A stretch of 39,424 bases of DNA from a virus (IMGVR_UViG_3300048587_000399:1-39424), one strand, 5' to 3'. Positions 1 through 39,424 are shown, counted from the stretch's first letter. Numbers and translations: made by a program. The notes: generated by a model not told the origin, from the sequence alone.

Positions 1-22
1 CACCCCGGCCGCCACGACTCGA
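1..22. repeat. Terminal direct repeat, copy 1 (caccccggccgccacgactcga)
   Basis: Read directly: nt 1-22 are identical to nt 39403-39424. Confidence 0.95.
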
Positions 23-367
23 CACGACCTCGAACCCACCCACGGGATCCAGCAGCCGCCACTCCAACTCCGACCGGATGAACACCGCCACCGCGGCCGG
101 CTCCTCCCAGCCCTCCACCTTCCAGCCCAGCAGCCGCCCGAGTTCCGCGAACGCCGCGTCAGCCTCAAGCGCCGCGTTGCAGCCCGCGCACATCGTCAGC
201 AGGTTCTCGTACTCGCCGCCGCCGCCCTGCGAACGGTTCTTACGGTGCTGGATCGTCGCCGGACCGGAGCACGCCGGCCGCGACGCCGCACACACCCCAC
301 CGTCCCGCGCATACACCCGAGCCCGCACCCGCACGCCCGGCTCCACCGGCACCTCCGCCGCGCTCAC
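1..367 (-). CDS. HNH endonuclease, 5' part (122 codons); the ORF leaves the window at nt 1 and continues at 39402
   Basis: Own translation from GTG 367, which makes a GTGA overlap with the stop of the 364-663 gene: VSAAEVPVEPGVRVRARVYARDGGVCAAS..CSGPATIQHRKNRSQGGGGEYENLLTMCAGCN. This shows the Cys pairs and the H..N..N core of HNH nucleases. There is no stop before nt 1. It is missing from the ORF track because it is open-ended. Confidence 0.75.
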   Translation of the reverse strand, partial: MSAAEVPVEPGVRVRARVYARDGGVCAASRPACSGPATIQHRKNRSQGGGGEYENLLTMCAGCNAALEADAAFAELGRLLGWKVEGWEEPAAVAVFIRSELEWRLLDPVGGFEVVSSRGGRG

Positions 368-663
368 AGCGGCACCTTGTCCACCAGCGCATCGACGGTT
401 GGAGCCGCAGCACCGCACCGCTTGCAGATCACCCGGAACGATGGCTTGGACGCGTGCAGCGCCTCGCTCCGCCGGTTCTCCTGGAGGAAGTGCATCCAGC
501 AGATCAGCGCCGACAGCCGGCACCGCTTGCACAGCACCGCCAGCTCCGCCGGATGCGGAGCAGGAGCACCCGCCTCACCCTCCGCCCATTCGCACAGCAG
601 AGGGAAGTCCAGCCTGTCGAGAACCAGCTCCTCCTCGACCACCTCCATCACCAGCGGGTCCAT
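364..663 (-). CDS. Small Cys-rich protein with two CKRC pairs (putative zinc ribbon)
   Basis: Track ORF 364-684. Internal ATG 663 is preceded by GGAGGAGGGG. Product starts MDPLVMEVVEEE and contains two CKRC pairs. Confidence 0.6.
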   Translation of the reverse strand: MDPLVMEVVEEELVLDRLDFPLLCEWAEGEAGAPAPHPAELAVLCKRCRLSALICWMHFLQENRRSEALHASKPSFRVICKRCGAAAPTVDALVDKVPL

Positions 664-695
664 TACCCCTCCTCCACCCACCACTCAGCCGACGA

Positions 696-733
696 CACCG
701 CCGGAGCCTGGTCCGAGCACTCCACCGCCGGAG
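696..733. repeat. Two copies of the 11-mer caccgccggag (696-706, 723-733) in an intergenic gap
   Basis: Read directly in the 97-nt gap between the 761-1243 and 364-663 genes. Confidence 0.8.
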
Positions 734-760
734 CAGCGCCATACCCGCAGCGAGCGCACA

Positions 761-1243
761 TCACGCACCTCCCGAGTAGCCCTGCGCCGACGCCCGGTCC
801 CCAGCCCGCAGGTCCGCGCGATCCGTCCGGTGGTTCTCCAGCGCCGCGTCGAGCGTGTCGAGGAACTTCCGCATCGCCCGCTCCCGCTGCTCCGCCAGCA
901 GGTACGCCAGCTTGAGTTCGTAGATTTCGTCGTTGGCCTCGGCGATAGCCTCTGCCTTCGCCACACTCATCTTCGGCTCCGCGAGCGCGAGCACCTTTGC
1001 CTTGGCGAACGCCCGCTCATAGTCGGCCTTCGCCTTGGCGAACGTCCGGCCAGCGTCGAGCAGCTCCCAGTTGAACACGTACCGGAGCGCGACCACCCGC
1101 TGCCCGAGCGTCGCACCCGTCCCCGCCTGGATCACCGTGTCGTACAGCTTCCGATGCAGCGGGTTGTCCAGGTCCGGCGCCCCGAGCCCGAGCGTCGCCC
1201 GCAGCACCGACGACACATTCGCGTAGGTGTAGTCCTCACCCAT
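761..1243 (-). CDS. Hypothetical protein (160 aa)
   Basis: Track ORF with GC3-rich codons. Its start overlaps the upstream stop by 8 nt. Confidence 0.6.
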   Translation of the reverse strand: MGEDYTYANVSSVLRATLGLGAPDLDNPLHRKLYDTVIQAGTGATLGQRVVALRYVFNWELLDAGRTFAKAKADYERAFAKAKVLALAEPKMSVAKAEAIAEANDEIYELKLAYLLAEQRERAMRKFLDTLDAALENHRTDRADLRAGDRASAQGYSGGA

Positions 1244-1682
1244 CGCCGAGCACCGCCCACGGCGTGAACGGCCGAGCCATGACCGGACGGCCCGTCACGT
1301 CCGCAGCCTCCCGAGCGAACGACAGCGCGACGTCCCCGCACCCGAACGTCTCATCCACCGGTTGCACCGGGGAGGAGCCCGCCGGCACCGCGTCGGCCGC
1401 GAGCCCGAACTCGACCAGCGGCACCCACTCGACCCGAGCCGGCGTCAACTGCTCCGACCCCAGCCACGCCGACGCGGCCTGACCGAGCGCCGCCGCTAGG
1501 TCCAGGTTCACCGTCCACGCCACCGACGCCGGCTCCACATCGGCATCCAGCGCCGACCCGAACCCGACGAGCGACCCCGACCTGTCCTCCACGACGATCA
1601 GCGTCACCCCCGAGTCCTCACAGTGCCACTCGGACGACACGAACTCGCCCATCTCCACATTCGACAGCTCGAACACAGCCAC
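1236..1682 (-). CDS. Hypothetical protein (about 148 aa, start uncertain)
   Basis: Track ORF 1236-1712. GTG 1682 lies 8 nt after GGAAGGGG and just past the upstream stop at 1684. Confidence 0.55.
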   Translation of the reverse strand: MAVFELSNVEMGEFVSSEWHCEDSGVTLIVVEDRSGSLVGFGSALDADVEPASVAWTVNLDLAAALGQAASAWLGSEQLTPARVEWVPLVEFGLAADAVPAGSSPVQPVDETFGCGDVALSFAREAADVTGRPVMARPFTPWAVLGDG

Positions 1683-1683
1683 C

Positions 1684-1905
1684 TCACACACCCCTTCCCA
1701 GCCGCGCAGCATGAGCCCACGGCAGCGACAACGGCCCGACCTCGGGAGCGAGCGTCACCACACACGCCTCACCCGGAGCAGCCCCGCAATACGAACACGA
1801 CGACACCCCAGCAGCAGCGACCGCCCGAGCCGCGGCCGCCGACGAACGCGCACGCACAGCAGCCACCTCAGCAGCCACCGCGGCCGCCGACCGACGCACC
1901 ATCAC
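1684..1905 (-). CDS. Small protein with a CSYCG..C motif
   Basis: Track ORF. GTG 1905 overlaps the recT stop (GTGA). Confidence 0.5.
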   Translation of the reverse strand: MMVRRSAAAVAAEVAAVRARSSAAAARAVAAAGVSSCSYCGAAPGEACVVTLAPEVGPLSLPWAHAARLGRGV

Positions 1906-2864
1906 TCCACCCCGCCCTCGAACGCAGCGACCTCAGCCTCAACCTCGACCTCGCACGCACCACACAACTGCCCCTCCTCCTCGGCAGCCACCCCCCCGCA
2001 CCGCGCGCACGGGAACAGCCCCGAATCCGCCACGTCCGGCGCCGTGCGCCCATCTGCCGCCGTTTCGTCGTCACTTGGGCTTACCGGACCATCCGCAGCC
2101 ACCGACGCGTCAGCCGGGCGTAGAGCAGCCACCCGCGACCGCTGCGACGGAGGAACGACCTCAGCCGCCACACCCTCATCACCCGCGGCCGCAGCAGCAG
2201 CCACCGAGCCACCCAGCTCCTCCGCCGTATACAGCCCCGACAGGTTCAGCGGGAACGCCTTCCGCAGCGCCAGCGCCTCCGCGCACTTCGCCAACTGGCC
2301 CGGACCGCGCGCCTGCCACATCGCCGTCACATCGCCGTTGTGCTTCCGCTGCACATACTCGTCCCACGTCGCGATCCCGACCGCCGGCAGCGACCAGTCA
2401 TGGCGATGCACCGCGACACGAGCCGCCAGCGGATGAGCGTCCGCCGCCACCCTCCCCTGATCGTCGCGCTGCCCGTGGAGCTCCGCGATCCACGTCGTCA
2501 CCCACTGCCCATCGGCCGTCAGCCATTCCGCCGGCTCCTGCCCGGCGTACTTCCCCGAGCGGTCAGCGACCAGCCGGAACCCGTCGATGCCCGTCTGGAT
2601 CGACCACTCCACCCCGCCACCGCTCTGCCGACCGATGCAGTACAACTGCCGCGCCCGCGGGTCCAGCCCCGACTTCTGCGCCAGGTGCAGGAACTGGTTG
2701 ATGACCGCCCGCGGAGCCAGAACCCGCTCCCCCCTCCGGTCCCCATACGAGAACGAGAACGTGAGCCCCGCCGCCTCGACAGCAGCCTTCTCCTCGTCCG
2801 ACCACGCATCCCGATCCGTCGACTCCGGCAGACCGAACCGCTCCAAAACCACCACTTCACTCAC
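1902..2864 (-). CDS. recT: RecT-family single-strand annealing protein with a C-terminal CxxC..CxxC tail
   Basis: 320 aa. Landmarks are QLYCIGRQSGGGVEWSIQTGIDGFRLVADRSGKYAG and LAKCAEALALRKAFP, typical of RecT. It is paired with the upstream exonuclease. Confidence 0.85.
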   Translation of the reverse strand: MSEVVVLERFGLPESTDRDAWSDEEKAAVEAAGLTFSFSYGDRRGERVLAPRAVINQFLHLAQKSGLDPRARQLYCIGRQSGGGVEWSIQTGIDGFRLVADRSGKYAGQEPAEWLTADGQWVTTWIAELHGQRDDQGRVAADAHPLAARVAVHRHDWSLPAVGIATWDEYVQRKHNGDVTAMWQARGPGQLAKCAEALALRKAFPLNLSGLYTAEELGGSVAAAAAAGDEGVAAEVVPPSQRSRVAALRPADASVAADGPVSPSDDETAADGRTAPDVADSGLFPCARCGGVAAEEEGQLCGACEVEVEAEVAAFEGGVE

Positions 2865-3778
2865 AGCGAGCCCTCCAAGCTCTCAGCCCGCGCAGCCACC
2901 CGCGCGGAGTACCACGGAGCCGGGACCAGCTCCTCAATCTCGCCCACCTCATCGACGCCCGGCCACACACCCGACGCCGAGCACTCCGCGAACCTGCGGA
3001 GCGCCTCCCGGAACTTGTGCCAGCCGCCCTCGATCCAGTCCTCCCCGAGCCGGACCACCCGCACATCGTACGGAGCCTCCTTCTCCATGAAGATCAGCAC
3101 CGTCGGCTCCGGCACCTCGCCGAACACCAGCTCGAACAGGAACCGGTACATCTCCGACTGCAGGTCGTACCCATAGTCATCGACCACCGACCGCAGCTTC
3201 TGCACCGCGAGACTCGGCGTCGTCTTGACGTCCGCGAGCTGCAGCCCCGACAGCCGATCCACGCGACCACGCAGCGACACCCCGAACTCAGGGTCCGCAC
3301 CGAACAGCGACACCTCCGAGAACCCCTCGGGCTCGAGAATCTGCCGGGCCTTCGGGTGCATCAGCACCGCATCGGAACCGCGGACCACCAGGTCGTACTC
3401 GCGCTGCTTGAGCGGCACCTTGCCCTCCGCCCGAGCCGCCTCCACCCACTCCTTCGCCGCCTTGGTCGACAGCGCACCGTTCGACGCCAGCACCTCCTCC
3501 GGGATCAACGCCACCGGAGCGCCGACGCCGAGCACACGAGCATGCACCGCATGCCCCACATCGAACTCCGCCTTCTCGACGCGAGGAGCCGCGAGCGCCG
3601 CACGGAACGCCTTCGGCGACCGCAGCATGACCTTGAGCCGCGACGACGACACCTCCGGCCGCCCGTGATACCACTCCTCCGGAACCCCGAGCATCGCCAC
3701 CGCCTCCCCGGAGTCAGCGAGCTGGCCCGCCTCGCCGACCGACCGCGGCCGCACAAACTCGCGCACGACCTCGCTCAC
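2861..3778 (-). CDS. PD-(D/E)XK exonuclease (RecE/YqaJ-like partner of RecT)
   Basis: Track ORF 2861-3826. GTG 3778 overlaps the upstream stop (GTGA). It has GRVDRLSG..LADVKTT (D..D/E-x-K core) and lies directly upstream of recT. Confidence 0.75.
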   Translation of the reverse strand: MSEVVREFVRPRSVGEAGQLADSGEAVAMLGVPEEWYHGRPEVSSSRLKVMLRSPKAFRAALAAPRVEKAEFDVGHAVHARVLGVGAPVALIPEEVLASNGALSTKAAKEWVEAARAEGKVPLKQREYDLVVRGSDAVLMHPKARQILEPEGFSEVSLFGADPEFGVSLRGRVDRLSGLQLADVKTTPSLAVQKLRSVVDDYGYDLQSEMYRFLFELVFGEVPEPTVLIFMEKEAPYDVRVVRLGEDWIEGGWHKFREALRRFAECSASGVWPGVDEVGEIEELVPAPWYSARVAARAESLEGSL

Positions 3779-3990
3779 GACCCCGCCTCCTTCTCCGCCC
3801 GCTCCGCCGACCGGAACGCGAACCACGCCCGCGCATCAGGCAGCACCCCGAAGTCGGCGCCGAACGGCCGCGGAGCCGCAGCAGCAGCCGCCCGAGCCCG
3901 AGCCCGCCGCTCCGCCCGCGTCAGCGGCCGCACCTCCACCTCAGCCGGCGACGACTTCCCATCCGCCGCCGGCACCACCCGTCCATCCAT
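3775..3990 (-). CDS. Hypothetical protein (71 aa)
   Basis: Track ORF. ATG 3990 is preceded by GCGGAGGAG. Confidence 0.5.
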   Translation of the reverse strand: MDGRVVPAADGKSSPAEVEVRPLTRAERRARARAAAAAAPRPFGADFGVLPDARAWFAFRSAERAEKEAGS

Positions 3991-3992
3991 CG

Positions 3993-4301
3993 CTACTCCT
4001 CCGCACCTTCCACAGCGGGCATCTCCAGCGCCGCCTTGCCGGAGCGAGCAGCGAGCGCAGCGTCCGCCATAGCGACCGCCGCCTCGCGATCCCCTTCCAG
4101 CACCGGCTCGATCCTCGCCCAGCGCAGCACCGGGTAGTCCGAGTCCTCCGAATCCGAGTCGCCGAGCACCCGCTTGGAGCGCGCGAGCACACCCACGACC
4201 ACCACCGGCTCCGCCACATCGGCCTTCATCAGCTCATCGGCGAGCGCCTCCAAGCCGTTGTGATCCTCCGCCGGCTTCGCCGGCGATAGCTGCACACTCA
4301 T
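3993..4301 (-). CDS. Hypothetical acidic protein (102 aa)
   Basis: Track ORF 3993-4325. ATG 4301 overlaps the rusA stop (ATGA). Confidence 0.55.
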   Translation of the reverse strand: MSVQLSPAKPAEDHNGLEALADELMKADVAEPVVVVGVLARSKRVLGDSDSEDSDYPVLRWARIEPVLEGDREAAVAMADAALAARSGKAALEMPAVEGAEE

Positions 4302-4756
4302 GCCACTTCCATCCCTTCCGCCCACGGACCATCCGCGAACACCTGCCCGGCGAGCGAACCCGCCGGAATCTCCGACACCGACACCGACACACCCGGCGCC
4401 CCGTACTCCTCCTCCGTGATGAGCCGGACCACCCGCGAGTCATCCACGATCACCCCGCCCTCCACCAGCCCGTCGAGCACAGCCCGCACGAGCTTGTCGA
4501 GGTCCGGAGCAACCGTCGGCCACTCCCGCGTCACCGTCGCCGGCCGCGGCACCTGGAACTGCAACATCACAGCCAGCGGACCGTCCAGCGCCGCACGCCC
4601 GCCCATCGCCGCCTCGGCCGCCTCCCGCACCCTCCGCCTCCACGGCTTGAGCACATTCGAGTTCGACGGAGCGACCACCGCGCGCCCCTTCACGACGAAC
4701 GCCCGCGAGGAGCCCTGCGGCACCGGCACCCCATCGACCCGGAAATACACCCTCAC
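4298..4756 (-). CDS. rusA: RusA-family Holliday junction resolvase
   Basis: 152 aa. Landmarks are VDGVPVPQGSSRAFV, PDLDKLVRAVLDGL and VIVDDSRV, typical of RusA. Confidence 0.8.
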   Translation of the reverse strand: MRVYFRVDGVPVPQGSSRAFVVKGRAVVAPSNSNVLKPWRRRVREAAEAAMGGRAALDGPLAVMLQFQVPRPATVTREWPTVAPDLDKLVRAVLDGLVEGGVIVDDSRVVRLITEEEYGAPGVSVSVSEIPAGSLAGQVFADGPWAEGMEVA

Positions 4757-4995
4757 CGGCGAGCCTCCCGCCGCGCAGCAGCCTCCAACTCGGCGACCGC
4801 CTTCTCCGCCACACGCAGGAACAGCAGCCCGACGAACAGCAGCGCCGCGGCCGCCACGAACAGCAGCGACAGCGACACCCGCCAGTCACCCATCAGCACC
4901 CACGCGACCGTCGCGCCGAACAGCGCCCCGCCGAGCCCGCAGAACACCCACCCGAGCACCGCGGCGACACGAGCCCGCCGCCGCAGCGCGCTCAC
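4753..4995 (-). CDS. Small membrane protein (2 predicted TM helices)
   Basis: Track ORF with two hydrophobic stretches (VAAVLGWVFCGLGGALFGATVAWVL and LSLLFVAAAALLFVGLLFL). GTGA overlap at its start. Confidence 0.6.
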   Translation of the reverse strand: MSALRRRARVAAVLGWVFCGLGGALFGATVAWVLMGDWRVSLSLLFVAAAALLFVGLLFLRVAEKAVAELEAAARREARR

Positions 4996-5411
4996 GACCG
5001 CACCTCCCGCACTGGAGCCGGCAGACCGAACCGCTCCGCCGTCGCCGCCTCATGCGCCTCCACGAACGCCTGCAGCATCGCCAGCCCCGAGCCCGACAGC
5101 CCACCCAGCGGCTGCGTCAGCAGCTCGTACAGGAACGCCACGTCCGGCCACTCGCCACCGATCCACTCCCGACGCTCATCGTCCGACCGCGCATAGCGCA
5201 CCAGCATCCCGACCGTCCACGACTCCTCCGCGCCGAGCTCGCGGTCCCCCGCCCACCAGAGCGCAGCACGCACCCTCTGGATCGGCACATCCGCGAGCGC
5301 CGCCGGCACCGCGGCGAGCAGCAGCAGCTCGATCACCTCCATCGCATCCGCGAGCGGCACGACAGCCGCCGCACCAGCCCGCTCGAACGCCTCCACCATC
5401 GGATCCGTCAT
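4992..5411 (-). CDS. Hypothetical protein (139 aa)
   Basis: Track ORF 4992-5462. ATG 5411 overlaps the upstream stop (ATGA). Confidence 0.6.
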   Translation of the reverse strand: MTDPMVEAFERAGAAAVVPLADAMEVIELLLLAAVPAALADVPIQRVRAALWWAGDRELGAEESWTVGMLVRYARSDDERREWIGGEWPDVAFLYELLTQPLGGLSGSGLAMLQAFVEAHEAATAERFGLPAPVREVRS

Positions 5412-5578
5412 CGCTTCTTCCCTTTCTCGATGAGCCGAGCACGGCGCTCGACCACAAACCACACCAGCCAGAGCGCCACAGCGAGCAGCAACCCCGTCAC
5501 CCAGTTCGACGCCAGCAGCACGAGCAGCACGAGCACGAGCAGCACCGCCACCGACATCACGAACCCCCGCACCATCAC
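5408..5578 (-). CDS. Small membrane protein (about 56 aa, 2 TM)
   Basis: Track ORF 5408-5629. GTG 5578 or ATG 5575 overlaps the upstream stop. Product includes SVAVLLVLVLLVLLASNWVTGLLLAVALWLVWFVV. Confidence 0.5.
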   Translation of the reverse strand: MMVRGFVMSVAVLLVLVLLVLLASNWVTGLLLAVALWLVWFVVERRARLIEKGKKR

Positions 5579-5757
5579 AGCCCGCACTCCTCGATCAGCG
5601 TCGACAGCGTCACCCGGCAGTACACGCACCGCGCATCGGCGCCGATGTGGTGCGTCACCTCAGCGGCCGCAGCCCGCGACCCCTCGCCGCACAGAAAGTG
5701 CGTCACCGAGTCCGGCGCCTCGACCACCGCGACCGGAGCGGACCCCAGCCCGCTCAC
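5575..5757 (-). CDS. Small Cys-containing protein (60 aa)
   Basis: Track ORF 5575-5865. GTG 5757 overlaps the HTH gene stop (GTGA). Confidence 0.45.
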   Translation of the reverse strand: MSGLGSAPVAVVEAPDSVTHFLCGEGSRAAAAEVTHHIGADARCVYCRVTLSTLIEECGL

Positions 5758-5951
5758 GACGTCGCCTCCATCCCGCGGTCCCGCAGCGCCTCCACCTCGG
5801 ACCGCGCGAAACGACGATGACCACCCACCGTCCGCCGAGCACGAATCGCACCAGCCCGCTCCCACTCCCGCAGCGTCTGCGGATGCACCTGCAGCACCGC
5901 GGCCGCCTCCGCGACCGTCAGCAGAACCTCATCCTCGACCATCCCCGTCAC
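5754..5951 (-). CDS. Excisionase/MerR-type helix-turn-helix DNA-binding protein
   Basis: 65 aa. LLTVAEAAAVLQVHPQTLREWERAGAI..RTVGGHRRF matches the HTH_17/excisionase-family pattern. Confidence 0.75.
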   Translation of the reverse strand: MTGMVEDEVLLTVAEAAAVLQVHPQTLREWERAGAIRARRTVGGHRRFARSEVEALRDRGMEATS

Positions 5952-6379
5952 CCTCCCTGAATCGACGCGTTCACCCAGTCGATGAACGCAGCCCGACGCC
6001 CCACACCAGACAGCCCCGCGTAGGCCGTGCGGAGCGTAGACAGCGCGTCAGACAGCGGCTGCTCCACACCCCGCTGCACCTTCCGCGACAGCGCCTGGCG
6101 GGCGTCTAGCGTCACCTCGGCCGCCTCCTTCGCCGCCCACCCCAGCACCTCGTCGCCGTCGACCGAGCCGACCACCAGCCGGTCCGAGCGGAGCACGCCG
6201 TCATCCTCGGTCATCGACACCTCGATCACCGTCCCGACCACGAGCCCCGGCAGCAGCGCCTTCGAGTAGAAGTGTGCCTCCGCCGACTCCTCCTCGCGGA
6301 ACAGCCACCCGAGCCCACCGGCCGCCTTCAGCCGGCGACCCATGAACACCAGCCGCACCCGCCGCGTTACCTCATCCAT
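5948..6379 (-). CDS. Hypothetical protein (143 aa)
   Basis: Track ORF 5948-6568. ATG 6379 sits directly behind a degenerate copy of the SD-hairpin motif. Confidence 0.6.
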   Translation of the reverse strand: MDEVTRRVRLVFMGRRLKAAGGLGWLFREEESAEAHFYSKALLPGLVVGTVIEVSMTEDDGVLRSDRLVVGSVDGDEVLGWAAKEAAEVTLDARQALSRKVQRGVEQPLSDALSTLRTAYAGLSGVGRRAAFIDWVNASIQGG

Positions 6380-6382
6380 CAC

Positions 6383-6396
6383 GACCTCCAAGATCA
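6383..6396 (-). promoter_or_regulatory. SD-hairpin motif, degenerate copy (minus strand TGATCTTGGAGGTC)
   Basis: Read directly. It lies 3 nt upstream of ATG 6379. Confidence 0.5.
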
Positions 6397-6461
6397 TCAA
6401 CGGGCTGATTCGCCCGACCCGCGCTCCGGGGTTCCCCACCCCCGGAGCACGAGCCGCACGG

Positions 6462-7466
6462 TCAGACCTGAACCGTCCCCAGCAGCGCCAGCGCCCGAGC
6501 GTCCACGGCCTCCCAGCCGCCCTCGACCGTCCGGAGCTGGTTGCGCTGCGCCCGCGACGCCTCCGCACCCACGAAGTGGTGCTCGAACGTGTTCACGGCC
6601 GCCAGCACCCCGTACGCGTTGTTCCTCCACGGAGCCACCCGGTCATCGTGGTTCCAGAGCCCGTTGAGCGCCGACACCTTGTTCTGAGCGATGGTCGCCG
6701 ACCGGCCCTCCTTGGCGCCCTCGACACCCGTGTAGGCCTTCACGAACTCGCCCCACACCTCGTCGGACACGAACTCGCTCGTGAGCTTGGCGACCTTCGC
6801 GTCGAACGCGTCACCCGCCTGCTCGACCAGCAGCCCGAGCGAGTCGCGCACCTCGCCGATCCGTCCCAGCGAGTTGCGCGAGTGGCGGACCTTGACGCGA
6901 GAGGAGCCCCGCTCCCCGAGCGCCACCGACAGCGTGTTGTCGCACACCACGACCTGCGAGCCCACGAGATACGTGGACGACAGCGACCCGTCGCACGAGC
7001 CCGCAGCGAGGATGAACGGGCGGTGCTTCACACCCTCCGCCGCCTCGCGGGTCTCCTCCAACTCGCCCTGCACCGCGTACACCGCGCCGCCCTTGAGCAC
7101 GACCACCGAGCCGATAGCGAGCCCGCCGTCCAGCAGCAGGTCCAGGTTCTCGACCGTCCACTCCACCGGCTGGTGGATGCGGTAGCCGTCCTTGAACACG
7201 CCCAGCACCTCGCCCGTGTCGAGCCGCACGATGCCCTTCCGGCCGGTGCCCACGAACTCGCGCACCCCGTCCTCCGTCAGCACCGGGAACCGCGGCGCCT
7301 CCGACTCGGCCAGCGGGTAGGAGAGCAGCGCCACCGCCCGCTCACGCGGCACCGCGCCCTCGAAGTGGTTGTCGTTGCCCTCGCGGTAGTGCCACGCGTT
7401 GCCGCGCTTCTCGGTGAACCCGATCAGCGTGTTCTCGGCGAGCCACTCGATGGTTTCAGCAGACAT
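6462..7466 (-). CDS. DUF932-family protein (phage/plasmid-like protein)
   Basis: 334 aa from ATG 7466 (the track ORF starts at TTG 7478 inside the SD motif). WTVENLDLL, ILAAGSCDGSLSS, VVCDNTLS and VRHSRNS resemble DUF932/TIGR03299 proteins common in actinophages. Confidence 0.75.
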   Translation of the reverse strand: MSAETIEWLAENTLIGFTEKRGNAWHYREGNDNHFEGAVPRERAVALLSYPLAESEAPRFPVLTEDGVREFVGTGRKGIVRLDTGEVLGVFKDGYRIHQPVEWTVENLDLLLDGGLAIGSVVVLKGGAVYAVQGELEETREAAEGVKHRPFILAAGSCDGSLSSTYLVGSQVVVCDNTLSVALGERGSSRVKVRHSRNSLGRIGEVRDSLGLLVEQAGDAFDAKVAKLTSEFVSDEVWGEFVKAYTGVEGAKEGRSATIAQNKVSALNGLWNHDDRVAPWRNNAYGVLAAVNTFEHHFVGAEASRAQRNQLRTVEGGWEAVDARALALLGTVQV

Positions 7467-7467
7467 T

Positions 7468-7483
7468 TGATCCTCCAAGATCA
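7468..7483 (-). promoter_or_regulatory. SD-hairpin motif TGATCTTGGAGGATCA
   Basis: Read directly. It lies 2 nt upstream of ATG 7466. Confidence 0.6.
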
Positions 7484-7515
7484 GATTCGGTTGGGAGCTG
7501 AGCGTCCCGACCCCC

Positions 7516-7537
7516 CTCCCACCGGCCGGGGTGGGAG
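7516..7537 (-). terminator. GC hairpin (8-bp stem ctcccacc/ggtgggag, 6-nt loop)
   Basis: Inverted repeat read directly. It lies 15 nt downstream of the frame-corrected stop at 7552. There is no clear U-tail. Confidence 0.45.
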
Positions 7538-7551
7538 AGGAGCCGCAGCGA

Positions 7552-7937
7552 TCAGGAGAGCAGCGAGCCCAGGTAGCCGAGCACCCGCGGAGTCACCTCG
7601 CGGGGAGCGCCAGCGAACGACGACGTGAACACGACCTCGCCACCCTCGAACTCCTCGACCTCGACACCCCGCGGAACCCGTCCACGCGGACCTCGAAGTA
7701 GCGACGCGACCGCGAGTCGCCCCACGACACCGTGCGCGGACCCACGACGTCCCAGTCGAACTCGTCCACGAGCAGGTCGCGCAGCACCTCCATGACGTCA
7801 GCCCAGCCGAACTCGGGAACGTCGTCCGGGTGGAACGTGAGCGCCGCGACCGAGCGAGCGAACCGCTCGCGGACCGGAACCTCCTCGCCCCACATCGGAG
7901 CAGCGACCGGAGCGGCGGGGATGGTGTTGTTCGACAT
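7552..7937 (-). CDS. Hypothetical protein; reading frame broken (-1) near 7660-7686
   Basis: The track ORF 7593-7949 ends in an Arg/Ser-rich tail (SRSRSSRVARSCSRRRS). The -1 frame reads GVEVEEFEGGEVVFTSSFAGAPREVTPRVLGYLGSLLS with high GC3 and stops at 7554-7552. ATG 7937 sits behind the SD-hairpin motif. Confidence 0.5.
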
Positions 7938-7938
7938 T

Positions 7939-7954
7939 TGATCCTCCAAGATCA
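7939..7954 (-). promoter_or_regulatory. SD-hairpin motif TGATCTTGGAGGATCA
   Basis: Read directly. It lies 2 nt upstream of ATG 7937. Confidence 0.6.
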
Positions 7955-8018
7955 GGAGCCCGGGTGGCTCATGGGACTACATTGGCACGACTCACGGACA
8001 CGCCACAAGGCTCAACTT
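7939..8018 (-). promoter_or_regulatory. Conserved leader/promoter-like module, copy A (AAGTTGAG .. CAATGTAGTCC .. CACCCGG .. SD hairpin)
   Basis: It aligns by eye with 9208-9272. Shared blocks are ggactacattg (7974-7984 vs 9245-9255), ctcaactt and ccgggtg. Confidence 0.35.
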
Positions 8019-8584
8019 CAAGAAAGTTCCGCAGCAGCCCGGACAGCCTCACCCACCGCGCCAGAACCGCGGAACAGGTCCACCACCTCATCGACCGCCG
8101 GATCGTGAGACAGCGCAGCGAGCACCCACGACGTCCACTCCGCAGGCTTTGCACCGATGAACCCACGCCGCGGAGCCGGAGCCACCAGCACATCCGGCAC
8201 CGCGCCGACACCCCCTCGGTTCGAGCGACGCCCGACCGGAGGGAACAGGATCACCGGCTCCCACAGCGAGCGCAGCCGGTGCGCTCCCGGCTGCGCGTTC
8301 GGCTTCACCCACGCCATCACTCGGCACGCAGCAGGAAGTGCCCCGTAGGCCTGCAGCCCATCCGGGCTCGTGGCGATAGCCCACCCGTCGAACTCATCCG
8401 CCAGCCGCAGCAGCAGCGCCCGGTGCGTCGCCGGGTCGTCCCACAGGAGAGCCTCCGGGTGGAAGTCGGACGGGCGATCCGTCACCGACCGCTGCCCTGA
8501 GCCGTACCAGCGCGACGCCCGGTTCTTCCGACCACCCGAGCCCACGAACGGAGGGTACGGAGGGTCCGCGATAGCGAGCCTCAC
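8018..8584 (-). CDS. DNA methyltransferase, beta-class order (motif IV DPPY N-terminal, motif I C-terminal)
   Basis: Track ORF 8018-8602. GTG 8584 overlaps the upstream stop (GTGA). It has VRLAIADPPYPPF (motif IV) and VVDLFRGSGAVG (FxGxG-like motif I). Confidence 0.8.
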   Translation of the reverse strand: MRLAIADPPYPPFVGSGGRKNRASRWYGSGQRSVTDRPSDFHPEALLWDDPATHRALLLRLADEFDGWAIATSPDGLQAYGALPAACRVMAWVKPNAQPGAHRLRSLWEPVILFPPVGRRSNRGGVGAVPDVLVAPAPRRGFIGAKPAEWTSWVLAALSHDPAVDEVVDLFRGSGAVGEAVRAAAELS

Positions 8585-8922
8585 CAGCCGACCTCCGCCC
8601 ACAGCGACCGCGACGCGTACCCACGCCCGGCAGAACCACCCGACAGCAGGAACACCACCTGGTCCTCCTCGTCAACCGCGACCGGCGCGAGCCCGGAGCC
8701 GCCACACTCCGCGCAGCCGTCGCCCTCGCACGAGCCGCACGCGCACGCGTCGCAGCCCGAGCCCTCGCACTCCGCGCAGCCGCCAGCAGGAGCGCCGGCA
8801 TCCACGCCAGCCACCAGCCCGCCCACGGACTCCTGCAGCGGGTACGTCGGCTGGTACGCCAGCCGCACCTCCACGTCGCCGTCGAACTCGCCGAGCGCCT
8901 CGATCAGCTCCCGGACGTTCAC
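8581..8922 (-). CDS. Small protein with an internal DnaJ-type CxxCxGxG zinc-finger cluster
   Basis: 113 aa, containing CAECEGSG-CDAC-A-CGSCEGDG-CAECGGSG at residues 49-77. GTGA overlap at its start. Confidence 0.65.
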   Translation of the reverse strand: MNVRELIEALGEFDGDVEVRLAYQPTYPLQESVGGLVAGVDAGAPAGGCAECEGSGCDACACGSCEGDGCAECGGSGLAPVAVDEEDQVVFLLSGGSAGRGYASRSLWAEVGW

Positions 8923-9206
8923 GACAGCTCCTCGGAGTCGTCGCGGCCCTCGGGAGGGTACACCCGCAGCGGAGGGACACCCGCAGCCTGAGCACGGAGG
9001 AGCGCCTGCCCGCGCGGGCTGCCCACTGGGACATAGCGCCCGTGGACCGGACCAGTCGCCTCGGGGTCGAGAATCTCCGCGTGACCGTGCGGGTGCTCCT
9101 CGTCCAGCACCGTCTCGATGCTTTCGAGCAGCGCATCACGGAGCGCCTCAAGGTCGGCGAGCCGCGCCACGATGCCGGCGATGTCCTTACGTCGCTGAGC
9201 GTTCAT
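8919..9206 (-). CDS. Hypothetical protein (95 aa)
   Basis: Track ORF 8919-9308. ATG 9206 lies 2 nt behind the SD-hairpin motif. Confidence 0.6.
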   Translation of the reverse strand: MNAQRRKDIAGIVARLADLEALRDALLESIETVLDEEHPHGHAEILDPEATGPVHGRYVPVGSPRGQALLRAQAAGVPPLRVYPPEGRDDSEELS

Positions 9207-9207
9207 C

Positions 9208-9223
9208 AGATCCTCCAAGATCA
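9208..9223 (-). promoter_or_regulatory. SD-hairpin motif (TGATCTTGGAGGATCT)
   Basis: Read directly. It lies 2 nt upstream of ATG 9206. Confidence 0.6.
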
Positions 9224-9272
9224 GAGCCGGCCGGGTGCCGACGTGGACTACATTGCCACCGCTACTCAACTT
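9208..9272 (-). promoter_or_regulatory. Conserved leader/promoter-like module, copy B
   Basis: See copy A (7939-8018). It lies directly downstream of the 9299-9336 hairpin. Confidence 0.35.
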
Positions 9273-9298
9273 CCCGCAACTCCCAGTTGAACGACGAA

Positions 9299-9336
9299 AC
9301 TCCCCCACCCGCAGCCGGAGCCACGAGTGGGGGAGT
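9299..9336 (-). terminator. Hairpin terminator candidate (10-bp stem actcccccac/gtgggggagt, 18-nt loop, then TTTCGTCGTT)
   Basis: Inverted repeat read directly. It lies 18 nt downstream of the stop at 9354. Confidence 0.55.
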
Positions 9337-9353
9337 GATTCGATCAGCGAGGA

Positions 9354-10382
9354 TCAGTCCTGCGCGACCACCGACGACACGACGTAGGAGCGCCACAGCG
9401 ACGCCTCGGCCGCGTCGAGCTGGTACGCGGCCGCAGCCGTCGTGTTGACCTCGTACAGACAGATGTGCTCCGGAGCCCGGTCGCCGAGCGCGAGCAGCCA
9501 GTCCGTCTGCTCCCGCAGCCACGACAGCCGCTGCGCCGACGAGAACCCCGACCGGAGCTTCACGCCGTACTCGGCGACCGTCCACCGCGTCACGCCGTTG
9601 GCTTCCATCCACGCCAGAGCCTTCTCGACCACCGGCCGGTAGTCCTTGTAGCCCGCGATCCCATCGAGGTCGAGCGCGAGCACATCGAACGCGCCCAGGT
9701 CGATGTAGTCCAGCGGGTTGTATCGCTGCGTCGGGTCGAACGTCCACCCCGACAGCGTGGCGAACGACGACAGCTCCGGCCGCTCCGCGCGCAGCAGCTC
9801 GTGCCCGGCCTTCGCAATCTTCTTCATCGGCGCGACCGGCGTCCCGTTGTTGCGGTTCTTCACGTCCGGCTCATGCCAGAACCCGTACAGGTCGCCAGCC
9901 CGCAGCGTCGACACCGCGCGGACCGCGGCCGCCTCATCCAGCGGAGCCGACACCCGCGGCTTCCAGCTCGCCAGCAGCACCCCCGCCTCGCCGCGCGCAG
10001 GAGCAGGAGCGAGCCCCGCGTCCTCATCGGCGAACAGCCGCACCGCGAGCCCCGGAGCCCACCGCCGCACCGCCGACGTCACCGACGCGGCCGAGAACCC
10101 GCCAGCCGTCGCGCACGAGCCGAGCAGCGGAGCACGCCGCACCGGCTCGGGGTCCGGCTCCGGCTCGCCGTCGAGCAGCGCCTGCAGCCGCCGCACCTCC
10201 GCCTGCAGCCCAGCCTCCCGGCCGGCCGCCTCGGCAGCAGCGACCGCCGCCTCAGCCCGCGCAGCAGCGAGCGCCGCAGCACCAGCCTCCTCCGTCGCCC
10301 GGATCGCCTTCTCCGCCTCATCGGCCAGCGACCGCGCAGCCGCGACGACATCGCCGACCGCCGCATCCAAGAAGTCACTCAT
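9354..10382 (-). CDS. Coiled-coil N-terminus plus clan GH-A-like (beta/alpha)8 glycoside hydrolase domain; putative depolymerase or lysin
   Basis: 342 aa. The N-terminus is Ala/Glu-rich and heptad-like. GFWHEPD (acid/base-like) and TVAEYGV (nucleophile-like) are spaced as in GH5/GH26-type enzymes. This is pattern recognition only. Confidence 0.5.
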   Translation of the reverse strand: MSDFLDAAVGDVVAAARSLADEAEKAIRATEEAGAAALAAARAEAAVAAAEAAGREAGLQAEVRRLQALLDGEPEPDPEPVRRAPLLGSCATAGGFSAASVTSAVRRWAPGLAVRLFADEDAGLAPAPARGEAGVLLASWKPRVSAPLDEAAAVRAVSTLRAGDLYGFWHEPDVKNRNNGTPVAPMKKIAKAGHELLRAERPELSSFATLSGWTFDPTQRYNPLDYIDLGAFDVLALDLDGIAGYKDYRPVVEKALAWMEANGVTRWTVAEYGVKLRSGFSSAQRLSWLREQTDWLLALGDRAPEHICLYEVNTTAAAAYQLDAAEASLWRSYVVSSVVAQD

Positions 10383-12046
10383 CGCACAATCCCTCCAACA
10401 TCATCGGAGCCGCGCAGCACGCCCGACTCCACCGAACCCTGCAGCCCGCCGGCACCCGGCGAACCTTCCAACGAACCGATCCAGCCCGACCCGAACACCG
10501 GACCCCACGCAGCCGAACCGACCAGCACACCCTCCGCAGGGTAGACCCTGCCCGACACGAGCACGACCACGACCTCATCGGACGCGCCCACCGCATCGGC
10601 GACCTCGACCGGAGCGAGCTCGAGAACCCACGACACCTCGTCGGACGCACCCACGCCCTCCGCGGCCGCGCGCGCCACCGTGAGCGCAGCAGCCACGACG
10701 TCCGCGACCCCGACACCCTCGGCCGCGCCGCGGACCGCAGCGAGCAGCACACCCGCAGCGTCAGCGACCCCGACACCCTCGGCCGGCGAGCGCACAGCGC
10801 CGACCACGACCGACGCAGCATCAGCGACGCCCACGCCGTCCTCGGCCGACACGGAGCCGGAGCCCACCAGCTCGACCGTCACCTCATCAGTGACACCCAC
10901 CGCCTCGGCCGGACCACGGACCACCCCGAGCACCGCGGCCGCGGAGTCACCCGCACCCACCGCCTCCGACGCAGCACGCCCGACCGCGAGCACCACGACA
11001 TCGACCACGCCCGCCGAGTCCGCCGTCGACCGCACGAGCGCCACAGCGACCACCGCGGAGTCACCGACGCCCGCAGCATCCGCCACCGCGCGCCCCACCG
11101 CGACCGTGAGCGCGTCAACGACACCCACCGGCTCCGACGCTGCCCTAGGCATCCCCAGAGCCGCCAGAACGGCGTCTGTCGCGCCCACCGCATCATCCGC
11201 GGACCGCAGCACCTCCGCGACCGCCGACACGACGTCGCCGGCACCCGCAGCGTCCGCCGGAGCCCGCACGACATCGGCGACCACCGCAGCCGAGTCCGTC
11301 GCGCCGACAGCCTCCTCCGGGTCGGCCTCGTAGTCCGTGCCGCCCGCAGCATCCCGCAGCCGGAGCACGAGCGCCGGACCATAGGTCGACGTTCCGACCG
11401 CCGCCGACGCCGTGACCGTCGACACCGACTGCGTGCCCGACGTCACCGACGCATGGAACGCCGTCGACTCCAGGTCATTGCCGTTCGTGGAGGAGTATTC
11501 CCACACTTCAGTGCGGGCGCCCATCGTCAGCCCGGTCGACGCGAAGTTCTGCGCCGAGCAGGAGCCCGCGTCAGTCGGCTTGCCGATGTGCCCGAACAGC
11601 AGGTCACCCGCAGCGATCCACCCGGCACCGAGCCCGCCGTTCGGAGAACACACCGCGCTGATCGTCGTCCCCGCCGACGTGTCCTCGCCCGATGCCCACG
11701 CGACATCGAACGCACCCGTGGCGGAGCGGAACGCGAACATCGACGCGATGCAGACCGTGCCCGACGTGACAGTCACCGTCACAGTGCCCGACTCCGAGCC
11801 CGACACCGTGTCCTTCGTGAACCACCACATCTTCGTCGGACCCGTGTCCGACGCGACCGAACCGAACGTGCCCGCCACGACCGCGAGCTGCGTCCACCCC
11901 GCCGGCATCGACGCGGCCGCCGACGCCGCCTCGCGCGCCTGCACCGCGCACAAGATCATGTCGCCCGCAGCGAGCCCCGCAGGGTAGCCCGGAGTACACG
12001 ACGTGGTGCCCAGCGCGTTAGCACCCTTGGCGACGTAGGAGGACAC
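10379..12046 (-). CDS. Repeat-containing virion/fibre-like protein (555 aa)
   Basis: Track ORF. GTG 12046 is preceded by GGGGAG. It has a globular N-terminal 240 aa followed by 13 tandem 20-aa repeats. Confidence 0.7.
   Translation of the reverse strand: MSSYVAKGANALGTTSCTPGYPAGLAAGDMILCAVQAREAASAAASMPAGWTQLAVVAGTFGSVASDTGPTKMWWFTKDTVSGSESGTVTVTVTSGTVCIASMFAFRSATGAFDVAWASGEDTSAGTTISAVCSPNGGLGAGWIAAGDLLFGHIGKPTDAGSCSAQNFASTGLTMGARTEVWEYSSTNGNDLESTAFHASVTSGTQSVSTVTASAAVGTSTYGPALVLRLRDAAGGTDYEADPEEAVGATDSAAVVADVVRAPADAAGAGDVVSAVAEVLRSADDAVGATDAVLAALGMPRAASEPVGVVDALTVAVGRAVADAAGVGDSAVVAVALVRSTADSAGVVDVVVLAVGRAASEAVGAGDSAAAVLGVVRGPAEAVGVTDEVTVELVGSGSVSAEDGVGVADAASVVVGAVRSPAEGVGVADAAGVLLAAVRGAAEGVGVADVVAAALTVARAAAEGVGASDEVSWVLELAPVEVADAVGASDEVVVVLVSGRVYPAEGVLVGSAAWGPVFGSGWIGSLEGSPGAGGLQGSVESGVLRGSDDVGGIVR
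10555..11317 (-). repeat. 13 tandem repeats of about 60 nt (20 aa) inside the 555-aa gene
   Basis: The consensus peptide is [AG]-[VA]-G-x-x-D-x(8-10)-R-x(3)-[ED]. One exact 22-nt block, gcgaccccgacaccctcggccg, occurs at 10704-10725 and 10764-10785, exactly 60 nt apart. Confidence 0.85.
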
Positions 12047-12066
12047 GCGCAGCTCCCCTCAGCCGG

Positions 12067-12630
12067 TCAGGCTCCCAGGATGGTGATCGCCCACGTCAGC
12101 GTGAGCGTGTCGCCCGCGCCCTTCGAGCCGATCCCCGCGAGCAGCACGCGAGCAATGGTGTTCGCTGCCGTCGCCGTCGTCGCGTTGTCGTTCGCAATCG
12201 TGTCGGTGTTCAGCACCGCCTCGGTGATCGCCGAACCCGTCGTAGCCTCGCCGGCCGCGTAGGTCCGACGCCACGTCGCCACCCCGGCGACCGCAGTCGG
12301 ATACCCGCCGTCCGGCGCCTTGTTCGACCCCGACAGGTACGACACAATCGCCGCACCCGCGCCCGTCTTGGCGACCGCCGTCGAGCCCGTGCCGAGCCGG
12401 AACCCCGTCACCTGCGACGGGAGCCCCGACGACAGCGCAGCCCGGCCGGCGAAGTACTGGTCGCCGGTCGCCGTCACCAGGTTGTTCGTCAGCACCCGGT
12501 TCTTGAGCTCGCCGTCCGGCCCGTACATCTCCGCGAGCACGACCCCGTGGATACCCACCAGATCACCCGCACCGCGCAGCCGAGCCAGCTCCGCGGCGAT
12601 TCCGTCATGCGTCAGAGCAACGTCACGCAT
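12067..12630 (-). CDS. Hypothetical protein (187 aa), possibly virion-associated
   Basis: Track ORF. ATG 12630 is preceded by GAAGGAGGG. Gly/Thr/Ala-rich and beta-rich in appearance. Confidence 0.6.
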   Translation of the reverse strand: MRDVALTHDGIAAELARLRGAGDLVGIHGVVLAEMYGPDGELKNRVLTNNLVTATGDQYFAGRAALSSGLPSQVTGFRLGTGSTAVAKTGAGAAIVSYLSGSNKAPDGGYPTAVAGVATWRRTYAAGEATTGSAITEAVLNTDTIANDNATTATAANTIARVLLAGIGSKGAGDTLTLTWAITILGA

Positions 12631-12633
12631 CGC

Positions 12634-13296
12634 TCAGCCCTCCTTCGTGGGGTCGATGTAGCCAGCCGGGCGACGAGCGGAGCCGAGCAGCCACCGCTCC
12701 ACGACCGGCCATTTCTTGCCGAGCCTACGCGCAGCCCAGAAGTACGCGCCGGACACCAGACCGATGCAGAGCGCACCGAGCACCGCCAGCACCGTCACGC
12801 CCGGCGCGACGAGCGCCAGCACCTCCGTGTCGACCCACGCGATGAAGTCACCCACCGCGGGGATGCGCGAGATGAGCCACGCGAGGAACGCGCCCACCGC
12901 AGCCGGCACCGCCGTGCGGATCGTGCCCAGAATGAGGTCTTGCCTCGAACCGTCCATATCGTCCTCCTTGCGGACCTTGGGATTCAGGTGCAGCGCCGAC
13001 GACTCTCGCCGACGCCAGTTGCGGAGCAGCACCCACAGCAGCCGCGTCGCCGCCGCCGCCGAGAGCGCATACACCGCGAGCCGCACCCACTCCCGAGCCG
13101 GGTACTCCGGGCCGAGCAGCCGTGCGGCCGCGTTGTTGAGGAACACGATCACGAGCGAGCAGACAAAGTACAGCAGCGCCCGCCCAGCCGGCGTCGACCG
13201 CCAGTTGTAGAACGACGAGTACGCCACCGCGAACGCCGTCGTGACCACCGCCGCGTACAGCAGGATCGCGTCGCCGAGCACGAGCAGGTCGAACAT
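12634..13296 (-). CDS. Multi-pass membrane protein (holin-like or lysis-associated)
   Basis: Track ORF 12634-13299. AAGGAGGG precedes GTGATG. There are at least 5 hydrophobic helices. Confidence 0.6.
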   Translation of the reverse strand: MFDLLVLGDAILLYAAVVTTAFAVAYSSFYNWRSTPAGRALLYFVCSLVIVFLNNAAARLLGPEYPAREWVRLAVYALSAAAATRLLWVLLRNWRRRESSALHLNPKVRKEDDMDGSRQDLILGTIRTAVPAAVGAFLAWLISRIPAVGDFIAWVDTEVLALVAPGVTVLAVLGALCIGLVSGAYFWAARRLGKKWPVVERWLLGSARRPAGYIDPTKEG

Positions 13297-13517
13297 CACA
13301 CCCTCCTTGTGAAAGTGATCTGGATTGCCTCGCCGAAGTGGTTCAGAGCGCGCCGCTCCACCAGCTCCGACGCGAGCGCCGACACACCGAACCCGCGGAT
13401 GCGCGCAGCACGCAGCTCCGCCTCAGCACGAGCGCGCTGCGCCCGCGCCTCCTCCACATCGTCCGTCTCCGGCACCTCGTCGGCGCCGTTGCGACCGAAC
13501 GGCCAGATGGGCATCAT
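13296..13517 (-). CDS. Small charged protein in the lysis cassette (73 aa)
   Basis: Track ORF 13296-13661. ATG 13517 overlaps the upstream stop (ATGA). Confidence 0.5.
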   Translation of the reverse strand: MMPIWPFGRNGADEVPETDDVEEARAQRARAEAELRAARIRGFGVSALASELVERRALNHFGEAIQITFTRRV

Positions 13518-13849
13518 CCACCCCCTTGAGTGGCCTCGCCCGAGCCAGGAGCCGCCGCACGCAGGAACGCTGCGGTGACACGGTTGCCCTCCACCAGCTT
13601 GCCGTTCTGCGCGAGCAGCTCGGCATTCACGGCGTCCTTGGAGAGCGCCGTCTCCTTCCACTCATCCCCGCGCTTGCGTTCCGCAGCCACAATCGTCTGA
13701 TGGGTCGACCTCGGGATTAGTCGACCCGTCGCGATCAGCCAGTACAGCAGGATGAGCACACCGATGAGAGCGGGGATAGGAGCCAGGTTCCACAGCCCCG
13801 GCAGACCGGACGTCACATCCGCCGCCGACGCCGTGACCACCCCGCTCAC
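13514..13849 (-). CDS. Holin-like single-TM protein (111 aa)
   Basis: Track ORF 13514-14080. GTG 13849 overlaps the M23 stop (GTGA). It has the TM helix LAPIPALIGVLILLYWLIATG followed by a charged tail. Confidence 0.55.
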   Translation of the reverse strand: MSGVVTASAADVTSGLPGLWNLAPIPALIGVLILLYWLIATGRLIPRSTHQTIVAAERKRGDEWKETALSKDAVNAELLAQNGKLVEGNRVTAAFLRAAAPGSGEATQGGG

Positions 13850-14559
13850 CCCTTGGCGAGCAGCGCGTCCAGCTTCGGCCGGATCTGCGTGTTGAAGTGG
13901 TTCTGGGTGACGTGCGTGAAGTTGCCCGTGTTGTGAGCCCGAGCCTGGTCGTTGATGTACGTCTGATCGACGCCGCCGAACAGCTCGTAGAACCCGGACA
14001 CCGGGTAGTAGATCAGACACACCCTCTTGTCGGCCGGGGTGGACGCGTCGCCGCCGATGTAGTGACCGATTGCCTTGCACATGATGTCATCCTCCTCGGA
14101 TGGGATAGGGAGCGGGACAGCCCCGCCGCCGGCCGGAGCGCCGACGTACAACTCGAAGTTCTGCGGCCGCGTCACACCCGGCACGGGGACACCGCCAGGA
14201 GCGCGCCAGAACGACCAATGCAGGTGCGGACCCACACCCCACTCGGACCCGTGCGCCGACGCGCCAGACAACGCGAGCTGCTGCCCGCGCCGGAACCGCT
14301 GCCCCGGCACCAGGTCGACGCGCAGCAGGTGCAGCCCGCGGTGGTAGTCCGCGCCCGTCTTGATCATGATCGCGCGACCCGCAGCACCAGCCGGGTCGCG
14401 GTCGATGCCGACCACGAACCCATCCGCAGGAGCGAGCACCGGGATGCCCGCGCGACACGCGTAGTCGACACCCGGCTCCGTGCTCGGCGGGTCGCGGTCC
14501 AGATGACCCGCGAACGTGTCGCTGATTGGAGCCGTCACCGGCCGCGAGTAGCCAGTCAT
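13846..14559 (-). CDS. M23 (LytM-type) peptidase; endolysin or tail-associated lysin
   Basis: Track ORF 13846-15018. ATG 14559 overlaps the upstream stop by 1 nt. It has PGVDYACRAGIPVLAPADGFVV and GPHLHWSF (HxH), the hallmark motifs of M23 peptidases. Confidence 0.8.
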   Translation of the reverse strand: MTGYSRPVTAPISDTFAGHLDRDPPSTEPGVDYACRAGIPVLAPADGFVVGIDRDPAGAAGRAIMIKTGADYHRGLHLLRVDLVPGQRFRRGQQLALSGASAHGSEWGVGPHLHWSFWRAPGGVPVPGVTRPQNFELYVGAPAGGGAVPLPIPSEEDDIMCKAIGHYIGGDASTPADKRVCLIYYPVSGFYELFGGVDQTYINDQARAHNTGNFTHVTQNHFNTQIRPKLDALLAKG

Positions 14560-15215
14560 CAGAGCATCCCGCGCAGCCGAGCCCGGAACTCGCACTGAGC
14601 CGGAACCCACGCGCCCGAGCCGGTCGCCGCCGACGTGTGCTGCACTTCGAGATAGTCGCCGGCCGTCAGGTCGAGCGTCGTCTCGGCCTTCGGGTTCGTG
14701 CCCGAGCCGCCCGCACCGACGCTCGCGCCGTTGCCCAGCGAGCTCGCCACCCCGTTGACGAACAGCACCGTGGCGGTTGCGATGATGCCCGACGAGCGCA
14801 GGTTGTAGCCCACGTCGTAGAGCCCCGTGTACGGGATCGTCAGCCGCGTGTTGGAGCCCGCGTCGAAGAACTCGTCCGAGTCCACAATGATCGAGCCCGC
14901 GCCACCCCACTGGAACTTCGGCGTGCCCGTCGACCACCCCTGCGCGACCGCCGAGTTGATGTTCACAGCGACCGCGCGGCCGCCCGTGATGATCCACGCG
15001 CCGGAGCGCCGCAGCCACACCAGCCCCGTGTCCGTCTCGGTGAACAGCATCCCGTTCGGCATCTGCGCCGACACGAGCCCCGCGCGATCCGCAGCCGTCC
15101 CCGAGCGCACGAACCCGTGCTTCTTCGTGTAGTCCGCAGCCGCCTGCAGGTCGTTGACGTGATCGCCGGTGTCGTCGTAGACCGGCCGGTCGTCGGTGCC
15201 GAGCGTGTTACCCAT
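14559..15215 (-). CDS. Minor tail protein (218 aa)
   Basis: Track ORF. GGAGG precedes ATG 15215. It is the last gene of the tail block. Confidence 0.6.
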   Translation of the reverse strand: MGNTLGTDDRPVYDDTGDHVNDLQAAADYTKKHGFVRSGTAADRAGLVSAQMPNGMLFTETDTGLVWLRRSGAWIITGGRAVAVNINSAVAQGWSTGTPKFQWGGAGSIIVDSDEFFDAGSNTRLTIPYTGLYDVGYNLRSSGIIATATVLFVNGVASSLGNGASVGAGGSGTNPKAETTLDLTAGDYLEVQHTSAATGSGAWVPAQCEFRARLRGML

Positions 15216-15216
15216 C

Positions 15217-16095
15217 TCACTGCCTCCACGAGATTTTCAGAGCGCCGGATGCGCGGTACTGAGCGAGCGAGCTGAACTTGTTGAACCCGCCCTGGTTGAG
15301 CCCGATGCCCCGCTGCGAGCCGCCGCCCTTGAGAGCAGCGAACCACGACGATGCACCGGGAGGAGTCTGCCACCCCGGAGCGGGATCCCACTCGGTGTAC
15401 GCCGACACGCTGGGGATGCCGCCGGCCTTCGACACGCCGTTGTGGAGCACGAACCGCGGGTCGCCGCCCTGGTCCTGCACCCGGCTGATGAACATCTGCA
15501 GCGACACGAACGTGGCGCCGGACGGGATCGTGTCGCGGAGCTGCGTCCCGTAGAACCAGAACCCGTAGGTGGAGTTCGACGCCCACGGCTGCTCCGTCCA
15601 CCAGCGAGGAGCGCCCCGGTCCGTCGAGCCCGCCTGCGTCGCGTAGAACGTCACCGTTTTCAGCCCGCCGGCCGGAGGAGCAGAGGGAGCCTCATCCGCC
15701 GTCGACAGCGCCGACAGCACGCCGAGCACCCGCGGACCATTCGACCAGCCAATAGCGACCGGCTGCCCCGCGCTCGGCGCCGACCCCACATACGGCATCT
15801 TGATGTCGCCAATGTCGGTCGTCACCACCGCGTAGGGTGCCGTCACCGACGCCACCACGCCCTCTCCGGGCTTCGCGCCCTGGGGGAGCAGCAAGTGCCG
15901 CGGACCGACCGTCAGCACCGTCACAGCCTCGTTGGGCATCGGCACATACCCCGCGCCGAACTCGCACGAGAACCGCGACGAGCCCACATCCACGAGCGCA
16001 GCGAACTGCGCGTCCATCCCCACGAAGACACCGCGCCGCAGCGCCACCGGGGCTCGAGCGTCGAGCCCCGCGAGAATCACCTCGGCCTCGTTCAC
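15217..16095 (-). CDS. Minor tail protein (292 aa)
   Basis: Track ORF with a GTGA overlap at its start. It lies in the tail block. Confidence 0.6.
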   Translation of the reverse strand: MNEAEVILAGLDARAPVALRRGVFVGMDAQFAALVDVGSSRFSCEFGAGYVPMPNEAVTVLTVGPRHLLLPQGAKPGEGVVASVTAPYAVVTTDIGDIKMPYVGSAPSAGQPVAIGWSNGPRVLGVLSALSTADEAPSAPPAGGLKTVTFYATQAGSTDRGAPRWWTEQPWASNSTYGFWFYGTQLRDTIPSGATFVSLQMFISRVQDQGGDPRFVLHNGVSKAGGIPSVSAYTEWDPAPGWQTPPGASSWFAALKGGGSQRGIGLNQGGFNKFSSLAQYRASGALKISWRQ

Positions 16096-17183
16096 GGCGC
16101 CACCTCCACCGTCGACTTCGTGGTGGACACATCGTGCTCGACCGCGAGGATGCGAGTCTCAACCGAGCCGAGCAGCACGACGTCGCCGACCTCGCGGAGC
16201 GGGTTCAGCGGCTCCACGACCTCGCGCGTCACGCTCTGCAGTTGCGACACCCGCGCGAGCATCGCCCGAGCCGTCGTCTGGCATTGCGTCATCGTCGTCA
16301 GGAAGTCCGACTGGTAGAAGTACGGCGCCGCGCCGAACGGGCTCGGAGTCCCATCGGCGTTGACCACCCGCAGCGGACCCTCACGCACCTCGGCGACCGC
16401 GCGCAGCGGAACGCCAGTCGGCGACTTCCCCTCGACCACGACCCGGTTGTACACGAGGTCGGCCGCGAGCACGCGAGGAGCAGCAGCGACGCCCCGGAAC
16501 TCGTCCACGGCCGCCGGCCACGCCTTCGGCCGAGCCGTGACCGCGCCAGCCGGCGTCAAGTGCGGCACCGCATCGGCGACCGCGAGCAGGTCGTCAAGCG
16601 CGTTCAGCCTGTCCTCGTCGTAAGCGAGCGACAGCGGCACCGACTCGTCCGGCACATTCCGCTCGACCGCCAGCCCCGTCAGCCGTTGCACCTCATCCCA
16701 CATCGACGTCGACTTCGGCGACTCCGGAGCCGAGAACCGGTCCCGCTGCGTCCGCCGGAACAGGTCGCGCAGCGACACCTCGATCCGGTCGCCGAGCGAG
16801 ATAGGCAGACCGCCGACCGCGCGCGTCAGCAGCGCCGCCGTCGCCGCCGGCACCGAGTCGATCACGAACCGTCCCATCGGCACCCGCTCGGACACCAGCA
16901 CGCCGGCAGACACGAACGCATCCACCTGCAGCTCCGCGCCGAACGGAGCGAACATGTCGCCCGGCGCCTCGGGGACACGCGACCGCCCGAGCTCGTCGGA
17001 CCAGACCACCGTCGCCGAGCCCGAGCCCGACACCTGCGCCGAGCCGTCCCACCGGAGCCGCGGCCGCGTCAGCGCCACGTTCTGCGCCACGATCTGCCCG
17101 TCGTACACGAGGTCGGCGACATACCAGCAGTCGCGCACCGCGGAGGAGAGCACCGCCAGCGTCTTGTCCGATGCGTCGCGCAT
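16092..17183 (-). CDS. Minor tail protein (363 aa; Tal/hub position)
   Basis: Track ORF 16092-18053. ATG 17183 is preceded by GGAGG. It is the second gene after the tape measure. Confidence 0.6.
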   Translation of the reverse strand: MRDASDKTLAVLSSAVRDCWYVADLVYDGQIVAQNVALTRPRLRWDGSAQVSGSGSATVVWSDELGRSRVPEAPGDMFAPFGAELQVDAFVSAGVLVSERVPMGRFVIDSVPAATAALLTRAVGGLPISLGDRIEVSLRDLFRRTQRDRFSAPESPKSTSMWDEVQRLTGLAVERNVPDESVPLSLAYDEDRLNALDDLLAVADAVPHLTPAGAVTARPKAWPAAVDEFRGVAAAPRVLAADLVYNRVVVEGKSPTGVPLRAVAEVREGPLRVVNADGTPSPFGAAPYFYQSDFLTTMTQCQTTARAMLARVSQLQSVTREVVEPLNPLREVGDVVLLGSVETRILAVEHDVSTTKSTVEVAP

Positions 17184-17194
17184 CACGCCTCCGA

Positions 17195-18037
17195 TCAGCC
17201 GGCCGCGCCGACGAGCCCCGAGTCCCGCAGGATGTCCGAGTACAGCGTGTACGACGCCTCGACGTCGGAGTAGTTCGGGTAGACCGCCTCGATGTCGGAG
17301 TAGCGCAGCGCGCCGGCGTTGAGCGCCGGAGCCGGCTGCTCCACCTCCGACAGCGACGCCTCGAACGTCACGTTGGAGCCCTCGCCGTCCAGCAGCATCA
17401 CGTCGTAGTCGACCTCGCGGAACCCCGCCGGGTGAGCGAACAGCAGCCGCGGCAGCCGCGACCACGCCGCCGGCGTCCGCACCAGCCACACCTGCGGCTG
17501 CGGCTGCGTGTACGTCCCGAGCGTTGCCTGCAGCCGGTCCGCGTGCGTCAGCGACTCCGGGAGGATCAGGAACGGGACACCCACGAGCCCGCCGCGCGGA
17601 CCCCACCCGACGACAGCCGGCAGCACCACGCCATCCAGCTCCATCAGCTCCGCGCGGCCGCCGCGTTCGAGCGCCGACGCCGTGCCGAGCAGCAGCGTCA
17701 CCCGCGCCCACAGCTTCGGGTCGAGCGGCTGCTGGATCACCACCCCGTCGTAGTCCACCTCGACCGTGCCGAGCACGACCGTGCCGAGCGCGACCGCACC
17801 AGCCCAGCAGACCACCTCGTAGGTGATGGGTGCCTGGAATGCCGCCTGGTAGTCCGTGAGCACCACAGTCGAGCCCACAGGGCGGTTGACGCCACCCCGC
17901 ACGTCGAAGTAGCGGCCGCCGACGACAGCGCGCAGCGTGAACGTCGTCGTGCCGCCCAGCAGGTCCGTGTCCTCGAACACGACCTCGACGCGCGGGACCG
18001 GCACGAAATCGACGTGCGGTGTCAGCGTGATCGTCAT
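17195..18037 (-). CDS. Minor tail protein (280 aa; distal tail protein position)
   Basis: Track ORF 17195-18460. ATG 18037 overlaps the tape-measure stop (ATGA) and is preceded by GGAGGAG. Confidence 0.6.
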   Translation of the reverse strand: MTITLTPHVDFVPVPRVEVVFEDTDLLGGTTTFTLRAVVGGRYFDVRGGVNRPVGSTVVLTDYQAAFQAPITYEVVCWAGAVALGTVVLGTVEVDYDGVVIQQPLDPKLWARVTLLLGTASALERGGRAELMELDGVVLPAVVGWGPRGGLVGVPFLILPESLTHADRLQATLGTYTQPQPQVWLVRTPAAWSRLPRLLFAHPAGFREVDYDVMLLDGEGSNVTFEASLSEVEQPAPALNAGALRYSDIEAVYPNYSDVEASYTLYSDILRDSGLVGAAG

Positions 18038-19932
18038 GCCCCACTCCTCCCACCGGCAGCGAGCCGCGTCGCCGACCGAGCCGACGCGTCCTCGACCACC
18101 GCGCCGGCCTCGCGCCGGACGTAGGCCTTCAGCCGCGTTCCATCTTCGAGCACGAGGTACATCACCTGCCCGTCGCCGCCGCCAGCGAGCCCCTCGCGGA
18201 GCGCCTGGTTCAGCAGCCCCGTGTCGACCACCGACTCCGCCCGGCCGGCCTCGGCGAGCACCGCGAGCGTGCCTCCCCGACGTGGCAGCACCGTCGCGCC
18301 CTCGGCGAGGTGCGGCAGCAGACCGAAGTTCACGTCGACCGCGCCGCCCGTGATGTCCGACACGAAATTGCCCACCTCGTTGAGCCCGCGCAGGAACCCG
18401 TTGATGAGGTCGATGATGAAGTTCACGACTGCCTTGAACCCGGTCCCGATGCCCTTCCACAGCCCCTCGAAGAAGTCGCCGAGCCCGGAGAACACCGCCT
18501 TGAAGATGTCGCCGAGCTTGAGCACCACGGGGATGAGCACACCCTGGATGAATGGCACCACGATGTTCTTTACCAGCCAGGTGATGACGGACGCCAGCAG
18601 CTTTACCAGCCCGATCACGATGTCGAGGATCGGCACCAGGATCGCGCCGAGCGCCTCCGCGATCACCTCAAGGATCGGAGCCAGCGCCTCGACCAGCGCC
18701 GAGATGAGCGGCATGAACGCCCCGAGCACCGCGACCACCACGGGGATCAGCGCCGAGATGACCGGCAGCAGCGCGTCGATCAGTGTCATCACCACGGGGA
18801 GGAGCGCCACCAGCAGGTCCGCGAACACGTCCACGATCAGCAGCACGATGGGCAGCAGCATCGGCAGCACCTGAGCCGCGAGCGAGCCGAACAGCCCCAC
18901 GACCTCGGCGAGCACCGGCAGCAGTACCGGCAGCACCTGCGAGAACGCATCGCCGAGCACCGACGCGATCTGTGCCAGCATGTCCGCGATCATCGGGAGG
19001 ATCGGCTGCAGCACCTTGAAGATGATGCCGAGCGGCGACAGGTAGCCCGCCAGCTCCGCGAGCCCGCCGACATCGAGCGACGAGAACAGCGACCCGAGCG
19101 ATTCGAGCGCCGGACCGATCACCCCAGCGATCCACTCCGCACCGGCCTGCAGCGACGGCATCACGTTGTCCAGGAACGCCGTCTGGAACCCGACAATCGC
19201 CGGCAGCAGCGCCCCGCCGATGGTCTCCTGGATTTCGCCGAATGCGTTCTTCATCCGCTCGGCCGTGCCGGCAGCGGTCACGCCCTCCTTCGTGGCGAAC
19301 CCGCCGACCTGGGACGTGAGCCCCGCCATGACCTGATCGAAGTTGGCTGCGACGGAGCCCGCGTCCTCGAAGTCGATACCCACCGACTTGAGCGCCCGCC
19401 CCTGCCCGAGCATCGCCTTGCCGAGGTCGCTCGCGGCCGCCGTCACGTCCTTGCCCGTGCGCGCCGCGTAGTCGGCGAGCAGCGGAGTCAGCTTCGTCAG
19501 TTGCTCGCCCGTCAGCCCGTACTGCGCGAGCGTGGCCTGCCCGGACGCGAGCGCGTCGTCATCGAACCGCGTCTTACGCATCAGCTCGTTGTTCAGCTCG
19601 CGCAGCGACTCGATAGACACCGACGCGACCGCCGGGAACTTCTCATAGGCGGTCGAGAGTTGGAGCTGCGCCGTCTGCGCCTCCTTCGCCGCGTCCACCG
19701 ACGAGTTGAGGTAGCCCACCAGCCCGGCGATAGCGAGCCCGACGCCCGCGGCAGCGATGCCGGCGACAGCAGCACCGCCGAGCGCACCGCCGAACCGCCT
19801 CCCGGACTTCTTGCCACCCTCATCGACCGCCCGACGAGCGCCAGGACTGTCGAGCGCCGACGCGATGTCCTTCTCGACACCCGGCATCTTCGCGTACACC
19901 GCGACATACGCATCCGCGACCTCAGTGGACAC
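18034..19932 (-). CDS. Tape measure protein
   Basis: 632 aa, Ala/Gly/Leu-rich with long helical and hydrophobic repeats. It lies directly downstream of the frameshifted chaperone pair. Confidence 0.85.
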   Translation of the reverse strand: MSTEVADAYVAVYAKMPGVEKDIASALDSPGARRAVDEGGKKSGRRFGGALGGAAVAGIAAAGVGLAIAGLVGYLNSSVDAAKEAQTAQLQLSTAYEKFPAVASVSIESLRELNNELMRKTRFDDDALASGQATLAQYGLTGEQLTKLTPLLADYAARTGKDVTAAASDLGKAMLGQGRALKSVGIDFEDAGSVAANFDQVMAGLTSQVGGFATKEGVTAAGTAERMKNAFGEIQETIGGALLPAIVGFQTAFLDNVMPSLQAGAEWIAGVIGPALESLGSLFSSLDVGGLAELAGYLSPLGIIFKVLQPILPMIADMLAQIASVLGDAFSQVLPVLLPVLAEVVGLFGSLAAQVLPMLLPIVLLIVDVFADLLVALLPVVMTLIDALLPVISALIPVVVAVLGAFMPLISALVEALAPILEVIAEALGAILVPILDIVIGLVKLLASVITWLVKNIVVPFIQGVLIPVVLKLGDIFKAVFSGLGDFFEGLWKGIGTGFKAVVNFIIDLINGFLRGLNEVGNFVSDITGGAVDVNFGLLPHLAEGATVLPRRGGTLAVLAEAGRAESVVDTGLLNQALREGLAGGGDGQVMYLVLEDGTRLKAYVRREAGAVVEDASARSATRLAAGGRSGA

Positions 19933-19959
19933 CCGCTCACCCCCTCGACGTTCGACACC

Positions 19960-20364
19960 CTACTCGGGAGCAGCGGCCGCAGCGCGCAGCGCCTGACGAC
20001 GAGCCCACGCGGAGCCCTTCGCGGCCGCGCGCGCAGCGACCTCATCCACCTCGCCCTTGAACCGCAGCGGAGCAGGCGGAGCGGGCGGGTTGCGCCCGTC
20101 CTTGGCATCCTTCGTGTTCTGCCACGCGAGCACCCGCAGCCGATAGTCGATCCAGCGGAGCAGCTCCGCCTCCATCGTCACCGACGCCGGCCCACCCATC
20201 GACTGCCACAGCGGACACCCGGCCGGCAGCCACATCACATGATCCGCGAGCTCCCCCAGCGGCATGCCCGGCGCCGCGATGTCGATGCCGTAGCTCGTCC
20301 TCATCGACACGCGCAGCGCCGGCCGATGCCGCACCCACGCCTCGATGAGGATCAGGATTTTGGG
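19960..20364 (-). CDS. Tail assembly chaperone, -1 frame extension (gpT-like part of the G-T fusion)
   Basis: Track ORF 19960-20334 is in the -1 frame relative to 20352-20711 and is open back to the slippery site. Confidence 0.7.
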   Translation of the reverse strand, partial: PKILILIEAWVRHRPALRVSMRTSYGIDIAAPGMPLGELADHVMWLPAGCPLWQSMGGPASVTMEAELLRWIDYRLRVLAWQNTKDAKDGRNPPAPPAPLRFKGEVDEVAARAAAKGSAWARRQALRAAAAAPE

Positions 20365-20711
20365 TTCAGCGCACCGAACAGCGCCTTGAAGAACTCCACG
20401 CCCGCGCCGATGGACACCCGCCCGGAGCCCTCGTCGCGCAGCACGTCCATCACCCGCTCGTACCCGGCCTCGCCGACGGCCGTGCGGATCACACCAGGCA
20501 CGAGCGCCGGGTTCACTTCCTCCTCCATGCGCCCGAGCTTGTCGAGCAGCTCAAAGTCATCGAGCGCCTCCACCAGCACGTCGACCACGAACGGCTCGCC
20601 CTTCGCGTCCGTGTACTGCGGCAGCGTCACGCGCCGGTCCCCGTTCTCGAGCACCAGCACCTTCGGCTTCTTCGGCTTCTTCGGCTGGCGGTCCTGCGGC
20701 TTCGTTCCCAC
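20352..20711 (-). CDS. Tail assembly chaperone (gpG-like)
   Basis: 119 aa. It lies between the major tail and tape measure genes. AAGGAG precedes GTG 20711. Confidence 0.75.
   Translation of the reverse strand: MGTKPQDRQPKKPKKPKVLVLENGDRRVTLPQYTDAKGEPFVVDVLVEALDDFELLDKLGRMEEEVNPALVPGVIRTAVGEAGYERVMDVLRDEGSGRVSIGAGVEFFKALFGALNPKS
20358..20364 (-). promoter_or_regulatory. -1 programmed frameshift slippery heptamer C CCA AAA
   Basis: The minus strand reads aaC CCA AAA tcc tga. The X XXY YYZ pattern is in the zero frame, 2 codons before the gpG stop. Confidence 0.75.
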
Positions 20712-20751
20712 GATCTGGCTCCTTCATTGGCTCTGGCTCGTTGGGGGAAGA

Positions 20752-20788
20752 GGGGGTGCGGAGCCGAGCCAGGTAGCCCCGCACCCCC
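20752..20788 (-). terminator. Hairpin (10-bp stem gggggtgcgg/ccgcaccccc, 17-nt loop) after the major tail gene
   Basis: Inverted repeat read directly. It lies 7 nt downstream of the stop at 20795 and is followed by TCTTCCCCC. Confidence 0.55.
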
Positions 20789-20794
20789 CGTCGA

Positions 20795-21610
20795 TCAGGA
20801 GACAGCCGCCGTCGGAGCGGTGCCGCCCGTGAGCGCGTGCGTCGCGGAGAGCACGCCGGCGGTCGGCAGCGTGATCGTCCACGGACCCGTGCCCGAGCCG
20901 GTGATCCCGGAGATGCCCGACACGCCCGACAGCGCGTTGAGCGCCGCGAGGATCGCCGCGAGGTTCGCGTTGTACGCGAGCGGAGCCGTCGGGATGCCGT
21001 TGAGCCAGAGCGTGTACACGCCGCCCGTCGGCGAGCCCGTCAGCGTCAGCGTCCACCCGGTCTTGGCAGCGGCCGCGTTCGAGTAGGTGTCGTAGTCCGC
21101 CGTCACCTCAGCGAGGAACGGAAACGCCGAGATGTCGTTGTTCACGAGCACCCGGTCGCCGTCCGGCACGACCTCGAACCGCGGGAACACCCACCGCTCC
21201 TTGATCGTGATGTCGTCCGCGTCGAAGATGTCGAGCACCGCGGAGCGCAGCGACACCCGCTGGCCCGGCGAGCGCACCGCCTTGCGGACACCCGACGTGA
21301 CCGCCGCCGACTTCTCGTAGTAGCGCAGCGCGAGCGTCTGCGGCTTCGATTCCAGCGCCAGGAACTTGATCTGCGTTCCCGGCGTCTCGATCCGCGTCCG
21401 CACCACCCGCTGGCCCTGGTGCCCGCGCAGCTCCGTCTTGGAGCCGGTCGGCGTTTCCGTGATGCCGTCGGAGTGCAGCCAGCCGATGTCCTCGAACGCG
21501 CCGTCAAGCGCGCCGTTGATGTCGGTCGGCAGCGCCGTGCCATACGGCGCCAGGTGCAGCGAATCGTTGTCCGACCCGAACACACGAGCCAGAGCAGCAT
21601 TCTGCGTCAT
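20795..21610 (-). CDS. Major tail protein
   Basis: 271 aa. It lies upstream of the chaperone pair, and a terminator-like hairpin follows it. Confidence 0.75.
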   Translation of the reverse strand: MTQNAALARVFGSDNDSLHLAPYGTALPTDINGALDGAFEDIGWLHSDGITETPTGSKTELRGHQGQRVVRTRIETPGTQIKFLALESKPQTLALRYYEKSAAVTSGVRKAVRSPGQRVSLRSAVLDIFDADDITIKERWVFPRFEVVPDGDRVLVNNDISAFPFLAEVTADYDTYSNAAAAKTGWTLTLTGSPTGGVYTLWLNGIPTAPLAYNANLAAILAALNALSGVSGISGITGSGTGPWTITLPTAGVLSATHALTGGTAPTAAVS

Positions 21611-21671
21611 GAGAATGATCCCTTTCGATTGAGCCCGAGCCGGGCGGTTGACTGCGAGCGGTTGCCCACAG

Positions 21672-22046
21672 TCATGACCTCGCTCTCAGCACCGCCGAGA
21701 ACGAGAACGTATAGCGAGTCGACTCCGTATCCGGATCCGGGTCGTAGTACACCGCGCCGACCTCCTCGACGCGCCGAACAGGAGCGAGCGACACCGACGA
21801 GCGCAGGATACGACCACGCGCCCAGCCGGCGAGCGCCGACGCACCCGCAGAGTCATCGGCATCCCACGCCGACACCGTGAGGATCGGCTGATCCAGGATC
21901 CGGTTGAGCGCGAACCCGCCCGAGCGCCACACCCGCAGCATCCGCGCCGGCCGCGCCGCCGGCACCTGCACCACCACCGCCGCGCCGCCCGGCGGAGCCT
22001 GCTCGATCAGCCAGTCGCGGTACAGCGACTCACAGTCCGGGAACAT
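21672..22046 (-). CDS. Tail terminator-like protein
   Basis: 124 aa, the last gene of the head-tail connector set. Confidence 0.55.
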   Translation of the reverse strand: MFPDCESLYRDWLIEQAPPGGAAVVVQVPAARPARMLRVWRSGGFALNRILDQPILTVSAWDADDSAGASALAGWARGRILRSSVSLAPVRRVEEVGAVYYDPDPDTESTRYTFSFSAVLRARS

Positions 22047-22291
22047 CAGCGCATCGCCCCGAGCACGCGCACGAGCACCTTCTCGCGCGCCTCACGCAGC
22101 CGGCCCTCCGCGCTTGACGTCTGCACGAACGCGCGCGCTGTGAACGGGTGCGGCTTGACCACCGCCTCGAACCCCTCGCCGGCAGCGGCCGCGCCCTTCT
22201 GCGCCGCTTCGGCGACCGCAGCCTGGACCGGAGCGGAGCGGAGCACCTTCGAGATGCCCTCCATCTTGAGCCTCACGCGCGTCACAGCCAT
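22046..22291 (-). CDS. Neck/tail-completion protein (HK97 gp10-like position, 81 aa)
   Basis: Track ORF 22046-22519. ATG 22291 is preceded by AAGGGGTGAGGG. Confidence 0.5.
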   Translation of the reverse strand: MAVTRVRLKMEGISKVLRSAPVQAAVAEAAQKGAAAAGEGFEAVVKPHPFTARAFVQTSSAEGRLREAREKVLVRVLGAMR

Positions 22292-22296
22292 AGCCC

Positions 22297-22638
22297 TCAC
22301 CCCTTCACGAGCCGCAGCCGCAGCCGCGTGTGCGACACCGCCGAGATAGGACCCGGCACGCGGACCACCCCGCCGTCGATCTGGTACTCCACCCCGTCGA
22401 CCAGCACCCGGTCCGTCTCCTCGACATCCGCGCCGAACGGACCCCGAGCCGTCCACCGCAGCACCACGCCCGGACGGCCTTCCCCGTCCTCGGACGTGTC
22501 GCCAGCATCCAGAGCCCACCCCGTCAGCGGCGTGTCGACCGCCTCAGCCCAGATCCGCACCGGCACGCCCTGAGAGTTGCTCTGCGCGGCCGCACGGCGC
22601 CTCACGAGCGTGTGTCGCGCCACAGGCGAGCCGATCAC
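22297..22638 (-). CDS. Head closure / head-tail adaptor protein (113 aa)
   Basis: Track ORF 22297-23037. GTG 22638 overlaps the upstream stop (GTGA). Confidence 0.55.
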   Translation of the reverse strand: MIGSPVARHTLVRRRAAAQSNSQGVPVRIWAEAVDTPLTGWALDAGDTSEDGEGRPGVVLRWTARGPFGADVEETDRVLVDGVEYQIDGGVVRVPGPISAVSHTRLRLRLVKG

Positions 22639-23159
22639 GGGATCCACCCGATTCGGTACGCAGCGAGCCGCACGCGGTCCTCGGCCGTCAGCCCACCGCC
22701 GGAGCGGGCGAACGACACCGACACGCCGCCGGCCGACGCCGAGCGCACGCCGAGCGCGACGCCGAGCGCGCCCGCAGCCAGCTCGCACGTCAACGCCTTC
22801 ACGTCCTCCGGCACCGTGGCATAGCCCGCGGAGAACACGACCTCGACCACCCGCGCATACAGGTTCGTTTCGCCTGTCAGCTTGTCGAACTCCACGAACC
22901 CGAGGTCGGTGTCGACGCCGTTGAGGGACACCGACGTCACCTCGGTGATCTGCGTTGCCGGCAGGAACACCACCGATGGGAGCCGCGACGTGCGCTCGTA
23001 CGACAACTCCTGGACCGGAGCGATATGCCAGCCGCACTCGTTCTGGATCGCGCGCGCGGCCGCGTCAAGTTCCTTCTGCAGGAACGGGTGGGAGGTCGCG
23101 GTGATCTGCCCCTGGGACAGCTCCTCGACGTCCGACACACTGGCGAACGCGTTACTCAT
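22635..23159 (-). CDS. Head-tail connector (gp6-like)
   Basis: 174 aa. The N-terminus ASVSDVEELSQGQI..L..A..AI..ECGW is typical of gp6-like connector proteins. GGGGAGG precedes the ATG. Confidence 0.6.
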   Translation of the reverse strand: MSNAFASVSDVEELSQGQITATSHPFLQKELDAAARAIQNECGWHIAPVQELSYERTSRLPSVVFLPATQITEVTSVSLNGVDTDLGFVEFDKLTGETNLYARVVEVVFSAGYATVPEDVKALTCELAAGALGVALGVRSASAGGVSVSFARSGGGLTAEDRVRLAAYRIGWIP

Positions 23160-23178
23160 CGCACGACCTCCCCACAGT

Positions 23179-23403
23179 TCACTTGCTCGGCGCCGCGGCC
23201 GGAGCCGCAGCCTTGGTCGACGGCTTCGACGCCGCCGCCTTGTTCGACGGCTTCGCGGCCGCCTTCCGGGACGACACCTTGTCGGCGTCGGTCAGCCCGC
23301 GCGCCTTCGCGTCGTCGGGAGACAGCAGCATCTCCGTCACGGACGACCCCCGGCGGTTGCCCACCGTCACGGCGTACCGGTCCAGCTTCTTCGAATCGCT
23401 CAT
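23179..23403 (-). CDS. Small Lys/Ala-rich protein (74 aa) downstream of the capsid gene
   Basis: Track ORF with the basic tail KAAAKPSNKAAASKPSTKAAAPAAAPSK. Confidence 0.5.
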   Translation of the reverse strand: MSDSKKLDRYAVTVGNRRGSSVTEMLLSPDDAKARGLTDADKVSSRKAAAKPSNKAAASKPSTKAAAPAAAPSK

Positions 23404-23445
23404 GGCTTTCAGCCCTTCCTGGTTGTTGAGCGGGTACAGCAGCGC

Positions 23446-23485
23446 CGGCGGTGGAGCCCGAGCGCGAGCCCGAGCCCCACCGCCG
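23446..23485 (-). terminator. Hairpin (9-bp stem, 22-nt loop) after the major capsid gene
   Basis: cggcggtgg / ccaccgccg read directly. The large loop makes this a weak call. Confidence 0.3.
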
Positions 23486-23490
23486 TCACC

Positions 23491-24828
23491 TCACGGCGTG
23501 AGGTCGAGCGTGACGAACGCGGCCGGGCGGGTGACGCCGAACGCCAGCCGCTCCTCCGCGAGGATCGCCACGAGGTTGCGGATGAAGAAGTCCGCGTGCG
23601 AGTCGGTCGCGGTGATGTTCGCCTGCTCCCGATCCCAGATGACCGCCTTGCGGAAGTCACCCACGAGCCCGACCCCGGCCGCGATTGCCTCGGACTCGAC
23701 CACCGGCAGACCGTGCAGCGTCGGAACGCTGCCAGCCACCGCCTCGTTGTTCGGGTTCTTGGCGAGCCGCGCGAGCTGAATCTTCTCCCAGTCCGCCGGG
23801 TTGAACAGGTAGCCCGTCGCCGTCGCACGCCCCACGGTCTTGACCTTCGTCTTGCCCTTGAGCGCCGTCTCGATCAGCGGGTCGAGCCCCGCGCCAGAGT
23901 ACGCGTTCGCGTACGCCTGCGCCTGGATGCCCGACGTGTTCAGGATGCCCTGCAGGTTCTCGCCGGAGCCGGAGCCGTTGAGGATCTGGTCCTCCTCCTC
24001 CTCCGCGAGGTCGTCGCGCAGCTCCTGGTCGATCAGACCGCGGAGCTGAGCAGCGTCAGCGAGTCCCCGCTTGGTGGCGGGGATCCACTCGGCGATGGTC
24101 CGCACCGTGGCAGTCTCCACCGCGTAGGCGATGGAGCCCTCGGGCTTGTACCCGCCGCCGGCGTTGAGGATCAGCGGACCCGTCGTCTGGTTCTGCGTCG
24201 GAGCAGCAGCCGACGTCGCCTCAGCCACCGGAGCGGCCGCCGACGTCTGCGTGGTCTGCTTCACGAACTCCACCGTGTCGGAGGACGTCTGGCGCACCGA
24301 CACGAGGTCGCGCAGCGTCAGCGGTCGACGCCCGAGCCCTTCGTAGATGTCCGTCCGCTCGCTGACGACGAACGCGCCACCCGACGTGGACGACGCACCC
24401 GTGACAACGGCCTTCGCGCCCTGGGGTCCGAAGAATCCCTTGAGCCCGAGCGGAGCGGACGAGATGCGAGCCTCCCGCGGGATGACACCCGACGGGTACT
24501 GCTCCATCAGCGACTTGTACCCCTGCGACTCGACGTACATCTCGCCGATGGTCTTGAGCCGCGGCCGTTCGTAGTTGACCGGCTCGCGCTTCTCGCCCTC
24601 CGGAGCGGCCTCGAGCCCGAGCTCCGACCCGAGCGCGGCGATGGTCGCCTTCACGGCGTCCGATCCCGACTGCTCGGAGAGCTGCGCCTTGAGCGCCTGG
24701 TAGGACTTGAGGTGCGTGCCGGCCTCGGCGACCTCATCGGGCGTGAGGTCGCGGTTCTCGGCCTCCGCCTTCGCTGCGATGTCGCGCGCCGCCTTGAGCG
24801 CCGCCGCCATCTGCTCCTTGATGTTCAT
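23491..24828 (-). CDS. Major capsid protein, HK97 fold, with an N-terminal delta-like coiled coil
   Basis: 445 aa. It lies directly downstream of the prohead protease, and the N-terminal 100 aa are Ala/Lys/Glu-rich and helical. Confidence 0.85.
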   Translation of the reverse strand: MNIKEQMAAALKAARDIAAKAEAENRDLTPDEVAEAGTHLKSYQALKAQLSEQSGSDAVKATIAALGSELGLEAAPEGEKREPVNYERPRLKTIGEMYVESQGYKSLMEQYPSGVIPREARISSAPLGLKGFFGPQGAKAVVTGASSTSGGAFVVSERTDIYEGLGRRPLTLRDLVSVRQTSSDTVEFVKQTTQTSAAAPVAEATSAAAPTQNQTTGPLILNAGGGYKPEGSIAYAVETATVRTIAEWIPATKRGLADAAQLRGLIDQELRDDLAEEEEDQILNGSGSGENLQGILNTSGIQAQAYANAYSGAGLDPLIETALKGKTKVKTVGRATATGYLFNPADWEKIQLARLAKNPNNEAVAGSVPTLHGLPVVESEAIAAGVGLVGDFRKAVIWDREQANITATDSHADFFIRNLVAILAEERLAFGVTRPAAFVTLDLTP

Positions 24829-24846
24829 GCTGAATGGTTCCTCTCG

Positions 24847-25602
24847 TTAGATCAGCATTTCGGACTCGGCCGTTGCCAGGTCCAGGGACAGACGGAGCCG
24901 GGCGGTCGTCAACGGCGTGGCCTCATCGGACTTGCCCGCAGCGGGGTCGTCGTCCTTGGACGGTTCCGTGACGCTGGCCTTGGAGCCCTCGTCTTCGGGG
25001 GTGAGCGCCGACAGCACGCGACCGATGGAGTCGTATGCCGCCCGCAGCTCACTCTCGTTCTTTGCCGACAGTACCCTGCCGGACTTCACATCACGGAGAA
25101 GGAGCCGCGACGCGTCCTTCACCATGAGCACTTCGGTGCGCGAGTTCGCGCCGTAGGGAACGACCGACACCTCGTGCAGGTCGACGTCGAACACCTCGTT
25201 GATGTCCTCCCCGTCGAGCTTCCCGCGGCCGGACTTCACATAGTCGAACGCGAACGACATCTGGTCGATCCGGCGCCCCTTGAGCATCCGGTAGACCTGC
25301 GACGCCTTCGGGTTCTCGAGGTCCAGCACGTTCTCCGTCAGGAGCCCGTGGTCGTCCTCCTCGGCGGAGCGCACGAACCCGAGGTTGGAGAACGGGTCGT
25401 GCGTGTCGTGACCCCAGAGCAGCGGAATCTCGCCGGCGCGCTCAGCCCACTCCTTGAGCGTGCGCTCGAACGACCCCTTTCGCATCACGTCGCCCCACGA
25501 GTCGACATTGTCGAACACCGATGCGTAGGCCGTGAACACCCCCTCTTCGAGGTCGTCCTCCGGCCCGGCCTTGATGTTCTTGAGCAGAACAGAACGGTAC
25601 AT
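24847..25602 (-). CDS. HK97-family prohead (capsid maturation) protease
   Basis: Track ORF 24847-25710. ATG 25602 is preceded by GAGGAGG. It has YASVFDNVDSWGDVMRKGSF and LWGHD, typical of Peptidase_S78/U35. Confidence 0.8.
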   Translation of the reverse strand: MYRSVLLKNIKAGPEDDLEEGVFTAYASVFDNVDSWGDVMRKGSFERTLKEWAERAGEIPLLWGHDTHDPFSNLGFVRSAEEDDHGLLTENVLDLENPKASQVYRMLKGRRIDQMSFAFDYVKSGRGKLDGEDINEVFDVDLHEVSVVPYGANSRTEVLMVKDASRLLLRDVKSGRVLSAKNESELRAAYDSIGRVLSALTPEDEGSKASVTEPSKDDDPAAGKSDEATPLTTARLRLSLDLATAESEMLI

Positions 25603-25603
25603 C

Positions 25604-27526
25604 TCAGACCTCCTCGAATCCGATTTCGACATCGCACATGCACCCGGCCGTACCGTCAGCCCCGAGCACACCATCCCCCGGCCACTTCGCACCGTTGGAG
25701 AACACCCCATCGACCGGGACCGTCTCGCCGTCCATCGCCGCGTGCTCGGCGCGCGGGTTGCTGGACGTCACGATCCACGTCTTGGTCGCCTTGCGGACAC
25801 CCGCGACCTGCTGCGCCGCCTCGACCGTGGCGAACCCGGCGATGCCGGCAGCGAGCCCGAGCGCAGCCGCAGCAGCGCGCGAGCCCTCCGCGCGTTCGAA
25901 CACCGCAGCCGCAGCCGCCTCCGGCTCGTCGCCGTCCAGCGCCTCGTCCAGCGCAGCCTTCGTCGCCGCGTTCATCGACCGCGCGTCGTTCGACGCGACC
26001 TCCTGCAGGTACGCCAGCGTCCGGTCGACGTCGTACTCGCCGTCCTCGCCGAGCCCCGCCAGCGCCTTCTCCGCGACCATCGGCGACAGAGCCACCGACA
26101 GCTTGTAGAGCAGTACCGTCAGCTCGCCGTCCCAGCGGTCCTCGGACCACCAGCCGTCAGCCTTCGCGCCGAGCTTGGAGAGCACCGCCGCGCCCTGCCG
26201 CTTGAAGAACGTCCGCAGCTCCCCCTCGATCTTCTGCACCCACGGCACCTCCGGCCGAGCCTTCACGCGCGGCCGTGTGCGCCCGCCTGCCGCGCGAACG
26301 GCCGGAGCCTGGGAGTCCACATCGCTCGGCGACGCCTGCCCGCCCACGAGCACGTTCAGCGGCACCACAAGCTGATCGCCGCCCTCGACCGGGGAGAGGT
26401 TGAACCGAGCCCGAGCCTCATCGCGCGTCAGCCACGGAGCACCGACCGCCGCCTGGATCTGCGACACCTGCTCCTCGAACGACCCGCGCAGCTTCTCAAG
26501 CATGTTGAACTCGACGTACAGGTCGGGGTCGCCGAACTCGGGGAGGAGCTGCAGCCACAGCTCGTCCACGAACTCGGCGAGGATCGGACCGAGCGTGTCC
26601 TGGTACAGCATCTTGTGCTGCTCGGTGATGTTCGAGAACGTCGCGTGGTCGAGGATGCCGACCATCGGTGGCGGGATGAAGTACGCAGCCGCGACCTCCT
26701 CGCGCGTCAGCTTCCGCGACTCGACGTACTGCAGGTCGGCCGCCGACTGCGACGCAGGGACGAACGTCATCCCATCTTCGAGCACCGGCGTGCCGCCGGC
26801 CTCCGTCGCCGTGAACCCCTGGTACTGCCCGCGCCAGCCTGCCTTGAACCGAGCCCGCCCGGTGTCGTCCCACTTCGGAGCGTCCGCCGGCCGCGAGATG
26901 TACCCCGAGTGGCGCGCGCCGTTGCGGAGCACCTGCTCCCGCATTTGCGACGCCGCCCACTCCTCGGACAGAGCGCGCCGCAGCGACTCAATCGGCGACA
27001 GCCCGACGCGCGGGTCCTCGGGGTTGAACCCGCGGAAATACACCGCCTGCTCGGCCGGCACCTCGAACTCGCCATTGGCGCCCTTCACCAGGAAGTGCGA
27101 CGGGGTGAGCCAGTTCGTGTCCTTCGGGTCGATGCCCCACAGCTTCGGCGGGATGCGGTAGAGCACCGCCGCGCCGTCGCGGTACGACTTCACCCACAGA
27201 GCCCGGTCGTAGATGCCGCGGTCGCTGATCGTGTCGCGGATCAGTCGCGTGCCCGTCGTGAACGGGTTCGGCTTCCGCAGCAGCAGCGCGAGCGGGTGGT
27301 CCGTCAGCCGTCGCCGGTCGGCATCGCCGACGCGCGAGAACGTCTGCAGCGACAACTGCGACACGTTGCGCGCGAGGAAGTCGACCACGACCCGCACCTG
27401 CGACTGCTTCGCGTACACCTCCGCGTAGTCGGCCGAGTAGTCCGGGGAGAGCCGCACCGACGTCGGCGCCGAGTACGACGGCCGGTGGATCGCCACCAAC
27501 CGCCCGTCAGATTGCGTGAATGCCAC
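25604..27526 (-). CDS. Portal protein fused to a C-terminal MuF/SPP1 gp7-like head-morphogenesis domain
   Basis: 640 aa. The N-terminal 420 aa or so are portal-like. The C-terminus (NPRAEHAAMDGETVPVDG..WPGDG..GCMCDVE) matches the Phage_Mu_F signature. Confidence 0.8.
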   Translation of the reverse strand: MAFTQSDGRLVAIHRPSYSAPTSVRLSPDYSADYAEVYAKQSQVRVVVDFLARNVSQLSLQTFSRVGDADRRRLTDHPLALLLRKPNPFTTGTRLIRDTISDRGIYDRALWVKSYRDGAAVLYRIPPKLWGIDPKDTNWLTPSHFLVKGANGEFEVPAEQAVYFRGFNPEDPRVGLSPIESLRRALSEEWAASQMREQVLRNGARHSGYISRPADAPKWDDTGRARFKAGWRGQYQGFTATEAGGTPVLEDGMTFVPASQSAADLQYVESRKLTREEVAAAYFIPPPMVGILDHATFSNITEQHKMLYQDTLGPILAEFVDELWLQLLPEFGDPDLYVEFNMLEKLRGSFEEQVSQIQAAVGAPWLTRDEARARFNLSPVEGGDQLVVPLNVLVGGQASPSDVDSQAPAVRAAGGRTRPRVKARPEVPWVQKIEGELRTFFKRQGAAVLSKLGAKADGWWSEDRWDGELTVLLYKLSVALSPMVAEKALAGLGEDGEYDVDRTLAYLQEVASNDARSMNAATKAALDEALDGDEPEAAAAAVFERAEGSRAAAAALGLAAGIAGFATVEAAQQVAGVRKATKTWIVTSSNPRAEHAAMDGETVPVDGVFSNGAKWPGDGVLGADGTAGCMCDVEIGFEEV

Positions 27527-27541
27527 GACTCACCACCTCCC

Positions 27542-27754
27542 CTACAGCGCCTGAACGTACAGCACGCGCGACCGCTCCACGATTGCCTCGCCGTCGAGCG
27601 CCACCGGGAAGTCCACACCCGGCTGCAGCAGCTCCGCCTCCTTGAGCACGAGCAGCGGACCACGATCCCGCCAGAGCAGCCCGCGCAGAGCGGACCCGTC
27701 GTCCAGGTTCACGATCACCCGCCGCAGCAGCGCGACCCGACTCCATGCGCTCAC
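27542..27754 (-). CDS. Small protein between terL and portal (70 aa)
   Basis: Track ORF. GAGAGGAGAG precedes GTG 27754. Confidence 0.5.
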   Translation of the reverse strand: MSAWSRVALLRRVIVNLDDGSALRGLLWRDRGPLLVLKEAELLQPGVDFPVALDGEAIVERSRVLYVQAL

Positions 27755-27766
27755 GGCGCTCTCCTC

Positions 27767-29446
27767 TCACACGACCAGCAGTTCGTGTTCCTCATAGGCC
27801 GACACCGGGATCGGGTCGGGGTTCGACGCCAGCAGCCCGACCGCGCCGATGCACGCCATGAGCGGAGCCGCGTCCTTCGGCGACGACACCCGGTCGATCA
27901 CCAGCGCCTCGCCGAGCTTCTTCGTCGCGGCCGTCGCAGCAGCCAGGTCGATCAGTGGTTGCGGACCATGCGTCATCGTCACAGCCGGCAGCTCCGGATG
28001 CACCGCGAGCGCGAGCCGGTCGTAGAACACCCCGTACCACGCCGCGAGCAGCGAGCCCTCCCACGGCGTCACCGTCAGCCCCGCCTCCGTGAACTCCTTC
28101 ACGAGCGACGACACCGGAGCGCCGCGGGTCTGCATCGTCAGGTACTCGACCGGCACCAGCCGGTCCGGGGACTTGAGCCACGGGACGAGCCAGTCCGTCC
28201 CGGCGCGTTTCGCCACCAGCTCGAACCGGATGCGCCCCTCCTCGTCGTAGTACGCGAGCGCCACATACGACATCGTGCGGTCGTGGGACACGTCCACGCA
28301 GTACGCCACGATCCGGGTCGTGTCGCGCGCGACGCCGCGCCGCTTCCGGTCCGCGACCGTTTGCACCGTCGCCTCCCACGCGCCCGCAGGGAACGGACCC
28401 TGCGCCATGTTGACCACGGTCTGGCAGAGCACCTCCGTGCGGAACACGGGCTCCGGGTCCGTCGCGGCCGCCGACGCGATAGTCGACTCCATGATTGAGT
28501 GCCCGAGCGACGGGTTCGCCTGCGCCCACCCGTCCCGGTCCCACACCGACGCCGTGGGAGGAGCCGACCACTCGAACAGCCCGAGCGAGTTCAGCGCCTC
28601 GACCAGCTCCTCCGGCAGCTCGTCCTCGTCGCCGGCGAACAGGTCGAGCCCGTCGCCGATCCCCTCCTTGCCGTCCGGCCACCCGAGCCCCTGGTGCCCG
28701 AGCGCCCGCAGATAGCGCAGCACCACCGACGTGAAGTCGCCGGCGTTCGACGCACCCCAGATTTGCGCGTGCGCGCGCGCCATTGTCGTTTTCGTCACCG
28801 ACGACCACGCGTCCCAGACCTGGTGCTCCCGCAGCTCATCCAGCAGCACGAGGTCGCCCGACAGCCCGCGAGCACCGCGGCGACTCGCCGCCTTCACCTT
28901 GTACCGGCGACGCGCCCGCAGCTCTAGCGAGAACTTCCCGTTGGTGCGGTTCACCTTCTCGACCTCATCGGCGAGCTCCGGGATGCCCTCCACCATGTCC
29001 ACGGCGTCGGCCCACTGCTCCTCGGCGATGTCGAGCGTCTGCGCCGTGCCGATCACGAGCGGAGCGTCATCCACGAACATTCGCCACAGCGTCAGCACCT
29101 GCATCAGCGTCGACTTGCCGTTCTGGCGCGCGACGAGCAGCACGATGATCCGGAACCGGAACGTGCCGTCCTCGTTCAGTTCGAGCGCATGGATCAGCAG
29201 CCACTTCTGCCACGGGAACAGCTCCACGCCCATGACGTCCTCGGCGAACCGGATCGCCTCGAACCCGCGCGTTGTGGCTTCCTCGACCACGACACCGAAC
29301 GCGTCCCGCACATCGTCCCGCAGCGGCCGCAGCGGGGGAGTCCACAGCCGCGGCTCCTCGCACCCGATCCGCTTCTTCGCGCGCGGAGCCGGACGCCTAC
29401 GCCGACTTCCGGTCGCGCTGCGCGCGGAGGCTTGCGAGCTTGCCAC
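27767..29446 (-). CDS. Terminase large subunit
   Basis: 559 aa. It has PRLWTPPLRPL, FPWQKWLL and VARQNGKST (Walker A). GTG 29446 is preceded by GAAGGAGGAAA. Confidence 0.9.
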   Translation of the reverse strand: MASSQASARSATGSRRRRPAPRAKKRIGCEEPRLWTPPLRPLRDDVRDAFGVVVEEATTRGFEAIRFAEDVMGVELFPWQKWLLIHALELNEDGTFRFRIIVLLVARQNGKSTLMQVLTLWRMFVDDAPLVIGTAQTLDIAEEQWADAVDMVEGIPELADEVEKVNRTNGKFSLELRARRRYKVKAASRRGARGLSGDLVLLDELREHQVWDAWSSVTKTTMARAHAQIWGASNAGDFTSVVLRYLRALGHQGLGWPDGKEGIGDGLDLFAGDEDELPEELVEALNSLGLFEWSAPPTASVWDRDGWAQANPSLGHSIMESTIASAAATDPEPVFRTEVLCQTVVNMAQGPFPAGAWEATVQTVADRKRRGVARDTTRIVAYCVDVSHDRTMSYVALAYYDEEGRIRFELVAKRAGTDWLVPWLKSPDRLVPVEYLTMQTRGAPVSSLVKEFTEAGLTVTPWEGSLLAAWYGVFYDRLALAVHPELPAVTMTHGPQPLIDLAAATAATKKLGEALVIDRVSSPKDAAPLMACIGAVGLLASNPDPIPVSAYEEHELLVV

Positions 29447-30011
29447 CCGTTTCCTCCTTCGCCGACTTCACCGACGCGCGCGCGGCCGGGGTCGCACCCA
29501 GCTCGCGCAGCACCGTCATCAGATGCGGCATCAGGTACATCGCCTTCGTCTCCGCAGTCGGATCCATTGTTCCCGACGCCGCGTCGATCCTCTCCGCCAG
29601 CCGATGACCGGCCGCGACGAGCGCGCCGTCCGCCGGCTTGAGCACCAGCGCCGCGACCGCCGCCTCGTAGGCCTCGACCATCACCGTCGACTTCGCCGTG
29701 CCGACCAGCCGAATCCGGTCCTCCTGCAGCCGCAGCACCCGGTCAATCGCCGACGCCTCGCCCTTCGCCGCCCGAGCCCACGTCCCCGCGATCATCCGGT
29801 CGATCCGGTCGAGCGCGAGCAGCCGAGTCTCCTCCGGGTCCGTCATCACGCCCACGGCGTCGAGCGCCGCCCGGATGTCGACCGCCGCCTCCTCCGCCGA
29901 CTTGAACCCCAGCTCCGACACGATCCGCTCAAGCGGGATGCCCGCCCGCCGGAGCTCGAGCCCGCGTTGTGCGCGAGCCGCCCGTTCGTCGGCGGTCAGC
30001 GTCACCCTCAC
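29397..30011 (-). CDS. Terminase small subunit
   Basis: This is the last 204 codons of track ORF 29397-31016. GTG 30011 overlaps the methyltransferase stop (GTGA). It has an N-terminal HTH-like segment (LRRAGIPLERIVSELGF) and lies upstream of terL. Confidence 0.65.
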   Translation of the reverse strand: MRVTLTADERAARAQRGLELRRAGIPLERIVSELGFKSAEEAAVDIRAALDAVGVMTDPEETRLLALDRIDRMIAGTWARAAKGEASAIDRVLRLQEDRIRLVGTAKSTVMVEAYEAAVAALVLKPADGALVAAGHRLAERIDAASGTMDPTAETKAMYLMPHLMTVLRELGATPAARASVKSAKEETGGKLASLRAQRDRKSA

Positions 30012-32406
30012 GATTCGACCTCGACGGCCGCGAGCGCACCCGGAGCGACATCGCCGACGCGGAGCGCCGCACGCTTCCTGTCGCCCTTCACGTACACGAG
30101 CACCTCCTGGTGGACACGAGTCAGCGTACGCGAGCCCGTGAACGCGCGCGCCGAGCGCATGGCACTGTTCCCCCACCGGGGTCAGCAGCACGGCGTCGTT
30201 GACGAGCCTGAGCCCCGCAGCCTCCGCAGCCTCGCTCATGCACCTCCGCATGTCCATCACATACCCTCGGCGGTCGCGGACCGAGCCGACCACGAACACG
30301 GCGTAGGAGTCCGGCCGCAGCACCCGCGCGACCTCGGCGATGTTCACCCGCATCTGCGCGTCGAATTCCGCCTGCGACAGGTTCGACAGGTCGCGGGGGT
30401 CGTCGGAGTACACCTCAAGGTCGTACGGGGGACAGCCGAACGCGAGGTCGTAGCTCGCCGCGTCCATCTCCGCGAGCCGTTCCGTCGACTCGCCCTCCAC
30501 CCACTCCGGCAGCACGCGCAGCGACACGGACGGGCGGCCGACGAGCGAGCCGCGGAGCCCCACGACCCACAGCAGGTCGCCCTCACGCAGGAACGGGAGC
30601 GCCTTCCCCTCGTAGATCGGGTCGACCACCAGCTCGCCCAGCCGGTTGTCGGCGACCGCCTCGTGGTAGTCGACGCCGGCCTCCACCAGCTCGCACATCT
30701 CGCGCCAGCCCTCCGGCGCGTACCGGTCCAGCCTCTCGGTCGGGTCCGCGCCGACCACGACGCCGAGCACCGGCACGGAGCGTCCGGCGGCCGCGAGCCC
30801 GTGGAGGATGCCGGCGAGAGACATCCCTGATCCGACTGGCACCACGATCCGCTCAACGGCCGCCGGCACGTTCTTGACCTGGCGCGCCGTCCACGACACC
30901 GCCAGCTCCGTCTCCATCCCGAACGGAACCTCCACCGCATCCGGGTTTGACTCCGCCGACCGGCGAGCCCGAGCGATGATGACCGAGTTCCCGCCCGTAG
31001 GCATGCTGCACCACATCGGCGCCCGCCTCCTGCGCCGCGAGCAGCTCCGGCGTCAGCCCGCCGCTCGGCACATGCACCTCCGCGCGCATCCCGAGCGCAG
31101 CCGCGACCTCGGCGACGATATTCACTTGCGGCGACTGCCGCGAGCCCGCCGTCACGAGCACCCGCTTGCCGGCCTTCTTCGCCGCCTCGGCGAGCGCCCA
31201 GCACGACCGCACCTTGCCGCCGCGAGACTTCCCCACGCCGTACAGGTCGTCGCGCTTCACCAGCACCCCGCCGTGCTCCTCCACCGGCGTCAGCGACCGC
31301 GGCGACTTCACCAGCGGCACCTCCGGAGCCCCGGCGACCTCGACCTCCACAGCCCCGTCCTCGTCATGCGCGCCCTCGCCCGGCCGGGGAGGAGCGGAGA
31401 ACGCGAGGTCGAACGACTCATCGGCGAGCGCAGCGAGCCCGCCGGCCGCCACCCACTCCGGCACCGTCCCGCCCGAGCCGGCGACACCCGCGCGCACGGC
31501 CGCGTCGATCACGCGCAACTGCTCCCGGTTCGCCTCGATCTGCTCCGGCCGCAGCTCCACGCCCACATACTCGCGGCCGAGCACCGCGGCGACCACGCCA
31601 CGCACCGAGCCGCCAGCCCACGGGTCGATGATCCGCGCACCCGGAGCGGAGAACCACGAGTACAGCAGCTCCGTCAGCACCGGGTCGAACTCCGACGTGC
31701 CATTGCCGCCCGCGCGCAGCTCGCCCGCATGGTCGCGCAGCACCTCCGCGTCCGTCAGCTTGTGGCCCGCCGCAGCCTCCGCCGCGTTCTTCACGTCGTA
31801 CCAGTTCAGGAACCGCGTCTGCGGCGAGTCGAACACAAGCTGCTCATCCCGCCCATCCGTGGACGACAGCCCGAGCGCAGACCACACCCGCTTACGCGCC
31901 TGCCAGTCCCCACCGCGCGCCGACAGCACCGACAGCGGAGCAGCCCCGAACCGATCCACCAGCCGGTCCAGCCCCGCGCCCGCCGGCTCCGCGAGCAGCG
32001 CCCGCAGGTCCGCGTCCGAATAGCCCGTCCCCACCAGGTCATCCAGACCGCCCAGCAGCTCCGCCAGCAGATCATCGTCATACCCGCCGAGGTCCGCCGT
32101 CCGGTTATCGGCCAGCACGATCCGCGCAGCCACCGCATCGTCCACATCGACCGTCGCCACCTCCACCCGCGACCACCCGAGCGACACCGCCGCATCCAGC
32201 GTGTGATTCCCCGCCAGCACCTCGAACGGCCGACCCGTCAGCGTGCCCTCGTTCACCACGATGGGCTTGTACTGCCCCGTCGCCGCCAGCGACTCAGCAA
32301 TCGCCGACACATCCCCGCGCCGCGGATTCTTGTGGAACCGCGACAACTTCGACACCGACAGCGCACGCACGCGCAACACAGACACACCAGCAGCAGACTC
32401 AGACAT
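30008..32406 (-). CDS. ParB-like domain / DNA methyltransferase with a nested PLP-dependent (ACC-deaminase/D-Cys-desulfhydrase-like) domain; frame broken twice (+1, +1)
   Basis: Frame a (track ORF 30853-32406): KNPRRGDV and AGNHTL (ParB), IIDPWAGGSVRG (motif I), DLAFSAPP, then TPVEE..VLVKRDDL..SRGGKVRS..LVTAGSRQSPQ. Frame b (track ORF 29397-31016): IVVPVGSGMSLAGI and VVDPIYEGKA, then DLAFGCPPY..VLRPDSYAVFVVG. Frame c (own translation): NSAMRSARAF..TRVHQEVLVYVKGD.., with stop at 30010-30008. Confidence 0.7.
30438..30511 (-). repeat. Downstream copy of the duplicated methyltransferase segment (LPEWVEGES..SYDLAF)
   Basis: Exact blocks gaacgcgaggtcg (30438-30450) and ccacccactccggca (30497-30511) recur at 31399-31411 and 31449-31463. 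Confidence 0.85.
31399..31463 (-). repeat. Upstream copy of the duplicated methyltransferase segment (VPEWVAAGG..SFDLAF)
   Basis: See 30438-30511. The copies are 961 and 952 nt apart. Confidence 0.85.
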
Positions 32407-32434
32407 TGGCTCGGCTCTTTCAGGATTGCACCCA

Positions 32435-32471
32435 CCCTCCCCGCGTGATGGGGGAGCCCCACCGGGGAGGG
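32435..32471 (-). promoter_or_regulatory. Hairpin (8-bp stem ccctcccc/ggggaggg, 21-nt loop) 29 nt upstream of the ParB-MTase start
   Basis: Inverted repeat read directly. Confidence 0.35.
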
Positions 32472-32495
32472 ACGATCAGCTCCCGGTGGTTGCTT

Positions 32496-32610
32496 GGGGG
32501 GTGGGTGGGGTGGTGATTGGGTGGCCCTTCCCCTGTGGGTTAGTTCGTTGAGGGGTGGGTGCCGGGGTGGGGTTCGGTGTTGGGGTTGGGTGGGGTGGGG
32601 TCCCCTGGGG
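32496..32610 (+). other. Cluster of G-quadruplex-forming tracts on the plus (template) strand
   Basis: 32496-32521: G6-T-G3-T-G4-N8-G3. 32552-32572: G4-T-G3-TGCC-G4-T-G4. 32582-32600: G4-TT-G3-T-G4-T-G4. A further G4 run lies at 32607-32610. Confidence 0.7.
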
Positions 32611-32743
32611 TGTCGGGTCCGGTGGTGGTTCGGTAGGTTGCCCGTCCCACGGTTGGACCACCGGACCCGAGTGTGATGTCGACGGGTGTTCCGTCGAGGG
32701 GTGGTGGGGTGATGAGGTGGCGGTTGAGGTCGCGGTCGTTCAT
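32540..32743 (-). CDS. Possible small Pro/Thr-rich protein (67 aa)
   Basis: This is the C-terminal part of track ORF 32540-33061. ATG 32743 is preceded by AAGGAGGAGG. The product is low-complexity (PDTPGDPTPPNPNTEPHPGTHP), so coding status is uncertain. Confidence 0.35.
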   Translation of the reverse strand: MNDRDLNRHLITPPPLDGTPVDITLGSGGPTVGRATYRTTTGPDTPGDPTPPNPNTEPHPGTHPSTN

Positions 32744-32949
32744 CACGGGTGGTGCCTCCTCCTTGGTCGTTGGCGTGTGCCGCAGAGTGAGCATGCGACC
32801 ACTTGGTGGATGGTCCCTCCCCCTGGGGCTGTTCCGTAGCCTTGCACGGTGAGGGGTTGCCCTCCCTCCCATGCGATCCCTGCCCGGTGGATGCCGATGA
32901 TGCAGAGCCAGGAGAACCGGGGGTGCCATGCCTTGTTCCGGCGTCTCAC
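32743..32949 (-). CDS. Possible small protein (68 aa)
   Basis: Track ORF. GTG 32949 overlaps the upstream stop (GTGA), and its stop overlaps the next ATG. GC3 is only intermediate. Confidence 0.25.
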   Translation of the reverse strand: MRRRNKAWHPRFSWLCIIGIHRAGIAWEGGQPLTVQGYGTAPGGGTIHQVVACSLCGTRQRPRRRHHP

Positions 32950-33164
32950 AGTAGCTCCCTTCGGGCGGTGATGAGGTTCCTGTCATCGCGTAGTTCGGGG
33001 TGCTCGAGCTGCAGCGTGGCGAGCGCGACCGCAGCGCGAGCGCGAGCCTTCTCTCGAACACTCAGCAGGTCGAGCAGCCCGTCAACGGTGCCATGCCAGG
33101 TCGCGCCGTGGATGGGCTCGTTCTTCGCCACTGTCCCGACCTCCCCCATATCGCCGATTTTCAT
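32946..33164 (-). CDS. Possible small protein (61-72 aa, start uncertain)
   Basis: Track ORF 32946-33227. Candidate starts are ATG 33164 and GTG 33131 (8 nt after GGGGAGG). Confidence 0.35.
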   Translation of the reverse strand: MKIGDMGEVGTVAKNEPIHGATWHGTVDGLLDLLSVREKARARAAVALATLQLEHPELRDDRNLITARRELL

Positions 33165-33265
33165 AGGGCTGTACGGCCGTGTACGCCCGTCTGGCGAGAC
33201 AACCCCCGGTAAGGAACAACCATCCACGGCACCCTGAGTTCGGGGTACTGGCGAAACCGCTATCT

Positions 33266-33300
33266 GGCGGCCGCGTGTGAGCCGCTGTGACGCGGCCGCC
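33266..33300 (-). terminator. Perfect 11-bp GC hairpin (ggcggccgcgt / acgcggccgcc, 13-nt loop) downstream of the HNH gene
   Basis: Inverted repeat read directly. Each arm contains GCGGCCGC. It lies 100 nt downstream of the stop at 33401. Confidence 0.5.
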
Positions 33301-33400
33301 GTGTCTGGGCATCACACCTGGGTCGGGTCGCTCAACGCGCCTGTCGGGCGTACAGCCTCGAACAGATCACCCAATGTCGGAGCCGGGCGGTGTTCGAATC

Positions 33401-33691
33401 TCACCAGTCCTCGGACACCTCGCCGAGCTCGGGCGACGCGTCACCGGCGCCCTTGTTGCGGTTGCATCGGTGGTGCGACGCCTGCAGGTTCGAGGGTTCG
33501 AGCGCGAGGTCGGGTCGCCGTCGCCGGCTGATCTTGTGGTCCGCCTCGAACGCATCCGGGGTGTTCGCCGGCGCGTCATAGTCGATGGTCCGTTGCCCGC
33601 AGATCCCGCACGGAGCGTTCCCGGCCTTGCAGCCCGCGCGGAACGACACGATCAGGTCGCGGTACTCCTTCGTCCTCACGACGTCGACCAC
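33401..33691 (-). CDS. HNH endonuclease (terminase-associated type)
   Basis: 96 aa. It has CGICG..ADHKISRRRRPDL..NLQASHHRCNRNKG (CxxC plus the H-N-H core). It sits in the HNH - (cos) - terS - terL arrangement known from HK97-like cos phages. Confidence 0.85.
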   Translation of the reverse strand: MVDVVRTKEYRDLIVSFRAGCKAGNAPCGICGQRTIDYDAPANTPDAFEADHKISRRRRPDLALEPSNLQASHHRCNRNKGAGDASPELGEVSEDW

Positions 33692-33714
33692 GCCCCACCC
33701 CCTCGGCGAATGGT

Positions 33715-33768
33715 GGACCCCGCCCGCGTGGTGCTCGGGAAGATGAGCACTCCGCGCGAGCGGGGTCC
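33715..33768 (-). promoter_or_regulatory. Composite hairpin (outer 9-bp stem ggaccccgc/gcggggtcc, inner 6-bp gtgctc/gagcac) in the HNH 5' leader
   Basis: Inverted repeats read directly. It ends 24 nt upstream of GTG 33691. Confidence 0.4.
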
Positions 33769-33814
33769 GTTCGAGTTCACGCGACCGCTTGGAGGTCCGG
33801 TCACTGTCCTCGTA

Positions 33815-33888
33815 CCCGCCGACCTTACCCGGTGTCGGCGGGAGCCTCCACCGGCCGGCTCGACCCGTGGGGATTGGGGAGCCGGCCG
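33815..33888 (-). terminator. Two adjacent GC hairpins (33815-33842, 9-bp stem; 33852-33888, 10-bp stem)
   Basis: cccgccgac/gtcggcggg and cggccggctc/gagccggccg read directly. They lie 46-119 nt downstream of the stop at 33934. Confidence 0.45.
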
Positions 33889-33933
33889 ACAGAAGTAGCT
33901 ACCTTGATCTTCGGGGGTGACACCGGACCCCTG

Positions 33934-34203
33934 TCAAGCAGACTCGCCGGGGTCGCGGAGCGCAATCGTAATCTCGACGTCGCGGCCGAGCCACTCCTCG
34001 AACTGGGCAGCAGCGGCCGCGTTCCCGACCGTCATCGTGAGAACGCCGTGCGGAGTGGCTGACGCCCACTCAGCGTTGCCGGGCTTGTTGCCCGACACGT
34101 TCCGCAGCTCGACCTCGGCGCGAGGAGCCGGAGCAGCGAACCCCTCCTGAGCCTGACCGGCGAACTTGCGGATAGCGGCGACGTAGAAGCGAGCAGTAAT
34201 CAT
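33934..34203 (-). CDS. Hypothetical protein (89 aa)
   Basis: Track ORF 33934-34257. ATG 34203 lies 7 nt after AGGAGG. Confidence 0.6.
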   Translation of the reverse strand: MITARFYVAAIRKFAGQAQEGFAAPAPRAEVELRNVSGNKPGNAEWASATPHGVLTMTVGNAAAAAQFEEWLGRDVEITIALRDPGESA

Positions 34204-34253
34204 GGCAGAACCTCCTGGGTTGGGTAGTGGGCGGAGGGTCTGCGGACCCACGG

Positions 34254-34412
34254 TCATGTGGCGTCCGAACCTTCACCCAGAGTACCAGCGACCGCCTCCC
34301 CGACGCCGGGGTAGTAGAACCCGTAATCGCAGCTCGTGCAGTAGTCCGTGTAGACGCTCGATTCGAGGGTCCGATTGCCGCAGCCTGGGCACGTTGTCGG
34401 CTCGCTGTACAT
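34254..34412 (-). CDS. Zinc-ribbon mini-protein (52 aa), not in the ORF track
   Basis: Own codon-by-codon translation: MYSEPTTCPGCGNRTLESSVYTDYCTSCDYGFYYPGVGEAVAGTLGEGSDAT. ATG 34412 overlaps the upstream TGA by 1 nt. GC3 is high. Confidence 0.55.
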   Translation of the reverse strand: MYSEPTTCPGCGNRTLESSVYTDYCTSCDYGFYYPGVGEAVAGTLGEGSDAT

Positions 34413-34672
34413 CACGGCGCTCGGTGGTCAACCAGACACACAGCGGTCGGCGCATTGCACCCGTGGACGCACGACCAGCGCATCGGCGCGTCCCGCTCAT
34501 CGGAGAGCACCCGCTGCAGCACCACCATTGACTCGTCGGACACATCCGACCCGACGACGAGCCGCCGCAGACCGTCCTCGAACTGCGCGCCGTCGATCAC
34601 CACCAGGTCAGTCGGGTAGAGCACGTCCGAGCGCGACACGCGCGGCGTGCTTCCTGGGAAACGTAGATCCAT
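34412..34672 (-). CDS. Hypothetical protein (86 aa)
   Basis: Track ORF. ATG 34672 lies 6 nt after AAGGAG. Confidence 0.55.
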   Translation of the reverse strand: MDLRFPGSTPRVSRSDVLYPTDLVVIDGAQFEDGLRRLVVGSDVSDESMVVLQRVLSDERDAPMRWSCVHGCNAPTAVCLVDHRAP

Positions 34673-34675
34673 CGT

Positions 34676-34897
34676 TCACTCCTTCTCCGCGGCACGAACC
34701 ACTCGCATCCGCTGTTGATGCACCGGGTCGGCATCCAGCCGATCCCGGAACCACGCGAGCAGCGCCGCCTCGGCGACCACCCGCCTGCCCTTCGCGTCCA
34801 CGCCCATCACGAGCCCGTCACGCCTCCACCGCTTGATCGTCCGCACGGAGCGCCGCACCCGCGACGCCGCCTGCCGATACGTCAGCATCCGCTCCAC
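34676..34897 (-). CDS. Helix-turn-helix DNA-binding protein (excisionase/MerR-like HTH)
   Basis: 73 aa. It has LTYRQAASRVRRSVRTIKRWRRDGL. GTG 34897 lies 6 nt after GAGGAGGGAG. Confidence 0.7.
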   Translation of the reverse strand: MERMLTYRQAASRVRRSVRTIKRWRRDGLVMGVDAKGRRVVAEAALLAWFRDRLDADPVHQQRMRVVRAAEKE

Positions 34898-35507
34898 GCC
34901 ACACTCCCTCCTCGTACACCAGTCCGCATCGCAGACACGACACCCTGAACACCTCGCCGGCCGGTGACGTCGCGTGATGCACGACCACCGACCGCTCCCC
35001 GCACGTCGTGCAGAGCCGAGCGCGCCCAGCTCGCGGAGTCAGCGCGTCCAGCCCGTACTGCTGACGCAGCCGCCGTACGAACCCGAACAGTTGGTCCTCC
35101 GACTCCTGCAGCACCTCGAACCCGGCGATCAGCCACGAGCGGCCGATCAGCCACCCCACGATGTCGCCGGCAGCATGCGCGGCCGCGACCGAGCCCATCC
35201 GAGCCCGCAGCCCTTGCGCCTCCCCGACCGTCCACGTTGCCACCGACGAGCGGAGCACGGCCGGCGAGGAGCCGCCCACCAGCTCCACGACTTCGGTCGC
35301 ATACAGCACGAGCAGCGACCACAGCAGGTCCGCGTCGTCCATCGGACCCACCCGGAACGGGAGTGGGATACCTCGTGAGCCCGACACGCGGCCGCCTTGC
35401 GGAGCCGCGGAGAACGGGACCACCGACGCCCGCACTTGCAGCAGCAGCCCCGGCACCGCGTCCAGGTGCCACTGGTAGCGCCGCGTCCACGAGTCCATCC
35501 CGCTCAT
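34818..35507 (-). CDS. Hypothetical protein (229 aa) with a C-terminal CTTCG..CLRCG zinc-ribbon-like pair
   Basis: Track ORF 34818-35567. ATG 35507 overlaps the upstream stop (ATGA). Its 3' end overlaps the next gene by 80 nt. Confidence 0.55.
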   Translation of the reverse strand: MSGMDSWTRRYQWHLDAVPGLLLQVRASVVPFSAAPQGGRVSGSRGIPLPFRVGPMDDADLLWSLLVLYATEVVELVGGSSPAVLRSSVATWTVGEAQGLRARMGSVAAAHAAGDIVGWLIGRSWLIAGFEVLQESEDQLFGFVRRLRQQYGLDALTPRAGRARLCTTCGERSVVVHHATSPAGEVFRVSCLRCGLVYEEGVWRGADADVSAGGVAGAALRADDQAVEA

Positions 35508-35965
35508 GAGTTCGCCACCCGCAGCAGCACGTCCGCGTGGCACACCGCGTCCAGCGCGCACCAGCACCCGAGCGTCCAGCCGCGCAGCCGGGACCGGACC
35601 TCAGACACCCCGAACTGCAGCCGCCCGTCGAGCAGCGCAGCCTCGAACATCGCCACCGCGGCCTCGCGCGTGATGTTCCCGCCGTTCTCGGCCGTGCCCA
35701 CCACGAACGGATTGCCGTAGCGGTGCGGCCGCGCGACAGACACAGCGCCGACCGGCATCCGCCAGCCCGCAGCGCGCGACAGTCGGATGCGTGACGGAGC
35801 CGGCCACGGGATCACCCGCTCCGCGCAGTCGCACGAACCCCACCGGCACGGGACCGGAGCGGAATGCATTGTCGACCCCTCGGGGACATGCAGCATCCGA
35901 CCGTGTCCGCACGCCACGCACGAACTCACCGCCGAGTTGTCGAACGCGAGCGGAACCCGCAGCAC
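35504..35965 (-). CDS. DUF4326-domain protein
   Basis: 153 aa. It has IRLSRAAGWRMPVGAVSVARPHRYGNPF and LGCWCALDAVCHADVLL, the typical DUF4326 landmarks. Confidence 0.7.
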   Translation of the reverse strand: MLRVPLAFDNSAVSSCVACGHGRMLHVPEGSTMHSAPVPCRWGSCDCAERVIPWPAPSRIRLSRAAGWRMPVGAVSVARPHRYGNPFVVGTAENGGNITREAAVAMFEAALLDGRLQFGVSEVRSRLRGWTLGCWCALDAVCHADVLLRVANS

Positions 35966-36019
35966 CGGCAGCGGCCGGTCCGGCAGCGCCTCGACCTCCG
36001 CGACCGTCTCGAAACAGGC

Positions 36020-36262
36020 TCATCGCTCACCCCGCGGCCGCACATGTTCGATTGTCTCGGCGTCCACGACCACCCAGTCCTCCCGCGGAGCGTAGCTCGG
36101 GTCGATCAGGTGCATGTCACCGTTGAACAGCGCCCGCACGCCCCGATACCGTTCGTCCGGCGGAGGACCGAACAGGAAATCATCACCCTCCGACTCGGCC
36201 CTGAACGACGGCCGCGCACCCGACCGCGAACCGAACGCCCGAGCCAGCTCCTCCGGACCCAT
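36020..36262 (-). CDS. Hypothetical protein (80 aa)
   Basis: Track ORF 36020-36346. ATG 36262 overlaps the upstream stop by 1 nt. Confidence 0.5.
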   Translation of the reverse strand: MGPEELARAFGSRSGARPSFRAESEGDDFLFGPPPDERYRGVRALFNGDMHLIDPSYAPREDWVVVDAETIEHVRPRGER

Positions 36263-36396
36263 CACGACAGCACCCCCACAGCAGCGAGCACCGCGCGAGC
36301 GTGCGACCGGAACATCTCGCGCGCCAGCTCCGACCACGACTCCCACCGCACCGCCGCGTGCTCACGCGCGAGCGCACGAGCAGCCCGCTCGATCAT
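36262..36396 (-). CDS. Mini-protein (44 aa)
   Basis: This is the C-terminal part of track ORF 36262-36657. ATG 36396 overlaps the upstream stop (ATGA). Product is MIERAARALAREHAAVRWESWSELAREMFRSHARAVLAAVGVLS. Confidence 0.4.
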   Translation of the reverse strand: MIERAARALAREHAAVRWESWSELAREMFRSHARAVLAAVGVLS

Positions 36397-36581
36397 CGCC
36401 TCCACCTCGCCTCCGCCACCAGCGCGTCGTGCGCTGGGGTCCGCCGGCCGCACACCCCCGAGGGGTTCGCCGTCCGAGCCCCGCAGGGACACAGCGGTAG
36501 CTCCTGGTGCTTCTTCTCGATCCGCGCCAGCTCCGCGTCGACCCGAGCCCGAGCCGCCTCGTCCATCACCCATTCGCTCAT
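36393..36581 (-). CDS. Hypothetical protein (62 aa)
   Basis: Track ORF. ATG 36581 overlaps the nrdH-like stop (ATGA). Confidence 0.5.
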   Translation of the reverse strand: MSEWVMDEAARARVDAELARIEKKHQELPLCPCGARTANPSGVCGRRTPAHDALVAEARWRR

Positions 36582-36943
36582 CCCCCCACCATCGTCGTCG
36601 GGTATTCGGCGCCGTGTGCCCGCCTCGCGGGCGAACCCTCCGTCTTGACCGAATCATCCACGGCCTCTGGCGTTCGCGCGCCTGGCGCCGTCCTGTCGGC
36701 CCTCCATTCGGCGATCAGCACATCCAGCTCCGACGGGACGAACCCGGCGACCAGCCGCTCCCCGAACTCCGTCACCGGAGCGGAGGAGAACCCGAGCGCC
36801 CGCAGCCGGTCCGCCGACTCCGCGTTCTCCGGCCGCGTCAGGTCGCGCACCTCGACCTCGACACCCGCAGCCTGCAGTCGGAACCCGACCACCCTGCACC
36901 GCTGGCACCCCGGCGTCGACCACACCACGACCGGCGCGCTCAC
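36578..36943 (-). CDS. nrdH: NrdH-like glutaredoxin-fold redoxin
   Basis: 121 aa. It has VVVWSTPGCQRC (CxxC) and ALGFSSAPV..GFVPSELD, as in NrdH-type redoxins. Confidence 0.7.
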   Translation of the reverse strand: MSAPVVVWSTPGCQRCRVVGFRLQAAGVEVEVRDLTRPENAESADRLRALGFSSAPVTEFGERLVAGFVPSELDVLIAEWRADRTAPGARTPEAVDDSVKTEGSPARRAHGAEYPTTMVGG

Positions 36944-37224
36944 AGCCCGAGCCCCTCACGGATGCGAGCCCGCAGCGCATTGCGGAGCGCCTGCCGTTCG
37001 GCCGCCACCGGCGTCACAGTCGGCTTCGAGTCCTCCTCGACGGCCGGCGCCCCGAGATGGAGCACCTGCAGCATGTTCGCCACCTCCACCTGCTCGGCGA
37101 GCGCGAGCGTCGCATACACCTGAGCCTCCGCGAGCCACTGCGTGTTCGACAGCGACGAGCGGCCCGCGGGCGGCCGCACCTCGGCGAGCGCAGCGAGCGC
37201 GCGAGCCCGAGCCCCGTCAGCCAC
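36940..37224 (-). CDS. Hypothetical protein (94 aa)
   Basis: Track ORF 36940-37254. GTG 37224 overlaps the upstream end by 8 nt. Confidence 0.5.
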   Translation of the reverse strand: MADGARARALAALAEVRPPAGRSSLSNTQWLAEAQVYATLALAEQVEVANMLQVLHLGAPAVEEDSKPTVTPVAAERQALRNALRARIREGLGL

Positions 37225-37465
37225 CGGACACCTCCGACCGCAGCCCCGCGACATCGAACCCGTGGATCACACGAGCCCTCTCGTCCGTCGTCATGATCTG
37301 CAGCACCTCCTCTGCCGCCTCGCCGACCATCCGCGCGAGCATCCGCGCCTCAAGTCCGTCGAGCGGACCGCGCACCACGACGTCGATCAGGTACGCGTCG
37401 GTCACCTCGACCGTCGCCACCTCCACCGTCGCCGTCCTCGTGATCTTCTCCATCGTTCTTCCCAT
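37217..37465 (-). CDS. Hypothetical protein (78-82 aa)
   Basis: Track ORF 37217-37540. The first ATGs after the helicase stop are at 37465 and 37453. Confidence 0.5.
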   Translation of the reverse strand: MGRTMEKITRTATVEVATVEVTDAYLIDVVVRGPLDGLEARMLARMVGEAAEEVLQIMTTDERARVIHGFDVAGLRSEVSGG

Positions 37466-37479
37466 CGTTAGTGGCGCGC

Positions 37480-38706
37480 TCAGACAAGCGTCGCCGGTGT
37501 GTAGTGAGCCAGGTACGACCCCGTGGGTTCCCACGGCCACCGCTGCCCCTGCAGCTTCTTCGACGTCAGCTCGGTCGGCCAGTGCCGCTCATCGCGGTCA
37601 CCACGCCAGCGGAGCAGCCGGAACGGGTCGCCCGGCTTGTCCGGCTTCGCGATCCCCAGCCCGAACTCCGGCCACCCGAGCAGCGCCGACGAGCCACGCG
37701 GCCGCAGGTCGCGCCCCCCATGAGCGCCCTGCGTGTGCCCGGCGTGCGCCTCGATCATCAGCGTCAGATCACGCTCCCGCAGCGAGTCGAGCGCCGCGAG
37801 CACCGGAGCCGCATCATCGTCATCCTTGATCGCCCGCGGCACCAGCCGGTACAGCGGCCCGATCAGCAGCAGGTCCGGCTGCGCCACGTCGATCATCCGA
37901 TGCACCTCGCCGAGGTCGGCCGCGCTCGTCAGGTTCAGCCGCGACCGGAAGTCCACCCGCAGCCGGTCCCTCGGATCGCCCACCCCGATCAGCGCACAGT
38001 CCGCCGCGAGCGACCGCACCGCACGCCGCCACTGCCTCTCCGAGTTCTCCGCATCGACCACCAGCACCGACACCGGCTCCACCGCCTCCACCGTGAACGG
38101 TTGCAGCCCCGACGCAGCCATGAGCGCGATCTGCCGCAGCAGCGTCGACTTCCCGCCACCCTCCGAGCCCGTCAGCATCAGCCGATCCCGACGTTCCAGC
38201 AGCCCCGGCACCACCCAGTCGTACCGGTCCACCGACGCATCGACATCGAGCACCTCGCGCAGCAGCCGCAGCGGAGCAGCACCCGCGCCGGCCGCCAGCC
38301 GGTCCCGCAGCTCCCGCAGCTCCTCGAGCCCTCGCGTCAGCCGGATACCCGCGTCCTCGTCGCCGCCGAGCCTGCCGGCGATCTGCGACAGTCCGCGGCC
38401 GAGCGCCGACGCCCGGACCATCCCCGCGTAGTACGCCGCGGACAGCGCCGACGGGACCGCCTGCGACCACCTGTGCAGGTCCATCAGGTCGATTCCCCGC
38501 ACGTCCCACGACGCCAGCGAGTCACCGACCGTGATGTAGTCCACCGGCTCACCCTCGGCGACCATCCGGGTGATCCCCGCGTAGATCGCCCCGAGCCGCT
38601 GGTCGAAGAAGTCGGACGGCACGACCTCGGCCTGCACCGAGCGCAGCACCCGCACGTCCGCGAGCAGCGCCCCGATGACCGCTTTCTCCGGCAGCGTGTC
38701 GCTCAC
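37480..38706 (-). CDS. DnaB-like replicative helicase
   Basis: Track ORF 37480-38724. GTG 38706 overlaps the upstream stop (GTGA). It has a DnaB N-terminal-like region (EKAVIGALL) and a RecA-like core with Walker A (GSEGGGKST) and LVVDAE. Confidence 0.8.
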   Translation of the reverse strand: MSDTLPEKAVIGALLADVRVLRSVQAEVVPSDFFDQRLGAIYAGITRMVAEGEPVDYITVGDSLASWDVRGIDLMDLHRWSQAVPSALSAAYYAGMVRASALGRGLSQIAGRLGGDEDAGIRLTRGLEELRELRDRLAAGAGAAPLRLLREVLDVDASVDRYDWVVPGLLERRDRLMLTGSEGGGKSTLLRQIALMAASGLQPFTVEAVEPVSVLVVDAENSERQWRRAVRSLAADCALIGVGDPRDRLRVDFRSRLNLTSAADLGEVHRMIDVAQPDLLLIGPLYRLVPRAIKDDDDAAPVLAALDSLRERDLTLMIEAHAGHTQGAHGGRDLRPRGSSALLGWPEFGLGIAKPDKPGDPFRLLRWRGDRDERHWPTELTSKKLQGQRWPWEPTGSYLAHYTPATLV

Positions 38707-39377
38707 CGGCTCAGCCCCATCCACTCATCGCCCGGACGCCACCCCGCGAGCACGCCCTCGGACGCCGCAGCAGCCACCGCCGGCCGAGCCCGCAGCAGCC
38801 ACTGGTGGAACCCCGCGTTCCAGTTCACCAGCCGCCGCCCGTTCGCCTCCGCATGGAGCCGGAACGCCTCCACCTCACGATCCAGATCGACACCGGCGGC
38901 AGCAGCACGAGCCCGATGCTCAGGAGTCGGAACCCACGACGCCGGCAGCGCCACAGCACCCTTCGACCTCGGCCTGCGCGCGCTTACCTCACTGTTCTCT
39001 ACCTCATATAGGGGCGAATGCGCCGATTTGCCGGTCCCTTCTTCCGGTCCCTTAAAGCGACCGGCAGAATTTGCCGATCCCTCAAGGCGCCCATTCGGGT
39101 GCAGCACATACGCATCAGACAACCCCGTCGCACGCCCCTCAGAGCCACGACGAGCCACCCGCACCACCACACCCAGCTCCACCAGCTCCCCGAGCACAGA
39201 CCGCACCGTGCGCTCAGACACACCGGCCTCCTCGGCGATGGTCGCCTGCGACGGATGGATCGCACCCAGCCCCGACCGCGAGGAGAGCGACGCATACACG
39301 AGCAGCGCCGTCCGCCTGATCGACTTGTCCCGCAGCATCCACGTCGGCACCGCAGCGAACCCTTGAATCGCGCTCAC
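38703..39377 (-). CDS. Replication initiator / replisome organiser with an N-terminal winged-helix HTH
   Basis: Track ORF 38703-39392. GTG 39377 overlaps the HNH stop. It has PTWMLRD..LLVYASLSS..ATIAEEAGVSERTVRSVLGELVELGVV and the C-terminal WVPTPEH..FRLHAEANG..W..FHQWL. Confidence 0.7.
   Translation of the reverse strand: MSAIQGFAAVPTWMLRDKSIRRTALLVYASLSSRSGLGAIHPSQATIAEEAGVSERTVRSVLGELVELGVVVRVARRGSEGRATGLSDAYVLHPNGRLEGSANSAGRFKGPEEGTGKSAHSPLYEVENSEVSARRPRSKGAVALPASWVPTPEHRARAAAAGVDLDREVEAFRLHAEANGRRLVNWNAGFHQWLLRARPAVAAAASEGVLAGWRPGDEWMGLSR
39025..39083. repeat. Iteron-like repeats in a locally AT-richer island inside the replication gene
   Basis: atttgccggtccct (39026-39039), ccggtccctt again at 39044-39053, atttgccgatccct (39069-39082), and an inverted accggca at 39060-66. 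Flanking sequence includes catata, ttaaag and gaattt. Confidence 0.6.
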
Positions 39378-39402
39378 AGCGCATCCCTCCATTCCGCGGC
39401 CG
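39374..39402 (-). CDS. 3' end of the junction-spanning HNH endonuclease gene (..GAAAEWRDAL stop)
   Basis: If nt 1 is equated with nt 39403, the frame continues gcg gcc gcg gaa tgg agg gat gcg ctg tga. The TGA at 39376-39374 overlaps GTG 39377 of the replication gene (GTGA). Confidence 0.6.
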
Positions 39403-39424
39403 CACCCCGGCCGCCACGACTCGA
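39403..39424. repeat. Terminal direct repeat, copy 2
   Basis: Read directly: identical to nt 1-22. This is either a circular-assembly overlap or true terminal redundancy. Confidence 0.95.

What the first reader, a model, noticed from the sequence alone, without database searches (positions are those of the whole stretch)
30008..32406. PLP-dependent (ACC-deaminase / D-cysteine-desulfhydrase-like) domain nested inside a ParB-DNA methyltransferase gene beside the terminase
Seen in the sequence: after removing two single-nt frame breaks, the conceptual product is about 798 aa. Its domain order is as follows. First comes a ParB/Srx-like domain (KNPRRGDV, AGNHTL). Next is the methyltransferase N-lobe with motif I (FDPVLTELLYSWFS..IIDPWAGGSVRG), then a degenerate motif IV remnant (DLAFSAPP) and an acidic linker. 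About 245 aa follow that carry the landmarks of fold-type-II PLP enzymes of the ACC-deaminase/D-Cys-desulfhydrase family: TPVEE..VLVKRDDL, SRGGKVRS with a candidate Schiff-base Lys, LVTAGSRQSPQ, IVVPVGSGMSLAGI and VVDPIYEGKA. After that come an intact motif IV (DLAFGCPPY) and the methyltransferase C-lobe (VLRPDSYAVFVVG, HQEVLVYVKGD). Established knowledge: ParB-methyltransferase fusions are common next to actinophage terminases, but I know of none with a PLP enzyme spliced into the catalytic domain. Inference, which is speculative: a SAM-binding fold joined in cis to a PLP enzyme acting on small amino acids points to chemistry on the amino-acid moiety of SAM. That could mean SAM destruction as anti-restriction, or a non-methyl DNA modification, rather than plain methylation.
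Basis: partly seen in the sequence, partly recalled or inferred. Interest (0 to 1): 0.85.

Follow-up and report, generated by a model that had tools for sequence, protein, structure and literature searches.

The report
Phage DNA methylase carrying a PLP enzyme
The window holds a recently broken copy of a widespread but unstudied phage gene that joins a DNA-targeting ParB domain, a DNA methyltransferase-type domain and a vitamin-B6 (PLP) enzyme related to phage enzymes that trim amino acids attached to DNA bases, so it may make a DNA modification other than plain methylation.

Summary
On the minus strand, 32406..30008, removing one extra G at 30990 and one at 30170 gives a 798-aa product: ParB-like domain, methyltransferase (MTase) motif I/II, a disordered partial duplicate of motif IV, a PLP domain, then MTase motif IV onward.

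It is not unique. More than 100 intact single-ORF relatives exist, including a 799-aa ORF in a 97.5%-identical phage and genes in cultured phages Pam4 and vB_EliS-R6L. I found no paper that studies them.

The MTase is a circular permutant of the beta-class N6A/N4C enzymes, with an unusual CPPY motif IV. The PLP domain sits at the permutation seam.

The PLP domain has the ACC-deaminase/D-Cys-desulfhydrase fold but falls far below those families' cut-offs. Its best match is the phage family of ViI gp226, a proven PLP decarboxylase acting on amino acids attached to DNA bases.

MTase and PLP recur nested, in tandem, or as adjacent genes, with or without ParB. That argues for functional coupling.

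Best mechanism (inferred, about 0.4): the MTase-fold domain transfers the aminocarboxypropyl part of SAM to a base, and the PLP domain decarboxylates it. Main rival: ordinary methylation plus PLP chemistry on a small molecule.

The window copy carries two frameshifts and a codon loss in motif IV, most likely real and recent.

The parts
30008..32406 (-). Whole ParB-MTase-PLP gene. As assembled it is broken into three frames. The corrected product is 798 aa.
31978..32376 (-). ParB/Srx-like N-terminal domain (aa 11-143). Box II reads LAGNHT in place of the canonical GERR.
   Evidence: PHROG ParB families 1e-50. The family profile hits Noc/ParB/Spo0J structures at 4e-9. G66 N67 H68 are invariant.
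31714..31962 (-). Conserved bridge region (aa 149-231), RFGAPPxSVL..R.G.W..RK..W..LG..S..GR. It is present in all family members that carry ParB.
   Evidence: invariant columns
31492..31713 (-). MTase first half (aa 232-305): FDPVLTEL helix, motif I DPWAGGSVRG (31609-31626) and motif II YVGVELRPEQ.
   Evidence: Pfam PF01555 positions 178-218. Aligns to residues 222-268 of 2zie.
31324..31491 (-). Partial duplicate of beta3/motif IV (PEWV...DLAFSAPP) plus an acidic linker (aa 306-361). Predicted disordered.
   Evidence: pLDDT 36-54. The duplicate is shared by the close clade, including PLP-less P0018 and P0033, and is absent from distant members.
30531..31323 (-). PLP domain (aa 362-625). Landmarks: Schiff-base Lys398 (31213-31215), SPQ loop (31126-31134), GSG phosphate loop (30825-30833), YEGK (30603-30614).
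30990..30990 (-). Frame break 1: one extra G inside the PLP domain.
30050..30530 (-). MTase second half (aa 626-785): beta3, motif IV GCPPY (30423-30434), DLEVYSDD, and motifs V-VIII.
   Evidence: PHROG 498. Aligns to residues 25-100 of 2zie. AlphaFold pLDDT above 90.
30420..30423 (-). Site of a 3-nt (TAC) deletion relative to the intact relative. It removes the residue after CPPY.
30170..30170 (-). Frame break 2: one extra G in a G run in the MTase C-terminal part.
29397..30011 (-). Small terminase subunit. Its GTG start overlaps the gene's TGA stop (GTGA).

Best explanation
This gene belongs to a widespread family of phage DNA-modification enzymes built from three modules.

1. A ParB-like domain that brings the enzyme to DNA or activates it.
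2. A circularly permuted beta-class exocyclic-amine MTase domain, with motif I before motif IV and motif IV reading CPPY.
3. A PLP enzyme domain, inserted in the loop where the permutation joined the old C- and N-termini.

Shown: the architecture, the fold assignments, conservation of the catalytic residues of both enzymes, and the recurrent coupling of the MTase and PLP modules.

Inferred mechanism: the MTase-fold domain uses SAM to alkylate an exocyclic amine of A or C in phage DNA. For a PLP enzyme to act on that product, the group must carry an alpha-amino acid. So the group transferred would be the 3-amino-3-carboxypropyl part of SAM rather than the methyl. The PLP domain is a relative of ViI gp226 and M6 gp52. 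It would form an external aldimine with this tethered amino acid and decarboxylate it. The result would be an aminopropyl (primary amine) side chain in the major groove, which protects the DNA from host nucleases.

In the window itself the gene is disrupted by two +1 frameshifts and a codon loss in motif IV. These are most likely real, recent inactivating mutations.

The confidence given (0.4) is for the inferred mechanism. The architecture, fold assignments and coupling of the modules are near certain (about 0.95).
For: Architecture:
- Pfam, PHROG and PDB hits for all three modules.
- AlphaFold model with mean pLDDT 87.5. Only the linker and duplicate segment are disordered.
- Foldseek top hits are D-Cys desulfhydrase and the ACC-deaminase homologue 1j0a, TM 0.64-0.68.

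Permutation seam: the family profile matches 2zie in two pieces in reversed order, and the PLP domain lies between them.

The fusion is real: intact ORFs in P0121 (97.5%-identical phage), P0001-P0120, Pam4 gp70 and R6L gp1.

Both enzymes are under selection:
- Across 104 sequences, KRDD, the Schiff-base Lys, S-P-Q, GSG and Y-E-x-K are invariant or nearly so. So are motif I and CPPY.
- Between the window and L089, synonymous to nonsynonymous codon differences are 50:9, like the terminase and portal genes.

Coupling. The same two modules occur in these arrangements:
- nested;
- nested with ParB as a separate gene;
- MTase followed by PLP in one ORF;
- adjacent genes in either order.
Three of three sampled stand-alone PLP genes lie 0-2 kb from a ParB-less MTase of the same permuted type. 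No third gene family is shared.

Link to DNA-adduct chemistry:
- ViI gp226 defines phrog_3650 (2.5e-241), which is the insert's best PHROG hit (1e-37). M6 gp52 defines phrog_7093 (insert 4e-12).
- Both are experimentally shown PLP decarboxylases of amino acids attached to bases in DNA (PMC8989533).
- The insert's Lys aligns with their K92 and K36. The insert shares SPQ with gp226 where ACC deaminase and D-Cys desulfhydrase have SNH.
- Other relatives sit beside other amino-acid-installing enzymes: aGPT-Pplase2 in phage Montesquieu, and LPG_synthase_C-like genes in L099.

The window has no thymidylate synthase, kinase or aGPT-Pplase among the ORFs scanned. That leaves the MTase as the only candidate partner.

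ParB-like proteins are known activators of phage DNA-modifying enzymes (PMC13229309).

Lesions are real rather than errors: against L089, 8 of 10 single-base indels are intergenic (about 9% of the sequence). The only frame-breaking coding indels are the two in this gene.
Against: - No experiment exists on any member, and no modified base is known for Pam4, R6L or Vincenzo.
- The MTase is an ordinary relative of N6A/N4C methylases. No case of one transferring aminocarboxypropyl to DNA is known to me.
- About 60% of family members have no PLP partner in the flanks. No MTase residue distinguishes PLP-linked from PLP-free members. So either the whole family makes a non-methyl adduct, or the PLP step is unrelated to the MTase product.
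- Pairwise, the insert is about as distant from ViI gp226 (25% identity, E 2e-10) as from cellular D-Cys desulfhydrase.
- Close stand-alone PLP homologues also occur in alphaproteobacterial chromosomes with no DNA-modification neighbours.
Confidence: 0.4

Rival explanations
1. The MTase domain is an ordinary N6-adenine or N4-cytosine methyltransferase. The PLP domain acts on a small molecule linked to SAM turnover. One example is breaking down the inhibitory product S-adenosylhomocysteine, or another SAM-derived amino acid, near the enzyme.
For: - The MTase is homologous to classic beta-class DNA methylases.
- PLP-free and PLP-linked MTases are indistinguishable in sequence. PLP therefore looks like an optional accessory.
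- A PLP-less relative has a phage SAM synthetase gene directly upstream, which shows investment in SAM supply.
- Close stand-alone PLP homologues exist in cellular contexts.
Against: - No PLP enzyme of this fold is known to me to cleave SAH or SAM.
- The nearest characterised relatives act on amino acids attached to DNA.
- Nesting inside a DNA-bound enzyme, and repeated fusion, fit action on the same macromolecule more simply.
Confidence: 0.28
2. The order is reversed. The PLP domain decarboxylates free SAM to decarboxylated SAM. The MTase-fold domain then transfers the aminopropyl group to a DNA base, as spermidine synthases do with amines.
For: - SAM is itself an amino acid tethered to a nucleoside, like the substrates of ViI gp226 and M6 gp52.
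- Aminopropyl transferases have the class I MTase fold (established knowledge).
- The end product is the same as in the best explanation.
Against: - PLP-free family members have the same cofactor-binding motifs. They would lack a source of the special cofactor.
- Known SAM decarboxylases are pyruvoyl enzymes, not PLP enzymes (PMC10407285 abstract).
Confidence: 0.08
3. The PLP domain itself attaches an amino acid to a base by beta-replacement, as cysteine-synthase-like enzymes make willardiine. Alternatively it destroys SAM as an anti-restriction measure. In either case the MTase acts independently.
For: - Fold-type II enzymes are the classic beta-replacement catalysts (established knowledge).
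Against: - The domain is closest to the decarboxylase clade and to the ACC-deaminase/D-Cys-desulfhydrase branch, not to the cysteine synthase or TrpB branch.
- Destroying SAM would starve the fused SAM-dependent enzyme.
- A related phage adds a SAM synthetase rather than removing SAM.
Confidence: 0.08
4. The nested arrangement is an artefact of assembly or a decayed pseudogene with no coherent product.
For: The window copy has two frameshifts and a codon deletion.
Against: - Intact ORFs with identical domain order occur in an independent assembly of a 97.5%-identical phage and in over 100 other clusters.
- The substitution pattern shows purifying selection, 50 synonymous to 9 nonsynonymous.
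- The AlphaFold model is confident.
Confidence: 0.03

Closest known systems
ViI gp226 and M6 gp52, PLP-dependent decarboxylases of thymidine hypermodification (Lee et al. 2021, PMC8989533)
   Same: - Same PLP fold family, modelled on 1j0a.
- The Schiff-base lysine aligns with theirs.
- gp226 shares the SPQ loop and YEGK.
- The insert's best phage-family match is gp226's family, phrog_3650.
- They are phage enzymes that act on amino acids attached to bases in DNA.
   Different: - Those are free-standing proteins in a pathway that starts from 5-hydroxymethyluracil, with a kinase and an aGPT-Pplase amino-acid transferase.
- Here the partner is a SAM-dependent MTase-fold domain, and none of those genes was found among the window ORFs scanned.
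- Identity is only about 25%.
ParB-N6/N4 DNA methyltransferase fusions of phages and prophages (bioRxiv 10.1101/2025.10.10.680097)
   Same: - Same ParB plus PF01555 architecture.
- Same position next to the terminase.
- PLP-less members are up to 69% identical to this protein in their shared regions.
   Different: - This one carries a 265-aa PLP domain inside the MTase.
- The family's motif IV is CPPY rather than D/N/SPPY.
- Its motif order is permuted relative to classic beta-class enzymes.
ACC deaminase / D-cysteine desulfhydrase (TIGR01274, TIGR01275; PDB 1tzk, 4d8t, 1j0a)
   Same: Same fold, with KRDD, the lysine, the GSG phosphate loop and the DPxY(E/T)GK motif.
   Different: - Scores are 30-40 bits against cut-offs of 289-610.
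- The substrate-carboxylate loop reads SPQ, not SN(H/Q).
- The domain is embedded in a DNA enzyme.
TYW2 and aminopropyl transferases (MTase-fold enzymes that transfer the aminocarboxypropyl or aminopropyl part of SAM or decarboxylated SAM)
   Same: They are a precedent, recalled from established knowledge, that a class I MTase fold can transfer a group other than methyl from the sulfonium.
   Different: No detectable sequence relationship was tested or found here. Their substrates are tRNA or polyamines, not DNA.

Membership tests
ParB/Srx N-terminal domain (PF02195) | Profile match to the ParB N-terminal fold | tested here: met
   PHROG ParB families 1e-50 to 1e-27. The family profile hits Noc, ParB and Spo0J structures at 4e-9. 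The Pfam score of 20.6 bits is below the 26.3 cut-off for this single sequence.
ParB/Srx N-terminal domain (PF02195) | Canonical CTP-binding box II (GERRxR) with the arginine needed for nucleotide binding | tested here: not met
   The window has LAGNHTLDAA, and G-N-H is invariant in the family. The role of the arginine comes from bioRxiv 10.1101/2025.10.10.680097.
Beta-class N6A/N4C DNA methyltransferases (PF01555) | Profile match above the curated cut-off, and motif I (DPFxGxG) | tested here: met
   30.9 bits against a cut-off of 26.7. DPWAGGSVRG is nearly invariant. PDB hits include 2zie, CcrM, N4CMT, DpnA, MboIIA and PvuII.
Beta-class N6A/N4C DNA methyltransferases (PF01555) | Motif IV (D/N/S)PP(Y/F) | tested here: not met
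   Motif IV is CPPY in essentially all members examined. One distant ParB-less neighbour has SPPY. In the window the residue after CPPY is deleted.
Beta-class N6A/N4C DNA methyltransferases (PF01555) | Linear order: motif IV first, motif I last | tested here: not met
   The order is I then IV. The two halves align to 2zie residues 222-268 and 25-100 respectively.
Beta-class N6A/N4C DNA methyltransferases (PF01555) | Methyl transfer from SAM to an exocyclic amine of DNA | not testable with these tools
   Needs enzyme assay or nucleoside mass spectrometry.
ACC deaminase / D-cysteine desulfhydrase family (TIGR01274/TIGR01275) | Fold-type II PLP fold with the Schiff-base lysine | tested here: met
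   Foldseek 4d9e E 1e-11, 1j0a TM 0.68. The lysine in GGKVR is invariant in 104 sequences.
ACC deaminase / D-cysteine desulfhydrase family (TIGR01274/TIGR01275) | Score above the curated family cut-off | tested here: not met
   37.5 bits against 289 (TIGR01275). 30.6 against 392 (TIGR01274). 24.6-28.9 against 429-610 for the D-Cys desulfhydrase equivalogs.
ACC deaminase / D-cysteine desulfhydrase family (TIGR01274/TIGR01275) | Substrate loop Q-S-N-(H/Q) | tested here: not met
   The window has QSPQ where 7ysk has QSNH and 1j0a has HSNH. S-P-Q is invariant or nearly so.
Phage PLP decarboxylases of amino acids attached to DNA bases (ViI gp226 / M6 gp52) | Profile membership in the same phage protein family | tested here: met
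   Insert against phrog_3650 gives 1e-37, and gp226 itself 2.5e-241. Insert against phrog_7093 gives 4e-12, and M6 gp52 2e-159.
Phage PLP decarboxylases of amino acids attached to DNA bases (ViI gp226 / M6 gp52) | Catalytic lysine equivalent to K92 (gp226) and K36 (gp52) | tested here: met
   Alignment A2. The residue numbers come from PMC8989533.
Phage PLP decarboxylases of amino acids attached to DNA bases (ViI gp226 / M6 gp52) | Genomic partnership with 5-hmdU DNA kinase, aGPT-Pplase and dUMP hydroxymethylase | tested here: not met
   None found among the window ORFs scanned, nor as a shared neighbour in 28 PLP-positive loci. The relative MONT_41 does have them.
Phage PLP decarboxylases of amino acids attached to DNA bases (ViI gp226 / M6 gp52) | Decarboxylation of an amino acid tethered to a base in DNA | not testable with these tools
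   Needs biochemistry.

The most novel reading that the evidence does not exclude
The permuted CPPY MTase and its PLP partner form a two-step pathway for a DNA base hypermodification that is not yet described. The pathway would transfer the 3-amino-3-carboxypropyl group of SAM to adenine N6 or cytosine N4 in phage DNA. PLP-dependent decarboxylation to an aminopropyl side chain would follow. It would be made after replication from a universal metabolite, without any special nucleotide pool. If so, the PLP-free members of this very large prophage family may leave the amino-acid adduct on DNA rather than a methyl group.
Probability: 0.35. Interest if true: 0.9.

Novelty: new variant of a known kind. 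Interest (0 to 1): 0.72.

Why it matters
Known amine-bearing phage DNA hypermodifications start from special pyrimidines or deazapurines and need several enzymes. A methyltransferase-fold enzyme coupled to a PLP enzyme would be a new, minimal route to such a modification, and possibly the first on adenine N6 or cytosine N4 derived from the amino-acid part of SAM.

The family is large. It occurs in hundreds of phage and prophage contigs across several phyla and in at least four cultured phages. A positive result would therefore re-annotate many genes now called 'DNA methylase' or 'PLP-dependent enzyme'. It would also affect restriction evasion, modification-dependent defence and sequencing-based modification calling.

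Even if the MTase only methylates, the recurrent fusion points to an unknown link between DNA methylation and PLP chemistry.

The hypothesis can be tested directly with existing phages and simple mass spectrometry.

Tried and rejected
- A related contig (L005, P0008) was tried as a reference for frameshifts in other window genes. Only the first three genes are similar, so it was uninformative.
- A GC3 frame-plot heuristic for other frameshifts was too noisy to use. It was replaced by direct alignment to the near-identical phage L089.
- Exact-pattern scans for the frameshift site, with or without the extra base, found nothing in the metagenome or viral collections. Independent copies of the window contig could not be checked that way. 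The look-up of P0004 by exact product also failed.
- I searched for a third gene shared by PLP-positive loci. Only terminase- and portal-like clusters recur.
- I searched for MTase residues that separate PLP-linked from PLP-free members. None was found.
- Ten literature searches found no study of a ParB-MTase-PLP protein, of aminocarboxypropyl or aminopropyl DNA bases in phages, or of a CPPY motif.
- Programmed frameshifting was rejected, because the intact relative has the same sequence minus one G at each site.
- Membership in the thymidine hypermodification cluster was rejected, because the partner genes are missing.
- An intein or mobile-gene insertion was considered and dropped. The insert is a conserved enzyme domain with no endonuclease or splicing motifs noted, and it also occurs as a normal adjacent gene.
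Full report
**1. What is in the sequence**

The gene runs on the minus strand from the ATG at 32406 to the TGA at 30010-30008. That stop overlaps the GTG start of the small terminase subunit.

As assembled, the gene is split over three frames. A tblastn of a relative changes frame at 30991-30995 and at 30168-30172. Alignment to a 97.5%-identical phage contig (L089) shows that each break is one extra G in a G run, at 30990 and 30170.

Removing the two bases gives 798 aa. At both junctions this restores exactly what relatives have, YGRNSVI and PVGNSAMR.

- a ParB-like domain;
- the MTase motif I/II region;
- a PALP domain (E 7e-16, above Pfam's cut-off);
- the MTase motif IV-VIII region.

**2. 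The fusion is real, and it is not unique**

- An exact-cluster look-up found P0121, an intact 799-aa ORF on an independent 39,140-bp assembly of nearly the same phage.
- A protein search found 389 relatives. The best 120 are mostly single ORFs of 720-800 aa that carry PF02195, PF01555 and PF00291 together. They include prophage genes of Streptomyces and Micromonospora.
- Two cultured phages have the nested form. One is Pseudanabaena phage Pam4 gp70.
- The other is Erythrobacter phage vB_EliS-R6L gp1, whose PLP part is more divergent and M6-like. The R6L paper describes gp1 as a single-domain CcrM-like methylase (PMC5463345).
- Ten literature searches found no study of this architecture.

**3. 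Anatomy**

AlphaFold2, run with a 104-sequence alignment, gives mean pLDDT 87.5. The only long low-confidence stretch is residues 309-361. That is the 'remnant' DLAFSAPP plus the acidic linker.

The remnant is part of a roughly 35-residue duplicate of the beta3/motif IV segment.
- The whole close clade shares it.
- The PLP-less relatives P0018 and P0033 also carry both copies, with nothing between them.
- Distant members, including Pam4, lack the first copy.

This pattern suggests that the PLP module is gained and lost by recombination.

A profile of PLP-less members matches the Thermus methylase 2zie in two pieces in reversed order. Motif I aligns to residues 222-268 and motif IV to residues 25-100. 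The family is therefore a circular permutant of beta-class N6A/N4C MTases. The PLP domain sits in the loop that joined the old termini, which is a naturally permissive site.

Motif IV is CPPY followed by xDLExYSDD in essentially all members examined.

**4. The PLP domain**

Sequence and structure place it in the ACC-deaminase/D-Cys-desulfhydrase branch of fold-type II. However, curated family scores are 30-40 bits against cut-offs of 289-610. The substrate loop reads SPQ rather than SN(H/Q).

Its best match in phage families is phrog_3650 (1e-37), with phrog_7093 second (4e-12). These two families are defined by ViI gp226 (2.5e-241) and M6 gp52 (2e-159) respectively.

Lee et al. showed that both proteins are PLP-dependent decarboxylases of amino acids attached to bases in polymeric DNA. 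They modelled gp226 on 1j0a (PMC8989533).

The insert's lysine aligns with their K92 and K36. The SPQ and YEGK motifs are shared with gp226.

Pairwise identity to gp226 is only 25%, so this is family-level kinship, not orthology.

**5. Coupling of the two enzymes**

Local HMMs were run over 80 viral and 80 genomic loci. They show these arrangements of the MTase and PLP modules:
- nested;
- nested with ParB as a separate gene;
- MTase followed by PLP in one ORF (L016, L097);
- PLP just upstream of the MTase (L021, L105);
- PLP just downstream of the MTase (Vincenzo gp1/gp2, L102, L107, L109 and others).

A search with the insert alone found over 700 relatives. The 120 best, all stand-alone proteins of about 240-440 aa, are 48-61% identical to it. 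All three sit in phage contigs within 0-2 kb of a ParB-less MTase of the same permuted type.

The conserved core is therefore MTase plus PLP, and ParB is optional. No third gene is shared.

Other members of the PLP clade sit beside other amino-acid-installing enzymes:
- aGPT-Pplase2, in a thymidine hypermodification cluster in phage Montesquieu;
- two LPG_synthase_C-like genes in L099.

Two stand-alone copies in alphaproteobacterial chromosomes have uninformative neighbours.

**6. Mechanism**

Shown: both catalytic centres are conserved under purifying selection, and the two modules are functionally linked.

Inferred: a PLP enzyme needs a primary amine, normally of an alpha-amino acid. The only amino acid an MTase-fold enzyme can place on DNA is the aminocarboxypropyl part of SAM. 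Decarboxylation by a gp226-like domain would then leave an aminopropyl amine in the major groove. That would resemble the amine-bearing side chains of known hypermodified thymidines.

I put this at about 0.4.

The main objection is that about 60% of family members lack PLP, and no MTase residue tracks PLP presence. Either the whole family makes the unusual adduct, or the PLP step is separate.

The chief rival (about 0.28) is ordinary methylation with PLP chemistry on SAH, SAM or a related small molecule. It is consistent with a phage SAM synthetase gene next to a PLP-less relative.

Lesser rivals are SAM decarboxylation followed by aminopropyl transfer, PLP-catalysed amino-acid addition, and SAM destruction.

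ParB-like proteins have recently been shown to activate phage DNA-modifying dioxygenases (PMC13229309). This fits a targeting or activating role for the ParB domain. Here, however, box II reads GNHT rather than GERR.

**7. State of the window copy**

Against L089, 8 of 10 single-base indels fall in the roughly 9% of sequence that is intergenic. Other coding indels are multiples of three. The only frame-breaking coding indels are the two in this gene.

The gene also lost the codon after CPPY, a spacing no relative varies.

That distribution is what selection-filtered real variation looks like, not random homopolymer error. I therefore judge the lesions real at about 70%.

The 50:9 ratio of synonymous to nonsynonymous differences matches the terminase and portal genes. 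Inactivation is therefore recent.

**8. Verdict**

The 'ACC deaminase' label holds only at the level of fold.

Novelty: a new variant of known kinds (ParB-MTase fusions; PLP trimming of DNA-borne amino acids), with a fair chance of a new DNA modification behind it.

Noticed in passing
L087:8589-9752 (Microbacterium caowuchunii prophage): A phage-borne S-adenosylmethionine synthetase gene lies directly upstream of the PLP-less ParB-MTase P0033 and the terminase genes.
   Followed up: no
L099:3456-8743: A stand-alone PLP homologue (HMM E 4e-93) sits in a phage-like region. Two LPG_synthase_C-like ORFs (aminoacyl-tRNA-dependent transferase type) precede it. A YAcAr/SLOG protein, a metallophosphoesterase and a RegA-like regulator follow it. 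A YAcAr protein and a thymidine kinase also follow the PLP gene in L171.
   Followed up: partly
L090:3482-5904 (Erythrobacter phage vB_EliS_R6L gp1): The published 'CcrM-like single-domain' methylase of 830 aa actually holds ParB, the split MTase and a divergent PLP domain at the same seam. Its motifs, SNYDAKAW and GGTKRR, resemble those of M6 gp52.
   Followed up: partly
window 32440-32660: The intergenic region upstream of the gene is very rich in G runs on the plus strand (GGGGTGGG-type repeats). Against the near-identical phage it carries three single-base length differences in such runs. It lies at the junction between the right-arm genes and the packaging genes.
   Followed up: no
window about 23265: A 24-nt in-frame deletion relative to L089, in a small gene just downstream of the capsid gene.
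   Followed up: no
window 33401-33691 (minus strand): An HNH endonuclease gene lies shortly upstream of the ParB-MTase-PLP and terminase genes. This is the usual HNH-terminase arrangement of cos-type phages. The same layout is seen in L087, L088 and L089.
   Followed up: no
window 35504-35965 (minus strand): A DUF4326 gene shows a cluster of compensating indels (+2, +1, -3) and the highest nonsynonymous share (13 against 18 synonymous) in the comparison with L089.
   Followed up: no
whole window: The window equals a complete public contig of 39,424 bp, 70% G+C. All confident genes are on the minus strand. Genes found include DnaB-like helicase, glutaredoxin, RecE/RecT-like proteins and DUF932. 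The host is probably Microbacterium or a relative, judging from terminase DNA matches and the closest prophage homologues.
   Followed up: partly
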